A DNA stretch of 64,000 nt, from assembly GCA_963662545.2 (NCBI GenBank), contig CAXXLL010000002.1, positions 1,152,001 to 1,216,000 of the forward strand, given 5' to 3'. The notes under the pieces are model-generated. The model was not told where the DNA came from, made no database searches, and was given only the letters and a program-made list of their open reading frames with translations. Positions 1-64,000 of this stretch are shown here, piece by piece (position 1 is the stretch's first letter; each line of letters starts with the position of its first letter). Both the position numbers and the translations under genes were made by a program. This DNA is from Gammaproteobacteria bacterium. GTDB taxonomy: Bacteria > Pseudomonadota > Gammaproteobacteria > Ga0077536.

Positions 1-334
1 CTCGACGAGCGTGCTCGCGGGGCAGTCGCTCGGGAAGAATTCGCCAAAGACGCTATCGTAAGTTGAAACCATCCCTGCAGTTCGCTGAACACAGAAGGTG
101 GTCGCGCACCTTGACCACATCGCGCATCGTCGCGCCCTTTTTCGCGAGGACCGCCTGGATATTCTCAAGCGCTTGTCGCGTCTGCACGGCTATATCTCCC
201 GGCCCGACTACACGGCCATCGTCGCCAAGCGCCACCTGCCCGGAGACGTAGATCGTGGGCCCGATCTTGACGCCTTGAGAATAATGCATCTTCTGGTCCC
301 ACGCCGTGTCTCGATGAATCATTTCTTTATTCAT
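1..334 (-). pseudogene. RidA/YjgF family protein, frameshifted near 105 and running off the window edge
   Basis: YSQGVKIGPTIYVSGQVA...QTRQALENIQAVL is Rid-like; the typical C-terminus (TTFCV...YDSVFGEFFPSDCPASTLVE) continues in a shifted frame to position 1. Confidence 0.75.
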
Positions 335-2409
335 GCTGCCTCCTTCGAAGCCCTCTCTATGAGCCGGTAGGCGCTCGGTGTTACCTTGAGGACCGCATCG
401 TCAAATACGACGACCGTGGTCCCGACTTCCTCGACGATGGCGGGGCCAGCTACACTGTAACCGGCCGGTAAAGAGGCGCCTTGGTAGACCGGTGTCTCGA
501 CGAAGCCACCGCTGGTTTCGAAGAACACCGGCCGCGTTGGCGGACTCGTTGGTTCCTCAACGCCATTCGCAGCGGCGTTCGTAATCGCGGGTTGCCGAAG
601 GTGTCCGGAGACGACACTCCCCACGGTGATCAATTCGCACAATGGATTATCGCGCTCGGCGTAGGCATACAGAGCTTCGTGCGCATCGTGAAATCGCTCG
701 ATGACCTCGGCTAAGAGGTCGGTCGTTACCGTCGTCATCGGCATGCTCACGCTGCACTCGTACATCTGGCCCGCATAGCGCAGATCGAATCGCCGCACGA
801 TCTCGATGTGCTTTTGCGCGATCCCTTCCCGTGCCAACACCTCACGCCCCTGTTCTTCCATGCCGGCGAATAGTGCTTCCAACTTTGCTGGATCGGCATC
901 GCTGATTCGGCATGGTGTCGAGCGCGTGTAACTATGGCGGAGATCCGCCACGATCTCGCCGAAGGCGCAGAAGTTCGATGCCACCCGCGGTATGAGCACC
1001 TCGACGAGGCCGAGCTCGCGTGCGAGCATCCACGCGTGTATGGGACCGCAGCCACCGCCGACGACTAATAAAAAACCGCGTGGGTCGTGCCCGCGCTCGA
1101 TCGATACCTCGCGGATCGCGCGCGACATCGTATTGTTGACGACGGCATACACGGCGAGCGCCGCCTGTTCGAGAGAAAGGCCCAGGGGTGTGGCGATTTG
1201 TTCATGCAGGGCCCGCTCCGCGGGTTCGCGATGCAAGATGATCTGACCGCTCAGCGGCCGTTCCGCTTCGAGGTATCCGAGAATCAGATCCGCATCCGTC
1301 ACCGTCGCGCATTCGCCGCCCCTCCCGTAACACGCAGGGCCGGGATCGGCGCCGGCGCTGATCGGTCCGACTTGCAGCAAACCGCCGGCGTCGACCCGGG
1401 CGATACTCCCCCCGCCGGCGCCGACCGCATGGATGTCTATCATCGGAATCCCAAGGCGGTAGCGGTGAAAGTCGACGCCTTTGACGATATCGGGCTCGCC
1501 GTTGTGGACCAGACAAACGTCGAAACTCGTACCGCCCATGTCGACGGTAAGGAGATCCGTTCGGCCGTGTTGACGCGCATGGAATAACCCTGCCGCGGGA
1601 CCGGCAGCGGGACCCGACCCGAGTGCATAGACGGGCCGGCGCATGATTTCGCTGGCTGATGCGAGCCCGGCATTCGATTGCATAAAGCACACCGCACCGC
1701 GGTAGCCCAAGGACTGCAAGAAAGACTCGACATCACGCGCATAGCGTTGAACGACGGGCCCAATATAGGCGTTAATTACGGTGGTGCTGGTGCGGTCGTA
1801 CTCGCGGATCTCCGGTAGCACATCGACCGACAGCGAAACGTAGGTCTCGGGCAATTCCGCGGCGAGAATCTCGCCCACGCGGCGCTCGTGGTCCTCGTTG
1901 CGAAACGACCAGAGAAAGCATACGGCAATGGCTTCAACGTCATGCTGCCGGAATACCTCGATGGCCGCTCGTACATCGTTTTCCACCAGCGCCTGGTGAA
2001 TGAGTCCATCTTTGGTGACCCGTTCTCGAACCGGCTGTCGCAGCGTACGCGGCACTAAGGTCGGCGGCGGCGAGTATTGCCAATCGTACCGGCGTTCTTT
2101 GGCGCCGAGCCTTATCTCCAGGGAATCGCGAAATCCCTCTGTGCACAGCAGTCCGGTACGCGCGCCTTTGTGCTCGAGCAGGGCATTGAGTGCCACCGTC
2201 GAACCGTGGACGACGAGCTCTGTTTGTTCGAGCAGTCGCGATACGTCACAGTCGATTGTAGCTGCGAGAGCGTCCAGACCTTCGGCGATGGATTTCGATG
2301 GATCAGTGGGGGTGGATAAGGTCTTCGCGATATTGATGCGGCCATCAGCATCGATCGCAATGAGGTCGGTGAACGTCCCACCGACATCAATGCCGAGCCG
2401 TATCGTCAC
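331..2409 (-). CDS. Hydantoinase/oxoprolinase family subunit A
   Basis: N-terminal GIDVGGTFTD, SGPAAG, DMGGTSFD, GAGGGSIA motifs; 692 aa. Confidence 0.92.
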   Translation of the reverse strand: MTIRLGIDVGGTFTDLIAIDADGRINIAKTLSTPTDPSKSIAEGLDALAATIDCDVSRLLEQTELVVHGSTVALNALLEHKGARTGLLCTEGFRDSLEIRLGAKERRYDWQYSPPPTLVPRTLRQPVRERVTKDGLIHQALVENDVRAAIEVFRQHDVEAIAVCFLWSFRNEDHERRVGEILAAELPETYVSLSVDVLPEIREYDRTSTTVINAYIGPVVQRYARDVESFLQSLGYRGAVCFMQSNAGLASASEIMRRPVYALGSGPAAGPAAGLFHARQHGRTDLLTVDMGGTSFDVCLVHNGEPDIVKGVDFHRYRLGIPMIDIHAVGAGGGSIARVDAGGLLQVGPISAGADPGPACYGRGGECATVTDADLILGYLEAERPLSGQIILHREPAERALHEQIATPLGLSLEQAALAVYAVVNNTMSRAIREVSIERGHDPRGFLLVVGGGCGPIHAWMLARELGLVEVLIPRVASNFCAFGEIVADLRHSYTRSTPCRISDADPAKLEALFAGMEEQGREVLAREGIAQKHIEIVRRFDLRYAGQMYECSVSMPMTTVTTDLLAEVIERFHDAHEALYAYAERDNPLCELITVGSVVSGHLRQPAITNAAANGVEEPTSPPTRPVFFETSGGFVETPVYQGASLPAGYSVAGPAIVEEVGTTVVVFDDAVLKVTPSAYRLIERASKEAA

Positions 2410-4172
2410 GCAATGTTCCGATCGGCAGCGCCACGACGGGCTGCCGTCGCGGCGGCGTCCACTTTGAAGGTTTCTGGATCGATCACCACGCCGTATTCCT
2501 CCGCCGCGCGCTCTACACTGACCAGCCCGGTTTGCACGTCCGACCGTACGGCTTGGACGTCACGCTCGAACGGGTCACCAACGCCGCCGCCGCCCGGCGG
2601 ATAAGAGTGGTAGACATCACCGGGAGACAACTCGACCAGGGCATGATGTTTGAGTTCTTCACGGCGCCCGTCGGCACGCACGACCCAGCGCCGATAGATG
2701 CGTTCGACGTTGAGTTCGGATCCGGCACCGGCCAGACTCGGTGGCGGAATGGCCACCCCTTCGCCGATGCTGGAAAGCTGGGTGGTGTGGCCGATCGGCT
2801 CGATCGCATAGCGTCCGCCGAGCCCGCCGCGCCAGCGACCAGGACAGGCCGAATCAGGCTCGAGCTCGTAGAAGTGCGTGTGTATGGGATATTCGTGTTC
2901 GGTCAGCTCGATGTCACCGGTTAGCATCGCGCCACCCGTGGCGACCGTGCCAATGCAGCTCCAACCATCGAGACCGTACGATGCACCGCCGCCGCCCATT
3001 AAACCGGGAACCGCAGAGAAGACGTAGACTTCATCGTCAAGCGGATCAGGCGCCGTCCAAATCGAGAAACACATGTGGCTGGAACCGGCGACGCTGCGTT
3101 TAGGCAGTGCCTTACTCAAAGCGTCGCGTACCGACTCGACGATGCTGTCGAAAGGAGTGGTCGTGGACATCGAGCATGCCGCCGGCTCGACAGCATTCAG
3201 CATCGTGCCGGGCGGTCCGAAATCCATTTCGATGGCACGGTATGCACCCGCGTTGTGCGGAATCTCAGGATCGATGTAGGTGACGACGCCGAGCAGGATC
3301 GCGCTCGACGTAACCGAGTAGTAGCAGTTGAAATAACTCGGCAGCTGGGGACGGCTGCGCATGGCTACGCGAATATCGCTGCCTTCGATCTGAATCTCAC
3401 ACTCAATCCGACTTTGGCCGGACCCATGCCCGTCGTCCTCGACCCACGAAGTGCCCAAATAAGTGCCGTCCGGAATGCGCTCGATTTCCTCGCGCATCCG
3501 AACCTCGGCAGCGTCGAGCAGCGCCGCCACGGAGGCTCGTATCGTGTCGATACCATAACGCTCCACCAACGCCACGAGTCTGCGCTCGGCGAGATCGACG
3601 GCGCCGATCTGTGCGCGGATGTCGCCACGCGTGTGGCGCGAAGTGCGTACCGATCCCACGATGAGGTCGAAGATATCGCGGCGGAGCTTACCGCGTTCAA
3701 CGAGTTTGATCGGCGAGATGCGCAGGCCCTCGGCATACATATCCTCGGCGAGCGGGTTGTATCCACCTGCAACGCCGCCGCCCGTATCCGAAAGATGGGC
3801 ATTACACGCCACCCAGAACAGCAACTCATCGTCGTAGAAAACTGGCTTGAGCGCGCAACAGTCCGGTTTGTGCGAGCCCCCAGTGGCGGGGCTGTTGTGG
3901 TACATCACGTCGCCGGGTTCGATCTCGCCTGCGAAATACCGCGCGACCGACTCTGCACTGCTTTGCAGAGCGCCTAAATGGACCGGTATATCCTCACCCT
4001 GCATCAGTTGCTGGGGGATCGCATCGAGCACGGCGTTTGAATAGTCGCGGGCAAGCTTGAGAACTGGCGATCGACTCGTACGATCGATAGTAATCCCCAT
4101 CTCCCGCGTCACCGACTTGAGCGTACCGTTTACGACGGCCAGCGTTACCGGATCAACCGCTGAGAGCGTCAC
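2406..4172 (-). CDS. Hydantoinase B/oxoprolinase family subunit
   Basis: DPVTLAVV start, GGSHKPD, AHLSDTGG, PGGGGVGDPFERD; overlaps the A subunit by 4 nt. Confidence 0.92.
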   Translation of the reverse strand: MTLSAVDPVTLAVVNGTLKSVTREMGITIDRTSRSPVLKLARDYSNAVLDAIPQQLMQGEDIPVHLGALQSSAESVARYFAGEIEPGDVMYHNSPATGGSHKPDCCALKPVFYDDELLFWVACNAHLSDTGGGVAGGYNPLAEDMYAEGLRISPIKLVERGKLRRDIFDLIVGSVRTSRHTRGDIRAQIGAVDLAERRLVALVERYGIDTIRASVAALLDAAEVRMREEIERIPDGTYLGTSWVEDDGHGSGQSRIECEIQIEGSDIRVAMRSRPQLPSYFNCYYSVTSSAILLGVVTYIDPEIPHNAGAYRAIEMDFGPPGTMLNAVEPAACSMSTTTPFDSIVESVRDALSKALPKRSVAGSSHMCFSIWTAPDPLDDEVYVFSAVPGLMGGGGASYGLDGWSCIGTVATGGAMLTGDIELTEHEYPIHTHFYELEPDSACPGRWRGGLGGRYAIEPIGHTTQLSSIGEGVAIPPPSLAGAGSELNVERIYRRWVVRADGRREELKHHALVELSPGDVYHSYPPGGGGVGDPFERDVQAVRSDVQTGLVSVERAAEEYGVVIDPETFKVDAAATAARRGAADRNIA

Positions 4173-4283
4173 GGCTTCACCTGAACGGTCATCTCGATCT
4201 CGATTGGCGCATCGTAGGTGAGTTCATTCTGATGCAAGGCGGCCCGGGCATGCCGACCCGTTTCCACACCGAACACCTCGACC
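4169..4283 (-). pseudogene. 3' remnant of a second RidA-family gene truncated by IS6
   Basis: Manual translation VEVFGVETGRHARAALHQNELTYDAPIEIEMTVQVKP* abuts the IS6 end and is coupled to the hydantoinase B start. Confidence 0.7.
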
Positions 4284-5075
4284 GATATTGTCACATTAAT
4301 CAACGATTAGGCAAAGTGGTGGGTTGAAAATATCCAACGGCCACTATCGCCGGCACCGTTTCCCACCCACGATCATCCAATATCCGGTCTGGCTCTATCA
4401 TCGACTTAGTTTGAGCTTCCGTGATATGGAAGATTTGCTCGCGGAACGCGGCATTCAGGTGTCCTTTGAAACGGTCCGTCGCTGGTGCATAAATTTCGGA
4501 CCTAGATACGCATCACGCTTGAGAAAAAGAAGCTGCGGATATGGCGATACGTGGTAGGTCGACGAGGTGTTCATTCGAATTAATGGTCAACTACGTCATC
4601 TATACAGAGCAGTCGACCAGGACGGGGACGCCATTGATATTCTTGTCCAAAATAAACGCGATGCTCGCGCAGCAAAGAAATTCTTCCGAAGGCTGATTAA
4701 GCGACATGGGGGAACGCCGAGGGTTCTCGTCACCGACAAATTGAGAAGCTATCCGCCTGCTGCTGAAGACGTCATGCCCGATTCAATTCACGTCACTGAG
4801 CAACATTCGAATAATCGTGCAGAACTTCCTCATCATTCGACGCGTCAGCGGGATCGGAGAATGCGGCGATTCAAATCAATCACCCAGGCGCAACTATTTC
4901 TTTCAATTCAAGCCGCGGTATAAAATCTATTCAATCTTGGGCGCCATTTGCTTGCCGCCAAGAACTATCGATTGTTCAGACTACGGGCGTTTGCGTCTTG
5001 GCAAATTGCAACGAGTACCTAAATGACCACAACTCGGTGATTTATATATCGAGTTAAAGTTAACGTGACAATACC
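4284..5075 (+). mobile_element. IS6 family element, transposase with internal stops (4324-~5024)
   Basis: YRRHRFPP..VWLY, DEVF, LYRAVDQDG, TDKLRSY motifs; IRs GATATTGTCACATTAA (4284) and TTAACGTGACAATACC (ending 5075); in-frame stops at 4555 and 4921. Confidence 0.9.
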
Positions 5076-6433
5076 GCCGCGAACGCCCCTTGGTCTTGCA
5101 TTTCTTCGATGACAGTGCGCATCGCGTTCAAGGTATAGCCGATGTCATCGCCGCCATGCGCGCCCGACAGCCAACCGAGGCGCCCGGCATAAAAGTAGAT
5201 GCCGTGCTTCAGCAGGCGTTCGTGGAACGTGCGGATCGCATTCTGATCAGCGTCTTCGGCTTCGCGCGCCGAGCGTACGTGTTCGGTGGTGAAATGGATG
5301 TGGAACAAGGCGCCCACGCCCGTGACGTCCGCGGCGATCGAACACTCCGCGACGATATCGCGTAAGCCGTTGCGGATCATTTCGCCAATTTCGTTGGTAT
5401 GCTGGACAGTGTTCTCTTGCTCCATCGTGTCGAGGGTCGCGATGCCGGCCGCGACACTCATCGGAAAGGCGCTGAACGTGCCCGATTGAAAAACGTAGTC
5501 GTCGGGATGGTGTAAGACTGACACCACATCCATGATGTCCTGGTGTCCACCGACCGCGGCAAGGGGCATGCCGCCACCGATGGCTTTTCCAAGTACGGTC
5601 AGATCGGGCATCACATCGTAATAGGCTTGCCCGCCACCCATCGCGAGACGAAATCCCGTGATCACTTCATCGAAGCAGAGGAGTATGCCGTGCTTACGCG
5701 TGATTGAACGGAGGCCGTTAAGAAAATCCGGCTCCGCCGGAATGGCGCCCGCGAATCCAAGCATCGGCTCGATCAGGATCAAGGCCAGGTCGTCCGCGTG
5801 TTGCTCGATGATTTGCCGGCACGCTTCGCCGTCATTGAAGGGCAGGACTACTGTGAGGTCGAGGATTTCCGGTGGTAAGTTACAGTGATAGGGAATCCGC
5901 TCGGGGGCCGATTTGTCACCCCGTTCGGCAGCCGGAGCCGCGATCGACACCATGACGTTGTCCGCTTGGCCGTGATAAGCACCCTCAAATTTTGCGATCC
6001 GTTTGCGGCCGGTATATTTGCGCGCGATACGGATAGCGGCTTGGACGGCTTCGGTGCCCGTCGGTAGAAAGCGGATGTGCTCGATGCTCGGCAGGTAATG
6101 GGTCAGGCGCTCGGCAAGCTCGATCTGCCCTTCGCCGACGCCGAGATTCGGGATCGCTCGATCGACAGCCGCATGCACGGCCGCAACGATGGCGGGATGC
6201 CGATGTCCCAATACCAACGGTCCGGCACCCAACATGTAATCGATATAGTCCGCGCCGTCCACGTCGACGATGCGTGCGCCTTCGGCGTGCGAGAGGTACA
6301 GAGGCTGGGGTGAGCGCAACTGCGAATACCCCGCGATCCCGTCCGGCATGACGGCGCAGGCGCGATCGTGAAAGACCGCCGAACCACTAGCGTCTGACCG
6401 CGCGCGAGATTCAGTTTCGGATGCGTTGCCCAT
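5060..6433 (-). CDS. Class III PLP aminotransferase, glutamate-1-semialdehyde aminomutase-like
   Basis: GTEA, FEGAYHG, FDEVITGFR, LGKAIGGGMP; the stop codon lies inside the IS6 IR. Confidence 0.88.
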   Translation of the reverse strand: MGNASETESRARSDASGSAVFHDRACAVMPDGIAGYSQLRSPQPLYLSHAEGARIVDVDGADYIDYMLGAGPLVLGHRHPAIVAAVHAAVDRAIPNLGVGEGQIELAERLTHYLPSIEHIRFLPTGTEAVQAAIRIARKYTGRKRIAKFEGAYHGQADNVMVSIAAPAAERGDKSAPERIPYHCNLPPEILDLTVVLPFNDGEACRQIIEQHADDLALILIEPMLGFAGAIPAEPDFLNGLRSITRKHGILLCFDEVITGFRLAMGGGQAYYDVMPDLTVLGKAIGGGMPLAAVGGHQDIMDVVSVLHHPDDYVFQSGTFSAFPMSVAAGIATLDTMEQENTVQHTNEIGEMIRNGLRDIVAECSIAADVTGVGALFHIHFTTEHVRSAREAEDADQNAIRTFHERLLKHGIYFYAGRLGWLSGAHGGDDIGYTLNAMRTVIEEMQDQGAFAAVLSR

Positions 6434-6454
6434 GGTGTCGGCTCCTGTTTGTTT

Positions 6455-6672
6455 TTATCGGCGAGCAGGTCCCGCAAATTGTCGTCGATGGCCTGTTTAT
6501 CGCGCTCATTCATACAAAACATCGTGAAGTGTGCCCACACTGAATCGATCAAGCGGTATTCACTGCTCGGGATCAAATCGGCTTCCGCTTTGCAGTCAGC
6601 CGGCGGGAAGAACATATCGTTGCCAAACGGCATGACGAACGTCATCGCTTTGATCCGCCCCAGCGCGGCATA
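6455..6672 (-). pseudogene. C-terminal fragment of a homoserine acetyltransferase-like alpha/beta hydrolase
   Basis: AALGRIKAMTFVMPFGNDMFFPPADCKAEADLIPSSEYRLIDSVWAH (acid and His residues); 5' part replaced by an IS91 end. Confidence 0.6.
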
Positions 6673-6935
6673 TAGGTAGCATAAACGCCCGATCCGGTGT
6701 TTTTCAAATCTATTGAGCGGCGTTTCGTGGCGCTGGTATTCGCGTGCGGCGCAGCGACTGGTTTGGATTGTGCCGTCGTCGTGCTGGTACACCGAAAATC
6801 GCCCGTTTTGGCGCCCGGGCCGAGTGAATTCCTGCCATGCCCAAGCGGGGCATAGCCCATTTATATGGGCCGAGATTCTCAGGCCAGGTCGAACAGGCCG
6901 GTCGGGGGTGGGGCGCGGGGTTCGGGCAACGCTTC
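6670..6935 (-). mobile_element. IS91/ISCR family 3' remnant with oriIS-like end
   Basis: Minus-strand EALPEPRAPPPTGLFDLA* (typical IS91 C-terminus) followed by GGGCGTTTATGCTACCTATA, resembling ISCR oriIS GCGTTTGAACTTCCTATAC. Confidence 0.6.
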
Positions 6936-7095
6936 AAGGACGACTCATTGGCGGGTAATCATATCGGGGTCCTGGATCCGACCCTGTCTTTCGGTACCGT
7001 CTTCACGGTCGGTCACAGCTGCCGACCTGCGCGCGCTCGACCTCATCGGTTACGACTACGCGCCAGACTTCGCCCTCCTAGAAACCGCTCATTGA
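6933..7095 (+). pseudogene. C-terminal fragment of a PEP-CTERM-associated (NF038122-like) metalloprotease, frameshifted
   Basis: FKDDSLAGNHIGVLDPTLSFG then, in a shifted frame, TAADLRALDLIGYD. Confidence 0.45.
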
Positions 7096-7249
7096 CTCCG
7101 CACTCATGTGTTCGCGGTCCGCCACTTATCCCTAAAGCGACACGTATGAACTTGTCTCAATATTATCTGCATGTGCGGCGCGCCCTTCTACGCGCGTTTT
7201 AGATCATAATCGCTCCACCGCCCACGACGCGGATACGAGACGAAAGGCC

Positions 7250-8455
7250 ATGAAATACGACGCGATCGTTGTCGGAGCGCGTTGCGCGGGCGCGCCGACG
7301 GCCATGTTGCTTGCGAGAAAAGGCTACGACGTTCTCCTTGTCGACCGCGCCATCTTTCCAAGCAACATGGTCCAGTCCACCCATTTAATCCATAACTCGG
7401 GCATCGCCTACCTCAAACGCTGGGGATTGTTGCAAGAAATCGAGGAACGCTGCACCGCATTTAACCGATGGACCTTTGATCTACACGGCGTTGCGCTCAC
7501 CGCAGAGCTACCTCCCGTAGAAGGGGTTGACTTATCGTACGCGCCCCGGCGGCAAATGCTCGACAATATTCTGGTGCGTGCAGCCGAGCGTGCGGGCGTC
7601 GAAGTCCGTGAAGGATGCCGGGTCACGAATCTGACCTTCGAGAACGACCGCGTATGTGGTATCCAGGCTAAGAGTCCGAGCGGCAAGAAATTTACTGAAA
7701 GCGCGCAGATCGTCATCGGTGCGGATGGTGCGGCATCGATCGTAGCCCGTTGCGCGAAGGCAGATGAACGTGAGTGCGAACCTATCGCGCAAAGCGTTCT
7801 GTGGACTTATTACACTGACCTGCCAATTGATCATTTCATATTGTATAGCCGCGAGCATGCCGGCGCCTTCGCATTTCCATGCAATGACGGCATCGCCGTC
7901 ATTGCCGCGAACCTGACGTATGAAGATTTCATCACAGCCAAAGCCGATCGGGATCGTGCTTTTCGCGATATGCTCGATTACGTAGTGCCGGAGATCGCGG
8001 AGATGCTCGCAGAAGGCCAGCAGGTCGACCGTTTGTTTGCCGGCTGCACGCGGATGTTCGTGCGCGAGGCCTATGGTCCAGGTTGGGCTCTCGTCGGCGA
8101 CGCTGGTATGAAGAAGGACCCCATCTCCGCGCAAGGGATCGCGGTTGCGTTCGAGTACGCGCAAAAGCTCGCCGATGCGATCGACGAAGGACTCGCCGGT
8201 CGATGCGACCTCGAGCTTGCACTGCAAGTTTATGAGCAGGAACGTGACGACCGTTTGATGCCGTTTTATGACTTTACCGTAGAGCTGGCAAAGCTCGCCA
8301 AGCCAACCCCTGAGCAACTTGCCCTGTATCGAGCGTTGCAAGGCAAACCGGATGATATTGGGCAATTATTCGGCTGCGTTACGCTTGCGGTATCTCCCGA
8401 TGAATTCTTCGCGCCCGATAATATTGCTCGAATAGTGGGAATGGCTTCACTTTAG
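7250..8455 (+). CDS. FAD-dependent oxidoreductase (geranylgeranyl reductase/monooxygenase-like)
   Basis: YDAIVVGARCAG, IGADG, LVGDAG..DP..AQG motifs. Confidence 0.88.
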   Translation: MKYDAIVVGARCAGAPTAMLLARKGYDVLLVDRAIFPSNMVQSTHLIHNSGIAYLKRWGLLQEIEERCTAFNRWTFDLHGVALTAELPPVEGVDLSYAPRRQMLDNILVRAAERAGVEVREGCRVTNLTFENDRVCGIQAKSPSGKKFTESAQIVIGADGAASIVARCAKADERECEPIAQSVLWTYYTDLPIDHFILYSREHAGAFAFPCNDGIAVIAANLTYEDFITAKADRDRAFRDMLDYVVPEIAEMLAEGQQVDRLFAGCTRMFVREAYGPGWALVGDAGMKKDPISAQGIAVAFEYAQKLADAIDEGLAGRCDLELALQVYEQERDDRLMPFYDFTVELAKLAKPTPEQLALYRALQGKPDDIGQLFGCVTLAVSPDEFFAPDNIARIVGMASL

Positions 8456-8633
8456 TGCGACAAGAATCTGCGCTTTGCCCGCGACCGGTGGATCAGCCCC
8501 AAGTGTAGTTCAGATCGATCAAATTGGACTGCCGGCGTGATGAAAAGCGGGATCAAACGGATACCGTGTAGCAAACCGGTGCTCATGGAGCTAAGCTCAT
8601 ATGGGGTTCACCCGTAGCGAGCGGAGGGCAGAA

Positions 8634-9227
8634 ATGACCAAGAGCGAATCCGTCAAACACTTCATCGTCTCTGAAAACGGCGATATGCCGAATAACGGCG
8701 CGCTTCCTGTAATCCTGTACAAAGGTGCGGCGGACTTCGGCGACCGGGAGCCAGAGAGTGTATTTGAAGAAAAGTTTGCACAACACAATTGGGGTAACGG
8801 CTGGCGTGTTGAGAGCATTTACCACTTTCATCATTTCCATTCTGACGCACATGAAGTGGTCGGTATTGCGCGCGGCGCCGCCACACTCCAGATCGGCGGC
8901 CCCGACGGCCCGATCATCGAGGTGGAAGCGGGCGATGCCGCCGTCATCCCCGCCGGCGTCGGACATTGCAGGCTGGACAATGCGCCGGGACTTTCCGTGG
9001 TCGGTGCCTACCCGCCAGAACAAGGGCCCGATGTTTGCGTTATCACCGAGGAAGACCTTCAGAAAGCGCGCGATGAAAACGCCGATGCAGACGGATGCAT
9101 CATTCGGCTGTTCGGAAAAGATGAACGGGATACCGTGCGTGCGAGCATCGACGGCACCGCGTTACCGCCCACCGATCCACTGACAGGTAACGACGGCCCC
9201 GTCATGAACCTCTGGCAGAAAGGCTAG
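8634..9227 (+). CDS. Cupin domain protein (YjlB-like)
   Basis: PNN..LP, FHHFHSDAHEV, IPAGVGH, VVGAYP; start chosen after a GGAGG RBS. Confidence 0.8.
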   Translation: MTKSESVKHFIVSENGDMPNNGALPVILYKGAADFGDREPESVFEEKFAQHNWGNGWRVESIYHFHHFHSDAHEVVGIARGAATLQIGGPDGPIIEVEAGDAAVIPAGVGHCRLDNAPGLSVVGAYPPEQGPDVCVITEEDLQKARDENADADGCIIRLFGKDERDTVRASIDGTALPPTDPLTGNDGPVMNLWQKG

Positions 9228-9247
9228 ACCTCAGACAAGGTACGGAT

Positions 9248-9283
9248 AAAGGTCCGGCGCAGTAGCAACCGCTCCGGCCCTTT
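9248..9283 (+). terminator. Possible terminator hairpin after the cupin gene
   Basis: Imperfect stem AAAGGTCCGGCGC...GCTCCGGCCCTTT. Confidence 0.35.
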
Positions 9284-9333
9284 ACACTCCCCAACATGAT
9301 TTATTCCTGTCACTCGGGAAATCGGCAGAAATC

Positions 9334-9416
9334 GGGGACGTACCACGTTTTAGGTTGTAAAGCGTTGTGTGTCCCTCAATTCTTAAACATGCATTTCTTA
9401 AACGTGGTACATCCCC
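9334..9416. repeat. REP-like inverted repeat pair
   Basis: GGGGACGTACCACGTTT (9334-9350) vs AAACGTGGTACATCCCC (9400-9416), one mismatch. Confidence 0.6.
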
Positions 9417-9589
9417 AAATATTCCGTCCCTAAATACTCCCTGCGAGTCGGTAGTGTGCGGCGCGCTTTTACGATTCCGATGGAAGACCCAGCGTGTTTA
9501 GTCAAATAAGTCAACTCCGGCACCCGCCCCCCGCACTCGGCGAGTCAGGGCGTTAAGTCCGGTGTCAGGATCCTTCTGGAAATTCCAAT

Positions 9590-9676
9590 GAGCGTAATAT
9601 TGTGCACTTTGCACGGTTTCAAACAGGCGAATGCCGGTTTGATTTCGTGCAATATGCACGCTACTTACTGTTAGGT
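9590..9676 (+). other. Candidate integron attI or atypical attC at the head of the cassette array
   Basis: Long imperfect hairpin GTGCACTTTGCACG..TCAAACAGGC-GAAT-GCCGGTTTGA..CGTGCAATATGCAC followed by core site GTTAGGT (9670-9676) just before the first cassette ORF. Confidence 0.4.
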
Positions 9677-9710
9677 GTGCTGAGTTAAATCTCGAATCGG
9701 AGGTTCTATC

Positions 9711-10121
9711 ATGAGCCGCAACGGAAAATGTCAATGTGAAGCCTTAACAGTCACGTGCGAGGGCGAACCCCAAATCGTATTTGAGTGTCACTGCCACGCT
9801 TGTCAACGGCGAACCGGCTCAATTATGGCAGTCATTGGTTATTCTCCGAACGAAGGTGTAACTCGTCAAGGTAAATCCAGTGAATACATCCGAATCGGAG
9901 ATGGCGGAAGTAAGATTACGCACTATTTTTGTCCCAACTGTGGGACGACTGTGTACTACGAAGCACCCGAAGTGCTGCCAGGATTAACTGCTGTCGATGT
10001 GGGTTGTTTCAACGATTCGGAATTCCCATCACCAACCATGTCGGTATATGGAAAGCGCCGCTATCATTGGGTATCTCAAATTGAAGGTATACCTAATCTC
10101 GATGGTCCCCCAGATCTCTAA
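9711..10121 (+). CDS. GFA/CENP-V family protein (probable integron cassette)
   Basis: GKCQC, CHCHACQRRTG, FCPNCGT zinc motifs; lies between GTTAGGT and an attC. Confidence 0.88.
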   Translation: MSRNGKCQCEALTVTCEGEPQIVFECHCHACQRRTGSIMAVIGYSPNEGVTRQGKSSEYIRIGDGGSKITHYFCPNCGTTVYYEAPEVLPGLTAVDVGCFNDSEFPSPTMSVYGKRRYHWVSQIEGIPNLDGPPDL

Positions 10122-10149
10122 AACATTTCGGTGTGGTAGGAACCGCTCA

Positions 10150-11239
10150 CCCAGATGTCCAAGTGAAGTGCAACAGGGGTGATTAAACTGCTGCATAACA
10201 TTCCTCCGGTGTTTTGACGCCGAGAACCCTTCTCGGACGTGTATTGAGTTTCTTCGCTATCTTATCGCAGTCACGTTGTGTAACGTCTGCCATGGTTTTC
10301 CCTTTGGGCAGGTACTGTCGAATAAGGCCGTTGGTATTTTCATTGGTACCGCGTTCCCAGGAATGATACGGCGTGCAAAAATAGAAGCGAGCGTCGGTCG
10401 CGTTTTCTATCTTCTGGAACTGATGAAACTCAGTTCCATTATCGGCGGTTACGGTTCGCACCAAGCGCATTTCACGTTTGATAAGTTGGATCACTTTGCG
10501 GTTGAGTTCGGCGGTCGTGCGAGCCCGAAGTTTTCCGATTAAGGTATATCGTGTCTTACGTTCAACGAGGGTCACGATGCAGTGACCGTCGTGGCTACCG
10601 ATGACGGTGTCTATTTCCCAATGACCGATGCGGGAACGGTTTTCAGCGCCTGGTGGTCGTTCGGTGATATGGCGCTTTCCTCGCATAACACCGCGAGAAT
10701 CACCGCTGCCGTAGCGTTTCCGTCGTCGTTTTTCCGCCTGTCGCAGATGCTTATATAAGGTGCCGCCGAAGAAGTGGTCGTACCAGATATACCGGTATAG
10801 GGTCTGGTGACTGATTGAAAATATCCGATGACGCTTGAACCAATCCGAGACTTGCTGGGGGCTCCATTCCTCGCGCAGCAAGCGAATGGCGAGACTGAGT
10901 TGTTGGTCGGTGAAATACCATCGTCGGCGAGACTTCGTTCGCCTGCCTCGGGTCATCTCCTCAGCTTCGTCAGGACGATACCGACCGATGCGGCGATTAC
11001 GCTTTAGTTCGCGTCCGATCGTAGACCGATGTCGCCCGAGTTTTCGAGCGACCTCTGCGTTTTTACAGCCTTGCATTTTCAAGGTGTGAAGCATATACCT
11101 CTCTCCAGAGGTGAGCTGGTGATAACTCATCGTAAGTTTCCTATTCTGCCAAGAAGAGAGTGCTTACGAGTATCCCAGCTCGCTTCGTTTAACGCGATAT
11201 AGGGAAATTCTTGTGTTGCACTTACATTGTGAATCCGGG
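10150..11239 (-). mobile_element. IS30 family element, intact transposase 10183-11130
   Basis: HTH start, WSPQQ, GHWEIDT, DNGTEF, SWERGTNENTNGLIRQYLPK; 26-bp imperfect IRs CCCAGATGTCCAAGTGAAGTGCAACA / TGTTGCACTTACATTGTGAATCCGGG. Confidence 0.93.
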
Positions 11240-11241
11240 CC

Positions 11242-11351
11242 ACCTAACAAATGGATCAACCTGACGTGTTATAGCGGGCTCTTTTGGAACGGCTTCGCAT
11301 TTTCGCTTCCAAGAAGCCCGCTATAACACGCAGGTTATCCTAGCGTTAGGC
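11242..11351 (+). other. Integron attC site 1
   Basis: ACCTAAC ... GTTAGGC ends; internal palindrome CGTGTTATAGCGGGCT/AGCCCGCTATAACACG; CGCATTTTCG loop motif shared with the other attCs. Confidence 0.9.
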
Positions 11352-11419
11352 GGCTAGAGACCTTACAAGCATGCGCTAGTCCTTGAGTGAAACACATATT
11401 CCGACGAGGTGTAGAAATT

Positions 11420-11833
11420 GTGAGCGAAGCAGAGCAACTTGAAACCGCAGCACTTTATTTCGACCTCGCGTTAAGTTGTGTGATGCTGTATTTATCGCTA
11501 GTGTCGGGCTACTTGGGCGTAGCACATTTTGTCGGCGCACGACTCAGAAAAGGTCAAGTTATCTTCATCACGTCAATATTCGTGGCGTTCGCGTTGTTTG
11601 CAACATGGGGGTCGTCGGGATTCTTTCTAGTTGCTGAATATTTCTATAGGAACGCCGAGTCATACCAATACTTCCCAACGGACGAGTGGATCCCAGCATA
11701 TGTAATCGTGAGTGTCGTTGAGGCCTTGGGGATCTTGGTTAGTCTTATATTTATGCGGGATATTCGCCTTAAAGCGCCTCAAGCGGACATCAATTCAGAA
11801 AAAGGGAAAGAGAATCAACGCCAAGCCGCCTAA
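11420..11833 (+). CDS. Hypothetical membrane protein (integron cassette)
   Basis: About three hydrophobic segments; stop codon inside the attC R'' box; GTG start after GAGGTG. Confidence 0.75.
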   Translation: MSEAEQLETAALYFDLALSCVMLYLSLVSGYLGVAHFVGARLRKGQVIFITSIFVAFALFATWGSSGFFLVAEYFYRNAESYQYFPTDEWIPAYVIVSVVEALGILVSLIFMRDIRLKAPQADINSEKGKENQRQAA

Positions 11834-11938
11834 CAACGGGATCAACGCGGACCCGTTACAGCACGCTTTTTCGAAGCGGCTTCGCATTTTCGCATCGAAA
11901 AAGCGCGCCATAACGCGCCGGTTATCCCAACGTTAGGC
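11828..11938 (+). other. Integron attC site 2
   Basis: GCCTAAC ... GTTAGGC, imperfect palindrome, CGCATTTTCG motif. Confidence 0.9.
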
Positions 11939-11955
11939 GTCTTGGAGTCGACTGA

Positions 11956-12489
11956 ATGGATTGGACTGCTATAGGTGTTCTCGCGGAAATCATAGCTGCA
12001 GTGGCAGTCGTCACCTCGGTTGTCTATCTCGCCGTCCAAATCCGCGCTTCGATGAAGCAGTCTCAAGCACAATCACACTCAACGATGGTTACGGACTTGG
12101 GACCATTTTTGCAGTGGCAAATTGAAAATCGGGAATTTGCCGAGGTATTTAGAAAAGGGCTCCTAGATTATTCCAGCTTGGATGCCACAGATCGCCTACG
12201 ATTAAGCCACGCGTTCTACCATCTCTTGATGGGCTTCAAAGACACGTTGGAAGCTTACGAGCGCGGCCTTCTTGGAGTTGAAGACTACAAAGCATGGGAA
12301 CGGTACGTAGCGGCGTACCTTAAAATGCCCGGAGGTGGCATTTGGTGGTCTGAAGCGCGGGAAAGTTGGGTGCCAAAAGTTCAACAGCGCATAGATGAAG
12401 CATTATCTAAGGCACGGCCTGTCAATGAGCTTATGCCCACAATCTGGGACGCAAAGAAAACCGAAGGCGACGCTCAAGTTAACAACTGA
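11956..12489 (+). CDS. Hypothetical protein with N-terminal TM helix (integron cassette)
   Basis: MDWTAIGVLAEIIAAVAVVTSVVYLAVQIR; PGG..WW motif; bounded by attC sites. Confidence 0.8.
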   Translation: MDWTAIGVLAEIIAAVAVVTSVVYLAVQIRASMKQSQAQSHSTMVTDLGPFLQWQIENREFAEVFRKGLLDYSSLDATDRLRLSHAFYHLLMGFKDTLEAYERGLLGVEDYKAWERYVAAYLKMPGGGIWWSEARESWVPKVQQRIDEALSKARPVNELMPTIWDAKKTEGDAQVNN

Positions 12490-12501
12490 AATACAACAGC
12501 C

Positions 12502-12600
12502 GCCTAACAAATGGATCAACCGGACACGTTACAGCGCGCTTCTAGTGGAGCAGCTTCGCATTTTCGGTTTCCAAGTGGACACGCCTGAACGCGCCGGTTA
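12502..12600 (+). other. Integron attC site 3, right end lost or garbled at the IS3 junction
   Basis: GCCTAACAAATGGATCAACC matches attC1; CGCATTTTCG present; no GTTRRRY end. Confidence 0.7.
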
Positions 12601-13958
12601 ACTATTCAGGATGAACGTGATTCGCAAGATGTCAAAACCAGGCTTTCTTGCGAGAACGACGTATACGAAATACAGCGTCCGCGTTCGATTCGGAAAGCGA
12701 CAATTAAGCTTGGTCCGAAAAAGTGAACTGCTCACAATGGATGTAGCCATGCGAAGCCAGGATTGTCGACCTGGGCGTCGTCTTGTACATTCAGCGCCCT
12801 TCAGGTTGCTTCCCTCGTTGGCGCAAATGCAATGTGCGCGAGGCTGGGAATGTATCATGGCTAGGATGGAGTGGAAATCGATATCGAAGAAACAGTGCGG
12901 CATCGGAGCTGAAAGCGCTGCGTCACCGGATGAAGAAGGACTACGAGCGTCTAAAAGTGGAGCATGACCTTTTAAAAAGAAGCGATCGAGTTCACTTCCA
13001 AACGAAAAGCGGATGTCTTCGCGTTCATCGACTACCACGTCAAAGAAGGCTATCTCGGTGACGACGATCGGGTCGTGCGTTATACGACGTGCAGGGAGTT
13101 CCAGTGGTTATTACGCCTGGCGGAAACGCCCGCGCAGTCAGCGCTCGATTGAGGACGAGGCGCTGTTGGTTGAGATCCGCGAGGCGCATGCGCTGGGCCG
13201 GAAGACCTATGGGAGTCCGCGTGTACACGAGGTCTTGTTGCAGCGCGGGAGGAAGGTCGGGCGACGCCGGATCGAACGATTGATGCGGGAAAATGGCATT
13301 CGCGGGTGCTCAGCCGACCAGTACCGTCGCACGCCTGGCCTGGACCGCTTCTTTGGTGTGATCGGCAATCGTATACACAAGATGCCGGTGACGGCACCCG
13401 ACCAGGTGTGGGTCTCGGATGTGACCTATGTGAAGGTCAACGCTGAGTGGCGCTATCTGTCGGTGGTATTGGATCGGTACTCACGTCGTCCGGTATTGGC
13501 AGTAAGGTCATTGGGGCGTTTGAGAAGACGGCAGCATTGGACCGGTCGGGCGTTGCATGCCAAGCCCTTTGAAGCTGAGGCGGCCGACAATCCCACCCCG
13601 GGGACCGTATTTCACATCGGTGACCGCGGTTCAGAATATGTGGCTAGCGCTTCAGGCCTGGGTTTTGGGGCTGTTAAGCGCTGGGTAACCGGCACGAAGC
13701 GGGCACGGCGGCCGAGTATGAATCGCCGGCGTCGGATGACGGACAATGCCCTCATGGAGTCATGGAATAAGACGATGAAGTCCGACATGTACCACCGACG
13801 CCTGTTCAGCAGTGACAAACAGCTGCGCGATTCACTGCGTTCCTACATCGACTTCTATAATCGGGTGAGACTACACTCGTCTTTAGGATATCAATCACCG
13901 ATAGCGTTTGAGCAAGCATGCAGCTAACTTATGGGTGTCCACTTTTTCGTAGGAACTT
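12570..13958 (+). mobile_element. IS3 family element, degenerate (orfA from ~12629 fragmented; orfB 13013-13927)
   Basis: YGSPRV, PDQVWVSDVTY, DRGSEY, DNALMESW, FYNRVRLHSSLGYQSP; TTTAAAAAG frameshift window near 12971; right end GGGTGTCCACTTTTTCG; left boundary uncertain. Confidence 0.8.
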
Positions 13959-14061
13959 AGCAAGGCCAGCGGACATTTCACAGCGGGCTTTTCTGGGCCG
14001 GCGTTGCATTTTCGTCCCAGAAAAGCCCGCTGCGAAATGCCGCTGAACTTGGTCGTTAGGC
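13958..14061 (+). other. Integron attC site 4, left end clipped by IS3
   Basis: Palindrome CAGCGGGCTTTTCTGGG/CCCAGAAAAGCCCGCTG ending in GTTAGGC; nearly the same as attC5. Confidence 0.8.
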
Positions 14062-14070
14062 GTCAAGAGA

Positions 14071-14559
14071 ATGAAGCTCGACAAAGCGACGCTCGAAATC
14101 TGGGGGGTAGTTGCCGAAATAGTTGCAGCTCTGGGAGTCATCGTATCCGTTGTATACCTCGCGATACAGATTGGTGAAGGAACCACCGCCCTACAAATGC
14201 AAATGCATCACTATCAACTTGAGAACGTAAACGCTCCAATCGAACATGCCATAGCCGACGAGGGGCTCGCCGAGATAATTACGGTAGGAGTCGAGGATCC
14301 AGACGCTCTATCAAAACCGGACTGGTATCGCTTCTGTTTATTTCAGCTACTCGCGTTCAATAGCTGGGAATACGGTTACCATCTCCATTCAAAAGGGGTG
14401 ACTCCGGAGGAAATTTGGGAGGGTGTCGACGCAGCGTATAAGAACCTAATTCGAACTCAGCCCGGTCTCGCGCGATTTTGGAAGGAATGGAATCACGCGT
14501 ACGGGGGAGCGTTTCATGAGTACGTGGACGCTGAGTTCGCTAAACAAGGAGGTGATTGA
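14071..14559 (+). CDS. Hypothetical protein, same family as 11956-12489 (integron cassette)
   Basis: GVVAEIVAALGVIVSVVYLAIQI and PGLARFW align with the other cassette protein. Confidence 0.8.
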   Translation: MKLDKATLEIWGVVAEIVAALGVIVSVVYLAIQIGEGTTALQMQMHHYQLENVNAPIEHAIADEGLAEIITVGVEDPDALSKPDWYRFCLFQLLAFNSWEYGYHLHSKGVTPEEIWEGVDAAYKNLIRTQPGLARFWKEWNHAYGGAFHEYVDAEFAKQGGD

Positions 14560-14570
14560 TGAAAGTGCCG

Positions 14571-14596
14571 CTTAGGTTACCAAACGAAGTGCAACT
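14571..14596. mobile_element. Isolated IS30-type terminal repeat
   Basis: CTTAGGTTACCAAACGAAGTGCAACT matches 21 of 26 positions of the MITE end at 16664. Confidence 0.5.
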
Positions 14597-14647
14597 GAAC
14601 ACTCTGGAAAATGCAAAAGAAATATGGCCGAAACTTCGTTAAACGCC

Positions 14648-15969
14648 TGAGCGGACCGGGAGAAAGGTAACAAAAGTGCCAAGGTAGATGGGTAACACTT
14701 TTGTTATCGATAATGTCGTTTTAGTCGGCCGTAAGCATCTTCGATCCGATTGTATTTTTCAATCATTCGGCCGAGCTTAAGCGTTCCGAAATAGACGTTC
14801 CAAACACCACAGTCGATTTCCTCTAATCCTATGTACTCACCGGCACACGCGATTGAGACAGGCACATGGGTGGAATGCCATCGGATGCCACCGTTGGCAC
14901 TGACGAAGCGCTTGATGAAACGGTCAGGATATTCGAGCGGCGGGATTTTGCTAGGCATTTCTTTGGCAGAAAATTCGTAGAAGTCGGCAGGTGTGAACAT
15001 GTCGAGCGCTTCATGAGGGCGTTCTTCATTGAATTCAATCTGGAACCGATTAAATCGTTTCTGTTGCGCGCGATAGTCCCCGGCCGGAGGTCGAGTCGTC
15101 TCCGCCTTTAAGGTTCGGTGCATCCGTTCGTGTCGGCCATTTTGTTGAGGCTTTCCGGGTTCGATGAGCTCGGGATAAATACCAAGCCTGATCCACCAGG
15201 CAGACAGCGTTGATAATCGACCGAGCGTGTTCGTCGCGAAGGGGACGCCGTTGTCGGTACGGATGCGTTCTGGCAGTCCGTATTCTTTGAATAAGCGGGT
15301 GAACACCGCCTTCGATGGTTCAACGGCGGTCGTGAGTAATGACTGGCATCCGATGAGGTATCGACTAAAGCCATCGGTGACGGTCAACGGGTAACAATAC
15401 CGCCCGTCTTCGGTCTTGAAATGCCCTTTGAAGTCGGCGCCCCAGGTTTGGTTGGGTGCATTCATTCGGGTTTCAGGTTTTCCCGGATGCCCGAGTTTGC
15501 GTGAGCGCCGCGGTGTCCGGATGAATCCTTCACGGATTAGGATGTCATGAATGGTTGTCCGTGTTGGCCACGGCTCTCGCGGGTGCTTCCGCGATAGAAA
15601 CGTCCGCAATTTACGAGCGCCCCAAGTCGGATGACGTTGTCGCGCATCGATGATCAGGCGCTCGAGCCGCGCCGGCGTTTTATGCGGGCAAGTTCTAGGC
15701 CGCCGTGTGCGTTCCTCTAAACCCGCCGGACCTTCGCTTAGATACCGATCAATCCATTTGTAGCCAGTCTTGCGACTGATGCCGTAATGTTCGCACAGCT
15801 CGGTAACTGTCAACAGGTCGCGCAGATAGTCTGCGATGAATTGCGTTTTTTCGTTCATTGGTGACGTTTCTCTCCAGGGCATCGGACTCCTCCTTTGAGG
15901 AACCTAATACCATTGATCTGTCACCCATGTACCTTGACTATAATGTTACCTATGTACCCGGTCCGTACC
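14648..15969 (-). mobile_element. IS481 family element, transposase 14704-15882
   Basis: MPWRETSPM start, WGADFKG, TDNGVPFA, PQQNGRHERMHRTLK; IRs TGAGCGGACCGGG..GGTAACA / TGTTACC..CCCGGTCCGTACC with internal repeats. Confidence 0.92.
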
Positions 15970-15977
15970 GAGCCGCC

Positions 15978-16088
15978 GCCTAACAAGGCGCTGAACCGGA
16001 CGTTTCACAGCGGGCTTTCTTGGGCCGGCTGCGCATTTTCGTCCCAAGAAAGCCCGCTGCGAAACGCCGGTTAGCTTGGTCGTTAGGT
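15978..16088 (+). other. Integron attC site 5
   Basis: GCCTAAC ... GTTAGGT, palindrome CAGCGGGCTTTCTTGGG/CCCAAGAAAGCCCGCTG. Confidence 0.9.
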
Positions 16089-16131
16089 CGAGAGACAATT
16101 TGTTGCCGGTCTTAAGAAAGGAAAACAAACC

Positions 16132-16623
16132 ATGAAAGAAGGACACTACGTGCTGAAGCCCGAGCAGCGCCCCGCTCCGCTTGACGTTGTTGGAACGAAA
16201 GTAACTATTTTGGCGTCCTCTTCTGAAACAGGGACCTACGGAATAACATTTCAGAAGGGCGAAGAAGGCTCGGGCCCACCGCCGCACTGCCACGATTGGG
16301 ATGAGGCTTTCTATGTCATTTCCGGAGAAGTTAATTTCGAATGTGCCGGTGAATAACATTTCAGAAGGGCGAAGAAGGCTCGGGCCCACCGCCGCACTGC
16401 CACGCATCATCGATGCGTAGCAGGAACGATGGTACATATTCCACGAAATACTGTGCACGGGTTCAATTACGGGGAAGGCGGTGGGACGATGATGGAAGTC
16501 ACAAGCCGGGACAGTACAGCGGCAGAAATGTTCACCGCTTTTGACGCAGAAATCGATGCCGAAACGGACATAGCGACTACTCTGGCTCTTCTGAAAAAGA
16601 ATGGCGTTACTGTCGTTACTTAG
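16132..16623 (+). pseudogene. Cupin domain cassette gene disrupted by a 54-bp internal duplication
   Basis: PPPHCHDWDEAFYVISGE and HIPRNTVHGF are split into two ORFs; 16241-16294 is repeated at 16351-16404, introducing TAA. Confidence 0.82.
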
Positions 16624-16663
16624 CAAACTCAAGCAATTTGCAGCAGAAACCAAGCGGGTTCGA

Positions 16664-16842
16664 CTTAGATTTCCAAGTGAAGTGCAACAAACATAATGCT
16701 GGAGTCACGCGCAAATTGCGAGAATAAATCACGACGCGTATCGCGCAGCCTATTGTTCTACCTGCAGATTTTTCGTGATCCTCTTGCAAGCTATTGAGGA
16801 GCATGAAAAACCTGCGTGTTGCACTTACTTTGTGAATCCGGG
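16664..16842. mobile_element. 179-bp MITE with IS30-type ends
   Basis: CTTAGATTTCCAAGTGAAGTGCAACA and TGTTGCACTTACTTTGTGAATCCGGG closely match the IRs of the IS30 at 10150-11239; no transposase. Confidence 0.85.
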
Positions 16843-16844
16843 AA

Positions 16845-16870
16845 GCTTAACAAACCAACGAACCCGACAC
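16845..16870 (+). other. Truncated attC (left end only)
   Basis: GCTTAACAAACCAACGAACCCGAC resembles R''/L'' boxes; no right half follows. Confidence 0.45.
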
Positions 16871-17113
16871 TTGACCGCGCCCTTCCTTGATGGTCCCAGT
16901 TTCGCGAGATATCGTGAAATGGTCGTTAATATGTGTTTCGTCCACTCGAAGCTTCGGGCTACTAAGTGACTCGTCCACGTCTTCTGCTTTAACCCTCATG
17001 CCGTCCGTAACAGTGCAACGGTACTCGAACTCACCGCTCCTGCTGACGCAAGGAGTCGCTAAGGAAGCAAAGAGACAAATATTGCAAACCGTTCGCAGCA
17101 AAAACTTCTTCAC
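16847..17113 (-). CDS. Hypothetical secreted protein, probably 3'-truncated
   Basis: Signal-peptide-like N-terminus; ends inside the attC remnant. Confidence 0.4.
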   Translation of the reverse strand: MKKFLLRTVCNICLFASLATPCVSRSGEFEYRCTVTDGMRVKAEDVDESLSSPKLRVDETHINDHFTISRETGTIKEGRGQVSGSLVC

Positions 17114-17512
17114 CGGGCACCCCCTCGCTTACTCTTAGCAAAAGCATATACACAGCTAGGGTAAAAAAAGGGGGCAGCCTTGCTGGTTTGGCGGTAACAG
17201 GGAAAACGTCTGGCAGTATTTATTCGCCATCTCAATACGTTACCGACTGAATTAAAGAGCTACCGGGCCCACCATCTAAATCGCAGAGTTAACAGCTTTT
17301 TCGGGAAGGCCATCTTCCGTTGGGGAAGTTGTACATCGTTCTACACCATGGCAGATCTTTGCGTGTCCGGAGAATGTAGCGTGGTGCGAAGTACTGAAAG
17401 GTGAAGCCTGACTTTGATTTCTCTGTTCTCTAAAGATAAGCACGATAGCGGACATTGAAGATGACGTTTCTCGTGGATGGCAGAGAAACTGCTCATTGAA
17501 CTCAAGTACAGA

Positions 17513-17893
17513 TTATTTCACCGCAGAGCGATTCAACACGCCTTTGTCGTATCCTACTTTTTGCTCGTCGGTAAGAATCGCCCGCATCTCGATCAGGTGA
17601 TCATATCGAAGACGCATGATCTGCGTTTTCGCCTCCATCAATTCATCGATCTTGGCGTTCACGTCTTCAATCCTGACACCCTCGCGAATGGTCATCGCAT
17701 TGAGTTCTTTCAGTGCCTGCGCCTCTTTGGCTTTAAAAGGCGCCTGATCATCATGCAGTTTGTGATGCATGCGATCGATTGCTTCCTTCTGAGATGCGGC
17801 TGGATCGGGTATCTGGGCTGCATTGAGGCCCATGCTGAACAGCGTCATCAGGGATATCAACATTGATGCTCGTTTAATGTATGGCGTGTTCAT
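17513..17893 (-). CDS. Periplasmic Spy/CpxP/ZraP-like (heavy-metal-associated) protein
   Basis: Signal peptide, helical body, His cluster MHHKLHDD, C-terminal ILTDEQK (LTxxQ motif); GAGG RBS. Confidence 0.72.
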   Translation of the reverse strand: MNTPYIKRASMLISLMTLFSMGLNAAQIPDPAASQKEAIDRMHHKLHDDQAPFKAKEAQALKELNAMTIREGVRIEDVNAKIDELMEAKTQIMRLRYDHLIEMRAILTDEQKVGYDKGVLNRSAVK

Positions 17894-18359
17894 GATTTTT
17901 CCTCGTGAAATCCTGGAAACGCTAAGCCGACAGAAACTACAAATGTACACTACGCCGTCGTGCAGTATTCGGGATCCGCGTAAAAACCCAAAGCTATCTC
18001 AATGAAAAGCAAAGCGTCAATGTTCATAATGGGCCGAGACTGCATGATAACTCGGTGCTGCGGGGAGGGTTGACCTGAAGGGATAAACACGCCGAGCGAT
18101 TTTTCCAGATAAATTCGCGGCTCCCTCATTTCCAGCATGCGGAGCGTCGTGTGCCATGCAAAAAGCGTTTAACGTTAAATGAGTATCGGATTTTTTCAAC
18201 AAAACAGACAATAAGCAGACGTCATTCGAAGCGCCAACCCCTTGCCGTCCGGCTTCAGTGCGTGCAGCATCGAGCTTAACGGTAAGCTATTACCTTCGAC
18301 CATCCGTAACGACGGATTCGAAATTTCGAATTAAACCTGTCAGTTGGAGAGATATTGAC

Positions 18360-19568
18360 ATGAGAGAAGCGAGGCTGCGATTCGGTATTTTCATTCCACC
18401 TCACACCCCACCCGAGGAACATCCCGCGCTCGCGCTCGAAGAAGACATGGATCGGGTGATCTGGGCGGACAAGCTCGGTTATGAGGAGGCCTGGATCGGT
18501 GAGCATCATTCGACCGGGTGGGAAATCACGAGCAGTCCGGAACTGTTTATTGCCGCGGTTTCTCAGCGAACACAGAACATACGGCTGGGAACCGGAGTTT
18601 CTTCGCTTCCATATCACAATATTTTCACCCTTGCAGATCGCATACGTCAGATCGATTACCACACGAAAGGTCGCGCCATGTTCGGTGTCGGACCAGGTTC
18701 GCTGCCGTCTGACTCTTACATGCAGGGCCTCGATACCTCCAAGGCGCGAGACCAGATGGACGAAGCGATCGGACCCCTGGTTCGCCTTCTCAATGGCGAA
18801 AAGGTGACGGCGAAGAGTGATTGGTTCGATTTACGCGACGCACAGCTGCAGTTTGTTTCCTACAACGATCGAGGGGTCGAGATTGCCGTGGCAAGCCAGG
18901 TCTCTCCCACTGGGGCAACGGCGGCAGGCAAGCACGGGCTCAGCCTGTTATCGATCGGCGCGACCTCGACCGGAGGCTTCAACGCGCTCGGTTCGAACTG
19001 GGCAATCGCCGAAGAGACCGCAAAGGAGCACGGCCACACCATGGACCGCAGCGGCTGGCGGTTGGTCGGACCGGTGCATATCGCCGAGACACGTGAAAAA
19101 GCCTACGAGAATGTGAAATATGGACTCGAGCGCTGGATTGATTACATGACCAAGGTGGCGGCGCTGCCCCTTGCCCCCCCGCCCGGCGCCGATCCTGTCG
19201 ACCATATGATCTCGACCGGTTTCGCCGTGATCGGTACACCGGACGACTTCGTGGCTCAGATGGAAAGGTTGCAGGAACAGTCCGGCGGCTTCGGATGTTT
19301 CCTCAACCTGGATCACCATTGGGCAGACTGGGCTGAAACGAAGCGTTCATATGAATTGATAGCGCGTTATGCCATACCAAAAATCAACAGGCTCAACCGT
19401 AACCGCCTCGCCTCGGAAAAATGGCTGCGCGATAACAATGATGAATTCAAGGGTGCGTTGACTTCGGCCGTACACGCGAAGATGGAAGAACATGCGAAGC
19501 TCAAGGGCCATGATAATCTCTCACCGGAAATGGTCGAGTATTTCAGGAAGGCAGAGAAAACGACGTGA
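18360..19568 (+). CDS. LLM class flavin-dependent monooxygenase (limonene monooxygenase-like)
   Basis: RFGIFIPPH, LGYEEAWIGEHHS, IRLGTGVSSLPYH, GVGPGSLPSD. Confidence 0.88.
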   Translation: MREARLRFGIFIPPHTPPEEHPALALEEDMDRVIWADKLGYEEAWIGEHHSTGWEITSSPELFIAAVSQRTQNIRLGTGVSSLPYHNIFTLADRIRQIDYHTKGRAMFGVGPGSLPSDSYMQGLDTSKARDQMDEAIGPLVRLLNGEKVTAKSDWFDLRDAQLQFVSYNDRGVEIAVASQVSPTGATAAGKHGLSLLSIGATSTGGFNALGSNWAIAEETAKEHGHTMDRSGWRLVGPVHIAETREKAYENVKYGLERWIDYMTKVAALPLAPPPGADPVDHMISTGFAVIGTPDDFVAQMERLQEQSGGFGCFLNLDHHWADWAETKRSYELIARYAIPKINRLNRNRLASEKWLRDNNDEFKGALTSAVHAKMEEHAKLKGHDNLSPEMVEYFRKAEKTT

Positions 19569-19722
19569 GCACGATCTGCTTCAGTGAAGCAACAGGGTCA
19601 GCGTCGATTGAATCATCGAAAACAGGGTGTCAAGTTCATTTAATACTGCGACCCAGTCAATAACGCGGACACCTCTTCCGGGCATGTTTTGAGTCGAGAC
19701 CAGATGTTAGCGCGGCGGACAT

Positions 19723-21000
19723 CTAAAGCGTGCCGAGCACGTCTTCGAGACAGCCGATGAGTAGATCGGCATTCTCGCGCGAGAACGGCATGGGTGGACG
19801 CATTTTCAACACATTATCGAAAGGCCCGATACGACCCATGAGTACGCCGCGTTCCTTCATCATGTTGACCACGCGATCACTTTCCTCGGATGCCGGCTCT
19901 TTGGTTTCGCGGTCCCGCACGAGTTCGATACCAATCCAGAATCCGCGACCGCGCACGTCGCCTATGAGGTCGTATTTATCCTGTAATCGACCGAGCCCTT
20001 CCCTCACGTAGGCACCGACCTTGCGGGCATTTTCCATCAGGTTCTCATTTTCCATGACGTCGAGTACAGCGTTGCCGACGGCGCAGGAGACCGGGTTACC
20101 GCCGAACGTATTGAAATAGAACGACCGCTCGCGAAATTCGTTAATCAGATCGGCGCGGGCCACGACCGCCGCGAGCGGATGGCCGTTACCAATTGGTTTG
20201 CCAAGTGTGACGATGTCCGGGATCACGCCGTCGATTTCATGCCCCCACATCTGTCCCGTCCGCCCGAATCCTGCTTGAACTTCATCGGCGATATAGAGCC
20301 CGCCAGCAGCGCGCACGTGCTCGACGGCTTTCTGCATGAATCCGGGTGGCGCATGCGGCAATCCCTCGTTGGCGAAAATGGGACAGACCAGCATCCCCGC
20401 GAAACCGACGCCATTCGTTTCGAAGTCGGCAATCGCCTCTTTCACGTTCGCGGCATACGCGTCGGCGAGCGCATCGCCCGAAAGCCCGTTGAAAGGACGG
20501 TAACCGTCCGGAAACGGAATGGCACGCACGTTCGGACTGGGCGCCATACCGCCATAAAACAACGGTGAGATTTCATCCACGGCCGTGGTGTTGCCGTGGT
20601 AGGTCATGTCGGTACAAATGATGCCCTTGCCACCCGTCGTCATGCGCGCAATGCGTAGCGCCTGATCGTTGGCTTCCGATCCAGTACACACGAACATGAC
20701 CATCGACAGGGCAGGATCAAAAAGCGCGGTCAGCCGCTCGCCGTAGGCGAGGATGGTTTCGTGCAGATAACGCGTGTGCACATTGAGTGTTGCCGCCTGC
20801 CGTGTCAGTGCTTCGACTACATGCGGGTGGCAGTGGCCGACATGGGGCACATTGTTGTAGCAGTCGAGGTAGCGCTTCCCATCCGCGTCATACAACCACA
20901 CGCCTTCACCCCGTACGATTTGTACGGGTTCTTGATAAAACAAGGGTGCCTTGGCGCCGAGCAAACGCGATCGCCTTTCGATGAGTCCCGCGTTATCCAT
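19723..21000 (-). CDS. Class III aminotransferase-fold protein, probable amino-alcohol phosphate phospho-lyase
   Basis: [55 protein letters not shown] (AGXT2L-type subfamily). Confidence 0.85.
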
Positions 21001-21046
21001 CGTGTTTCTCCCGATTGAATCCGAGCCTGCCGGGCCCGGACTGCAG

Positions 21047-21814
21047 TTACGCGTTCAGGGCTTCGAGTGTCTCCGGCTGGAGCTGTCCGCCATCGATGAT
21101 AATCGTCTGCCCGGTGATGTAGCCGGCTTCCTTCGAGGCCAGGAACAGGGCGGCGTTGCCCACGTCCTCGACGGTCCCGAGCTTTTTCAGGGGAATCGAG
21201 GCGGCCATGGTATCGAGGTAGCCGTCGCCTAGCCCCTCTAGGCCTTCGGTCACGACATTCCCCGGCACCACGGCGTTGACCGTGATGCCGTACTTGGCAA
21301 GCTCGATACAAGCGGTGCGCACAAATCCGATTTGCCCCGCTTTGCTCGACCCGTAGTGACTCCAGCCCGGAAAGCCTGTTACGAAACCGGTGATGGAAGA
21401 CGTCAGGACAACCCGGCCCTGGTCCGATTTTTTCATGTGCGGAAGACACGCTTTAACAGTCAGAAAACTGCCGCGCAGATTGACCGCCATAACGTCGTCC
21501 CACTCGGCGGGATCCATCTCTTCGATTACTGTCTGTGGAAATATGCCGGCGTTGGAACACAACACGTCGATACCGCCGAACGCCTCGACGGCGGCGGTCG
21601 CCATGCGTTGGCAGGCGTCCCAGTCGCTGATGTCTGCGGCATGGCCGAGAGCGCCGTGACCGATCTCCTCGGCACAGGCGTCCGCTTCCTCCCGGTTGCG
21701 GGAAACGACCAGCACTTTTGCATCGTGTTTGGCGAAAACGCGCGCGATCCCTTTGCCGATGCCTCTACTGGCGCCGGTGACGATGACTGAACGGCCGGAA
21801 ATCGGTGTGAGCAT
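21047..21814 (-). CDS. SDR oxidoreductase, aminopropanol dehydrogenase/FabG-like
   Basis: TGASRGIG, NAG, TSSITG..TGFPGWSHYGSSK, PGNVVTEGL. Confidence 0.88.
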   Translation of the reverse strand: MLTPISGRSVIVTGASRGIGKGIARVFAKHDAKVLVVSRNREEADACAEEIGHGALGHAADISDWDACQRMATAAVEAFGGIDVLCSNAGIFPQTVIEEMDPAEWDDVMAVNLRGSFLTVKACLPHMKKSDQGRVVLTSSITGFVTGFPGWSHYGSSKAGQIGFVRTACIELAKYGITVNAVVPGNVVTEGLEGLGDGYLDTMAASIPLKKLGTVEDVGNAALFLASKEAGYITGQTIIIDGGQLQPETLEALNA

Positions 21815-22008
21815 GCCTGGTCCCCCGTGTGAATTCCCACGCAGTATACGAGGTCTGATACGCGGTTTTCCTGCAGGCGGACCTACGATGGTTGCCGGAT
21901 TGAACGCTGAAATGTCTCGTGTTTCGGCGCCGCTCCTTGCGGCTTCTAATCGCGAATGAAGTTGAACGAAGTCCGTATAATCCCCGGGGTTTACGGAGGA
22001 CCCGGCAG

Positions 22009-23019
22009 ATGAATTCTCGTTTTGAAGCGCTTGGCGAAGCCGAGCGCATCGATCATCTGACGAGCGTAGCGCTCAGAGCAGTACCCTACTGGGGCGTATC
22101 CGAAGCGGCGAAGCTGACGCTTCTGAACATTTCCGAGAACGCCACGTATCGCGTGGACGATCCGGCGCACGACCGACCGCGGATACTTCGTGTTCACCGC
22201 ACCGGATATCACACGCTGAACGGTGTCCGAACCGAGCTCGCCTGGATGAAAGCCCTGCAGGATGAGGCCGGTGTGGAAACGCCGCAGGCGATCCCCGCTG
22301 CCGATGGCGAGCTGATCCGAACCGTTGCGACGCCGGCACTGGACGAGAAACGTTTCGTCGTCATGTTTGCGTTTATCGAAGGAGAAGAGCCGGACGAAAG
22401 CGACTTGCTGGGCCCGTTCGAACGTCTCGGCGCAATTGCCGCAAAGATGCATTTGCATGCCCGGAATTGGAAACGTCCGGCCTATTTCGAGCGGCTGGTG
22501 TGGGACTTCGATCGATCGCTCGGCAATAACCCGAATTGGGGCGATTGGCGCCATGGATTGGCACTCGATGCCGAGCGCATCGCGCTGTTCCAGCAGATGT
22601 CGGACATCATCGAGACCCGGCTCGAGCATTTCGGTTCAGGACCTGATCGCTTCGGCCTCATTCATGCCGATCTGCGCCTCGCTAACCTGCTCGTACAGGG
22701 CGACGAGACCCGCGTTATCGATTTCGACGACGCGGGTCTCGGCTGGTTTCTCTACGATTTCGCGACCGCCGTCAGCTTTATGGAAGACAGGGAGGATATC
22801 GCCGACCTCATCGATGCCTGGGTCCGTGGTTACCGTATGCTCGCGCCGTTGAGCGACGAAGAGGAGGCCGAGATCCCGACCTTTATGATGCTGCGGCGCC
22901 TTCTGATCCTGGCCTGGGTCGGCTCGCATGCCGATACCGATCTGGCCCGCGAACTCGGTGACGCCGCTAGTGACGACACGGTTCCCCTGGCCCGTCGGTA
23001 TATCGAGAAGTTCGGCTAG
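22009..23019 (+). CDS. APH-like phosphotransferase (amino-alcohol kinase-like)
   Basis: SENATY, LRVHR, IHADLRLANLL, IDFDD; GGAGGA RBS before ATG 22009. Confidence 0.87.
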   Translation: MNSRFEALGEAERIDHLTSVALRAVPYWGVSEAAKLTLLNISENATYRVDDPAHDRPRILRVHRTGYHTLNGVRTELAWMKALQDEAGVETPQAIPAADGELIRTVATPALDEKRFVVMFAFIEGEEPDESDLLGPFERLGAIAAKMHLHARNWKRPAYFERLVWDFDRSLGNNPNWGDWRHGLALDAERIALFQQMSDIIETRLEHFGSGPDRFGLIHADLRLANLLVQGDETRVIDFDDAGLGWFLYDFATAVSFMEDREDIADLIDAWVRGYRMLAPLSDEEEAEIPTFMMLRRLLILAWVGSHADTDLARELGDAASDDTVPLARRYIEKFG

Positions 23020-23039
23020 TTACGGAAGGCCCTCAGGCT

Positions 23040-23783
23040 CTAAATTTCGAACAGAACGTCCGAACGAATGATGTACTTGGTTCCGCTGACGATCGCCTCG
23101 GAGCTGTGCAGGCAATGCAGGCGATGGAGGCCGTGCGGAAAACACAGCACGCCGCCGGATGGTGTCCTGACATTAATTACAATGGCCGGCTCACTATCGC
23201 GCGCGGGCTGTAATGGATCGTCTTTGTTCAGGTAGAACTGGGTGCGCCCCCCGGTATAGTCGTCGCCAAGAAACACAATAAAAGAGAGCTGACTCCAGCG
23301 GTCCGTGTAAGCATTGGCGATCAACTTATTATCGACGACCATGCTTCCCGGCCACGCGCCGTCGGTATGGGGCTTGAAGTAATCGCCTTGCTGATAGCGA
23401 TAAAAGCGGAAACGCGCGTTCACTCCCACGGCGCGCTTGCCTGAAAACAGGTCGAGATTGTCGTTGGTCAGGTCCGCGGAACGCCGCCACAGGATGTCAG
23501 TGGTTGCCTGGTCGGCAACCCAGGTGACGTTGTGGTTATGGCGGATCGAACGCGGTAGCGAAACCGCGGCGTCGGGTAAATAGCCGAGCGATTCAGTCAG
23601 TTCGATGAGATGCTGACACTCCGATGTCGAGAGGACATTGAGTAACTGAAACGCCCCCGGTAGCGCGTCGACCTCTCGCCGTTCGACAACGCCGGGATAG
23701 TCCACGGCAAGGCCGGCCGGATTGCTCTCGTCATTGGCCCAGGTAGGTAACGCCGGATGCTCTGCGCCGGGTTCCCTCGCCAC
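23040..23783 (-). CDS. 2OG-Fe(II) oxygenase (prolyl 4-hydroxylase-like); native start may be displaced by the IS91 end
   Basis: FKPHTDG, GGRT, LHSS, KYIIRSD. Confidence 0.82.
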   Translation of the reverse strand: MAREPGAEHPALPTWANDESNPAGLAVDYPGVVERREVDALPGAFQLLNVLSTSECQHLIELTESLGYLPDAAVSLPRSIRHNHNVTWVADQATTDILWRRSADLTNDNLDLFSGKRAVGVNARFRFYRYQQGDYFKPHTDGAWPGSMVVDNKLIANAYTDRWSQLSFIVFLGDDYTGGRTQFYLNKDDPLQPARDSEPAIVINVRTPSGGVLCFPHGLHRLHCLHSSEAIVSGTKYIIRSDVLFEI

Positions 23784-23802
23784 GACGTAGAAACTGTCCG
23801 GA

Positions 23803-24185
23803 GTATAGGACGGACAAAGCCTATTTTAGGAGTATCCGAGATTAAAGCATACGGTGGTTCTGTTGGAAACGCGGCTGAGAAATCGATGAACGGTGAGAAA
23901 ACCAGGCGTTTAATGGGCAGGAAACGGTTGCTGGTGGCGGCGAAACGGGATTGAAGCCGAACGTGTCCGCGGCTGTCGCTAGCGAGGCTTGGCATCCGTG
24001 CTTGAAAGGGTTTTGTCGCGCAGTCGTTGAGCCCCGGCTGGGAAAGTTGGGGTGGCGCCCTGAGGGGGTGCATTTTGTTGTTCCCAATCGTCGTTGCGGC
24101 GCACTCGAGATGGTCGAGGATGCGCCGGATGACGGCGGGGTCTTGTATGCACGCGATGACCTTCACGCGGCCACCGCACGCCTCG
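23803..24185 (-). mobile_element. IS91 family 3' fragment with oriIS-like end
   Basis: CGGRVKVIACIQDPAVIRRILDHL...RAPP; minus-strand GGCTTTGTCCGTCCTATAC at ~23803-23822. Confidence 0.75.
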
Positions 24186-24359
24186 GTTGGGTTCCTGCAA
24201 CGCTGCCTCGCTTCGTGCGGCGCGGGCGGTTGCTGCTATCGCGGCGCGTTGCGCAGCACGGCCCCAGGTCCCACATTGGGTAAACGACGCAAGCTCGCTG
24301 GCGTGTAAGGTTTCAATCTCCGGCGCTACCGGATAGTCGCTGGTTGTGTACAGTGCCAT
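24186..24359 (-). pseudogene. 5' fragment of an alkylhydroperoxidase (AhpD)-related protein
   Basis: MALYTTSDYPV...GTWGRAAQRAAIAATARAAR; fused to the IS91 fragment. Confidence 0.5.
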
Positions 24360-24454
24360 AAAACAACGCTCCTCCATTAGATTTAACTTTTACGCTGTAA
24401 CGCCGGGAGCTCAAGTAGACTCACTGAACGCCCACCGTAACGTTTACACACGTC

Positions 24455-25633
24455 CTACGCGATTGTGTATTGATCGTTCTCCAGTCGAATACGGCGGCGT
24501 AATCGAGCGCTGACAACGTTAGTCCCGCCCGTTTCTTTCATTGTTACATCGAAGCGGTCGCGGCCTGCGCCGTCGAGCGTATTAATCTCATCGAACGCGC
24601 GCTGGAAACAATACAGGGCACTCACGAATGTTTGGCGGTGAAACGTCACTCCGCGCGATTCGAAAGTAAACTGGCCAAGCATCGGGTGCGCGCTCAACGT
24701 GTCCGGATCGGTTCGGAGTGGCGTTCCGGATTTCAGATCAGTGCGCGCATCGCACCACGCGTTGAACGTGGTCACCATGCCAAGGATCTCCGGACCGGTA
24801 TCCTCGAAAAAGTAACGCAGCACCGGCAGCAAGGTATCTGGCAGCGCATCGTTTGCCAGATATTCCGGCGGCAAGTCAGCGAACTCGCCATCATCAATGC
24901 CCACCTCATTCATGCGCCCAGTCCAGCGAAAAACCTGCGGTGCTTTCATCTTCATCTCATGTGACGAGTGGGGATCACGAGAAAGATGCGCGTATAGCAG
25001 CACCATCAACCCGAAATCTGCAGGGCTTGGTCGCCCACCCAGGAGATAGGGCCATTGAAGAAAATGCGCGTTTAATACGTCGAGTAGTGCGAAGTACGAC
25101 TCCTCAATGGCCGGGATGGTTTCTTCGGTGACCCCAAGGTGTTCAAGATAGCCATCAAAGTAGGCCATGATGGGAGCGACGTCCTTGCGCTGCAGCTCCA
25201 TATCACGCTGGTGGGAGAAAAAATGGCCGAACGTCGCCTCAGCAAACGGTCGGTCATCTTCGAGGTAAGTCCAGCGATAGTGCATACCGGTTTTCACCAT
25301 CATTTCGGAACCAAAAAATGCCAGCAACCAGGCCATAGCCCGTTGTTGCGGGGACGTTGGGACAAGTGGATCCTCCGGATGCTCTGCTTCGAAATGAATT
25401 AGCGCGTCAGATGAGTCCTGGATGAGGGTGCCGTCGGTTAGCTCCATCACGGGCATGACGAAATAACCGATGAGTGGAATTATCTCTTGTTGAAAACGCG
25501 GATGCCCCAGAAATATCTGTTGGTAGGGGATTCCCTTTTTGATTAAGTAGGAGCGGATTCTGCCCGAATACCCCGAACCGGGCGCGCCCCAAAGAATCGG
25601 CTTGTCGTGTTGTTTTCCTGTTGTTTTAGACAT
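24455..25633 (-). CDS. Long glutathione S-transferase-like protein
   Basis: LWGAPGSGYSGRIRSYL, IQDSS, MHYRW, YLLGGRPSPADFG. Confidence 0.85.
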   Translation of the reverse strand: MSKTTGKQHDKPILWGAPGSGYSGRIRSYLIKKGIPYQQIFLGHPRFQQEIIPLIGYFVMPVMELTDGTLIQDSSDALIHFEAEHPEDPLVPTSPQQRAMAWLLAFFGSEMMVKTGMHYRWTYLEDDRPFAEATFGHFFSHQRDMELQRKDVAPIMAYFDGYLEHLGVTEETIPAIEESYFALLDVLNAHFLQWPYLLGGRPSPADFGLMVLLYAHLSRDPHSSHEMKMKAPQVFRWTGRMNEVGIDDGEFADLPPEYLANDALPDTLLPVLRYFFEDTGPEILGMVTTFNAWCDARTDLKSGTPLRTDPDTLSAHPMLGQFTFESRGVTFHRQTFVSALYCFQRAFDEINTLDGAGRDRFDVTMKETGGTNVVSARLRRRIRLENDQYTIA

Positions 25634-25719
25634 GGTTCTAGGCCTCATTTCAGCCGCTTAGCGGCTGGTTGTGGTAATGGATTACCGACGTCAGCGGCTA
25701 TCCTTGCGGGCGACCTGTT

Positions 25720-26898
25720 TCATGCGAGCTTGAAGCAATAGTGTTCACTTTTTATGCGGCGCGCGAGCTTCGTCGACATCAGCTCAGCGCCACCTGTACG
25801 CGTGATCAAACTGTCGAACGCGGCCTTGCCGTTTTCATCCAGCGCATCGATGACGTCAACAACGCGCTGAAAATGATGAACAACGTTGCTGAAAGCCTGG
25901 GAATGAATCGTTACACCGTGTAGCTCGAAATCAAAGTTCCCCAGTTCTGGATGTGCGCCGACCGGTGCCTTCGGGTCAGTCTGGATCAACGTGCCTGCAG
26001 GGCGATCCGGTTCTCGTGCAACCCAGGCATTGAAGGTATCGAGCATGCCCTGGAGCTGCGGGCCACAATCACGAAACAGATATTCGATAAACGGAATCAA
26101 CGTTTCTGGCAGCGCGTCGTCGGCCGGAAATTCATAATCCAGATCCATAAATTCGCCGTCCTTCAGATTCGCTTCAAACATTCGTTCAGTCCAACGATAA
26201 ACATGCGGTGCAATGTTCTTCATTAAATTCGCCGGGACCGGGTCCCGTCCGAGGTGGGCAAACAGCGGACCGATCAGACCGAAGTCGGCGAGGCTCGGAT
26301 GTCCCCCCAGCAAGTAAGGGTGGTGCAGGAAATGCTGATTTAAGATTTCGAGACACTCGATGTGCGATCCTTCGATAGCCGGGATCGTTTTCTCGTTGAC
26401 ACGCATCGCAGCGGGGAATCCGGCGAAGAATGCGCGGATTGGAGCGACCGCCTCTTGTTGCTGCTTTGGGTCCTTGGACGGAGAAATAGACCGCGCAAAT
26501 TCAGCATCCAGAAAATCTTGCTGTTCGGGAAAGTTCCAGCGGTAGTGCATCGCCGGTATAAAAAAAAGGTCACAACCGAAAAATTCAATCAACCAGGAGA
26601 CAGCTTGCTGTATTGGCGAACTTGGAACCATCGGCCGTTCGGGAAAACGTTGTTCTAAATGCACCATCGTATCGGTGCCATCCTGGATGACCATGCCGTC
26701 CTCCAGTTCGGTAACCGGTATGGCGAAATATCCCACGAGCGGAACAATCTCCTCCATGAATCGCGCATTGGAAGGAAAAATCTCTTGGTAATCGATACCC
26801 TTTTTTATGAGGTAGGCACGGGTACGGCCTGTCCATAGAGAACCGGGAGCGCCCCACAGCATAATCTTGTCGTGTTGCATGCCTGAGTTTCGATACAT
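25720..26898 (-). CDS. Long glutathione S-transferase-like protein, tandem paralog
   Basis: LWGAPGSLWTGRTRAYL, IQDGT, MHYRW, YLLGGHPSLADFG. Confidence 0.85.
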   Translation of the reverse strand: MYRNSGMQHDKIMLWGAPGSLWTGRTRAYLIKKGIDYQEIFPSNARFMEEIVPLVGYFAIPVTELEDGMVIQDGTDTMVHLEQRFPERPMVPSSPIQQAVSWLIEFFGCDLFFIPAMHYRWNFPEQQDFLDAEFARSISPSKDPKQQQEAVAPIRAFFAGFPAAMRVNEKTIPAIEGSHIECLEILNQHFLHHPYLLGGHPSLADFGLIGPLFAHLGRDPVPANLMKNIAPHVYRWTERMFEANLKDGEFMDLDYEFPADDALPETLIPFIEYLFRDCGPQLQGMLDTFNAWVAREPDRPAGTLIQTDPKAPVGAHPELGNFDFELHGVTIHSQAFSNVVHHFQRVVDVIDALDENGKAAFDSLITRTGGAELMSTKLARRIKSEHYCFKLA

Positions 26899-26982
26899 AG
26901 TGTTGTCTCCCTGGATGTGAAGGTTAGAAGTAGTCTCATAAATAACAGCGGAGCAGAATAAGGATACAGCTGAGGTGGACGA

Positions 26983-27762
26983 GGTACTGACAAGTTAAAA
27001 AGGTGGTGTGGGTCGAATGCGATCCAATTCTTAACTTAAGGGGCTGTAATCGCGTCCCAGGTCGAGAATGATCGAAGTCGGAACAGCTTAAAATATTTTC
27101 TGTTCAAGGAATGCCTGTGCAGATTGAACAGATTATAGACGGCAGCGTGACTTTCCAGGAATCGCTGGGCTTGGGTGATTGATTTGAATCGTCGCATGCC
27201 TCGTTCTCTGACGCGAGTTGGTTGATGTGAAAGTTCTGCTCGATTGTTGGCGTACTGTTGAGTGTTGTGGCGGACTTCTGGTATTAATGATCGATGTGCG
27301 ACACCGTAGCTGCGCAGTTTGTCTGTGACGATTTCTCTTGGTGTATCGCCCGATTTCAGAAATCGATGGAAGAATCGTTTTGCTGCTTTCGCATCTCTTC
27401 GTTTTTGCAGATAGATATCTACGACTTCACCATCTTGGTCAACAGCGCGCCAAAGGTAGTGCTGCTTACCTCCAATCTTGACGAACACTTCGTCCAAAAA
27501 GTAGGTATCGCCGAAGCCAGCGTGGCTGCGGCGAAGACGTTTGGTAAACTCAGGGCCGAATTTGTTGATCCAGAGCCGAATGGCTTCATAGCTAACGGAA
27601 ATATTGCGTTCGGCTAACAAGTCCTCCACATCTCGAATGCTGAGATTGAAACGGTAGTAGAGCCAAACGGCGTGTTGAATGATAGAACGCGGAAATCGGT
27701 GGCGCTTATAGATGTTTTTCATCCTGATATGCTGCCAGAGGAGCGATTGACTTGTCAGTACG
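26983..27762 (-). mobile_element. IS6 family element, intact transposase 27036-27722
   Basis: YKRHRFP, LDEVF, YLWRAVDQDG, TDKLRSY, NNRAE; IRs GGTACTGACAAGTTAA / TTGACTTGTCAGTACG. Confidence 0.92.
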
Positions 27763-29000
27763 GCCCAAGCTTCTGATCTACACATTCGATATGTTCGGCA
27801 TGGGTCACTTGATGCGCGCCCTGAAGATAGTGGACGCTTTCCACGCCCGGTGGCCTGACTTATCCACCTTGATCGTGTCCGGCTCTCCCGCCGCAAGTCT
27901 GTACGAGCGGCCGGAGGGTGTTCAGCTGCTGGAGATTCCAGCGGTTTCGCGCGACAAAGATCTCCAGCGGGTGTCGCGTGACCCTAGATACTCGTTAGAG
28001 GAAGCCAGGCAGCGACGGGCTGAACTGATCTTCGCAGCCGCTCGGGATTTCGAACCGACCCTGGTCTTAGCTGACAACGAACCTGTTGGCATGGACGGTG
28101 AGGCACTTCCAACTCTGAGGTGGCTCAAGGAGAGGGAGAGCAATCCATTTTTTGTGCTTGGCATTCGCGATGTCGTGGGCACGCCAGAGGTCATTAGAGA
28201 ACACTGGCAGACCTACAGAGCTTATGAGGCGCTGGAGGAAATTTACGACAAGGTATTTGTCTACGGTACGCCTGAGTTCGACGATCCCGCTCTTAGTTAC
28301 ACGCTGAGTGCTCTTAGTTACACGCTCGGGTCAAAGAGAAGGTCGTGTTCACTGGATTTATCCCGGACTTTGTGGCTTCTGAAGAGAGTCACGAGGGCAT
28401 GGCAGACGACGGCGTTAAGAGGATCTTCCTCACGCTGGGGAGTGGTGAAGATGGGGAACAGGTTATCGTGGCCTTTCTTGACATGCTCGAGGGCAACGGC
28501 AGCGAACTAGCCGCGCAGAGTCTGGTAATAACGGGTCCGATGTTGCCAGACCCACCTATGAGTTCACTCAAGAGGCGGGCAGAGGCGCTCGGCATTGTGT
28601 TCAAGTCATTCGTCCCCAGCATCATTCCCTTCTTGAAGAGCGCCGACCTGGTCATTTCGATGGGAGGCTATAACACGATGATGGAAATACTCTCCCACGC
28701 TAAACGGGCCTTGATCATCCCGCGCGTATGGGGGCGAGGCGACCAACTACTCCGAGCTCGAAAGCTGCACGAGCTGAACCTGCTCGACTTTATTCCGATT
28801 ACCGAGCTGACTACAGACCTGCTGTTCTCCTGGTAATAAGTACGGGAACGTGCAAAGCCTACTTGCCAGCAGTCCCACGAACGTGCAAAGCCTACTTGCC
28901 AGCAGTGGCCAATGCACGCGAGACGAACCTACTCCCCATGGACGGTGCAGAAGTCCTGGCCAGGGCATGCGAGCCGCTGCTCTTCAAGCGAGGCAGTTAG
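27763..29000 (+). pseudogene. GT-B glycosyltransferase (COG4671-like), start lost to IS6, frameshifted and with stops
   Basis: DMFGMGHLMR, TLGSGEDG, ADLVISMGGYNT, DQLLRA spread over three segments; two short duplications. Confidence 0.8.
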
Positions 29001-29074
29001 CGCCACGCCCACGCCTTCGGCAGCCCTCATCGCGTCAGCGCCCTGCAGCACAGGCTGCGTGTTCATGTCATGGA

Positions 29075-29268
29075 GCTCAGCGTCTCCGGCGTGCACCCAA
29101 TCTTGCTCGATATCGACACCAGCGCCGACCAGCGCGATTCATAGTCCTTCTCATGTTCGAATAGCATCCGAACCGCCCGTTCCCGTATCTCCGGGGAATA
29201 CCGTTTTGATTTGCTCATGCTCCAATCCTCTCAAGATTTGGAGCCTCCGGTAAAGCCGGCGCGGTTCA
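29075..29268 (-). mobile_element. IS3 family (IS51-like) left end and orfA 5' fragment
   Basis: Minus-strand TGAACCGCGCCGG IR, then MSKSKRYSPEIRERAVRMLFEHEKDYESRWSALVSISSKIGCTPETL. Confidence 0.8.
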
Positions 29269-29893
29269 AGCATATGGAAATGCAGATTGAGGTTTAGCGC
29301 GCTGCCGAAACGTTGGATAAGGGTGACCGCGCCGGTGCTGGCGATGCGGCGCGTATATCGCGCCTTGTGCAGCTGATGCGTGGCCAGCGTTCGATAGACG
29401 ATGCCGAGTACACGGCCCATGACGGCTGGACGGGTGGCGAAGAGAAATCGCAAGGCATGCGGGAAGGTCACGAGCCATTGACGGATCGGGACATCGGGCA
29501 GGATGTCATCGACCAGTGAAGCCGCACTTTCGGCCATGCGCCGCGCGCCGCAGCTCGGGCAAAAGCCCCGGCGCTTGCAGGACGACTGCATGGATGCAGG
29601 AGGTAGAGCAATGCAGGAGCGATTGCCGAGAACGCGACCAGCCGCTCAACATGGCAATCTTCACAGCGAACACGCCAGAAGCCGTACTCGGGGCGAGAGC
29701 ACTTTAAGTAATCCTCGAATTCCCGCTCAACGTAGGCGGGCAAGGGCTTGCCCTGCGCCGCCATCGCATCGGCGAATTCCGGATAGTGCTGCTCGACGAG
29801 CCGATAGAGCAGTGTCTGTTCGGGACGGTGACGTTCGTTACGGAGAACACCGTGACCCGTGCTGGCGTCCCTGCAAGCTGGCGCCTGCGCCAT
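29269..29893 (-). mobile_element. IS91 family transposase 5' fragment, frameshifted
   Basis: RHRPEQTLLYRLV, CKRRGFCPSCGARRM, IQRFGSALNLNLHFHML (HUH motif) ending at the IS3 insertion. Confidence 0.88.
29583..29629. repeat. 45-bp inserted mini-element plus GA duplication
   Basis: Removing 29583-29629 restores ERLVAFSCKRRGFC in one frame. Confidence 0.75.
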
Positions 29894-30086
29894 GATCGCG
29901 TCCTTGCGTGGGTGGTACTCATAATCAGCTTAGCAGAGCGGGCAGGGGGCTGCGTCCAATGGGCGGTTCAGCGCCCAGGACGATGCATTCCCTTCTCTCG
30001 CTTCAAGCAGATATCGACGGCGCTTGAACCGGACGTTCCGAATCGACCTATGTTCGACAGACTGCCGGTATTGAGAGGATAAGCTC

Positions 30087-30602
30087 AGCGCGGTCATCGA
30101 CGAGCCCTTGTTTCGCTTTCCCATCTTGAGCCTCTTTCCGCCTACCGTCGTCGCGGTGCCCCCGGGGATCGCACGCGCCGCACTCGACAGCTTTCTGGCG
30201 TTGGCGCGGGACAAGGTGCCGCACGGCGCGGTAGCGCCCCTGGCCCAACGCAGCTCGGCACAGATCGACGCGGCGCGCGCCGAAGCGCTGATTGAAGGCG
30301 CGCGCAGCTATGTCTATGAGACGACCGAATCTTTATGGGAGCTGGTTCAACGCCGGCAGGACGTGACCAGCGACGCGCGCCGTCGCGTCCGCCTCGCCGC
30401 CTGTCATGCCTGCGAAGCGGCGGCGCAAGCGGTGGATCTGCTTTACCGGGCCGGCGGCGGATCGGCGATCTTCGACGACAACCCCCTGCAGCGCCATTTC
30501 CGCGACATCCACGCCACGACCCAGCACATCCAGATCAGTCACGGCAATTTCGAAACGATGGGCAGGCTGCGATTGACGGGGAGTCTGGACCTACCGTACT
30601 GA
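30087..30602 (+). pseudogene. C-terminal fragment of an acyl-CoA dehydrogenase-type flavin monooxygenase
   Basis: AVDLLYRAGGGSAIFDDNPLQRHFRDIHATTQH; N-terminal domains absent. Confidence 0.78.
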
Positions 30603-30613
30603 CCGAGCGCGCC

Positions 30614-31186
30614 TCACACCTGCCCCGCAGTAAACGTCATACCGTCCATCTCCATCTTTTCCAGCAATGCCGGCGACAGGTGCTGCACTTCCGCGCCGAT
30701 CGCGGGCCGGAAATCGATGTCGTTCATGTCGTGGACGCCGCCGGTGATGATGACCTGCAGCAAGCCTTCCTCGTCACTGATATTGCGGAATGCACGGCAC
30801 ACCACGGGTGGGACGGAAATTGTATCGAATAGCTCGATAATCGCAGCGTTTGAACCGTCGTCGCCCCACAGGATCTCGAAGCGGCCCTTGAGCACGGTGA
30901 AGGTCTCGAAGGTTTTCTGGTGTGAATGGAGGCCCGGACCCTGGCCGGGCGGACAGCGCGCAAGCGTGACGGTCATCCCGCCGGCACCGTGAATCGGCGT
31001 TACGTCGGTGATCCCGGTCGCCGCTGCGTCTTCGAGGCCGATCACCGGAAGCAGCTCCCGCGCGTAGACGACGTCCAGTGCTGCGCGGGGAAACTTATCG
31101 CCCTGCTGATTTTGAAGCGGTTTCAGATCGGCATAGCGCGCAATACGCTGCTCCATCTCGGCGGGCGAAATTTCGATCGTCTTCAT
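30614..31186 (-). CDS. Cupin domain protein
   Basis: PPGQGPGLHSHQKTFETF, SVPP..CRAFRN. Confidence 0.82.
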   Translation of the reverse strand: MKTIEISPAEMEQRIARYADLKPLQNQQGDKFPRAALDVVYARELLPVIGLEDAAATGITDVTPIHGAGGMTVTLARCPPGQGPGLHSHQKTFETFTVLKGRFEILWGDDGSNAAIIELFDTISVPPVVCRAFRNISDEEGLLQVIITGGVHDMNDIDFRPAIGAEVQHLSPALLEKMEMDGMTFTAGQV

Positions 31187-31272
31187 GGTGAGAGCCCCTC
31201 GTGTTTTCAGATTGAGGCGGCTTTGTTACACAGTCGCCAAACGCGATTGAGATCATCCGAAGGATAGATCCC

Positions 31273-31350
31273 TTCGCCCGCAAGCGGTCTCCTACGCGGC
31301 GCCACCCGGGTCGACCGGCAGCCGCCGGTAGGAGCCCGCTTGCGGGCGAT
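31273..31350. repeat. GTAG-type REP doublet
   Basis: TTCGCCCGCAAGCGGTCTCCTAC ... GTAGGAGCCCGCTTGCGGGCGA. Confidence 0.8.
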
Positions 31351-31360
31351 TCATTAAAGT

Positions 31361-32209
31361 TTAGTTCATGAGTTTGACGTAATCGTCCAGCAGCGGCAGC
31401 ACGACGTCGGCTCCTTCCGAGGGCAGCGGCAGGATCGCCCGCTTAGCGCCCTTGTCCGCCTGTGCTTTGAGTTGGTCTGCCTCGAAACCCATGGCGTAAA
31501 ACATGCCGATGTCGATAGTCGCCGGGTCGCGTCCGATTTCGTCGCAGGCCTTCTTGATGGCCGTCATGCCGCCGTCGAAATCGTAGAAGCCGCCGATCGG
31601 CATCCAGCCGTCACAGAACTCGGCGACGTGCGCCGCCGTCTTGGGTCCCGCGGCGCCGCCCATCACGATCGGCGGATGAGGCTTTTGCACGGGTTTCGGC
31701 CAGGCCCATGATTTCTCGAATTGAATGTGCTCGCCGGAAAAACTCGCCTCGTCCTGGGTCCACAGTTCTTTTACCAGCAGCACTTTTTCCCGAAGGATGT
31801 CGCGGCGCCCCTTGTAGTCCAGCCCATGATTACGCATCTCCTCGACGCACCAGCCGTAGCCGATGCCGAGTTCGAAACGCCCACCCGAAATCATATCGAG
31901 GCTCGCCGCTTCCTTTGCCAGCCAAATCGCGTCGCGCTGCGCGACGAGTGTGATGCCCGTGCCGACGCGGAGCTTCTCGGTCACGGCCGCACAGGCGGTC
32001 AACGCGATGAATTGGTCGTGCGATCGCCAATACATCTCGGGCAGCGGCGGTGCGTCCTTCATGCCGCCCCAGGGTGTTTCGCGGCTGGTCGGTATATGGC
32101 TGTGCTCCGGAAACCAGACGGATTCGAAGCCGCGTGCTTCAAGTTCTTTCGCCAACTCGATCGGCTGGATCGATTGGTCCGTGGGGAAAATGACGACACC
32201 TATGTCCAC
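31361..32209 (-). CDS. LLM class oxidoreductase, probable F420-dependent subfamily
   Basis: GFESVWFPEHSHIP, AKEAASLD.ISGGRFELGIGYGW..EEM, WPKPVQKPHPP; GTG start after GGAG. Confidence 0.85.
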   Translation of the reverse strand: MDIGVVIFPTDQSIQPIELAKELEARGFESVWFPEHSHIPTSRETPWGGMKDAPPLPEMYWRSHDQFIALTACAAVTEKLRVGTGITLVAQRDAIWLAKEAASLDMISGGRFELGIGYGWCVEEMRNHGLDYKGRRDILREKVLLVKELWTQDEASFSGEHIQFEKSWAWPKPVQKPHPPIVMGGAAGPKTAAHVAEFCDGWMPIGGFYDFDGGMTAIKKACDEIGRDPATIDIGMFYAMGFEADQLKAQADKGAKRAILPLPSEGADVVLPLLDDYVKLMN

Positions 32210-32423
32210 AGGCGTTCTCCTTTTTTTGATGAAACCAGTAATGATGGTCGGTGCGTCCCGTGATGCGGAGCGCGCCGTTCGCAGAAGGCAGGGTCCGAGT
32301 ATCGCCGAGGTTCCCGCGGCGGCGTCGATAACTCGCCGGAAATTCGTTACGGTCGACCCGGGCAGCCTGCCGCTCGGCATGCTATCAAACATTCGAATGG
32401 ATTATTCGAATTGAGCGCCGCCG

Positions 32424-33392
32424 TCACCTGCCCCATACGTCCTGGAGCACCCGCACCCAGTTCTCGCCCATCACCTTGCGGATCTTCTGCTCCGCCCATC
32501 CCGTACGCTCCATCGCGGCGGTGAGATTCGGAAATTCCCCGATGGTGCGCATCCCTTCGGGATTGATGATGTCGCCGAACTCAATCAGCTTGCGGCCGTA
32601 GCCCTTGTCGCGCGTGATCCATTCGAAAAAGTCCGCTCCATGCCCCTGGGTGAAATCGGTGCCAATGCCGACCGCGTCTTCTCCGACCTGGTCGATGACG
32701 TAGTCGATCGCCTCCACGTAATCGTCGACGGTGGACGCCGGCCCTCTTTTCAGAAATGGGGGAAACATGGTCACGCCGACGAAACCGCCGTGATCGACGA
32801 TGAAACGGAGTTGCTCGTCGGTCTTGTTGCGCGGGTGTTGTTTCAGCCCCGCCGGCAGGCAGTGGGAATAGGCGACCGGCTTGTCCGAGGCCTCGATGGC
32901 GTCCCTGGACGTGTTGGGCCCAACGTGGCTCAGATCGATCAAGATACCGGCCCGATTCATTTCGGCCACCACCTCGTGTCCATAGCCGCTCAGGCCGCCG
33001 TCCTCTTCGTAGCATCCCGTGCCAATCAAGTTCTGGGTGTTGTAGGTCAATTGCACGATACCGACCCCCAGTTGCTTGAACAACTCGATATAACCGAGGT
33101 TCTCGCCGAAGGCGGTTGCGTTCTGAAATCCCAGGATGATGCCAGTCTTGTGCTCGTCTTTCGCGCGTTCAATGTCCGCGATCGTACGGACTTCCAGCAG
33201 CAGATCGGCATTGTCGCGGAAGTGCTTCTTCCAGGTCGCGAGATTGTTCATCGTCGCGCGGAAGTCTTCCCACACCGAGCAGGTGCAGTTGGCCGCCGTG
33301 ACGCCGCCGCGGCGCATGTCTTCGAAAATCTCACGAGAGAAGTTGGCGACGATGAGGCCGTCGAGAACGGTGATGTCGTCGTGCAGCGTCAT
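32424..33392 (-). CDS. Membrane dipeptidase (M19) family protein
   Basis: QLTYNTQN, IDLSHVG, YSH, HPRNKTDE, GIGTDF; resembles the dipeptidase of betaine/dimethylglycine catabolic loci. Confidence 0.85.
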   Translation of the reverse strand: MTLHDDITVLDGLIVANFSREIFEDMRRGGVTAANCTCSVWEDFRATMNNLATWKKHFRDNADLLLEVRTIADIERAKDEHKTGIILGFQNATAFGENLGYIELFKQLGVGIVQLTYNTQNLIGTGCYEEDGGLSGYGHEVVAEMNRAGILIDLSHVGPNTSRDAIEASDKPVAYSHCLPAGLKQHPRNKTDEQLRFIVDHGGFVGVTMFPPFLKRGPASTVDDYVEAIDYVIDQVGEDAVGIGTDFTQGHGADFFEWITRDKGYGRKLIEFGDIINPEGMRTIGEFPNLTAAMERTGWAEQKIRKVMGENWVRVLQDVWGR

Positions 33393-33408
33393 GATCGTTG
33401 ATGTGCGG

Positions 33409-34689
33409 CTAGTTCGCCGATTCCCATTCGAATGCCTCGAGCGACACGTCTTCGAGATTCTCTTGGGGCGTTATAATAGACACGGCCTTGACGTTCTGCG
33501 CCGAGGGTTCGAGCCCTGGAGGCGTAATCCCCTCCAGATTTGCGGCGACGGCCTCGAGCAGGGCCTTGCGTGTTCGAACGATTCCGTAGTCGCTCGACAC
33601 GAGCTGCTCGCGGCTGCGATCAGAGATAGGGCCCTGGCTTTCCTGCACGGCGGTGTCCTGCATCGCGAAGCTCGGGATCCCAGTGAAGCTCTCGCCGCGC
33701 TGCTGCCGGCCGATGTCTCTCAAGTAGTCGTTGTCGCGGTTAGCCGCGCCATGATGGGTCCCTGCAACGAATTTGACGTGCAGACCGCCACCTTGTCGCA
33801 TGTAGTCGCGCTCCTGTTCCGAAAGCGGCTTGTCGCGATAATAGTTAACCGCCCACGACCAGCAGTTGTAGTCGTCCATCGGGACCCAGGCCTGGGCATT
33901 CAGGCTCAGGTCCCCGAACGGAGCAATGAGATTGAAACACGGCAGCACGAACTGCGTGATACGCCAGTAGTAGCGTCCTTCGCCGGCATGGCGGCGCGCG
34001 CCCAGCAATAGGCCGCCATCGGTCGCGATGGTTTGGAACCGCGGGCTGCGATCGGCCGCCATGATCTCGATGATGCGGGAATCCTTCCCCAAGCCACTCA
34101 TTCCCATGATCGGATCGTCAATCAACGAACCCTGGTGCAGCCAGGAAAGGTGGCTCGAATCGAGGCCGCCCTCCATGACCTGAAAATAATTGCACTCCTG
34201 CAGCCGCCGCGATACGAAGAGGTTTTCTTCCGACAGCAACGCCCATTCCAGTGCCGGCGGCGGCGGACTTTCGCCGTCGCCGAGATACGTCCAGATGACG
34301 CCGCCGCGCTCGATGGCGGGGTAGGACTTCAGTTTGATGCGGGCCTTGATCTTGCTGTCCGTCCCTTCCGAGGGGATGTCGAGACATCGCCCTTCGATAT
34401 CGAAATGCCAGCCGTGGTAGGCACACCGGATTCCGCACTGTTCACTGCGGCCGAAATAGAGCGAAGCCTGGCGGTGCGGACAGGCTTCGTCGACGATGCC
34501 GACCCGGCCCTCGCTGTTGCGAAACGCGAGCAGCTTTTGACCCAGGATGGGCAGCCGCACGGGTGGGCAGTCCGGATAGGGCAGCTCGTTGGTCGTCAGC
34601 GCCGGCAGCCAGTAGCGGCGGAACAATGCCCCCATGGGTGTACCGTCGCCGGTGCAGGTCAGGGTTTCGTTGTCGCTCGGTTTCATCAT
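33409..34689 (-). CDS. Rieske non-heme iron oxygenase alpha subunit (phthalate dioxygenase/LigX-like)
   Basis: CPHR..CAYHGW Rieske motif, DSSHLSWLH, QDTAVQESQG. Confidence 0.9.
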   Translation of the reverse strand: MMKPSDNETLTCTGDGTPMGALFRRYWLPALTTNELPYPDCPPVRLPILGQKLLAFRNSEGRVGIVDEACPHRQASLYFGRSEQCGIRCAYHGWHFDIEGRCLDIPSEGTDSKIKARIKLKSYPAIERGGVIWTYLGDGESPPPPALEWALLSEENLFVSRRLQECNYFQVMEGGLDSSHLSWLHQGSLIDDPIMGMSGLGKDSRIIEIMAADRSPRFQTIATDGGLLLGARRHAGEGRYYWRITQFVLPCFNLIAPFGDLSLNAQAWVPMDDYNCWSWAVNYYRDKPLSEQERDYMRQGGGLHVKFVAGTHHGAANRDNDYLRDIGRQQRGESFTGIPSFAMQDTAVQESQGPISDRSREQLVSSDYGIVRTRKALLEAVAANLEGITPPGLEPSAQNVKAVSIITPQENLEDVSLEAFEWESAN

Positions 34690-34819
34690 GAGACGGAATC
34701 TCCCCGATCCGTGTGCAAGCACGTCAGCGGTGCGAATCGAAAAGAGTAAAAACCCATTATCATGAATCGAGGGACCCATTCGCAATCCGGGATTGTCGCC
34801 GCCGCACCGACCGTATGAA

Positions 34820-35221
34820 ATGAGCAACATAACACGCAAGCTGATCGCGGTGGCCGCCCTCGTGCCCATTGCCGCCGGCGCGTGGTGGGCCACGCGCGTC
34901 ACCGATGGGCCGCCGTCCCCGCATGCCCTGTGGCGCAATGGCGTTGTCATCCATGTGCGGGGCTGCGACCATCCGGGCGACGAAACGACACTGCTTACTT
35001 GTGCTGGTCTTTATTGCGCGAAGTCGGTGACCGAGATGCTGACCAATGCGCAGCAGGCAGGATTGAGCGTGATCGTGCGCGAACGCGACGGCGGCGCGAT
35101 TCGCATTGTCGGCTCCATCGATCAATACCTAAACGCGCGGACTCTGCCGACTGGATTCGAGTGCAACATGCGGGACTATCGACGCGCCGTGCCGAAGTTG
35201 TTCGTCGCCGGACAGCGGTGA
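34820..35221 (+). CDS. Hypothetical exported protein with four Cys
   Basis: Hydrophobic N-terminus; no recognisable family. Confidence 0.5.
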   Translation: MSNITRKLIAVAALVPIAAGAWWATRVTDGPPSPHALWRNGVVIHVRGCDHPGDETTLLTCAGLYCAKSVTEMLTNAQQAGLSVIVRERDGGAIRIVGSIDQYLNARTLPTGFECNMRDYRRAVPKLFVAGQR

Positions 35222-35294
35222 AGCGTTGATCATTTCGAGGGTTCCGCATCTATCCTCGGATTCGGTCCCGTTCACATAAATCGAGGAGGACTGC

Positions 35295-36335
35295 ATGAAA
35301 GGCGTCCTAGTCAAGGAATGGACGACCTTCGATCGACTCGAACTCGTCGAGGTGCCGGTGTCTGAAACCGGCGTCGACGAGGTCGGGATCCAGATCGAAG
35401 CCGCGGGCGTGAGTTTCGCAACCAGCCTGGTGGTGCAGGGCAAATACCAGCGCCGACCGCCACTGCCGTTCGTGCCCGGTACCGAAGTCGCCGGTATCGT
35501 CACCGAGGTCGGGCGCGATGCGAAGCGTTTTTCGGCGGGTGACAGGGTCTGCGCTGTCCTCGACTGGGGCGGTTTGGCAGAAGCGACGAGCGCAAGTGAG
35601 GTCAACGTATTCGCCCTGCCAGACGAACTCGAGTTCGCGCGGGCGATTGCCTTCACCAATTCTTACGCAACGTCGGCCGCGGCCTTGACCTGGCCGCATC
35701 TGCTCAACGTTAAATCCGGCGACTGGCTGCTCGTGCACGGCGCGAGCGGGGGCGTCGGCATGGCCGCCGTCGAAATCGGTAAGTTACAAAAAGCGACGGT
35801 CATTGCAACGGCGGGTTCGACCGAGAAACTCGAGCTGGCACGCGCACACGGGGCGGATCACCTGATCAATTACCGTGCATCGGATTTTCGCGAGGCGGTA
35901 CTCGAGCTCACGGCGGGGCGGGGCGTGGACGCGGTGTTCGACCCAGTCGGCGGCGAAGTCTTCACCCAGTCGCTGCGATGTATCGCGCCGGAAGGACGCA
36001 TCATGCCGGTCGGTTTCGCCAGTGGCGAGATCCCGCAGATCCCGGCCAACCTGCTGCTCATCAAGAACATCACGGTGTGCGGCTTGAACATGGGGCTTTA
36101 TTACGGATGGACGCCGAAGGATATGCGTTACGAATACGAAGACCGTATGCGCACCCATATGGACCGACTGTTCGAATGGTTTCTGCAGGGGTACCTCGAC
36201 CCGGTCGTTGCCAAGACCTATCCCCTGCCGCAGTTTCGCGAGGCGATGGACGACATCCTGGAAAGACGTGCTGTCGGACGCATTGCGGTCGTGATGGGCG
36301 AGGAGGCCCGTCGGCTGGGGCATGAGTCCGGCTAG
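35295..36335 (+). CDS. NADPH:quinone oxidoreductase (MDR family)
   Basis: GKYQ..PPLPFVPGTE, HGASGGVG, DPVGG, GFASG. Confidence 0.9.
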   Translation: MKGVLVKEWTTFDRLELVEVPVSETGVDEVGIQIEAAGVSFATSLVVQGKYQRRPPLPFVPGTEVAGIVTEVGRDAKRFSAGDRVCAVLDWGGLAEATSASEVNVFALPDELEFARAIAFTNSYATSAAALTWPHLLNVKSGDWLLVHGASGGVGMAAVEIGKLQKATVIATAGSTEKLELARAHGADHLINYRASDFREAVLELTAGRGVDAVFDPVGGEVFTQSLRCIAPEGRIMPVGFASGEIPQIPANLLLIKNITVCGLNMGLYYGWTPKDMRYEYEDRMRTHMDRLFEWFLQGYLDPVVAKTYPLPQFREAMDDILERRAVGRIAVVMGEEARRLGHESG

Positions 36336-36366
36336 GAATTGCTGTCCGGATGTCAGAGGTATTTTG

Positions 36367-36449
36367 ATTCGCCCGCAAGTGGGCTCCTACGGGTGCCGGT
36401 CGCGTAACATGGGTACCGTCATCAGGTAGGGACCCGCTTGCGGGCGAAT
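36367..36449. repeat. GTAG-type REP doublet
   Basis: ATTCGCCCGCAAGTGGGCTCCTAC ... GTAGGGACCCGCTTGCGGGCGAAT. Confidence 0.8.
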
Positions 36450-36511
36450 AACATAACTTAATATCCGACATTGCTATCGGCATAAGGTAGAAAGCAGAAA
36501 GCAGGAACAAC

Positions 36512-37429
36512 ATGAACGATAAAAAGATTCGTTTCGGAACGACGCTCCGCTCACCCTACGACGTCGCCCAGTCGTCACGCGAGATCGAGGCGCTCGGTTT
36601 CGACGTGCTCGGTTGCGGCGAACACGTCAGTTTTCACGGCGACACGGCGAACGGGTTTATTTCGCTATCGGTGGCCGCGGGCGCGACGAAGGATATTCAG
36701 TTGATGAGCGCGATCACATTGATCCCGCTCTACCCGGCGGCGCTCCTGGCCAAGATGGGTGCGGCACTGGATGTTGCCTCGAATGGGCGATTTATACTCG
36801 GCGTTGGTGTCGGGGGTGAGTTTCCCAAGGAGTTTGAAGCTTGCGGCGTGCCGTTGAACCAGCGAGGGTCACGCACCGACGATGCGCTCGAAGTCATTCA
36901 ACGGACCTGGACGGAAACCAACGTCACCTATCACGGGCGTTACACGACTTTGAACGAATTCAGTCTGAAGCCGCTTCCAATTCAGAAGCCGCGCCCGCCG
37001 ATCTGGGTGTCGGGAAGAAAGGACGTAGCGATGAAACGCGCCGCCCGCTACGGCGACGGTTGGATCCCCTACATGTATACCCCGGAGCAACTCGCCGACA
37101 GTGTTCAGAAAATCGAACGATACGGCGACGATTTCGAGCGCGACCTGTCCGGTTTTACTCACGGTATGTATATCTTCACCGCCGTCCATGAACACGGTGA
37201 CACGGCGGTCGAAATGGCGGCGGAGAAACTCGGACGGCAGTATGACCAGGATTTCAGCAAACTGGTTCACAAATACGTCCTCGCGGGGGATCCGGACTAT
37301 TGTAAGGCGCGGCTGAACGAATACATCGATGCCGGCGCGCGTTTCTTGTTCCTGTCGGCGGCGTGCCCGGATGACTACATCGATCAAAACCTGGCGATGA
37401 TCGCCTCGGAGGTCATGTCGGCTTATTGA
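36512..37429 (+). CDS. LLM class flavin-dependent oxidoreductase
   Basis: GEHV, LDVASNGRFILGVGVGGE, PIQKPRPPIWV, GDGW. Confidence 0.88.
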   Translation: MNDKKIRFGTTLRSPYDVAQSSREIEALGFDVLGCGEHVSFHGDTANGFISLSVAAGATKDIQLMSAITLIPLYPAALLAKMGAALDVASNGRFILGVGVGGEFPKEFEACGVPLNQRGSRTDDALEVIQRTWTETNVTYHGRYTTLNEFSLKPLPIQKPRPPIWVSGRKDVAMKRAARYGDGWIPYMYTPEQLADSVQKIERYGDDFERDLSGFTHGMYIFTAVHEHGDTAVEMAAEKLGRQYDQDFSKLVHKYVLAGDPDYCKARLNEYIDAGARFLFLSAACPDDYIDQNLAMIASEVMSAY

Positions 37430-37523
37430 ACAGCGGAATTCCGGAATCGGTTCGCGGGCGAGTTACCGGAACCGAAGTTCTGCTTCGTTTAGACTCAAGC
37501 CTCTTTCAACCACCACAGACGTG

Positions 37524-38303
37524 ATGGCATTGCGTAGTTTCATTCGCCTTTTGCTCGTCTGCCTTGTGTGCAAGGTATCGATGGGTACGGCCACGGCGGC
37601 GACGTTTACACTGTTCGACGATACCGCAGGTACCTTGCCCGGCCTGCAGCCGTGGTTGTTTTATGCAGCCCTCGGCGGCGTCGCCTCACAAGCCGTGCTC
37701 CCGGGCGTCGGCGCAGGACTGACGACGGATGACGCCGTAGCGGCCGGATACAGCAATACGATCCCCCTGATCAACGTGATCAAGAATGGCGCATTCCCGG
37801 CGCTGGACCGTGCGACAGGATTCAGCCTGGATTTCGAACTCCAGATCCTGGTCGAGTCACACAACAACGCTAACCGCGCAGGATTCAGTGTGGTCCTCCT
37901 GGCAGATGACAATCTCGGCATCGAGATTGCATTCTGGGAAGACGAGATCTGGGCCCAGAACGACGTCTTTGTCCACGACGAAGGCGTGAGCTTCGATACG
38001 ACGGCGATCGAAATCCAATACTCACTGGCGATTCACGATGCGGGGTATACGCTCTCGGCAAACGATACCGAAATTCTCAACGGCGATCTGCGGGAGGACT
38101 ATTCGGTGTCCAAGCCGATTGCACCCTATACGTTGTCCAATTTCCTGTTCCTCGGGGACGATACGAGCAATGCCCAGGCGGATATCGCGCTGGGCCTCGT
38201 AGAGCTACGAACCTTGACCGCCGTTCCGATCCCGCCTGCCTTTGTGTTGTTCTTTACGCCGTTTGCCGCGACGATGATCGCTGTCCGAAGAAGGCGCTCG
38301 TGA
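37524..38303 (+). CDS. Secreted protein with PEP-CTERM/VPLPA-type sorting signal (choice-of-anchor Y-like domain)
   Basis: Signal peptide; NRAGFSVVLL..IEIAFW; C-terminal VPIPPA-TM-RRRRS. Confidence 0.75.
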   Translation: MALRSFIRLLLVCLVCKVSMGTATAATFTLFDDTAGTLPGLQPWLFYAALGGVASQAVLPGVGAGLTTDDAVAAGYSNTIPLINVIKNGAFPALDRATGFSLDFELQILVESHNNANRAGFSVVLLADDNLGIEIAFWEDEIWAQNDVFVHDEGVSFDTTAIEIQYSLAIHDAGYTLSANDTEILNGDLREDYSVSKPIAPYTLSNFLFLGDDTSNAQADIALGLVELRTLTAVPIPPAFVLFFTPFAATMIAVRRRRS

Positions 38304-38359
38304 AGCCAGTGCTTGCTCGCCACTGACAACGCCCGCTAGACGGCGATCGATGGTGAGCT

Positions 38360-39685
38360 TCAGGCGGGTTCCGGCGCTCCCCCGGCCCGTTCGCGCACAT
38401 GTGCGCGCACGTCGGCCGCGATCTTGAGCACGATCAGCAACATCAGCGCGGGCAGGGTCGAATCCAGCGCCATTACCAAGAATCCCCCGAAGATGATGGT
38501 CACATGCATGACCATGATGCGCTTGTAGGGCTCACCCATCTGCCGCGCTATCTGGCGTCCCGCATATTCCCGACGGCCGATGAAATTCAGATAGAAAGAG
38601 AGGGCGTGGCTCATAAATAATGCCGCCAAGGCCGGCCACAGGATCACGAAATCGGCGGCGACTTGCGAAAGCGGGATCGCACTGCCGGCGCCGGCGCCTT
38701 CGATGAAAAAGCCATAGATGAACAGTAGGTGGACGATCATGAACCCGCCGAAATGCCCGAGGAAAAAGGGGCCGATGAACAAGATTGCCCATTTACCGAT
38801 CACGGCCATCTTGAGCAGGTTAAACACGCCGATGATGGCGCTCTCCGCCCAGTAGAGAACCATGATTCGGCCCATGTCCCAGCCGAAAAGAATGACGCCG
38901 ACGAGCGGTACGAGATTGGCCGCGAACAATGCGATGGTCGACGGTGAAAATAAGCTGGGCGGCGATTCATGCCGGATTGTATGGGATGGTTCCGGGTCAA
39001 GCGGCTTCGATGGAATGCGAGCGTCACTTGCCGGTGGATCGCCCGCCCCGACGACGGCTTCCGGCGCCGGACCGTCCGGGATCGGTGTCCCCAACGCCCC
39101 GCGTATACCGAAAAGTAGTTCACCGGCCCGCGCTTCGAGGATATTGGAGCCGAAATCCACGGGCACTCCCAGGTAATCGAAGGCCAGGTGCGCACCGCGC
39201 CAGCCGGTCCCCGCACGTTCATCCGGCTCGGCCGTGCGCAGATTGTGCATGCGTGCGGCGCTGCATTCGCCGCTGACGCCGATGCCGAGGATCTCGATGC
39301 GGATGATCATCATGCCGGATTTCACAATCACCACTTCGCGACCGAACAGCAAGCCGAGAAAGAACACGCCGATGAAGGCCACGCCGACGGACCATCCGAG
39401 AAGCTAAAAGGCGCTGAACAGCTTGGATGTCAGCGAGAACAAATCACCACCGCCCTCGAACTCGGTCGATCCACCGACCGTGAACAAGGGAATGCAGAAC
39501 ACCCCCAACATGACACCGGCGATGATGGTCGCGGCCCAGGACCGCTTGAACGGAAACACCAGGCGAAGCTCACTGGCGCGCTCCCGCGGCCCTTCAATAC
39601 CGAAACGGATCTTCGGAGCAAGCGGGCCCAGTGCGCGCAATCGCGCCGTGGTCAATGCGCCTTGCTCGCTCGAGATCGTTGACAT
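38360..39685 (-). pseudogene. DUF6498-like membrane protein with one in-frame TAG (39404-39406)
   Basis: ANLVPL..WD...LYWAE, FLGHFGGF, PYKRIMVMH; the upstream ORF is in frame: FSAF*LLGWSVG. Confidence 0.72.
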
Positions 39686-39772
39686 GGCGGCGGGGTCTAT
39701 TGGTTCATTCGGTACGGGCCCACTTGCGCGCGAATCAAAAAACGCGGCGGCACGCCAAGCAGACGTCGAAAA

Positions 39773-41209
39773 TCAGGTACAGACCGCGGGCTTGCGATCC
39801 AGCCACGGGCGCGCTGCTTCGATCTGAGCGCCGATCCGGATCAAAGTTGCCTCATCGCAGTCTCGCCCGACGAACTGCACGCCGATCGGCAGCCCGTCGT
39901 CCGACCAGTTCATCGGCACCGTGATCGCGGGCGAGCCCGAGGCGTTAAAGGGCGCAGTGAAGCAGCAGTCTGGGCCCATGAGCGTGTCGTCGTAGGTTTC
40001 GACGTCGAGCGACATGTCGTAGTAGCCGTGCGTGCGTGGCAGCATCGGCACGGTCGGCATGAGCCAGGCGTCATACGCCGCCATCTCACCGAGGAAAGCG
40101 CGGCACGTCTGTCGCATGGTTTCGATGTCGTTTGAATGATCGACGCCGGCAACTCGGCGGCCTTTTTCGATCATCGACCAATACAGCGGCGCCATATCGG
40201 CCGCCGTCGCGTTTCGGCCCACGGCTTCGGCCATGCCGGCGAAAAACGCGGCAGTCTGCACAGCGATGATCGACGTGTAAGTTTTATAAAGCGGCCAGTA
40301 TTCGTAGGGCACCGGACGCGGCTCGACTGCGTGACCGAGATCTTCCAATAGCGTTCCGGCGTCGAGTACGGCCTGCTTCACCTGCCCGTCGACAGGCGAC
40401 CCGTGATCGGGTGTGTCCGTGACCATTGCAATCCGGAGCTTGCCGGGATCCGTGCCGACTTCTTTGGCATAGGGTCGCGCGGGTGCGGGTGCTTGATATG
40501 GTTCGCCCGCAAGATGTCCGCCCGTGATATCAAGCAACAGGGCCGTGTCGCGAACGGTGCGCGAGACGCAGAAAAAGGTCGCGCCACCGTACCAGAAATC
40601 GACCACCGCGGGCGCGAGGGTGATGCGCCCGCGCGCGGGTTTGAGACCGACCAGTCCGCAGTTCGATGCCGGGACACGGATTGATCCGCCGCCGTCAGAA
40701 CCTTCCGCCATCGGCACGACGCGCGCGATCACCGCCGCCGCCGAGCCGCCACTCGATCCGCCCGGCGTACGCTCGAGATTCCACGGATTGCGCGTGATGC
40801 CGTGCATGGACGATTCGGTCGAAAGGGCCCAGCCCTGCTCGGGCGACGTAGCTTTGGCGAAGGGCAGCATCCCGGCCGCCTTCATGCGCCGGATGAGTTC
40901 CGAATCGCCAGGTGCGACGATGTCCTTCAGGTAGGGGCAGCAGTTCGTGATCGGATGGCCCTCCCAGGCGCTCGCGAGTTCTTTCATCAGCCACGGCACG
41001 CCCTTGAGCGGACCGTCGGGCAGGGCGGGATCGTCGGCCGCCGTGCGTGCTGCTTCGTAGGCCCGGTGCGTCAAGAAATTGAGTTGGGGATCAATGGTCT
41101 CAGCGCGCTCGATTGCTGCGTCGACGACTTCCCGCGCGCTAACCTGGTTCGCGCGCACCAGTTCTGCCAGGCCGACACCGTCATAATCACCGTATTCTTT
41201 GAAAGCCAT
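39773..41209 (-). CDS. Amidase signature family enzyme
   Basis: GVPWLMK, PGGSSGGS, GSDGGGSIRVPAS. Confidence 0.92.
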   Translation of the reverse strand: MAFKEYGDYDGVGLAELVRANQVSAREVVDAAIERAETIDPQLNFLTHRAYEAARTAADDPALPDGPLKGVPWLMKELASAWEGHPITNCCPYLKDIVAPGDSELIRRMKAAGMLPFAKATSPEQGWALSTESSMHGITRNPWNLERTPGGSSGGSAAAVIARVVPMAEGSDGGGSIRVPASNCGLVGLKPARGRITLAPAVVDFWYGGATFFCVSRTVRDTALLLDITGGHLAGEPYQAPAPARPYAKEVGTDPGKLRIAMVTDTPDHGSPVDGQVKQAVLDAGTLLEDLGHAVEPRPVPYEYWPLYKTYTSIIAVQTAAFFAGMAEAVGRNATAADMAPLYWSMIEKGRRVAGVDHSNDIETMRQTCRAFLGEMAAYDAWLMPTVPMLPRTHGYYDMSLDVETYDDTLMGPDCCFTAPFNASGSPAITVPMNWSDDGLPIGVQFVGRDCDEATLIRIGAQIEAARPWLDRKPAVCT

Positions 41210-41312
41210 TGCAGATCTCCGGCCGGGTGTCTGATTGAGTATGGAACGTTTTCGCTTGCGAGGGAACGCGGCGGGCTGAATAGCTGGTCCCAATATTTCA
41301 ATGCGATTCGAG

Positions 41313-41330
41313 TCGCCCGCTTGCGGGCGA
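41313..41330. repeat. Single REP core
   Basis: Hairpin TCGCCCGCTTGCGGGCGA. Confidence 0.6.
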
Positions 41331-41466
41331 ATGGTAAGCCTCGTTGCCTGCGACAAAGCGTGCCTTTGTTCGGAAAACCCATTCAGCCGGCAGTCAACGG
41401 GTCGCCTGAGAAAGGAGGCTTGGGTCCTGCTAGGATCACTTGCAATTCAATGCAGGGAGGGATGCG

Positions 41467-42099
41467 ATGAACGGCATCCACGATCTCGGGGGATTGACAT
41501 GCTTCGGCCCGGTCGAGCGTGAAGTTGACGAACCGAAATTCCATGAAGAATGGGAGCGCCGCGTTTTCGCCCTGACGCTGGCAAGTCTGGGCGGCGGTTT
41601 GGGTCCGGTCGATGCGTTTCGCCATGCGGTCGAACGCATGGATCCGGTGCAATATCTCAAGACGAGCTACTACGAACATTGGCTGGAGGCCCTCGAAACC
41701 CGGGTCGCCGATCGCGATCTGGTAGCTGCCGCGGTCGGCGACGAACCGCTTACGCCCGACGTCGTCAATGCCGTCATCGCCCAGGGTGTCGACCCGATTC
41801 GCGATACGGAGTCCTTTGCGCCCCGTTTCGCAGTGGGTGATGCAGTGAGGGCGAAAAACCGCAACCCCAGCGGGCATACGCGCCTGCCGCGTTACGCGCG
41901 CGGACGCCGGGGAAAGATCGCGATGATTCATGGCAATCATGTCTATCCCGACACCTACGCCCACGACCAGGGCGAAAATGCGCAGCCGCTCTACTCGGTC
42001 AAGTTCTCCGCGCGCGAACTGTGGGGCGAGGAGGCACCCGGGCACGACCATCTTTTCATTGATCTTTGGGAGTCCTATCTGGAACCGGTGACAACATGA
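41467..42099 (+). CDS. nthB: Nitrile hydratase beta subunit
   Basis: [36 protein letters not shown]. Confidence 0.95.
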
Positions 42100-42737
42100 G
42101 CGAGCAACACGACCATCATTCCGCCCCGAGGAACCCGTACCTGGAAAAGCGCCGCACTGGCGAGGAAACGATAAAGCTCGAACAGCGTGCCGCGGCTATC
42201 GAGGAACTGCTCATCTCGAAGGGACTGGTGACGCAAGAAGCGCTCGACCGCCTGGTCGAGATCTACGAACACGATCTGGGACCGATGAACGGCGCCAAGG
42301 CCGTCGCGCGCGCCTGGGTTGACGAAGATTACAAACGGCGCCTGCTCGATAACGCCACCGATGCGATGCGCGAGCTCGGATTCGGAGGCATGCAGGGCGA
42401 GCACATGGTCGCTGTTGAAAATACGCCGAATGTACACAACGTCGTGGTCTGCACGCTGTGCTCCTGCTACCCGTGGCCGGTGCTCGGATTACCCCCTGGG
42501 TGGTACAAGGACCCACCATACCGGTCGCGCATCGTGATCGAGCCCCGCAGCGTGCTCAGGGAATTCGGTCTCGATCTCGATGAGCATGTCGAGATCCGAG
42601 TGTGGGACAGCAGTGCCGAGATGCGTTACGTGGTCTTGCCGGAACGTCCCGCTGGCACTGAGACGTTCCATGAGGCCGAACTCGCCGCGCTGGTCTCACG
42701 CGACGCGATGATCGGCGTGACTCATGTCACCGTCTGA
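42096..42737 (+). CDS. nthA: Nitrile hydratase alpha subunit, cobalt type
   Basis: [10 protein letters not shown] metal motif (Thr/Tyr indicates Co type); ATG 42096 overlaps the nthB stop. Confidence 0.95.
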
Positions 42738-43062
42738 CCGGTTGAGTACAGTGCCGCTGCAAAGCCGACCCGAGATCGCCCAGATGGAAAGCACGGCCGC
42801 CCTGCCGCGCCGCAGCGGCGAACTCGTGTTTCACGACGCCTGGGAACGCCGAGCGTTCGCCCTGGCGGTCGCGCTGTGCGAGAACGGACACTTTTCGTGG
42901 GACATGTTTCGAAATCATTTGATCCACGAGATCGACGCCATCGGAGAAACGGCAGCGCATCCGCGGCCGGATGCCCCCGGTTATTACGAGCACTGGCTGC
43001 GCTCGCTCGAAAAGGTGTTGGTCGAGCAGGGCGTATGCCCGGCGGAGACGTTCGAGCGTTAA
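42724..43062 (+). CDS. Nitrile hydratase accessory/activator protein (P14K-like)
   Basis: [24 protein letters not shown]; follows nthA. Confidence 0.88.
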
Positions 43063-43081
43063 CCGATCGTTCACCGTTACG

Positions 43082-43143
43082 TTCGCCGGCAAGCGGGCTC
43101 CTACGATCGGAATGACGTCCGTAGGAGCCCGCTTGCCGGCGAA
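43082..43143. repeat. GTAG-type REP doublet
   Basis: TTCGCCGGCAAGCGGGCTCCTAC ... GTAGGAGCCCGCTTGCCGGCGAA, perfect inverted pair. Confidence 0.85.
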
Positions 43144-43167
43144 TAACCTATCTGAACCCTATCGATC

Positions 43168-45465
43168 ATGAACGCCTTGTTTGACGCCTACCTCGCTTGG
43201 CTGAGTCGGCATTACCGCCTGACGACGGTCGTCGTTTCCGTGCTATTCGTCGCACTCGGCGCGGGCATGAGCGGCCTGTCGGTCACCAATGACATGCGTG
43301 CGTACTTCAGCGAAGACAATCCGCAGTTACTCGCGTTCGAGCGGCTCGAGGCCATCTTCGATCGTCAGGACGTGCTGTTCTTCATCGTCGTACCGCGTGA
43401 CGGTGATGTTTTCGATCGCGGTATTTTGTCTCTGGTTTACGAGTTGACCGAAGGCGGCTGGCAGATGCCGTACTCACGCCGCGTGTCGTCGCTGGCAAAT
43501 TATCAGCATACGCGCGCCGAAGGCGACGCACTCATCGTTGCGAACCTGATCCCCTCACCCGACGAATTGAGCGACGAACAGATAGAGACGATCCGGCGAA
43601 TCGCGCTCAGCGAACCCGATCTCCTCGGGGCCTCGGTCGCGCCGGCCGGCAGCGCGATAGCCATTCAGGTCCGGCTGACCCTGCCGGACGGCAAGCTCGA
43701 TGCGAATGATGAAGTGATGGCGTGGGTGCTCGAATTCATCGAGCCGCTGCGCGCGGCGCACCCCGAGGTCGAGATTCATATCGGTGGGACGGTAGTTGGT
43801 GACGTCGATCTCGGGCGCGCGGTGGCGCGCGACGTCTCGGAACTGGTCTCCTTGAGTTACCTCGTCATTCTCCTCGGGCTGATCGTGCTGCTGCGCCATG
43901 CGCTGGGCACGGCCGCTACCTTGCTGATCATCACGTTTGCCATCAGCGGCACGATGGGCATTTACGGGTGGCTCGGACTCACGCTCGAAGCCGTATCCGG
44001 ATTCGTGCCGAGCATCGTTATGACGATTGCGGTGGCAGACAGCGTGCACGTTATGACCAGCTATTATCACGAAGTGAATGCCGGCCGGCATAAGTTCGAC
44101 GCGGTTCGAGAGGCCTTGAGAGTCAATCTGAAACCCGTTTTCGTCACCAGCGTCACTACCGCCATCGGCGTGTTGATGCTGAACTTCAGCGACTCTCCTC
44201 CTTACCACGATCTCGGCAACATGGTGGCCATCGGGGTCATGTTCGCCTGGTTTCTTTCGATGACCTTGCTCCCGGGGCTCTTGATGTGGTTCCCTGCGCC
44301 CCGCGTTTCTTATTCGGCACGTCTCGCGGACCGCATCGTCGCCTTGGGCGAATGGGTCATACGCAAGCGGCGTCTCTTGCTCGTCGTGTTTGGCGTGGCC
44401 GGCCTCATCGTGGCGAGTTTCATACCGCGTAATGAATTGACCGAGGACTGGAACAGCTATTTCGATGAGACCTTCGAGGTGCGCCGCGCGTCCAATGCGC
44501 TCGATGCGCATTTCGGCTCAATCCACCAGTTGCAATACATTATCGATTCCGGCGTCGAACACGGCATCGACGATCCGGCGTACATCGCCGAGCTCGAGGC
44601 TTTGACAAAATGGCTGCGGGAGCAGCCCGAAGTGCAGCATGTGTCCTCGGTTTCGGATCTGCTGGAGCGGCTCAATATGAACCTGCACGGCGACGATCCC
44701 GCATGGCGCAAAGTGCCGGACGAGCGCGGCATGGTGGCGCAATACCTGCTGCTTTACGAAATGTCTCTGCCTATCGGCCAGGGGCTGGAAGACACCATCA
44801 ATGTGGATCGCTCAGCCACCCAACTCGCCGCCTCCCTCGCGCACAGCGACTCGGAAAATCTCCTGGCCTTCGATCGCCGGGTACAGGCCTGGCTTGCCGA
44901 ACACGCGCCGCACATACGACCGGTCGAGGCGACCGGTATCGACATGGTGTTTGCGCATATGAATCACCGCAACATTCGCGACATACTGCGCGGCGTGGCC
45001 GTCGGCATCCTCGGTATTGCGGTGGTGCTGATCTTCGCGCTGCAGTCGCTGCGCCTCGGGCTGTTGAGCCTGATGACCAACCTCGCGCCCGCGGCGCTGG
45101 CCTACGGGACCTGGGGCTTGTTCGTCGGGCAGATCGACATGTCCGCCTCGATCGTCATGTGCATGAGTCTCGGCATCGTAGTCGACGACACCGTGCATTT
45201 TTTAAGCAAGTACCGCTATGTGCGCACGCTCGATGGAGGGACAGTCGAAGACGGTTTGCGTTATGCGTTCAAAACGGTCGGCCTCGCCCTCGTGGTAACG
45301 ACCGTCGTGCTCGTCAGCGGCTTCGCGGTGTTGAGTGCGTCCCACTTCAGCCCGACGGTGCGGACCGGCACCTTGATGGCCATCACCATGAGCTATGCGC
45401 TGCTGATCGATTTTTTCGTGCTGCCGCCCCTCTTGATCATGGTCGAACGGCGTTTCGATGACTAG
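43168..45465 (+). CDS. MMPL/RND superfamily exporter
   Basis: Two repeats of TM, large loop and 5 TM; IAVADSVH and GIVVDDTVH motifs. Confidence 0.9.
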   Translation: MNALFDAYLAWLSRHYRLTTVVVSVLFVALGAGMSGLSVTNDMRAYFSEDNPQLLAFERLEAIFDRQDVLFFIVVPRDGDVFDRGILSLVYELTEGGWQMPYSRRVSSLANYQHTRAEGDALIVANLIPSPDELSDEQIETIRRIALSEPDLLGASVAPAGSAIAIQVRLTLPDGKLDANDEVMAWVLEFIEPLRAAHPEVEIHIGGTVVGDVDLGRAVARDVSELVSLSYLVILLGLIVLLRHALGTAATLLIITFAISGTMGIYGWLGLTLEAVSGFVPSIVMTIAVADSVHVMTSYYHEVNAGRHKFDAVREALRVNLKPVFVTSVTTAIGVLMLNFSDSPPYHDLGNMVAIGVMFAWFLSMTLLPGLLMWFPAPRVSYSARLADRIVALGEWVIRKRRLLLVVFGVAGLIVASFIPRNELTEDWNSYFDETFEVRRASNALDAHFGSIHQLQYIIDSGVEHGIDDPAYIAELEALTKWLREQPEVQHVSSVSDLLERLNMNLHGDDPAWRKVPDERGMVAQYLLLYEMSLPIGQGLEDTINVDRSATQLAASLAHSDSENLLAFDRRVQAWLAEHAPHIRPVEATGIDMVFAHMNHRNIRDILRGVAVGILGIAVVLIFALQSLRLGLLSLMTNLAPAALAYGTWGLFVGQIDMSASIVMCMSLGIVVDDTVHFLSKYRYVRTLDGGTVEDGLRYAFKTVGLALVVTTVVLVSGFAVLSASHFSPTVRTGTLMAITMSYALLIDFFVLPPLLIMVERRFDD

Positions 45466-45516
45466 TCTGCGGCGCAACCTATTGTGTGAAAGACGCGCTT
45501 GAAGCGCGCGCCCGGA

Positions 45517-45861
45517 TCAACCGACGAGTACTTCGCGGTATTGATCTTCGTTGAAGCCGACCAGGAGCGTCTTCCCGACCTTTACAACAGGCGCGCGCAG
45601 GTTGCCGGTCGGGCCGAGCATGGCGTCGACCACCTCATCCGCCGGCGCGCCCTTGGTCTTGAAGGTCGAGACCTTCTTGCCTTTCGACACGACGACTTTG
45701 TTGGCGGCGGACGCCAGATCGCGTGCGTCGCTACGGCCGAGCTTACGCGATGCGAGCACCGTTTCTTTGGGCACCAGCCCGTTGGCATCCATGAACTTGG
45801 ATGCTCTGCCGCAGCTGGTTCAGCCCTTGCGGTAGTAATACCAATTGATCTGACGGCTCAT
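45517..45861 (-). CDS. ArsC/Spx-like selenoprotein (UxxC), Sec codon at 45820-45822
   Basis: MSRQINWYYYRKG-TGA-TSCGRASKF continues in frame into the 91-aa ORF with LGPTGNLRAP..VGF; SECIS-like hairpin follows the TGA. Confidence 0.85.
45773..45819 (-). promoter_or_regulatory. Bacterial SECIS-like hairpin
   Basis: ACCAGC-TGCGGCAGA-GCATCCA-AGTTCA-TGGATGC-CAACGG-GCTGGT; apical loop 22 nt after UGA with a G-U. Confidence 0.72.
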
Positions 45862-46119
45862 CGGACATGCCCTGAAGTCGATTGCGGACGCCGGTGGCCC
45901 GGCGCACCTGCAGTTTATCATTGGCGCCTGGACAAACGCGGTCTCGACCGCGATTAACGAGAAAAAAATGCGACTTCGAGCGCTTTCGTCAGGCGGAATT
46001 CGCCGAGCGGGCTCTGGGGGCTAAGCGGCGGTATCGTGGTTGAGGTGGGCCGTTCGTCCGTGGACCGCGTCCACACCCGGATTTGAGCTGGAAGCTAATG
46101 GCGACAGGTTTCTCGAATT

Positions 46120-46195
46120 CAATAATTCATTACATATTATGTATAACTATATAATATATATAAATATATATAGGGTACATAAAGTTGATTCTAGT
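46120..46195. other. Very AT-rich, TA-repeat-like intergenic tract
   Basis: TATATAATATATATAAATATATATA within a GC-rich window. Confidence 0.6.
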
Positions 46196-46242
46196 TTGCG
46201 ACAAGCCGGATTGTCCGTGCGAACGGGTTCGAGCGTGATCCG

Positions 46243-46977
46243 ATGACCGCGCCGGTTCTATACGAATTTCCGCATTCCCACTTTTGTGAAGTCGCCCGCT
46301 GGGCACTGGAGTACAAGGGCATCGAATATCGGTCCGTCTGCCTCCTGCCCGGGTTTCACGTTCAAAAAATGAAACGCCTGGCAACCGATTCCAGCGTACC
46401 CGTGCTGGTCGACGGCGGAGACGTCATTCAGGGCTCAGCCCGTATCGTCGACTATCTCGAACAGGTTCATCCGGATCGGCCCCTGACCCCGGCCGATGCC
46501 GGCGCGGTCGAGGAACTCGAGCGCGAGATCGCCGAGACCATCGGCGTACCGCTCCGACGGCTTTGCTACTATCATTTATTGCCGCACGCGGACCTCGTGC
46601 GCTATTTCTTCATGCATCGCGCAGGCAGGCTTGCGAATCTCGCGTTCAGAATGACCTACGGTGTTCTACGGAAAAAGATAACCGAGATCTATGACTGCAC
46701 GGAGAGCGGCGCTGAATCGGCCAAGGTGGAACTGGCGCGCGCGATCGATGCCTTCGATCGGCGCCTGGCTGAACGACCTTTTCTTGTGGGCGATGGGTTT
46801 TCCAGAGTCGACCTGACGTTCGCATCGCTCCTCGTGTTCTTGGTGATGCCGCCCGAATATCCAGTCAATTGGCCGCGCGAACTGGCCGGGAACGAGCTTG
46901 CGCAATGGTTCGACACCTTCCGCGACTCCAGAAGCTGTCGGCAGGTCGAATTTCTTTACGCCAACTATCGGCGCTAG
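46243..46977 (+). CDS. Glutathione S-transferase family protein
   Basis: SHFCEVARWAL, VPVL, QGS, FLVGDGFSRVDL. Confidence 0.88.
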   Translation: MTAPVLYEFPHSHFCEVARWALEYKGIEYRSVCLLPGFHVQKMKRLATDSSVPVLVDGGDVIQGSARIVDYLEQVHPDRPLTPADAGAVEELEREIAETIGVPLRRLCYYHLLPHADLVRYFFMHRAGRLANLAFRMTYGVLRKKITEIYDCTESGAESAKVELARAIDAFDRRLAERPFLVGDGFSRVDLTFASLLVFLVMPPEYPVNWPRELAGNELAQWFDTFRDSRSCRQVEFLYANYRR

Positions 46978-47011
46978 GAAAACAAGGGAAAGAAAAATTT
47001 GACCTTGTCGT

Positions 47012-47806
47012 TCACCCGAGCCACTCGTCGATCAAGCCATTGATCTTCTCGGGATGGGTCTCCATGAACCAGTGCGCGCCGCCGGCGATACATTCGCTGC
47101 GTCCGGAAGTCGCATCGAGGATTTCGAGCCAGCGATCGGAATGAAACATCAGGGGTTTGTTGCCACCGTAAATAAACAGGATCGGACAAGCTGGCTTGTA
47201 ATAACCGAGCAACTTCCGGCGCGCCGACGGCAGCACAATGCCGCGCCACAGGTAGAAGTAGGGATAGTTGCACCGGGAACGCACACGACCCGCTTGCAGC
47301 CCTGGGACGCGTAGAAGGGCGGCGAATTTTCTCGTCAACCAGTTACCGAACGGCGGAATGACGCCACCGACCACCCAGCAACCGATCAAAACCCACTGGT
47401 ATCCGGCCATCATTAAGGCGTCTCTCGCGGACGCCGGCTTGACGTGACCGCCGATATCGAGGGTCACCATCTTGCGCACCCGTTCCGGGTGCTTTTTTTC
47501 ATACATATAGCCGAGGTAAGCGCCCCAGTCGTGCGTCACGAGCGCAACGGGTGCAGCGTCCGCTTGAACACGATCGATCGTCCGCGCGAGCCTGTCGACC
47601 AGGTCCGCGAAATCGCAGCCGCCAGACAGATCCGCCGTCGCGCCGAAGTTGGGCAGGGTGACGCTCACGCAGCGGAATTTTTGCTTGAGCGCCGCGACTT
47701 GCAGGCGCCAGAGGGTGGCATCGTCCGGCCAGCCGTGGACGAAGACGATTGTATTGCCCGTGTCCTCGCCTTCAACTTCATAGCTCAGTTCGGTCTGGTT
47801 ATTCAT
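47012..47806 (-). CDS. Alpha/beta fold hydrolase (epoxide hydrolase-like)
   Basis: HGWP, HDWG nucleophile elbow, AHW. Confidence 0.87.
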   Translation of the reverse strand: MNNQTELSYEVEGEDTGNTIVFVHGWPDDATLWRLQVAALKQKFRCVSVTLPNFGATADLSGGCDFADLVDRLARTIDRVQADAAPVALVTHDWGAYLGYMYEKKHPERVRKMVTLDIGGHVKPASARDALMMAGYQWVLIGCWVVGGVIPPFGNWLTRKFAALLRVPGLQAGRVRSRCNYPYFYLWRGIVLPSARRKLLGYYKPACPILFIYGGNKPLMFHSDRWLEILDATSGRSECIAGGAHWFMETHPEKINGLIDEWLG

Positions 47807-48016
47807 TACATTGCGAACACCGCAGGAAAACGCAGCATAGGAGTATAGGGCGAACAAAGCCTATCCATCGAGTATTCAAGCGAGAATGGAAGACCTGCGC
47901 TGCCGGGTGTCGCGGTGGGAAAAGGAGAAAAGGGGATGCACTTATTTAGGCGAGCCAGAAAAATAAGCGCTTCCCCCTTATTCCTAATCTTCTGATCTAC
48001 CGCGATTAGAATATGT

Positions 48017-50089
48017 TCATTGTGCCGGGGTAATGGCAACGCGGTTGTCATGGAATGCCGCTCCGCCGGCGGGCCCTGCGGGATCGGCCCCGGTCAATAC
48101 ATTGATGCCGAGACCGGTCTTGAAGGCGTCGTTCGGCCACACGCTTTCAGCCACGACTACCCCTGGTTGAAGCCCGTCGAACAACTCCGCGTGGAGTTCG
48201 AGTGCGCCGCGTGCATTGCTGATTCGGATCGGGTCGCCGTCAGCAATCGACAAGCGTGCTGCATCGGCCGAGTGCATCATCAGCGTTGGCCGTCGTTCGC
48301 GGCGTTTGGAGGTTGGCGTTTCATTGAAGGTTGAATTGAGAAAATTGCGTGCGGGCGCGGTAACGAGGCGGAAGGGCAGTTCTTCGTTCGCCGTTTCGAT
48401 CGCATTCCAATGATCGGGTAGACGCGGCATTGCGTCCATCGTGGCGGGGCTAACGAAACCCTGCGGACCCATCGACGGCCAATTGGCCGCGAAGTGCCAG
48501 CGCTTATCCACGTGGCCAAAACCGTTTATAAAATGGGCTTCATCGAAGTCAGGTTGCGCATCCAGCCAACGTTGGCGTTCGAGATTTTCGAGATTTCCCC
48601 AGCCGGAGGCGTTGAGCGTCCAATCGATAATCTCACGCGGGTTCATGTTGAAGCCCCGGTGTTCCGCGCCAACGCGTTTGGCCAAAGCACAAATCACCTC
48701 GTGGTTAGAGCGGCATTCGCCAGGCGGCTCAACGATCTTCGGTCCGAATAGGATGTGCTGGTGGCCGCCGCTTTGGTAAAGGTCATCGTGTTCGAGAAAC
48801 ATTGTCGCCGGCAGCACGATATCCGCCATTTTTGCGGTTTCGGTCATAAATTGTTCATGCACGCAGGTAAATAGATCGGTGCGCGCGAATCCTCGTTGCA
48901 CGGTGGTGAGGTCCGGCGCTACGGACATCGGGTTGGTATTCTGAACTAGCAGCGCCGTAACCGGAGGCCCGTTGCCGAGCGCGAATTCTTCGCCAGTCAG
49001 TACCGCGCCGATGCGTGATTGATCAAGCAAACGTATTGTGGGGTCGCGGGCATCGAGCCCATCAATGAGCGTACGGTCCCAGTGATAGATTGCGCCATTG
49101 TTATGCAGTGCGCCTCCACCTAAATGCTGCCAGGACCCAGTGACAGCGGCAATCGAAGCCGCCGCATGCATGTTGACTGCGCCATTGCGCTGTCTAGCGA
49201 AGCCGTAGCCTAGGCGTAGAAATGTTTTGGGGTGTTGCCCTATCAGCGCGGCGAAACGTTCAATAGTCGCCGTCGGCACACCGCAGATGGCGCTCGCCCA
49301 CGCAGGTGTACGGGATGTGAGATGCGCTTCGAGATCTTCCGCGCAGTCCGTATAGCGGGCGAGGTAGGTGCGATCTGCATAGCCATCGCGAAATAGAACG
49401 TGCATGACTGCGCATGCGAGCGCGCCGTCAGTGCCCGGTTTTACGCATACGAAGAGGTCGGCTTGCTTCGCCGTGGCGTTACGATAAATGTCGATGACCA
49501 CAATTTTGGCGCCATGCTCGCGCCGCGCAGCCAAGGCATGAGCCATGACATTGATCTGCGTGGCGGCCGCATTGGTACCCCAGATCACGATGACATCGGA
49601 ATGCGCCATCTCGCGCGGGTCGACACCGCTGATGCGTCCGGCACCGGCAGCGTAACCGCTCCAGGCGAGCGTAGTGCAGATGGTTGCGTGTTCGCCGGAG
49701 TAGCGTTTGGTGTGCCGCAGTCGGTTTATACCGTCGCGCATCACCATGCCCATCGTACCGGCGTAGAAATACGGCCATACAGACTCCGATCCGTATGCCT
49801 GCTCGGCGGTGAGGAAGGCTTCAGCAACTTCGTCTAAGGCTGCGTCCCAGCTGATCGGCTCGAATTCTGCTGATCCTTTTTCGCCGCGCCGTTTAAGTGG
49901 TCGGGTGAGGCGATCCGGGTGATGAATGCGCTCGGCATAACGCGCTACTTTGCTGCAGATAACCCCGGCGGTGTAGCTATTGTCCCGTGCACCGCGCACT
50001 CGGCCAATGCGTTCAGGTGTGAGACGCTCGACTTCGAGCGCGCAGGTCGACGGGCAATCATGCGGGCAGGCGCTATAGAGGTAAGTCAT
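48017..50089 (-). CDS. Molybdopterin oxidoreductase family protein
   Basis: CPHDCPSTC...ICSK Fe-S motif, TETAKMADIVLPA, C-terminal dinucleotide-binding domain. Confidence 0.9.
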   Translation of the reverse strand: MTYLYSACPHDCPSTCALEVERLTPERIGRVRGARDNSYTAGVICSKVARYAERIHHPDRLTRPLKRRGEKGSAEFEPISWDAALDEVAEAFLTAEQAYGSESVWPYFYAGTMGMVMRDGINRLRHTKRYSGEHATICTTLAWSGYAAGAGRISGVDPREMAHSDVIVIWGTNAAATQINVMAHALAARREHGAKIVVIDIYRNATAKQADLFVCVKPGTDGALACAVMHVLFRDGYADRTYLARYTDCAEDLEAHLTSRTPAWASAICGVPTATIERFAALIGQHPKTFLRLGYGFARQRNGAVNMHAAASIAAVTGSWQHLGGGALHNNGAIYHWDRTLIDGLDARDPTIRLLDQSRIGAVLTGEEFALGNGPPVTALLVQNTNPMSVAPDLTTVQRGFARTDLFTCVHEQFMTETAKMADIVLPATMFLEHDDLYQSGGHQHILFGPKIVEPPGECRSNHEVICALAKRVGAEHRGFNMNPREIIDWTLNASGWGNLENLERQRWLDAQPDFDEAHFINGFGHVDKRWHFAANWPSMGPQGFVSPATMDAMPRLPDHWNAIETANEELPFRLVTAPARNFLNSTFNETPTSKRRERRPTLMMHSADAARLSIADGDPIRISNARGALELHAELFDGLQPGVVVAESVWPNDAFKTGLGINVLTGADPAGPAGGAAFHDNRVAITPAQ

Positions 50090-50227
50090 GGTAAATGTTT
50101 TATACGGTAGTTACGTCGATTATAAGCGTGTCGCCAGGCCGCCGCCCGTACGGCAGCGTTGTTGACGAACAAATGTGATTGGCCAGATTATGGTGTCGGA
50201 TTCTCGGATCCCACAGAATGTCCCGAG

Positions 50228-50246
50228 AAGTTAACGTGACATTACC
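50228..50246. mobile_element. Isolated IS6-type terminal repeat
   Basis: AAGTTAACGTGACATTACC vs AAGTTAACGTGACAATACC at 5057-5075. Confidence 0.55.
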
Positions 50247-50424
50247 CGGCCGAACCATGCAAATTTAATAGGTTTCCCATGTCCGCAGCGCCCGAGAATT
50301 GGCGGCACTTACCGCACGAATATTGCCGTAAGCGCTTGGCGCTGATTAAGTGGACGCGATAGTTCGAACTATTACAGCGTGCCTGAGCACTAAGCGCACA
50401 ATTTTTCTAGTGGCAGACTAATTA

Positions 50425-52121
50425 GTGTGCATCCCTAAACGCGATGCGGTTGAAATAAAAAGGAAAATTTGTCGCTTAAGGGATCGAAACCTCCGGTAGG
50501 TCGTGATCTAATGGAACTTCAAACCTCTGATTTTCCACACAATCATCGACACCACAGGAGGGGGAATGCGTCAGAAACGCACGGCCCAAGCGAGTATATA
50601 CGAGCTGTTTGCTGACCATGACCTGGGGCGAGAGCTGCAGGGCATGTCCGAGTGGCTCGATGCTCACCCCAAGGTCCTCACGCCGGTCATGAACGATCTG
50701 TGTCGGCGGGGTTTGAAGCCCACCGGTCGACGCGGACTGTCGGCGGAGTCGGTGCTGCGCTGCGCGGTGCTCAAGCAGCACCGGCAATTGAGTTACGAGG
50801 AGCTGGCCTTTCACCTGCAGGACTCGGCGAGCTTTCAGGCCTTCGCCCGGTTGCCGGGTAATGAACGTCCGAAGAAGTCTGCCTTACAGCGGGTGGTCTC
50901 GGCGATCCAGGTATCGACGTGGGAGTCTATTCATCGCGCCCTGCTGGCGACGGCGAAAGAGACGCGCATTGAGCCGGCACAGCGTGTACGGATTGATAGC
51001 ACGGTAACGGACAGTGCCATCCACGCGCCGAGCGACAGTCATCTGCTGTGGGATGGCGTGCGTGTTGTGGTTCGTCTGCTCGCACAGGCGCGCGAGTTGC
51101 CTGGCGCGCCGGAGTTGTGCTTCGTGAACCACACTCGATTGGCGAAGAAGCGTGCGCGGGCGCTGTGGTATGCGCGTGGTGCGAAGCAACGCCAACGTCT
51201 GTATCGCGATTTGATTGGGGCGACGCGTTCAACCTTGGAAGCGGTAGCGAGGGTACGTGAGCAGCTGCTGAGCCCGGGCGTCACCGGCGTTGAACTGCCG
51301 GACTGGCTAGCGCAGGTAGCGCACTACGAAACACTTGTTCTGCAGGTGATTTCGCAAACTGAGCGGCGGGTGTTCGGCGGTGAGAAGGTCCCCGCGAGCG
51401 AGAAGTGCGTGAGCTTGTTCGAGCCGCATACCGACATCATCATAAAGGGTGCGCGCGACGTTCAGTACGGACACAAAATCAATCTGGCTTCGGGGCGCAG
51501 TGGCCTCATCCTCGACGTGGTCATCGAGCGAGGCAATCCGGTCGATAGTCAGCGCTTCATGCCGATGCTCGAACGGCATCGAACACACTACGGGACGATG
51601 CCACGACAGGTCGCCGCCGATGGCGGCTATGCGAGCCTCGACAATCTCCGGGCGGCGAAAGCAGAAGGCATCGAAGACGTTGCCTTCCACAAGAAGCGCG
51701 GGCTCGCGATCGCCGACATGGTCAAGAGTCAGTGGGTCTATCGACGCTTGCGCAACTTCCGCGCCGGCATCGAGGCCGGTATCTCCTGCCTGAAGCGTGC
51801 ATACGGATTGGCACGTTGCACCTGGAAGAGCCTGCCGCACTTCGAAGCCTACGTGTGGTCTTCTGTGGTCGCCTACAACCTCAGCCTGCTCGCGCGCTAT
51901 CAACTCGAATAGCGACGTTCACTCGCACTAACTGACCTCCTCGATATCGTCGAACGGGCGACTTTGGGTTGCAGCGCTCTGCGGCCGGCGAACGTACTCA
52001 CAATTACGCTCGAAGAGCCCTTCGACCCCCACCGAACCGCCGCTACCGCTCCAACAACCTACTTTCAACACCTCGATTTCTCCGTGCCCATCGAAGAAAA
52101 TGCCTGTTTATGGACGGACAC
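50425..52121 (+). mobile_element. ISNCY/IS5-like element, intact transposase 50566-51912
   Basis: RIDSTV, SLFEPHTDII, AADGGYAS, FRAGIEAGISCLKR; IRs GTGTGCATCCCTAAAC / GTTTATGGACGGACAC; TAATTA direct repeats at 50419-50424 and 52122-52127. Confidence 0.9.
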
Positions 52122-53386
52122 TAATTAAGCGGATGCAATCGCACCGGTAGTTCGCTGTAACCGCGAATAAAATTCGAGCATAGCCGTACCGGTTTCCCGA
52201 CGAGCTCGACATAGCGGAATCGTCGCATGATTTCCTCCCAGGTAAGTCTAAGCTGCATCTCGGCCACGCGGTTGCCCATGCAGCGATGAATGCCAAACCC
52301 GAAGGAAAGGTGGTGGCGTGCCCCTTCGCGATCGATGATCAAGTTATTAGGATCGCGAATAACCTCCGCGTCGCGGTTACCCGATATGTACCACATCACG
52401 ACTTTCTCATCTTTGCCGATGCGCTGGCCGCCGAGTTCAGTATCCCGCGTCGCACGGCGGCGCATGTGCACTATAGGAGTCTGCCAGCGAATCATTTCAG
52501 AGACCATATTCGGGATGAGTGAGGGATTGTCTCGCAGCTTTTCGTATTCGGCGGGAAACTGGTTCAGCGCGACAACGCCACCGGAAATTGAATTTCGCGT
52601 GGTGTCGTTACCGCCGACAATGAGGAGAATAAGCGTGCCCAAAAAGTCCATCGGCCGTGTAATCAGATCGCGTGTGCCCTCGGCATGGGCGAGCATTGAG
52701 ATGAGGTCGTTAGTGGGAGGCCGGTCGGCGCGTTCTTGCCACAGTGCGGCGAATGTTTCAATGCACTCGCCGAGCTCAATGCGCCGCTGTTCCTCGGTAA
52801 TTTTGAATGATCCTGTTAGTTCGGGCGTTGCGATCGCGATGTCGGACCAGTGGGTCAGTTTGCGTCTGTCTTCGAACGGAAAGTCGAACAAGGTCGCCAG
52901 CATTTGTGTAGTCAGTTCGATCGAGACGCGGTCGACCCAATCAAAGGTCTCCCCGAGTGGTAAATCGTCGAGGATCAATTGCACTCTTTCGCGGATGACC
53001 GGCTCCAGCGCCTTGAGATTCATCGGAGCGACCACGCCCTGGACGGCACCGCGTTCTCTTTCGTGGCGCGGCGGATCCATGGCTATGAAACTTTGAAGTT
53101 CGAAGTCCTCCGGCTGATCGGACAGCAAAATATTGGGTTCTGAGGAAAATATTTCATGGTTCTTCTCGACCTCGACAATGTCGTTAAACCGAGTCACGGA
53201 CCAGTAAGGCCCGAACGTACTATCGGCACAATAGTGCACGGGCGCTTCAGCACGCAGGCGCGCAAAAAACGGCCAGTGAGCATCGTTCTCATACAATTCC
53301 GCCTGGCTAACATCGATTTGAGCGAGCGGTACCTGACTGGGGTCGAGGTCAATCATGCGTGGCTTATTGTCGGCAAGTGCACCCAT
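52121..53386 (-). CDS. Cytochrome P450, CYP153 (alkane hydroxylase) family
   Basis: FIAMDPPRH, LLIVGGNDTTRNS, HLSFGFGIHRCMGNR. Confidence 0.92.
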   Translation of the reverse strand: MGALADNKPRMIDLDPSQVPLAQIDVSQAELYENDAHWPFFARLRAEAPVHYCADSTFGPYWSVTRFNDIVEVEKNHEIFSSEPNILLSDQPEDFELQSFIAMDPPRHERERGAVQGVVAPMNLKALEPVIRERVQLILDDLPLGETFDWVDRVSIELTTQMLATLFDFPFEDRRKLTHWSDIAIATPELTGSFKITEEQRRIELGECIETFAALWQERADRPPTNDLISMLAHAEGTRDLITRPMDFLGTLILLIVGGNDTTRNSISGGVVALNQFPAEYEKLRDNPSLIPNMVSEMIRWQTPIVHMRRRATRDTELGGQRIGKDEKVVMWYISGNRDAEVIRDPNNLIIDREGARHHLSFGFGIHRCMGNRVAEMQLRLTWEEIMRRFRYVELVGKPVRLCSNFIRGYSELPVRLHPLN

Positions 53387-53432
53387 GTAAATTACTCCGG
53401 GTCGTGCATCCTATTTGAAATATGGTCAGTGA

Positions 53433-53753
53433 TTACATTTGAAATTCGGGTAGACGCGCGACGAGGCCATCCAATTCGCCGCGTATCTCAATTTGGCAGG
53501 CGAGGCGGGAGGTCGGCGCTCGCTCGGGCGTGAGTTCGAGCATCGATCCCTCGGACGTACTGGGTTCGCCAACCTTGTCGTACCATTCCTCGGCGACAAT
53601 GATATGACAGGTGGCACAGGAACATTCGCCGCCGCAATCGGCATCGATCCCAGGCACCCCATTGTTAACGGCGGCCTGCATCAGCGACAAGCCGTTCTCG
53701 GCTTCAACTGCGTGTTCACTACCATCGTGTTCGATGAAAAGAATCTGCGTCAT
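53433..53753 (-). CDS. 2Fe-2S ferredoxin (putidaredoxin type)
   Basis: CGGECSCATCH and SRLACQ. Confidence 0.92.
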   Translation of the reverse strand: MTQILFIEHDGSEHAVEAENGLSLMQAAVNNGVPGIDADCGGECSCATCHIIVAEEWYDKVGEPSTSEGSMLELTPERAPTSRLACQIEIRGELDGLVARLPEFQM

Positions 53754-54084
53754 AGCTGATATTTCTCTCGGGTATGGTGAAGCCGATGTAGGCGATATTT
53801 TAGAGGTGAATCGCAATGCAGGCCAAATTTGTGGCCGTCCCAATGATTCACTACATTGAATCGCCGAAGCGTTCCCAGTCGCTTCCATCTCGACGCTACT
53901 TAAGCGTTCATGCAGCGGCCCAGACTGGGCGACGGCGGACCGTTGATCGCGGCTGTGCCCATACCCGGCGCCCGGCCGTTATTTGGCAGCGTTTTGGCTA
54001 TATCGGGGTCGTACATCGGCAAAGGAAGGTTGACGCAAATAGTCGATAAGCTGCCGCCGGCACCCGAACGGTGCGCAGCCGACT

Positions 54085-54115
54085 CCCGGATTCCGCTCCG
54101 CTTCATCCGGGCTAC
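54085..54115 (-). repeat. Second GTAG-type REP family, single copy
   Basis: Minus strand GTAGCCCGGATGAAGCGGAGCGGAATCCGGG. Confidence 0.65.
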
Positions 54116-54164
54116 GCGAGATGGACCGTATCCTTGCGGATCGAATTGCTATGATTGATACGCG

Positions 54165-55457
54165 ATGGCCAAACAGATCCATCTTTCTGCGTTCAATCAT
54201 TTTTCTCCGGCACCGCACATGCCGTTGTCGTGGATCTATCCGCGCGAGAAGATCACGCATTACTGGTATGAACCGGAATACTGGGAATCGGTCGCCCGTA
54301 CGCTAGAACGCGGCCGCTTCGACATGCTTTTTTTCGCCGATAGCCTGCACGGTGGCGCCTCCGACGATCAGATCCGGTACGCCATTCAATTTCCAACCCA
54401 TGATCCCGTGTCGCTGATAACCTACTTGTCCGGTATCGCCAAAACGCTCGGCTTTGCGGTGACGATGTCGACGACGTTCTACCCGCCGTTTTTCCTGGCG
54501 CGAACGTTAGCAACGCTCGATCACCTCACCAAGGGACGCATCGGTTGGAATATCGTGTCCTCGCATTCGTCAGGCGAAGCGCGAAATTTCGGCATGGACG
54601 AACTGCCGGCCCATGACGAGCGTTATGACCGCGCGGACGAGTACATGGAAGCCTGTTATGCGCTCTGGAACAGTTGGGAAGACGACGCGGTAGTCATGGA
54701 CATGGAAGGCAAGGTGTTCGCCGATCCGGCGAAGGTGCACCGCGTTGATTTCGTGGGGAAGTGGTACAAGACACAGGGGCCCTTTACGGTCATCCCGTCA
54801 CCGCGGCGCCGTCCGTTTCTGTTTCAAGCCGGCCAATCCGAGCGCGGCAAAGCGTTCGCCGCCCGCCATGCCGAGGGAATTTTCGGCGCTGCCCGGGGCA
54901 CGAAACAGATGCGTGCCTACTGCGAGGATCTAGCGGCACGCCGGGAGGCGCTCGGCCGCGATCCAGCCGAGATCCCTATTTTCTGGGCCGGACAACCGAT
55001 CGTCGCCGCAACCGAGGCCGAAGCGCGCGATCGCTACGCCGAGATCCGCGCGCGTATCCCGCTCGAAGCCTCGCTGGCGCAGATGTCCATGCACTGGGGC
55101 ATCGAATGCGCGGACTACGATATCGATCTGCCCGTCACCGATCTGGAAGTCCCCGGCACTCGGGGCCTGTTCGAAATTTATCAAAAGTCCGATCCCAAGA
55201 TCACGTTGCGCGATATTGCCAAGAGTTATCTCTCCGGCAGCGACAAGAATCCGCTCATTGGCACCCCGGACCAGGTCGCCGATGCGATGCAATATCTCTT
55301 GGAGGAGGGCGGCGGCAATGGATTTCAAATCTCGCCGCCGTACTATGCGCCGGACTATTATGCGGATCTGGTGGATCAACTCATCCCGGTCCTGCAAAAA
55401 CGCGGTATCTACCGTGATGATTACAATGGCAGTACTTTGCGAGAACACCTCGCATAA
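54165..55457 (+). CDS. NtaA/DmoA family FMN-dependent monooxygenase
   Basis: LERGRFDMLFFADS, LDHLTKGRIGWNIVSS, FQAGQSERG, LQKRG. Confidence 0.9.
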   Translation: MAKQIHLSAFNHFSPAPHMPLSWIYPREKITHYWYEPEYWESVARTLERGRFDMLFFADSLHGGASDDQIRYAIQFPTHDPVSLITYLSGIAKTLGFAVTMSTTFYPPFFLARTLATLDHLTKGRIGWNIVSSHSSGEARNFGMDELPAHDERYDRADEYMEACYALWNSWEDDAVVMDMEGKVFADPAKVHRVDFVGKWYKTQGPFTVIPSPRRRPFLFQAGQSERGKAFAARHAEGIFGAARGTKQMRAYCEDLAARREALGRDPAEIPIFWAGQPIVAATEAEARDRYAEIRARIPLEASLAQMSMHWGIECADYDIDLPVTDLEVPGTRGLFEIYQKSDPKITLRDIAKSYLSGSDKNPLIGTPDQVADAMQYLLEEGGGNGFQISPPYYAPDYYADLVDQLIPVLQKRGIYRDDYNGSTLREHLA

Positions 55458-55476
55458 ATAACAAGAGCACGTCCCA

Positions 55477-57564
55477 ATGGCGAGAATAGGTGTAGATGTC
55501 GGCGGCACGTTTACCGATTTGATCCTCGAGTCCGGTGCGAAAAATGATCGCGCCGTATTCGTTCACAAGGTTCCGAGCACCACAAGCGATCAATCGATCG
55601 GCGTCGTGCAGGGCATCCTGGAGCTGTGCGAAATCGGTGGGATTAAGCCTGGCGACATCGACCTCATCGTGCACGGCACGACCATCGCGACCAACATCGT
55701 GATCGAACATGCGGGCGCTGAAGTCGGCATGCTGACGACGCGCGGCTACCGTGACATCCTGCATCTCGCCCGCCACAAACGGCCGCATAATTTTTCGCTT
55801 CAATTCGAATTGCCGTGGCAGAAACATCCGCTGGTCAAGCGCCGTAACCGGATCCCCATTACCGAACGCGTGATGCCGCCGGATGGCCGCATCGAAGTGC
55901 CGCTCGCCGAGGACGAGGTCCGTAGCGCCGCAGAGCTGTTGAAAACGCGTAACGTCGATGCCGTAATCGTCGGTTTCTTATTCTCGTTTCTCAACGACGC
56001 GCACGAACAGCGCGCCAAGGCCATTGTGCAGGAAATTCTGCCGGATACTTATGTCAATTGCTCGTCGGAGGTAGTGAACGTACTGCGCGAATACGAACGC
56101 TTTTCAACCGCGGCCATGAACGGCTACATCGGACCGAGCACCGCGCGCTATCTACGCAACCTCGAGCGAACCCTCAGCAGTCGCGATATCACCGCGCCTC
56201 TGCGTCTCATGCAATCGAACGGCGGTATTGCGACGGTCGCCACCGGTTCGGATAAACCTGTGACGATTTTGATGTCGGGTCCCGCCGGTGGTGTGATCGG
56301 CGGTAAATGGGCTGGCGAGCGCGCCCAAGAGACGAACCTCATCACCGTCGACATCGGCGGCACCTCGGCCGATATCAGTGTCATTCCCGAGGGCCGGTTA
56401 CGCGTCAAAAATCCGCGCGATACCGAGGTCAACGGCTATCCGGTATTGGTCCCCATGATCGACATTACGACCATTGGCGCCGGTGGCGGATCGATCGCCT
56501 ACATCGACGAAGGGGGCGCGTTTCGCGTCGGCCCGCGCTCGGCCGGCGCGGATCCCGGGCCCGCCTGCTATGCGCGCGGCGGCTCCTTGCCGACGGTCAC
56601 CGATGCCCAGGTCGCGCTCGGGCGCTTGGATCCCGAACATTTTCTCGGCGGCGATCTGCACATCGACGCGGCGCTTGCGACGGCGGCGATCAAGGATCAT
56701 CTATGCGCCAAACTCGATATGTCGGTGCTTGACGCGGCGCTCGGGGTCATTCGCGTGATCAACTCGAACATGGCGCTGGCGATCCGCGCGAATTCCGTCG
56801 CCCGCGGCATCGATCCCCGCGAGTTCGCCTTGATGCCGTTTGGCGGCGCCGGCCCCTTGCATGCGGTCGCCTTGGCGAGCGCGGTCGCGGCGCGCGAGAT
56901 CATCGTGCCGCCCGCCCCCGGCATCACGGCGGCCATGGGACTATTAGCCGCGGACATGCAGTATGAATTCACGCGCTCGACGCTCGCTGTGCTGACTGAC
57001 GGGGATGCAGACGATCTAGCGCGATTGAACCAAAATTTTGACGACCTCTTAGCGCAGGCGCGCGCGGCACTCGCCGCTGATGGCGTGCCCGATGAGCAAC
57101 AGCGTTTTCAACGCCTCGTCGAGTGCCGTTACCAAGGCCAGGGGTTTGAACTGCGCGCCGAAGTGCCCGACGCGGTCATTTCGGTGGATAACTTACAAGT
57201 GATCGTCGATAATTTTCACGCCGCGCACCGAGCGGATTACGGACATAGTTTCGAGTCCACCCCGATTGAAGTGATCACTTTACGGGTCGTCGGTTACGCG
57301 CCCAGCGATCGATTGTCGTGGCCCGATAGGACAAATAGCGGCGGCGATGTGGCTGACGCATTGCTGTATACGCGCCCGACGACCTTCGACAATGGCCAGA
57401 CGCTCGATACCCCGCGCTACGAACGCGCACGACTGAGCGCCGGGCAGACCATCGTGGGCCCCGCCATTATCGTGCAGCACAATTCAACCTCGCTGATCCC
57501 GCCGGGTTACGACGCGTCTGTGAAGGCAAGCGACAACATCCACATTCTCGAGAAGAGGGTTTAG
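55477..57564 (+). CDS. Hydantoinase/oxoprolinase family subunit A
   Basis: GVDVGGTFTD, HGTTIATN, SGPAGG, DIGGTS, GAGGGSIA. Confidence 0.92.
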   Translation: MARIGVDVGGTFTDLILESGAKNDRAVFVHKVPSTTSDQSIGVVQGILELCEIGGIKPGDIDLIVHGTTIATNIVIEHAGAEVGMLTTRGYRDILHLARHKRPHNFSLQFELPWQKHPLVKRRNRIPITERVMPPDGRIEVPLAEDEVRSAAELLKTRNVDAVIVGFLFSFLNDAHEQRAKAIVQEILPDTYVNCSSEVVNVLREYERFSTAAMNGYIGPSTARYLRNLERTLSSRDITAPLRLMQSNGGIATVATGSDKPVTILMSGPAGGVIGGKWAGERAQETNLITVDIGGTSADISVIPEGRLRVKNPRDTEVNGYPVLVPMIDITTIGAGGGSIAYIDEGGAFRVGPRSAGADPGPACYARGGSLPTVTDAQVALGRLDPEHFLGGDLHIDAALATAAIKDHLCAKLDMSVLDAALGVIRVINSNMALAIRANSVARGIDPREFALMPFGGAGPLHAVALASAVAAREIIVPPAPGITAAMGLLAADMQYEFTRSTLAVLTDGDADDLARLNQNFDDLLAQARAALAADGVPDEQQRFQRLVECRYQGQGFELRAEVPDAVISVDNLQVIVDNFHAAHRADYGHSFESTPIEVITLRVVGYAPSDRLSWPDRTNSGGDVADALLYTRPTTFDNGQTLDTPRYERARLSAGQTIVGPAIIVQHNSTSLIPPGYDASVKASDNIHILEKRV

Positions 57565-57567
57565 GCA

Positions 57568-59334
57568 ATGACAGTTAGTGACATCGATCCCATCACCCTG
57601 CAAGTCATTGGTGGTGCTTTGGATACCATTGCCAAGGAAATGGGGCACGTGCTCTACCGCATGTCCTATTCGTCGATCATTCGTGAATCGCAGGATCTCG
57701 GCGCCGGCCTGTTCGACGCCGATTTCAATACGCTGTGTGAATCGGATTCGACGCCGATGCACATCGGTTCATTGCCCGGTTACCTGCGCGGCATCAAAGA
57801 CACTTTGCACGGCGACTGGCGCCCCGGCGATATCGTGATCCATAACCATCCCTATCACGGCGCCAGCCACTCGCCGGACATCGCCATCGTCGCACCGGTA
57901 TTCTTTGATGGTGAACTCGTCGCATTCTCAGCCAACACGGCGCATCACGTTGACATCGGCGCCGCAACGCCGGGCCTCATCATCGACGTGCCGGACGTCT
58001 ATGGCGAAGGCATGTTGTTCAAGGGTTTGAAACTCTATGATGAAGGCAAACTTAACCGTGCACTGTGGCAGTTCATTGAGACCAATACACGCGCACCCGG
58101 ACAGGTGATGGGTGATCTGGAAGCCCAAATCGCTTCAGCTGAGCTCGGCGTGCGTCGCTTTAATGAAATGCTCGAAACCTACGGTAAGGACACCGTGACA
58201 ACGGCGTGTAATCAACTGATGGACTACTCGGAGACCATGCTACGCCGCCAGATCGCGGCCATTCCGGACGGCGAATATACCGCCGAAGGCTTTCTCGATG
58301 ACGATGGGCGTAATCGCGGCGTGACTTTACCGTTGAAGGTCACCGTGCGCGTCAAAGGGGATGGGGTGGAAGTCGATCTGACCGGATCGGCGGATCAAAC
58401 GCCGACCGCTTTCAACGTGCCGTTTGAAGGCTCGACCAAGGTCGCCTGTTATTACGCGTTTCGCGCCCTCCTGCTCGATACCTACACAACGCCGGAATAC
58501 ATTCCCCAAAATGAAGGGTCGTTTCGCCCGATAAAGGTCACGGCGCCCAAGGGCAGCATCTTTAATCCGATCTTTCCGGTCGCCGCTGAAGCACGGTTTG
58601 CGCCCATCCAGCGGGTCGTCGATTGCATCATCAAGGCCTTAGCGCCCGTCGTGCCGAACAACGTGACCGCCGGCAATTCGGCTTCACTATCGTTCGGCGC
58701 GTATTCCGGATTGCGGGAGAACGGCGACATCTGGGTCTTTCTCGAGGTCAACGAGGGGTCTTATGGCGGCCGCCCGGCATCCGACGGTCCGGATTCCATC
58801 GACAACCTGCTCGCGAATACCCGCAACAATCCGATCGAAGATCTCGGCATGCATTTGCCGCTGATCTGCGACCGCTACGAATTGCGCGACGACGTGCTAC
58901 CCGCGCCCGGTAAGTTCCGCGGTGGTATCGGGGTCGTGAAAACACAGCGGTTTATCCACGGCGGCGTCATGACCCACGAGGCCGACCGTCACGAGGATCG
59001 GCCTTGGGGGATTCATGCGGGACATGCCGGTCACGGCGGCCGCGTGTTTCGTTATAACGTTGACAGTCCAGACGAACGTGAGGCCTTACCCGCAAAATTC
59101 TCCGGACTCATTACGGTAAGCGGCGACTGCATCGAGATCCATACGCCCTGCGGCGGTGGTTTCGGCGATCCGCTCGACCGCGACCCGGAAAGCGTGCGCG
59201 CGGATGTACTCGATGATTTCTCCACTGTCGAGCAGGCGTTCGACGCCTACGGCGTGGTGCTGGATGATGCCCTCAACGTCGATGAGGCCGAAACCGAAGC
59301 GCGTCGCGCTGAGCTTAAACGGCGCGTGGCTTAG
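57568..59334 (+). CDS. Hydantoinase B/oxoprolinase family subunit
   Basis: DPITLQV, SSIIRE..D, HSPD, AHHVDIG, GGGFGDPLDRD. Confidence 0.92.
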   Translation: MTVSDIDPITLQVIGGALDTIAKEMGHVLYRMSYSSIIRESQDLGAGLFDADFNTLCESDSTPMHIGSLPGYLRGIKDTLHGDWRPGDIVIHNHPYHGASHSPDIAIVAPVFFDGELVAFSANTAHHVDIGAATPGLIIDVPDVYGEGMLFKGLKLYDEGKLNRALWQFIETNTRAPGQVMGDLEAQIASAELGVRRFNEMLETYGKDTVTTACNQLMDYSETMLRRQIAAIPDGEYTAEGFLDDDGRNRGVTLPLKVTVRVKGDGVEVDLTGSADQTPTAFNVPFEGSTKVACYYAFRALLLDTYTTPEYIPQNEGSFRPIKVTAPKGSIFNPIFPVAAEARFAPIQRVVDCIIKALAPVVPNNVTAGNSASLSFGAYSGLRENGDIWVFLEVNEGSYGGRPASDGPDSIDNLLANTRNNPIEDLGMHLPLICDRYELRDDVLPAPGKFRGGIGVVKTQRFIHGGVMTHEADRHEDRPWGIHAGHAGHGGRVFRYNVDSPDEREALPAKFSGLITVSGDCIEIHTPCGGGFGDPLDRDPESVRADVLDDFSTVEQAFDAYGVVLDDALNVDEAETEARRAELKRRVA

Positions 59335-60187
59335 AAGAAATGCGGGATGGAGGGTAAAAAGTTCCGGGTTTATTTTCCCTGCCCCGCCGAGCGATGAAGC
59401 CCAGACCGGCAATGGCCGACATGAAGAGCGGGAGCGCTGCGGGGATGGGGATAGGAGAAGCGTTGAGAAACTGGTCGGCTGTCAGGATGACATCGGAGAT
59501 ACGGAGTTCGTCAAGAAGACCGACGTACTTAAAGCTCGAATTGGCGCGAGACCCAATGAACAAGGTGGCGTCAAGGAAGGACGGAAATCCGCCGGGTGAG
59601 CCTACGCTAAGGTATGTACCTACATCAGCCCCATCGACGAAGAGTGTAATTCGGTCTGTAAAGCTCTCGGACCCATCGATCGTCACAGCGATATGGTGCC
59701 ATTCGTCATCGAGGACATCGGTGGTTGATTTTTCGAGATAAGCTTGTAAAGCCGCTCCCGTACGTTGATATCCCTCTATGACATTCGGCGCACCGAAGGT
59801 ATCGTTGATGGCGGAGCCGAAGCTTCCGGCTACATTGGTAAGTCCGTGTTCCACAACAATAGCAAGAGAGGACTGCGTCGACTTTATGAACCACTCGACC
59901 GTTAGGTCTGTCAATCCACTCAGATCCAACGTGGCAGTCGTGCTGAACAGGTGGGCCCCGTTGAAGCTGGCGCTGCCAACGCCCGGCGCATTGGTGGCGA
60001 CATCACCCGACGATGCGACTCCCGAGTTGGTTAGCGAATTGGAACCGGCAGAGTCGACTGTGACCGCCCCTGGTTCGAACTGCCAGTACGCGACCACGGC
60101 TGCGCTGGCCACTCTCGGTGCAAGGGTAACCATCGCGAGGAGGATTATGCGGCCCGTTAGCCGAATTAGGTGACGATGATTGGTCAT
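59315..60187 (-). CDS. LamG-like domain protein with VPLPA/PEP-CTERM-type sorting signal
   Basis: Signal peptide, LTVEWFIK, WHHIAVT, GLLDELRIS, PIPIPAALPLF-TM-RR. Confidence 0.8.
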   Translation of the reverse strand: MTNHRHLIRLTGRIILLAMVTLAPRVASAAVVAYWQFEPGAVTVDSAGSNSLTNSGVASSGDVATNAPGVGSASFNGAHLFSTTATLDLSGLTDLTVEWFIKSTQSSLAIVVEHGLTNVAGSFGSAINDTFGAPNVIEGYQRTGAALQAYLEKSTTDVLDDEWHHIAVTIDGSESFTDRITLFVDGADVGTYLSVGSPGGFPSFLDATLFIGSRANSSFKYVGLLDELRISDVILTADQFLNASPIPIPAALPLFMSAIAGLGFIARRGRENKPGTFYPPSRISSKPRAV

Positions 60188-60306
60188 AGCTCCACCTACC
60201 CAGTGTACGTATTTTGCTTCCTTGTCGGCCAGAATTCTAATCAGGCTGAAGTGTACATCAAGCGCTGTTCGTCGAGGCCTGGCCTAAACGAAACGGGGTG
60301 AGGAAC

Positions 60307-60349
60307 CGGGGTCAGATCTTGCCTTTTGCTGACGCAAGATCTGACCCCG
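60307..60349. repeat. Perfect 16-bp inverted repeat (REP-like)
   Basis: CGGGGTCAGATCTTGC ... GCAAGATCTGACCCCG. Confidence 0.7.
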
Positions 60350-60439
60350 ATTCCTGACCGGCTGCAAGTGGGTCGATTCCTCTGTATTGTCTCGAACCGT
60401 TCAGGCGAACTTCTTACTTTCCAATCCTCTTAAGCCACC

Positions 60440-61636
60440 ATGAACGACGCGCACGAAAAGACCCGGATCAAGCCGCTGCACGGCCTGCGGGTACTCGACA
60501 TCGCGACCTTTATCGCCGCGCCGTTCGCCGCCACGGTCCTCGGCGAGTTTGGTGCCGATGTCATCAAGATCGAACACCCCGACGGGGGTGATCCCATGCG
60601 GCAACTCGGAACCCCGACCGACGAACCCGACCTGAGCCTGGCCTGGTTGAGCGAAGCGCGCAACAAGCGCTCTGTCACCCTCGACCTCAAGTCCCCATCC
60701 GGCGTGCGCGATTTCAAGGAACTGGTGCGCCGCTCAGACGTGGTGTGCGAGAATTTCCGGCCGGGCACCCTGGAGCGCTGGGGATTGGGTTGGGACGTAC
60801 TGTCCGCATTGAATCCTGCGCTGGTGATGCTCCGAATCAGCGGTTACGGCCAAGACGGTCCCTACCGTGACCGTCCGCTCTTCGCCCGCATCGCGCATGC
60901 GGTTGGCGGTCTGACCTATCTCGCGGGGATGCCCGACGGCCCCCCCGTGACGCCCGGGTCGACTTCGCTCGCCGATTATATTTCGGGTCTGTACGGCGCG
61001 GTTGGCATCTTGATGGCCTTGCGCGTCGCGGAACGCACGGGCGCGGGACAGGTCATCGATGTTGCACTCTATGAATCCATCTTCCGCGTCCTCGACGAAC
61101 TCGCGCCGGCGTATGCGAAATTCGGGATCGTGCGTGAACGTGAAGGAACGGGGACGCGCCATGCGTGTCCGCACGGACATTTTCCCTGTGCCGACGGGCG
61201 CTGGGTTGCGATCGCCTGTACCAGCGATCGCATCTGGGCGCGGATGGCGGGCGAGGTGCTGGGTCGTCCGGATCTGATCGATAGCCACCCGGCGACGGCC
61301 GACCGTGTCGCCGATCGCATGCTGATCGACGGGATCGTGGAAGCGTTCACAAATTCCCTGCCGCTGTCCGATGTCGTTGCGCGTTGCGAATCCGGGCAGG
61401 TGCCCTGCGGTGCGATCAACACGATCGCCGACATCTTCAGCGATCCGCAATTCGAGGCTCGCGGTGTGTTGGCGAAAGTCGTGCATGAAGCGCTCGGCGA
61501 AATCGTCATCCCCAATCTGTTGCCGCGGCTATCACTTACGCCGGGTGAAATTACTTCACTCGGCCCCGGACTCGGCGATGCCAACGAGGATGTTCTTAAG
61601 GACTTGATCAACGACGACGCCGAGGTTCGGCGATGA
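60440..61636 (+). CDS. CaiB/BaiF family III CoA-transferase
   Basis: FGADVIKIE, RNKRSVTLDL, ENFRPG, ISGYGQDGP, LADY. Confidence 0.92.
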   Translation: MNDAHEKTRIKPLHGLRVLDIATFIAAPFAATVLGEFGADVIKIEHPDGGDPMRQLGTPTDEPDLSLAWLSEARNKRSVTLDLKSPSGVRDFKELVRRSDVVCENFRPGTLERWGLGWDVLSALNPALVMLRISGYGQDGPYRDRPLFARIAHAVGGLTYLAGMPDGPPVTPGSTSLADYISGLYGAVGILMALRVAERTGAGQVIDVALYESIFRVLDELAPAYAKFGIVREREGTGTRHACPHGHFPCADGRWVAIACTSDRIWARMAGEVLGRPDLIDSHPATADRVADRMLIDGIVEAFTNSLPLSDVVARCESGQVPCGAINTIADIFSDPQFEARGVLAKVVHEALGEIVIPNLLPRLSLTPGEITSLGPGLGDANEDVLKDLINDDAEVRR

Positions 61637-61637
61637 G

Positions 61638-62495
61638 ATGCGCTCCGTGACGATTGAAGCCAGACCGCTCAGCGATTCATTCGCGGCTGAAATCATCGGC
61701 ATCGATTTGAGCGACGATCACGGGCCAGGTGTCATCGACGAAATCAAGGCGCTGTGGTGGCAATACGAAATTCTCCTGTTTCGCGGCCAGTCGATGTCGG
61801 AAACCGACGAGGCCCGTTTCAGCGCCAAGCTCGGGCCGCTCGAGATCCACCTGCGCCACGAATACCTGTCGCGGGAGACGCCCGAAATCCTCTATATCTC
61901 GAACATCGTCGAAGACGGCCGTGAGATCGGCATTCTGTCTAACAATGACGTCGGCTGGCATTACGATCAAATTTACCTGCCGAAGCCTGCGGTCGGTTCG
62001 CTTTTGTACGCGGTAGAGCTGCCGCAGAGCGCCGGCGCCACCTATTTTGCGGACATGATCTGCGCGTTCGAACGCCTGCCGGCGGACGTCAAGGCCAGAC
62101 TCGAGGGCAAACGCGCGATTCAATCCTACGCGGCCTTCAATCGCCTCTACAGCGTGCCGACCGATGAGGAGCAGACGAAGCAAACCCAAGACATCGATCA
62201 ACCCGTGATCCGAACCCATCCATATTCGGGCAGGAAATCGCTTTACATCTGCGCGGGAATGACCACCCGGATCCTCGACCTGCCGCAAAGCGAAAGCGAC
62301 GAACTGCTCGCCTATCTTTTCGAGTGGTGCGTGCGGCCCGAATTCGTTTACCGGCACGAATGGCAGCTGGGCGACGCCATCCTGTGGGATAACGCCTCGA
62401 CCATCCACCGCCGCGATCCGTTCGACACGAACGAACGGCGATTGATGAAGCGCACGACCATACTGCCGCTGCCCGCGGTGGCCGTTCCCGTCTGA
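61638..62495 (+). CDS. TauD/TfdA family 2OG-dependent dioxygenase
   Basis: WHYD, TYFADM, WDN..TIHRR, R.MKRTT. Confidence 0.9.
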   Translation: MRSVTIEARPLSDSFAAEIIGIDLSDDHGPGVIDEIKALWWQYEILLFRGQSMSETDEARFSAKLGPLEIHLRHEYLSRETPEILYISNIVEDGREIGILSNNDVGWHYDQIYLPKPAVGSLLYAVELPQSAGATYFADMICAFERLPADVKARLEGKRAIQSYAAFNRLYSVPTDEEQTKQTQDIDQPVIRTHPYSGRKSLYICAGMTTRILDLPQSESDELLAYLFEWCVRPEFVYRHEWQLGDAILWDNASTIHRRDPFDTNERRLMKRTTILPLPAVAVPV

Positions 62496-62511
62496 TCACC
62501 GTGCGGTCGAA

Positions 62512-63387
62512 TCAGGCCTGCGCCGCGACCGCCTGCGCGACCTCGACGACGCGCTGAGCCTTTTCGACGATCGGATAGTCGACGAAATAGCCATCTACCT
62601 GGATCGAGGCGGAGCCTTGGGCTTCCGCCTCGTCGAAACTCGTGATGATCTTTTTCGCCCAGGCGAGTTCATCGTCGCTCGGCGTGTAGACGCCATTGGC
62701 GATCGGGATCTGGTCAGGATGAATGCAGAGCTTGCCCTGGAAACCAAATTCCTGCCCCAGGCGCGCCGACTTTTCGAAGGCTTCGTGTTCACGGATGTGG
62801 ATGAAGACGGTGTCGATGGGCGGCTCGATTTCCGCGAGCCGCGAGGCGAGTACGATCTCGGATCGCGCTGCCGCGATTTCCTTTTCTTCTAAAGTCCAGC
62901 GCAGGCCGAGATCGCGGGTGTAATCGCCAGCGCCGAAGGACATTCGTTTCAAACGTCCGCCACTGGCCGCAATCTCCCTGATCGCGCCCATGCCTTTCGC
63001 GGTTTCAATGATCGGCAGCAGATCGATCGAGTGCGGCTCGAGCCCGAGACGGCGTTCTAGATTGTCCATCATCCAGTCGACCATCTGGAGATCGGCGGCG
63101 CGTTCCACTTTCGGCAGCATCAGGCCGTCCAGCCATGGCCCCACGGTCGCCTCGATATCTCCGAAGCAATACGCCGTGTCGACGCTGTTGACCCGCACGT
63201 ATCCGCGGCAGCGGCGCGGTTTCTTCAAAGCCTCGACGACGACGTTGCGGGTCGCTTCTTTTTCCGCGACGGCAATGGCATCTTCGAGATCCAGAATGAC
63301 GACGTCGCAGCCGGAATCGAATACTTTCTCGACTTTTCGGGGATGATTGCCGGGTGCGAAAAGGCAGCTGCGATTGAGTTCCAACAT
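62512..63387 (-). CDS. CitE/HpcH family acyl-CoA lyase
   Basis: LDLEDA, VRVN, LPKVE, IETAKG, GKLCIHPDQ. Confidence 0.9.
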   Translation of the reverse strand: MLELNRSCLFAPGNHPRKVEKVFDSGCDVVILDLEDAIAVAEKEATRNVVVEALKKPRRCRGYVRVNSVDTAYCFGDIEATVGPWLDGLMLPKVERAADLQMVDWMMDNLERRLGLEPHSIDLLPIIETAKGMGAIREIAASGGRLKRMSFGAGDYTRDLGLRWTLEEKEIAAARSEIVLASRLAEIEPPIDTVFIHIREHEAFEKSARLGQEFGFQGKLCIHPDQIPIANGVYTPSDDELAWAKKIITSFDEAEAQGSASIQVDGYFVDYPIVEKAQRVVEVAQAVAAQA

Positions 63388-63577
63388 AGAGAGTGCTGAA
63401 TATACAAGCCTTAGTGACTGACCACCGAATTCTAACAGCCTGGTGATAACGCTGGATTCCCGTCAATTTGCGTTCGCCCGGAGGCGGTCGAGCGACCCGT
63501 CCCGCTATAGTGCTAAAGGTGTTCTATCATTCGTGGCACCCCGTTAGCCCCAAACATCAAGCAATCTCGGAACTCAC

Positions 63578-64000
63578 GTGACCGCATCCAGACAACTCCG
63601 ACTCGGCGCCTTCATGCGCCCGGTCAGCATCCACACTGCCGCATGGCGCTACCCGGGCGCCTTGGTGGACGCAAATTTCAATTTCCCACACTACAAGCGA
63701 TTCATCCAGGCACTAGAACGGGGACGCTTCGACGCTTTCTTCATGGCAGATCACCTCGCGGTACTCAACATGCCGATGCCGGCCTTGAAGCGGAGTGCTA
63801 CGGTGACTTCTTTCGATCCCATGACCTTGCTACCCGCACTCGCCACCGTCACCGAACACATCGGGCTCATCGCCACGGCGTCGACCACCTACAATGATCC
63901 CTATCACGTGGCGCGAAAATTTGCGTCGCTCGATCACATCAGCGGGGGCCGCGCCGGCTGGAACGTGGTCACCTCGGCGAATCCGGACGAGGCGCTGAAT
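63578..64000 (+). CDS. NtaA/DmoA family LLM monooxygenase, partial (runs off the window)
   Basis: Manual translation QLRLGAFMRPVSIHTAAWRYPGA...LERGRFDAFFMADHL...FASLDHISGGRAGWNVVTS. Confidence 0.88.
   Translation, partial: MTASRQLRLGAFMRPVSIHTAAWRYPGALVDANFNFPHYKRFIQALERGRFDAFFMADHLAVLNMPMPALKRSATVTSFDPMTLLPALATVTEHIGLIATASTTYNDPYHVARKFASLDHISGGRAGWNVVTSANPDEALN

Follow-up and report, generated by a model that had tools for sequence, protein, structure and literature searches.

The window, by which we mean the whole 64,000-nucleotide stretch of DNA analysed here, contains a gene cassette array interrupted by insertion sequences (Table 1). The array opens with an attI-like sequence. About 120 nt of it are conserved at three further genomic locations, in one case ~230 nt ahead of an integron integrase gene; the similarity stops at a GTT near 9670. 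No integrase gene is found near the attI-like sequence or elsewhere in the window. Two genes elsewhere in the genome, at C2:996723 and C3:1527239, exceed the TIGR02249 cut-off for integron integrases, with scores of 462 and 461 bits; together with the ORFs lying between the sites, these qualify the attCs as integron sites.

The first cassette has an intact attC. A profile made from the window's own sites detects 56 attC loci genome-wide, and this one scores highest (113 bits). Its R'' (RYYYAAC) and R' (GTTRRRY) boxes are mutually complementary and flank an imperfect palindrome, which is predicted to fold into a hairpin of -61.5 kcal/mol. Two extrahelical bases, C16 and A23, bulge from the R''-L'' arm, and the 3' arm has none. 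Between the cassette ORF and this attC lies an insertion sequence (IS) of the IS30 family.

Table 1. Positions of the features in the window.
Feature	Position	Strand	Remarks
attI-like sequence opening the cassette array	9553..9673	+	similarity to 3 other genome places
Cassette ORF, GFA family	9711..10121	+	136 aa, intact; Pfam PF04828, E 6e-26; ends 28 nt before the IS
IS30-family insertion sequence	10150..11239	-	1090 bp
IRR, transposase-distal inverted repeat	10150..10175	+	26 bp; 19/26 positions match IRL (read from the sequence)
Transposase	10183..11130	-	315 aa, intact; HTH_38 and rve domains
IRL, transposase-proximal inverted repeat	11214..11239	-	end facing attC; type ...GRATTCAYAAACTAAGTGCAAC kept in relatives
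Position of the 3-bp target duplication (CCA)	11240..11242	+	2 spacer bases and first R'' base
attC of the GFA cassette	11242..11351	+	intact, 110 nt; R'' ACCTAAC, R' GTTAGGC
77-nt mini-element	14571..14647	+	IRR-type box at left end, matched at 3 mismatches
IS481-like insertion sequence	14648..15969	-	Pfam rve, rve_3, LZ_Tnp_IS481; transposase 392 aa, 14704-15882
attC	15978..16088	+	profile match and hairpin
MITE with ends of the IS30 type	16664..16842	-	179 bp; IRL-type end towards R''-like box
R''-like box GCTTAAC and decayed attC-like sequence	16845..16934	+	fits NNR^YYTAACMA

Structure of the element and its small derivatives

The limits of the IS follow from two comparisons: with three further copies in the same genome (more than 99% identical), where the left flanks part company at 10150, and between a filled and an empty paralogous site. 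In IRR the GCAAC core ends at repeat position 25, a register common to the relatives described below. A single ORF fills the element and matches PF13936 (HTH_38, 7.8e-13) and PF00665 (rve, 6.2e-9); its relatives are named 'IS30 family transposase' in their source records. At the level of Pfam domains the protein thus has the N-terminal HTH and DDE (rve) core of the family. The length and the 26-bp inverted repeats fall within the family ranges of ~1-1.25 kb and ~20-30 bp, and the target duplication, 2-3 bp in the family, is 3 bp here (CCA in the filled/empty pair, CAT at a MITE copy, and at 12 of 30 relatives). The copy at C3:357k has an intact transposase identical to that of the window, and two copies carry a TAG stop in the gene.

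The 17-nt core of the ends, CCAAGTGAAGTGCAACA, occurs three times in the window at no more than 3 mismatches (10159, 14580 and 16673); shuffled sequence gave a mean of 0.12, and three occurrences were reached in 0 of 100 shuffles. The occurrence at 16673 belongs to a MITE whose limits are set by a 100% identical copy at C2:1579642-1579820, flanked by a clean 3-bp duplication (CAT) at a site unlike attC; a further copy (87%) lies at C2:1373290-1373482. Its ends agree with those of the IS at 25/26 (IRL-type) and 22/26 (IRR-type) positions. Being short and non-coding, with the same repeats, the same duplication and several copies, it has the properties of a MITE derived from the window IS, and would be a non-autonomous derivative mobilised by the enzyme of that element.

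The sequence-only reading had placed this MITE, too, 2 nt from the R'' box of an attC. The geometry holds, in that GAATCCGGG ends at 16842 and is followed by AA and by GCTTAAC from 16845; the attC does not, since the flank is only a decayed attC-like sequence that scores 6.6 bits over model positions 2-65 only, and a fold test found no significant hairpin (z-score -0.4). This sequence does not look like a functional attC, and the evidence that 16845 derives from one is weak. The same reading had seen a third IS30-type end at 14571. The end box CTTAGGTTACCAAACGAAGTGCAAC does start there, after the stop codon at 14557-14559 and GTGCCG, but it is of the IRR type, its spacing differs, and it belongs to a mini-element (relatives at C2:1372505, C2:439854 and C3:1720673) that is abutted on its right by the IS481-like element and thereby parted from the attC at 15978. 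The right end of the IS481-like element is 8 nt before that R'' box; all 7 copies of this element in the genome sit 8-9 nt before R'', and three IS3-like copies are fused to attC interiors.

The junction with attC in the host genome

At the IS itself, the junction is as the sequence-only reading described it: GAATCCGGG ends at 11239 and is followed by CC and by ACCTAAC from 11242, so that a spacer of 2 nt separates IRL from the R'' box of a complete attC. All five IS copies in the genome, including one only 69% identical in DNA, have IRL, 2 nt and ACCTAAC in this order, and their left flanks are unrelated. Four of the adjoining attCs are full length (100-113 bits); the fifth, at copy C3b, is internally deleted, its centre missing.

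The target duplication could be defined from an empty site, as the earlier reading had foreseen. A paralogous empty site, ...CATCAT-CCA-CCTAAC, corresponds to the filled site CCA-[IS]-CCA-CCTAAC, with flanks 98.5% and 97.2% identical, and the comparison gives a 3-bp duplication, CCA. The duplication consists of two spacer bases and the first base of R'', so that R'' stays intact. The window copy has TCA on its left and CCA on its right, which is not a perfect duplication; a matching duplication is found in only one of the five copies in this genome, and these copies are not clearly independent insertions. The four full IS-adjacent attCs have a mean identity of 93.4%, compared with 81.1% for the background (11 of 100000 random quartets are as high), a likeness due to a single 99% pair whose members lie 3.8 kb from each other.

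Short motifs around the junction are not confined to attC. Of 62 occurrences of RCCTAACAA in the genome, 32 coincide with attC loci; for the looser RYYTAACMA the figures are 192 and 42. These counts support attC recognition no further than about 9 bp, and such a short motif may be everything the transposase reads.

Relatives in other genomes

A scan with one genome per species, mostly metagenome bins, gave 79 loci. Screening of 63 found the IRL motif in 49, 47 of these with a usable flank; 44 flanks, from relatives 40-60% identical, were distinct. RYYYAAC stands at offset 2 from IRL in 16 of the 44 strictly and in 27 with at most one mismatch, and AAC occupies flank positions 7-9 in 31. The same box is absent from offsets 0, 1, 3, 4, 5 and 7 in all 44, and offset 6 has one strict occurrence (two within one mismatch). 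On the IRR side, none of 30 relatives has an R-type box at offsets 0-7. Flanks unrelated to attC, or at variable distances from it, would have told against the sequence-only reading; among offsets 0-5 the box is seen at 2 alone, on the IRL side alone. The remaining 17 flanks are more than one mismatch from RYYYAAC, and 13 of the 44 lack AAC. The most conserved flank positions (n=44) are T6 (26), A7 (37), A8 (34), C9 (38) and A11 (33). Perfect 3-bp duplications, in the same register as in the window, are present at 12 of 30 testable loci, where chance would give 1/64 each. As read from these sequences, the target duplications prove transposition at the R'' edge.

Full attC-like hairpins beginning at the R'' box were called, with a simple custom detector rather than IntegronFinder, at 14 loci with strict criteria and at 22 with relaxed ones. 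Their lengths run from 86 to 160 nt, their centres are unrelated in sequence, and several lie inside arrays of 3-6 attC-like sites. Single-base bulges, of the kind that typifies an R''-L'' arm, occur at positions 16-17 and 23 on the IS-proximal arm; by the same detector, this arm has more bulges in 14 of 22 hairpins and the distal arm in 1, with 7 equal.

The rule is followed to different degrees in single genomes and groups. In a Vibrio campbellii replicon (NZ_CP050465.1), an ISVa6-like element has 14 copies; 11 of them adjoin Vibrio-type attCs, of at least two subtypes, at the 2-nt distance, and the other three are elsewhere. Genomes of the same family as the host have AAC at the correct offset at 6 of 9 loci, with 3 of 9 elsewhere. 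In the tree, all 22 attC-labelled rows fall within one group of 38 rows, intermixed with unlabelled ones; its support (92/88) is short of the tool's starred threshold. The tree sets this attC clade apart from the seven more distant IS30-family rows sampled, E. coli IS30 not being among them. All seven lack the attC label, the IRL type and any R''-like box.

Target choice and comparison with known systems

We put at about 0.85 the probability that the window IS belongs to a widespread clade of IS30-family elements that are targeted by their transposase to the outer edge of the attC R'' box. The earlier proposal that the element selects the boundary between cassette 3' end and attC, in one orientation and without damage to ORF or attC, is borne out by 5/5 copies in the genome, 27/44 flanks of relatives and 11/14 copies in Vibrio. 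To the extent that sequence comparison can do so, the data establish the site, spacing, polarity, duplication, intactness of attC and ORF, and breadth across the clade.

The staggered cut would cover the two bases before R'' and the first base of R'', the target consensus being 5'-NNR^YYTAAC(A/C)A. Insertion leaves a complete R'' and attC on one side and an untouched cassette ORF on the other. It is also polar, with IRL always towards attC, so that the transposase gene points away from attC and lies on the opposite strand to the cassettes, as is the case for the cassette ORFs at four relative loci (L008, L014, L023 and L026). We think that target choice depends mainly on the duplex sequence of R'' and the first spacer bases, a motif probably read by the transposase itself. 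The R'' end would be told from the R' end by sequence, as the reverse complement of R' is RYYYAAC followed by G or C. An IS within the cassette boundaries could ride along when the integrase excises the cassette, which is topologically possible; no IS-bearing cassette was seen in two contexts among the loci examined. Recombination between IS copies may help to split arrays into integrase-less clusters.

A less likely alternative to duplex reading, which we consider doubtful, is that the enzyme recognises attC by its folded or cruciform shape, with insertion at the stem base and with the polarity set by the extrahelical bases of R''-L''. The insertion point is exactly at the hairpin foot, the junction is the same although the attC centres are unrelated between genomes, the IS-proximal arm is the bulged one in most of the hairpins and the reverse in a single case, and other members of the IS30 family prefer palindromic targets. 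However, the positions just inside the target (T6, A7, A8, C9 and A11) are strongly conserved as sequence, and strand transfer by a DDE enzyme with a 3-bp stagger needs a duplex target. Further, L010 has a clean duplication at an AAC-containing site in which the custom detector found no hairpin, copy C3b adjoins the attC with a deleted centre, and the MITE sits at an R''-like box without a significant fold.

Two further readings dispense with target choice by the transposase. It is very improbable that the R''-like box or the whole attC is part of the mobile unit, an IS-plus-attC block spreading through the integron integrase or gene conversion. The unusual likeness of the IS-adjacent attCs and their common central signature would fit such a block, as would the end of the conserved block at R' and three copies in one metagenome bin with near-identical adjacent attCs. 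However, the empty paralogous site already has CCA-CCTAAC and the rest of the site, the duplications at 12 loci enclose the IS alone, and three relatives with the same IRL and no R'' box (L053, L058 and L059) diverge exactly at the IS terminus. The adjacent attCs moreover conform to the array type of each host and vary from host to host, those occupied in the Vibrio replicon are of more than one subtype, and unoccupied attCs with the same 25-nt R''-L'' arm are present in the genome. Gene conversion between IS copies, extending into attC, could explain the 99% pair without altering the targeting model. Least credible is untargeted insertion followed by selection, in which the only survivors are copies that hit the short neutral stretch from stop codon to attC. 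ISs clearly do build up at attC borders in arrays, as the IS481-like (7/7) and IS3-like (3) copies attest; selection, however, can yield neither a single-nucleotide offset (27/44 at offset 2, none at 0, 1, 3, 4 or 5) nor a single orientation, and the rule is the same across six or seven phyla with different attC families. A site just past R' would spare attC equally well, yet IRR is never beside an R-type box (0/30).

For insertion sequences, the accepted example of attC targeting is the IS1111-attC group. Members of this group (IS110/IS1111 family; ISPst6, ISKpn4) are described, in the accessible parts of two reports, as inserting in one orientation at a specific place at one end of attC (PMC11187229, PMC11089894); a seekRNA encoded by the element guides their DEDD transposase (PMC11187229). 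The window element resembles them in its fixed place and single orientation at an attC end. It differs in having a DDE/rve transposase with HTH_38 in place of the DEDD enzyme, and no long non-coding seekRNA region; its non-coding DNA amounts to just 109 nt and 33 nt, into which a guide RNA would hardly fit. Insertions of IS1111-type elements lie within attC and are not known to create a target duplication, whereas this element goes in 2 nt beyond R'', keeps attC whole and duplicates 3 bp.

Group IIC-attC introns are also attC-specialised and insert in one orientation on the R'' side. They are retroelements built of a ribozyme and a reverse transcriptase, and their insertion point is inside the site, on one strand. 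The window IS is instead a DNA transposon of the cut-or-copy kind, and has inverted repeats and a target duplication. In its single ORF, repeats and duplication it is like other IS30-family members, and marked target preferences are known in that family: palindromic hot spots, the elements' own inverted repeats and terminator hairpins (IS1630). Since relatives in several phyla obey the same junction rule, these sequences look like a third kind of integron-specialised mobile element. It is apparently undescribed: our literature searches turned up no account of an IS30-family element that targets attC.

The nearest named relatives, by product names in plasmid records, are ISVa6 and ISVvu6 of Vibrio (~51% amino-acid identity). 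The accessible text of the paper naming ISVa6 lists the element and treats the superintegron separately, drawing no link between them (PMC4572688). The IRL terminus of the ISVa6-like element reads CTTGGATTCAA, and its target R'' boxes are of the Vibrio type (ATAAC).

The window array and its IS30-family element

The genome (5.58 Mb in 3 contigs) carries 56 attC loci in ~10 scattered clusters, against two integron integrases above the TIGR02249 cut-off and four attI-like copies. An integrase-less array of integron cassettes occupies 9.5–17 kb of the window, and four mobile elements are lodged in it (an IS30-family element, an IS3-family element, an IS481-like element with a mini-element, and a MITE). 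The attI-like copies (~120 nt, with internal GTGCA-type repeats) end at GTT and diverge beyond it. An integrase gene adjoins only one of the four, so the window array and two others begin with an orphan attI. The cupin cassette gene of the array contains a 54-nt direct duplication (window 16241–16294 and 16351–16404) that leaves two ORFs, 16132–16356 and 16429–16623.

Table. Features of the window array and related copies elsewhere (C2 and C3, contigs of the same genome; G002, a relative genome; IRR, the transposase-distal 26-bp inverted repeat of the IS30-family element)
Feature	Location	Remarks
attI-like stretch	window ~9553-9673	conserved at 3 further genome places, one beside integrase gene
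attI-like copies	window 9553-9673; C3:1526940; C3:1719887; C2:1369999	4 in genome; relative copy G002:C49:33403
IS30-family element	window 10150-11239	limits exact from further copies with unrelated left flanks
attC	window 11242-11351	ends GFA-gene cassette
attC	window 11828-11938	cassette end
attC, truncated	window 12502-12604	cassette end
IS3-family element	window ~12566-13957	orfA/orfB with frameshift
attC, truncated	window 13955-14062	cassette end
Mini-element, 77 nt	window 14571-14647	directly precedes IS481-like element
IS481-like element	window 14648-15969	
attC	window 15978-16088	cassette end
MITE, 179 bp	window 16664-16842	same ends as IS30-family element
attCs beside IS30-type copies	C3:1931942, C3:1935735, C3:1924287, window 11242	
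Solo IRR-type boxes	C3:1524958, C3:2546227, C2:985967, C2:994934, C3:1926320, others	
Other IS481-like copies	C2:438447, C2:989375, C2:2113799, C3:1720748, C3:1926344, C3:1916616	
Other IS3-family copies	C3:1920451-1921650, C3:1942368-1943353	

The IS30-family element is a regular member of its family by every feature tested. Further copies in the genome match 10150–11239, three at >99% identity and one at 69%. In all five copies the junction consists of the IS end, 2 nt (CC or TC), ACCTAAC and attC, the cassette recombination site bounded by an R'' box (RYYYAAC) on the side of the cassette ORF and by an R' box. The IS always lies on the R'' side, between ORF and attC; four of the adjoining attCs are full length and one is centre-deleted. 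Every junction sequence quoted in the sequence-only reading is present where that reading placed it, and its claim that the element occupies a fixed spot by attC and damages neither ORF nor attC is borne out: R'' is kept, and the GFA gene upstream of the window IS is intact, its stop codon 28 nt ahead of the IS. Two copies have a TAG in the transposase gene; the window copy, the copy at C3:357492–358581, whose protein is identical, and the divergent copy encode an intact transposase.

For the C3:357492–358581 copy, an empty (IS-free) paralogous site exists at C3:908 kb; the flanks of the two share 98.5% identity over 749 bp and 97.2% over 616 bp. The sequence is ...CATCAT-CCA-CCTAAC... without the IS and CCA-[IS]-CCA-CCTAAC with it, which indicates that this copy transposed there and duplicated 3 bp. 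The duplication comprises the two bases before R'' and the first R'' base, and R'' and attC remain whole. The sequence-only reading had looked to empty alleles to define the target duplication, and one is thus available for this copy but not for the window copy: the 550 nt left of the window IS, searched in 31 genomes (its own and 30 relatives), returned no orthologous GFA cassette, only an attI-like stretch, and the empty-site evidence comes from the C3 copy. Matching duplications are absent at the other four of the five copies, which points to later exchange between IS copies.

The attCs beside IS30-type copies have a mean identity of 93.4%, against 81.1% for the background. The excess stems largely from one 99% pair 3.8 kb apart and could be accounted for by gene conversion between IS copies reaching into the homologous attC. 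The attCs adjoining IS481-like copies cluster too, at 95–97%. Given this similarity, a distinct attC family travelling with the IS was considered and rejected as the main explanation, since the empty paralogous site already holds CCA-CCTAAC and the duplications flank the IS alone.

The MITE is a true derivative of the IS30-family element, because it has the same ends, occurs in two identical copies and shows a CAT duplication at one copy. The copy with the duplication occupies a site unlike attC. The window MITE faces GCTTAAC, which fits the target consensus. Its proposed placement at an attC holds for spacing and orientation, but the sequence beyond the box scores 6.6 bits against the attC profile, has no significant fold, and is at best a decayed attC. 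The MITE itself is scored as attC-like by a simple detector (window 16682–16824; a 143-nt hairpin of −49 kcal/mol): R'' and R' each differ by a single mismatch from the GTGCAAC ... GTTGCAC cores inside its inverted repeats. Mimicry of attC boxes by the core was considered and dropped, as the core is also found in the distant loci L048 and L055 without an R''-like box; the resemblance is probably a coincidence.

The third IS30-type end, reported at 14571, is present, but it is IRR-like, and the IS481-like element intervenes between it and its attC. The mini-element carrying this end is one of a family placed a few bases upstream of attCs. Solo 26-bp IRR-type boxes (CTTAGATTTCCAAGTGAAGTGCAACA) occur immediately upstream of attC R'' boxes, and ~8 more attCs are preceded by shorter remnants of the form (A/G)TGCAAC. 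At C3:1934642 an IS copy abuts a solo box on its left. These boxes may have been left behind by deleted elements, or may act as transposase decoys.

Related elements in other genomes

A scan of one genome per species yielded 79 loci encoding related transposases, of which 63 were screened; the remaining 16, with matches N-terminally truncated or very remote, were excluded (L034, L037, L039, L045, L049, L051, L052, L056, L057, L072–L074, L076–L079). The conserved transposase-proximal end (...GRATTCAYAAACTAAGTGCAAC) is present in 49 of the 63 and missing in 14, namely eight Bacillota loci (L064–L071, 30–31% identical) and L002, L028, L040, L047, L048 and L060. Once one flank that was too short and one spurious match had been removed, 47 flanks remained, and 44 of these were distinct. 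Both termini of the relatives were set by the shared register of their inverted repeats.

The 2-nt spacing read from the window recurs in the 44 distinct flanks: RYYYAAC stands at offset 2 from the IS terminus strictly in 16 and with at most one mismatch in 27, and AAC occupies positions 7–9 outside the terminus in 31. None of these flanks has the box at offsets 0, 1, 3, 4, 5 or 7; at offset 6 it occurs strictly in one and within one mismatch in two. At the opposite IS end it was found in 0/30 at all offsets from 0 to 7. The flank consensus outside the terminus is nc-GCCTAAC-AAGC. Perfect 3-bp duplications lie exactly at the predicted position in 12 of 30 testable loci. Full attC-like hairpins (86–160 nt, with complementary end boxes and unrelated centres) start at the offset-2 box at 14 loci by strict criteria and at 22 by relaxed ones, and L007, L008, L023, L030, L031 and L062 are held in arrays of 3–6 such sites. 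According to record titles, mostly of metagenome bins, loci with an R''-like box come from Pseudomonadota, Verrucomicrobiota, Gemmatimonadota, Acidobacteriota, Actinomycetota and Myxococcota, with one Paceibacterota bin in addition.

A transposase tree with 45 rows places every one of the 22 attC-labelled rows inside one 38-row group (support 92/88), and 0/7 rows outside it are labelled. Labelled and unlabelled rows are mixed within the group, so the attC habit belongs to the clade, and the exceptions look like occasional off-target copies. Sixty further genomes from the family of the host gave nine loci in eight genomes (L114–L119 read by eye), with AAC at the right offset in six and absent in three; two of the six have short attC hairpins. 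Scoring of homologous proteins covered more than 8000 entries. Among named elements, ISVa6 and ISVvu6 of Vibrio come closest (~51% identity). V. campbellii NZ_CP050465.1 has 14 full copies of an ISVa6-like element, 11 of which are 2 nt from Vibrio-type attCs of at least two subtypes and three elsewhere. In the accessible text of the paper naming ISVa6, the superintegron is treated separately from this element (PMC4572688).

At L010, in a Spartobacteria bin, the IS lies at TCCAAACAA with a clean 3-bp duplication (ATC), and the flank upstream of the IS resembles the T-arm end of a tRNA gene, not attC.

Polarity and target recognition

Both ends of attC have a similar box, and the side of insertion therefore matters. 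Single-base bulges are a hallmark of the R''-L'' arm, the 5' arm of attC. In the other genomes they occur at positions 16–17 and 23 on the IS-proximal arm, as in the attCs of the window genome; the proximal arm has the excess of bulges in 14 of 22 hairpins and the distal arm in one, with seven equal. Cassettes are antisense to the transposase at L008, L014, L023 and L026, where the ORFs are clear, as in the window.

An IS30-type DDE transposase is proposed to select 5'-NNR^YYTAAC(A/C)A, a motif that equals R'' and the first spacer bases. The R' end differs, with the reverse complement followed by G or C, so polarity could be explained without sensing of the attC fold. Such reading of the motif as sequence is the favoured and most likely mode, judging from base conservation inside the target and from insertions that adjoin the centre-deleted attC and the unfoldable R''-like box. 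The L010 copy argues in the same direction, having a clean duplication at an AAC-bearing site where the simple detector finds no hairpin. Recognition of the attC structure by the transposase is less likely. The genome has 62 occurrences of RCCTAACAA, 32 of them at attC loci, numbers that by themselves are insufficient to separate 'motif' from 'attC'.

attC-targeting elements

We consider it somewhat probable (about 60%) that a large IS30-family clade, spanning at least six phyla and including ISVa6-type elements of Vibrio superintegrons, is a third, unrecognised attC-specific class that inserts just outside the site and becomes cargo of a still-mobile cassette, and whose copies fragment arrays into integrase-less clusters. 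The interpretation offered by the sequence-only reading is supported. Besides IS1111-attC elements, group IIC-attC introns count as accepted specialists on attC; unlike both, the IS30 clade inserts just outside attC. IS1111-attC elements are described as using a seekRNA-guided DEDD enzyme (PMC11187229), and the accessible part of a 2024 survey names them as the sole attC-targeting ISs (PMC11089894). No paper tying IS30-family, ISVa6 or ISVvu6 elements to attC, cassettes or superintegrons was found in full-text searches of the open literature, so an earlier remark may exist. As far as could be found, fixed polar insertion at the outer attC edge is a new variant among attC-targeting elements.

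If a DDE transposon locates attC with no guide RNA, three unrelated mechanisms target attC independently. Such a transposon would also offer a protein-only system for asking how a transposase reads ~9 bp, or the foot of a hairpin, with single-base precision and polarity.

Integron arrays are a main store of adaptive and resistance genes, and elements specialised on integrons shape how arrays grow, break and spread. The IS lies inside the cassette boundaries and could therefore ride in an excised cassette, although no IS-bearing cassette was seen in two contexts among the loci examined. Because attC survives insertion, IS-bearing cassettes should remain excisable; they would gain 1.1 kb, carry the IS between hosts and put outward-facing IS ends beside the next cassette. 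Directly oriented copies provide substrates for the kinds of deletion and rearrangement thought to produce integrase-less attC clusters. For annotation, the insertion rule predicts an attC beside IS ends and marks 'IS30 family transposase' genes within arrays as invaders, not cassette genes.

Other insertion sequences also border attCs in this genome. The right end of the IS481-like element (...GGTCCGTACC) lies 8–9 nt upstream of attC R'' in 7/7 copies, three of which are preceded by the same mini-element end, and this second, unrelated IS family thus appears to be specialised on the cassette/attC border. The right end of the IS3-family element (...CGTAGGAACT) is fused to the attC interior, at approximately profile position 24, in all three copies, and the window copy is flanked by two truncated attCs.
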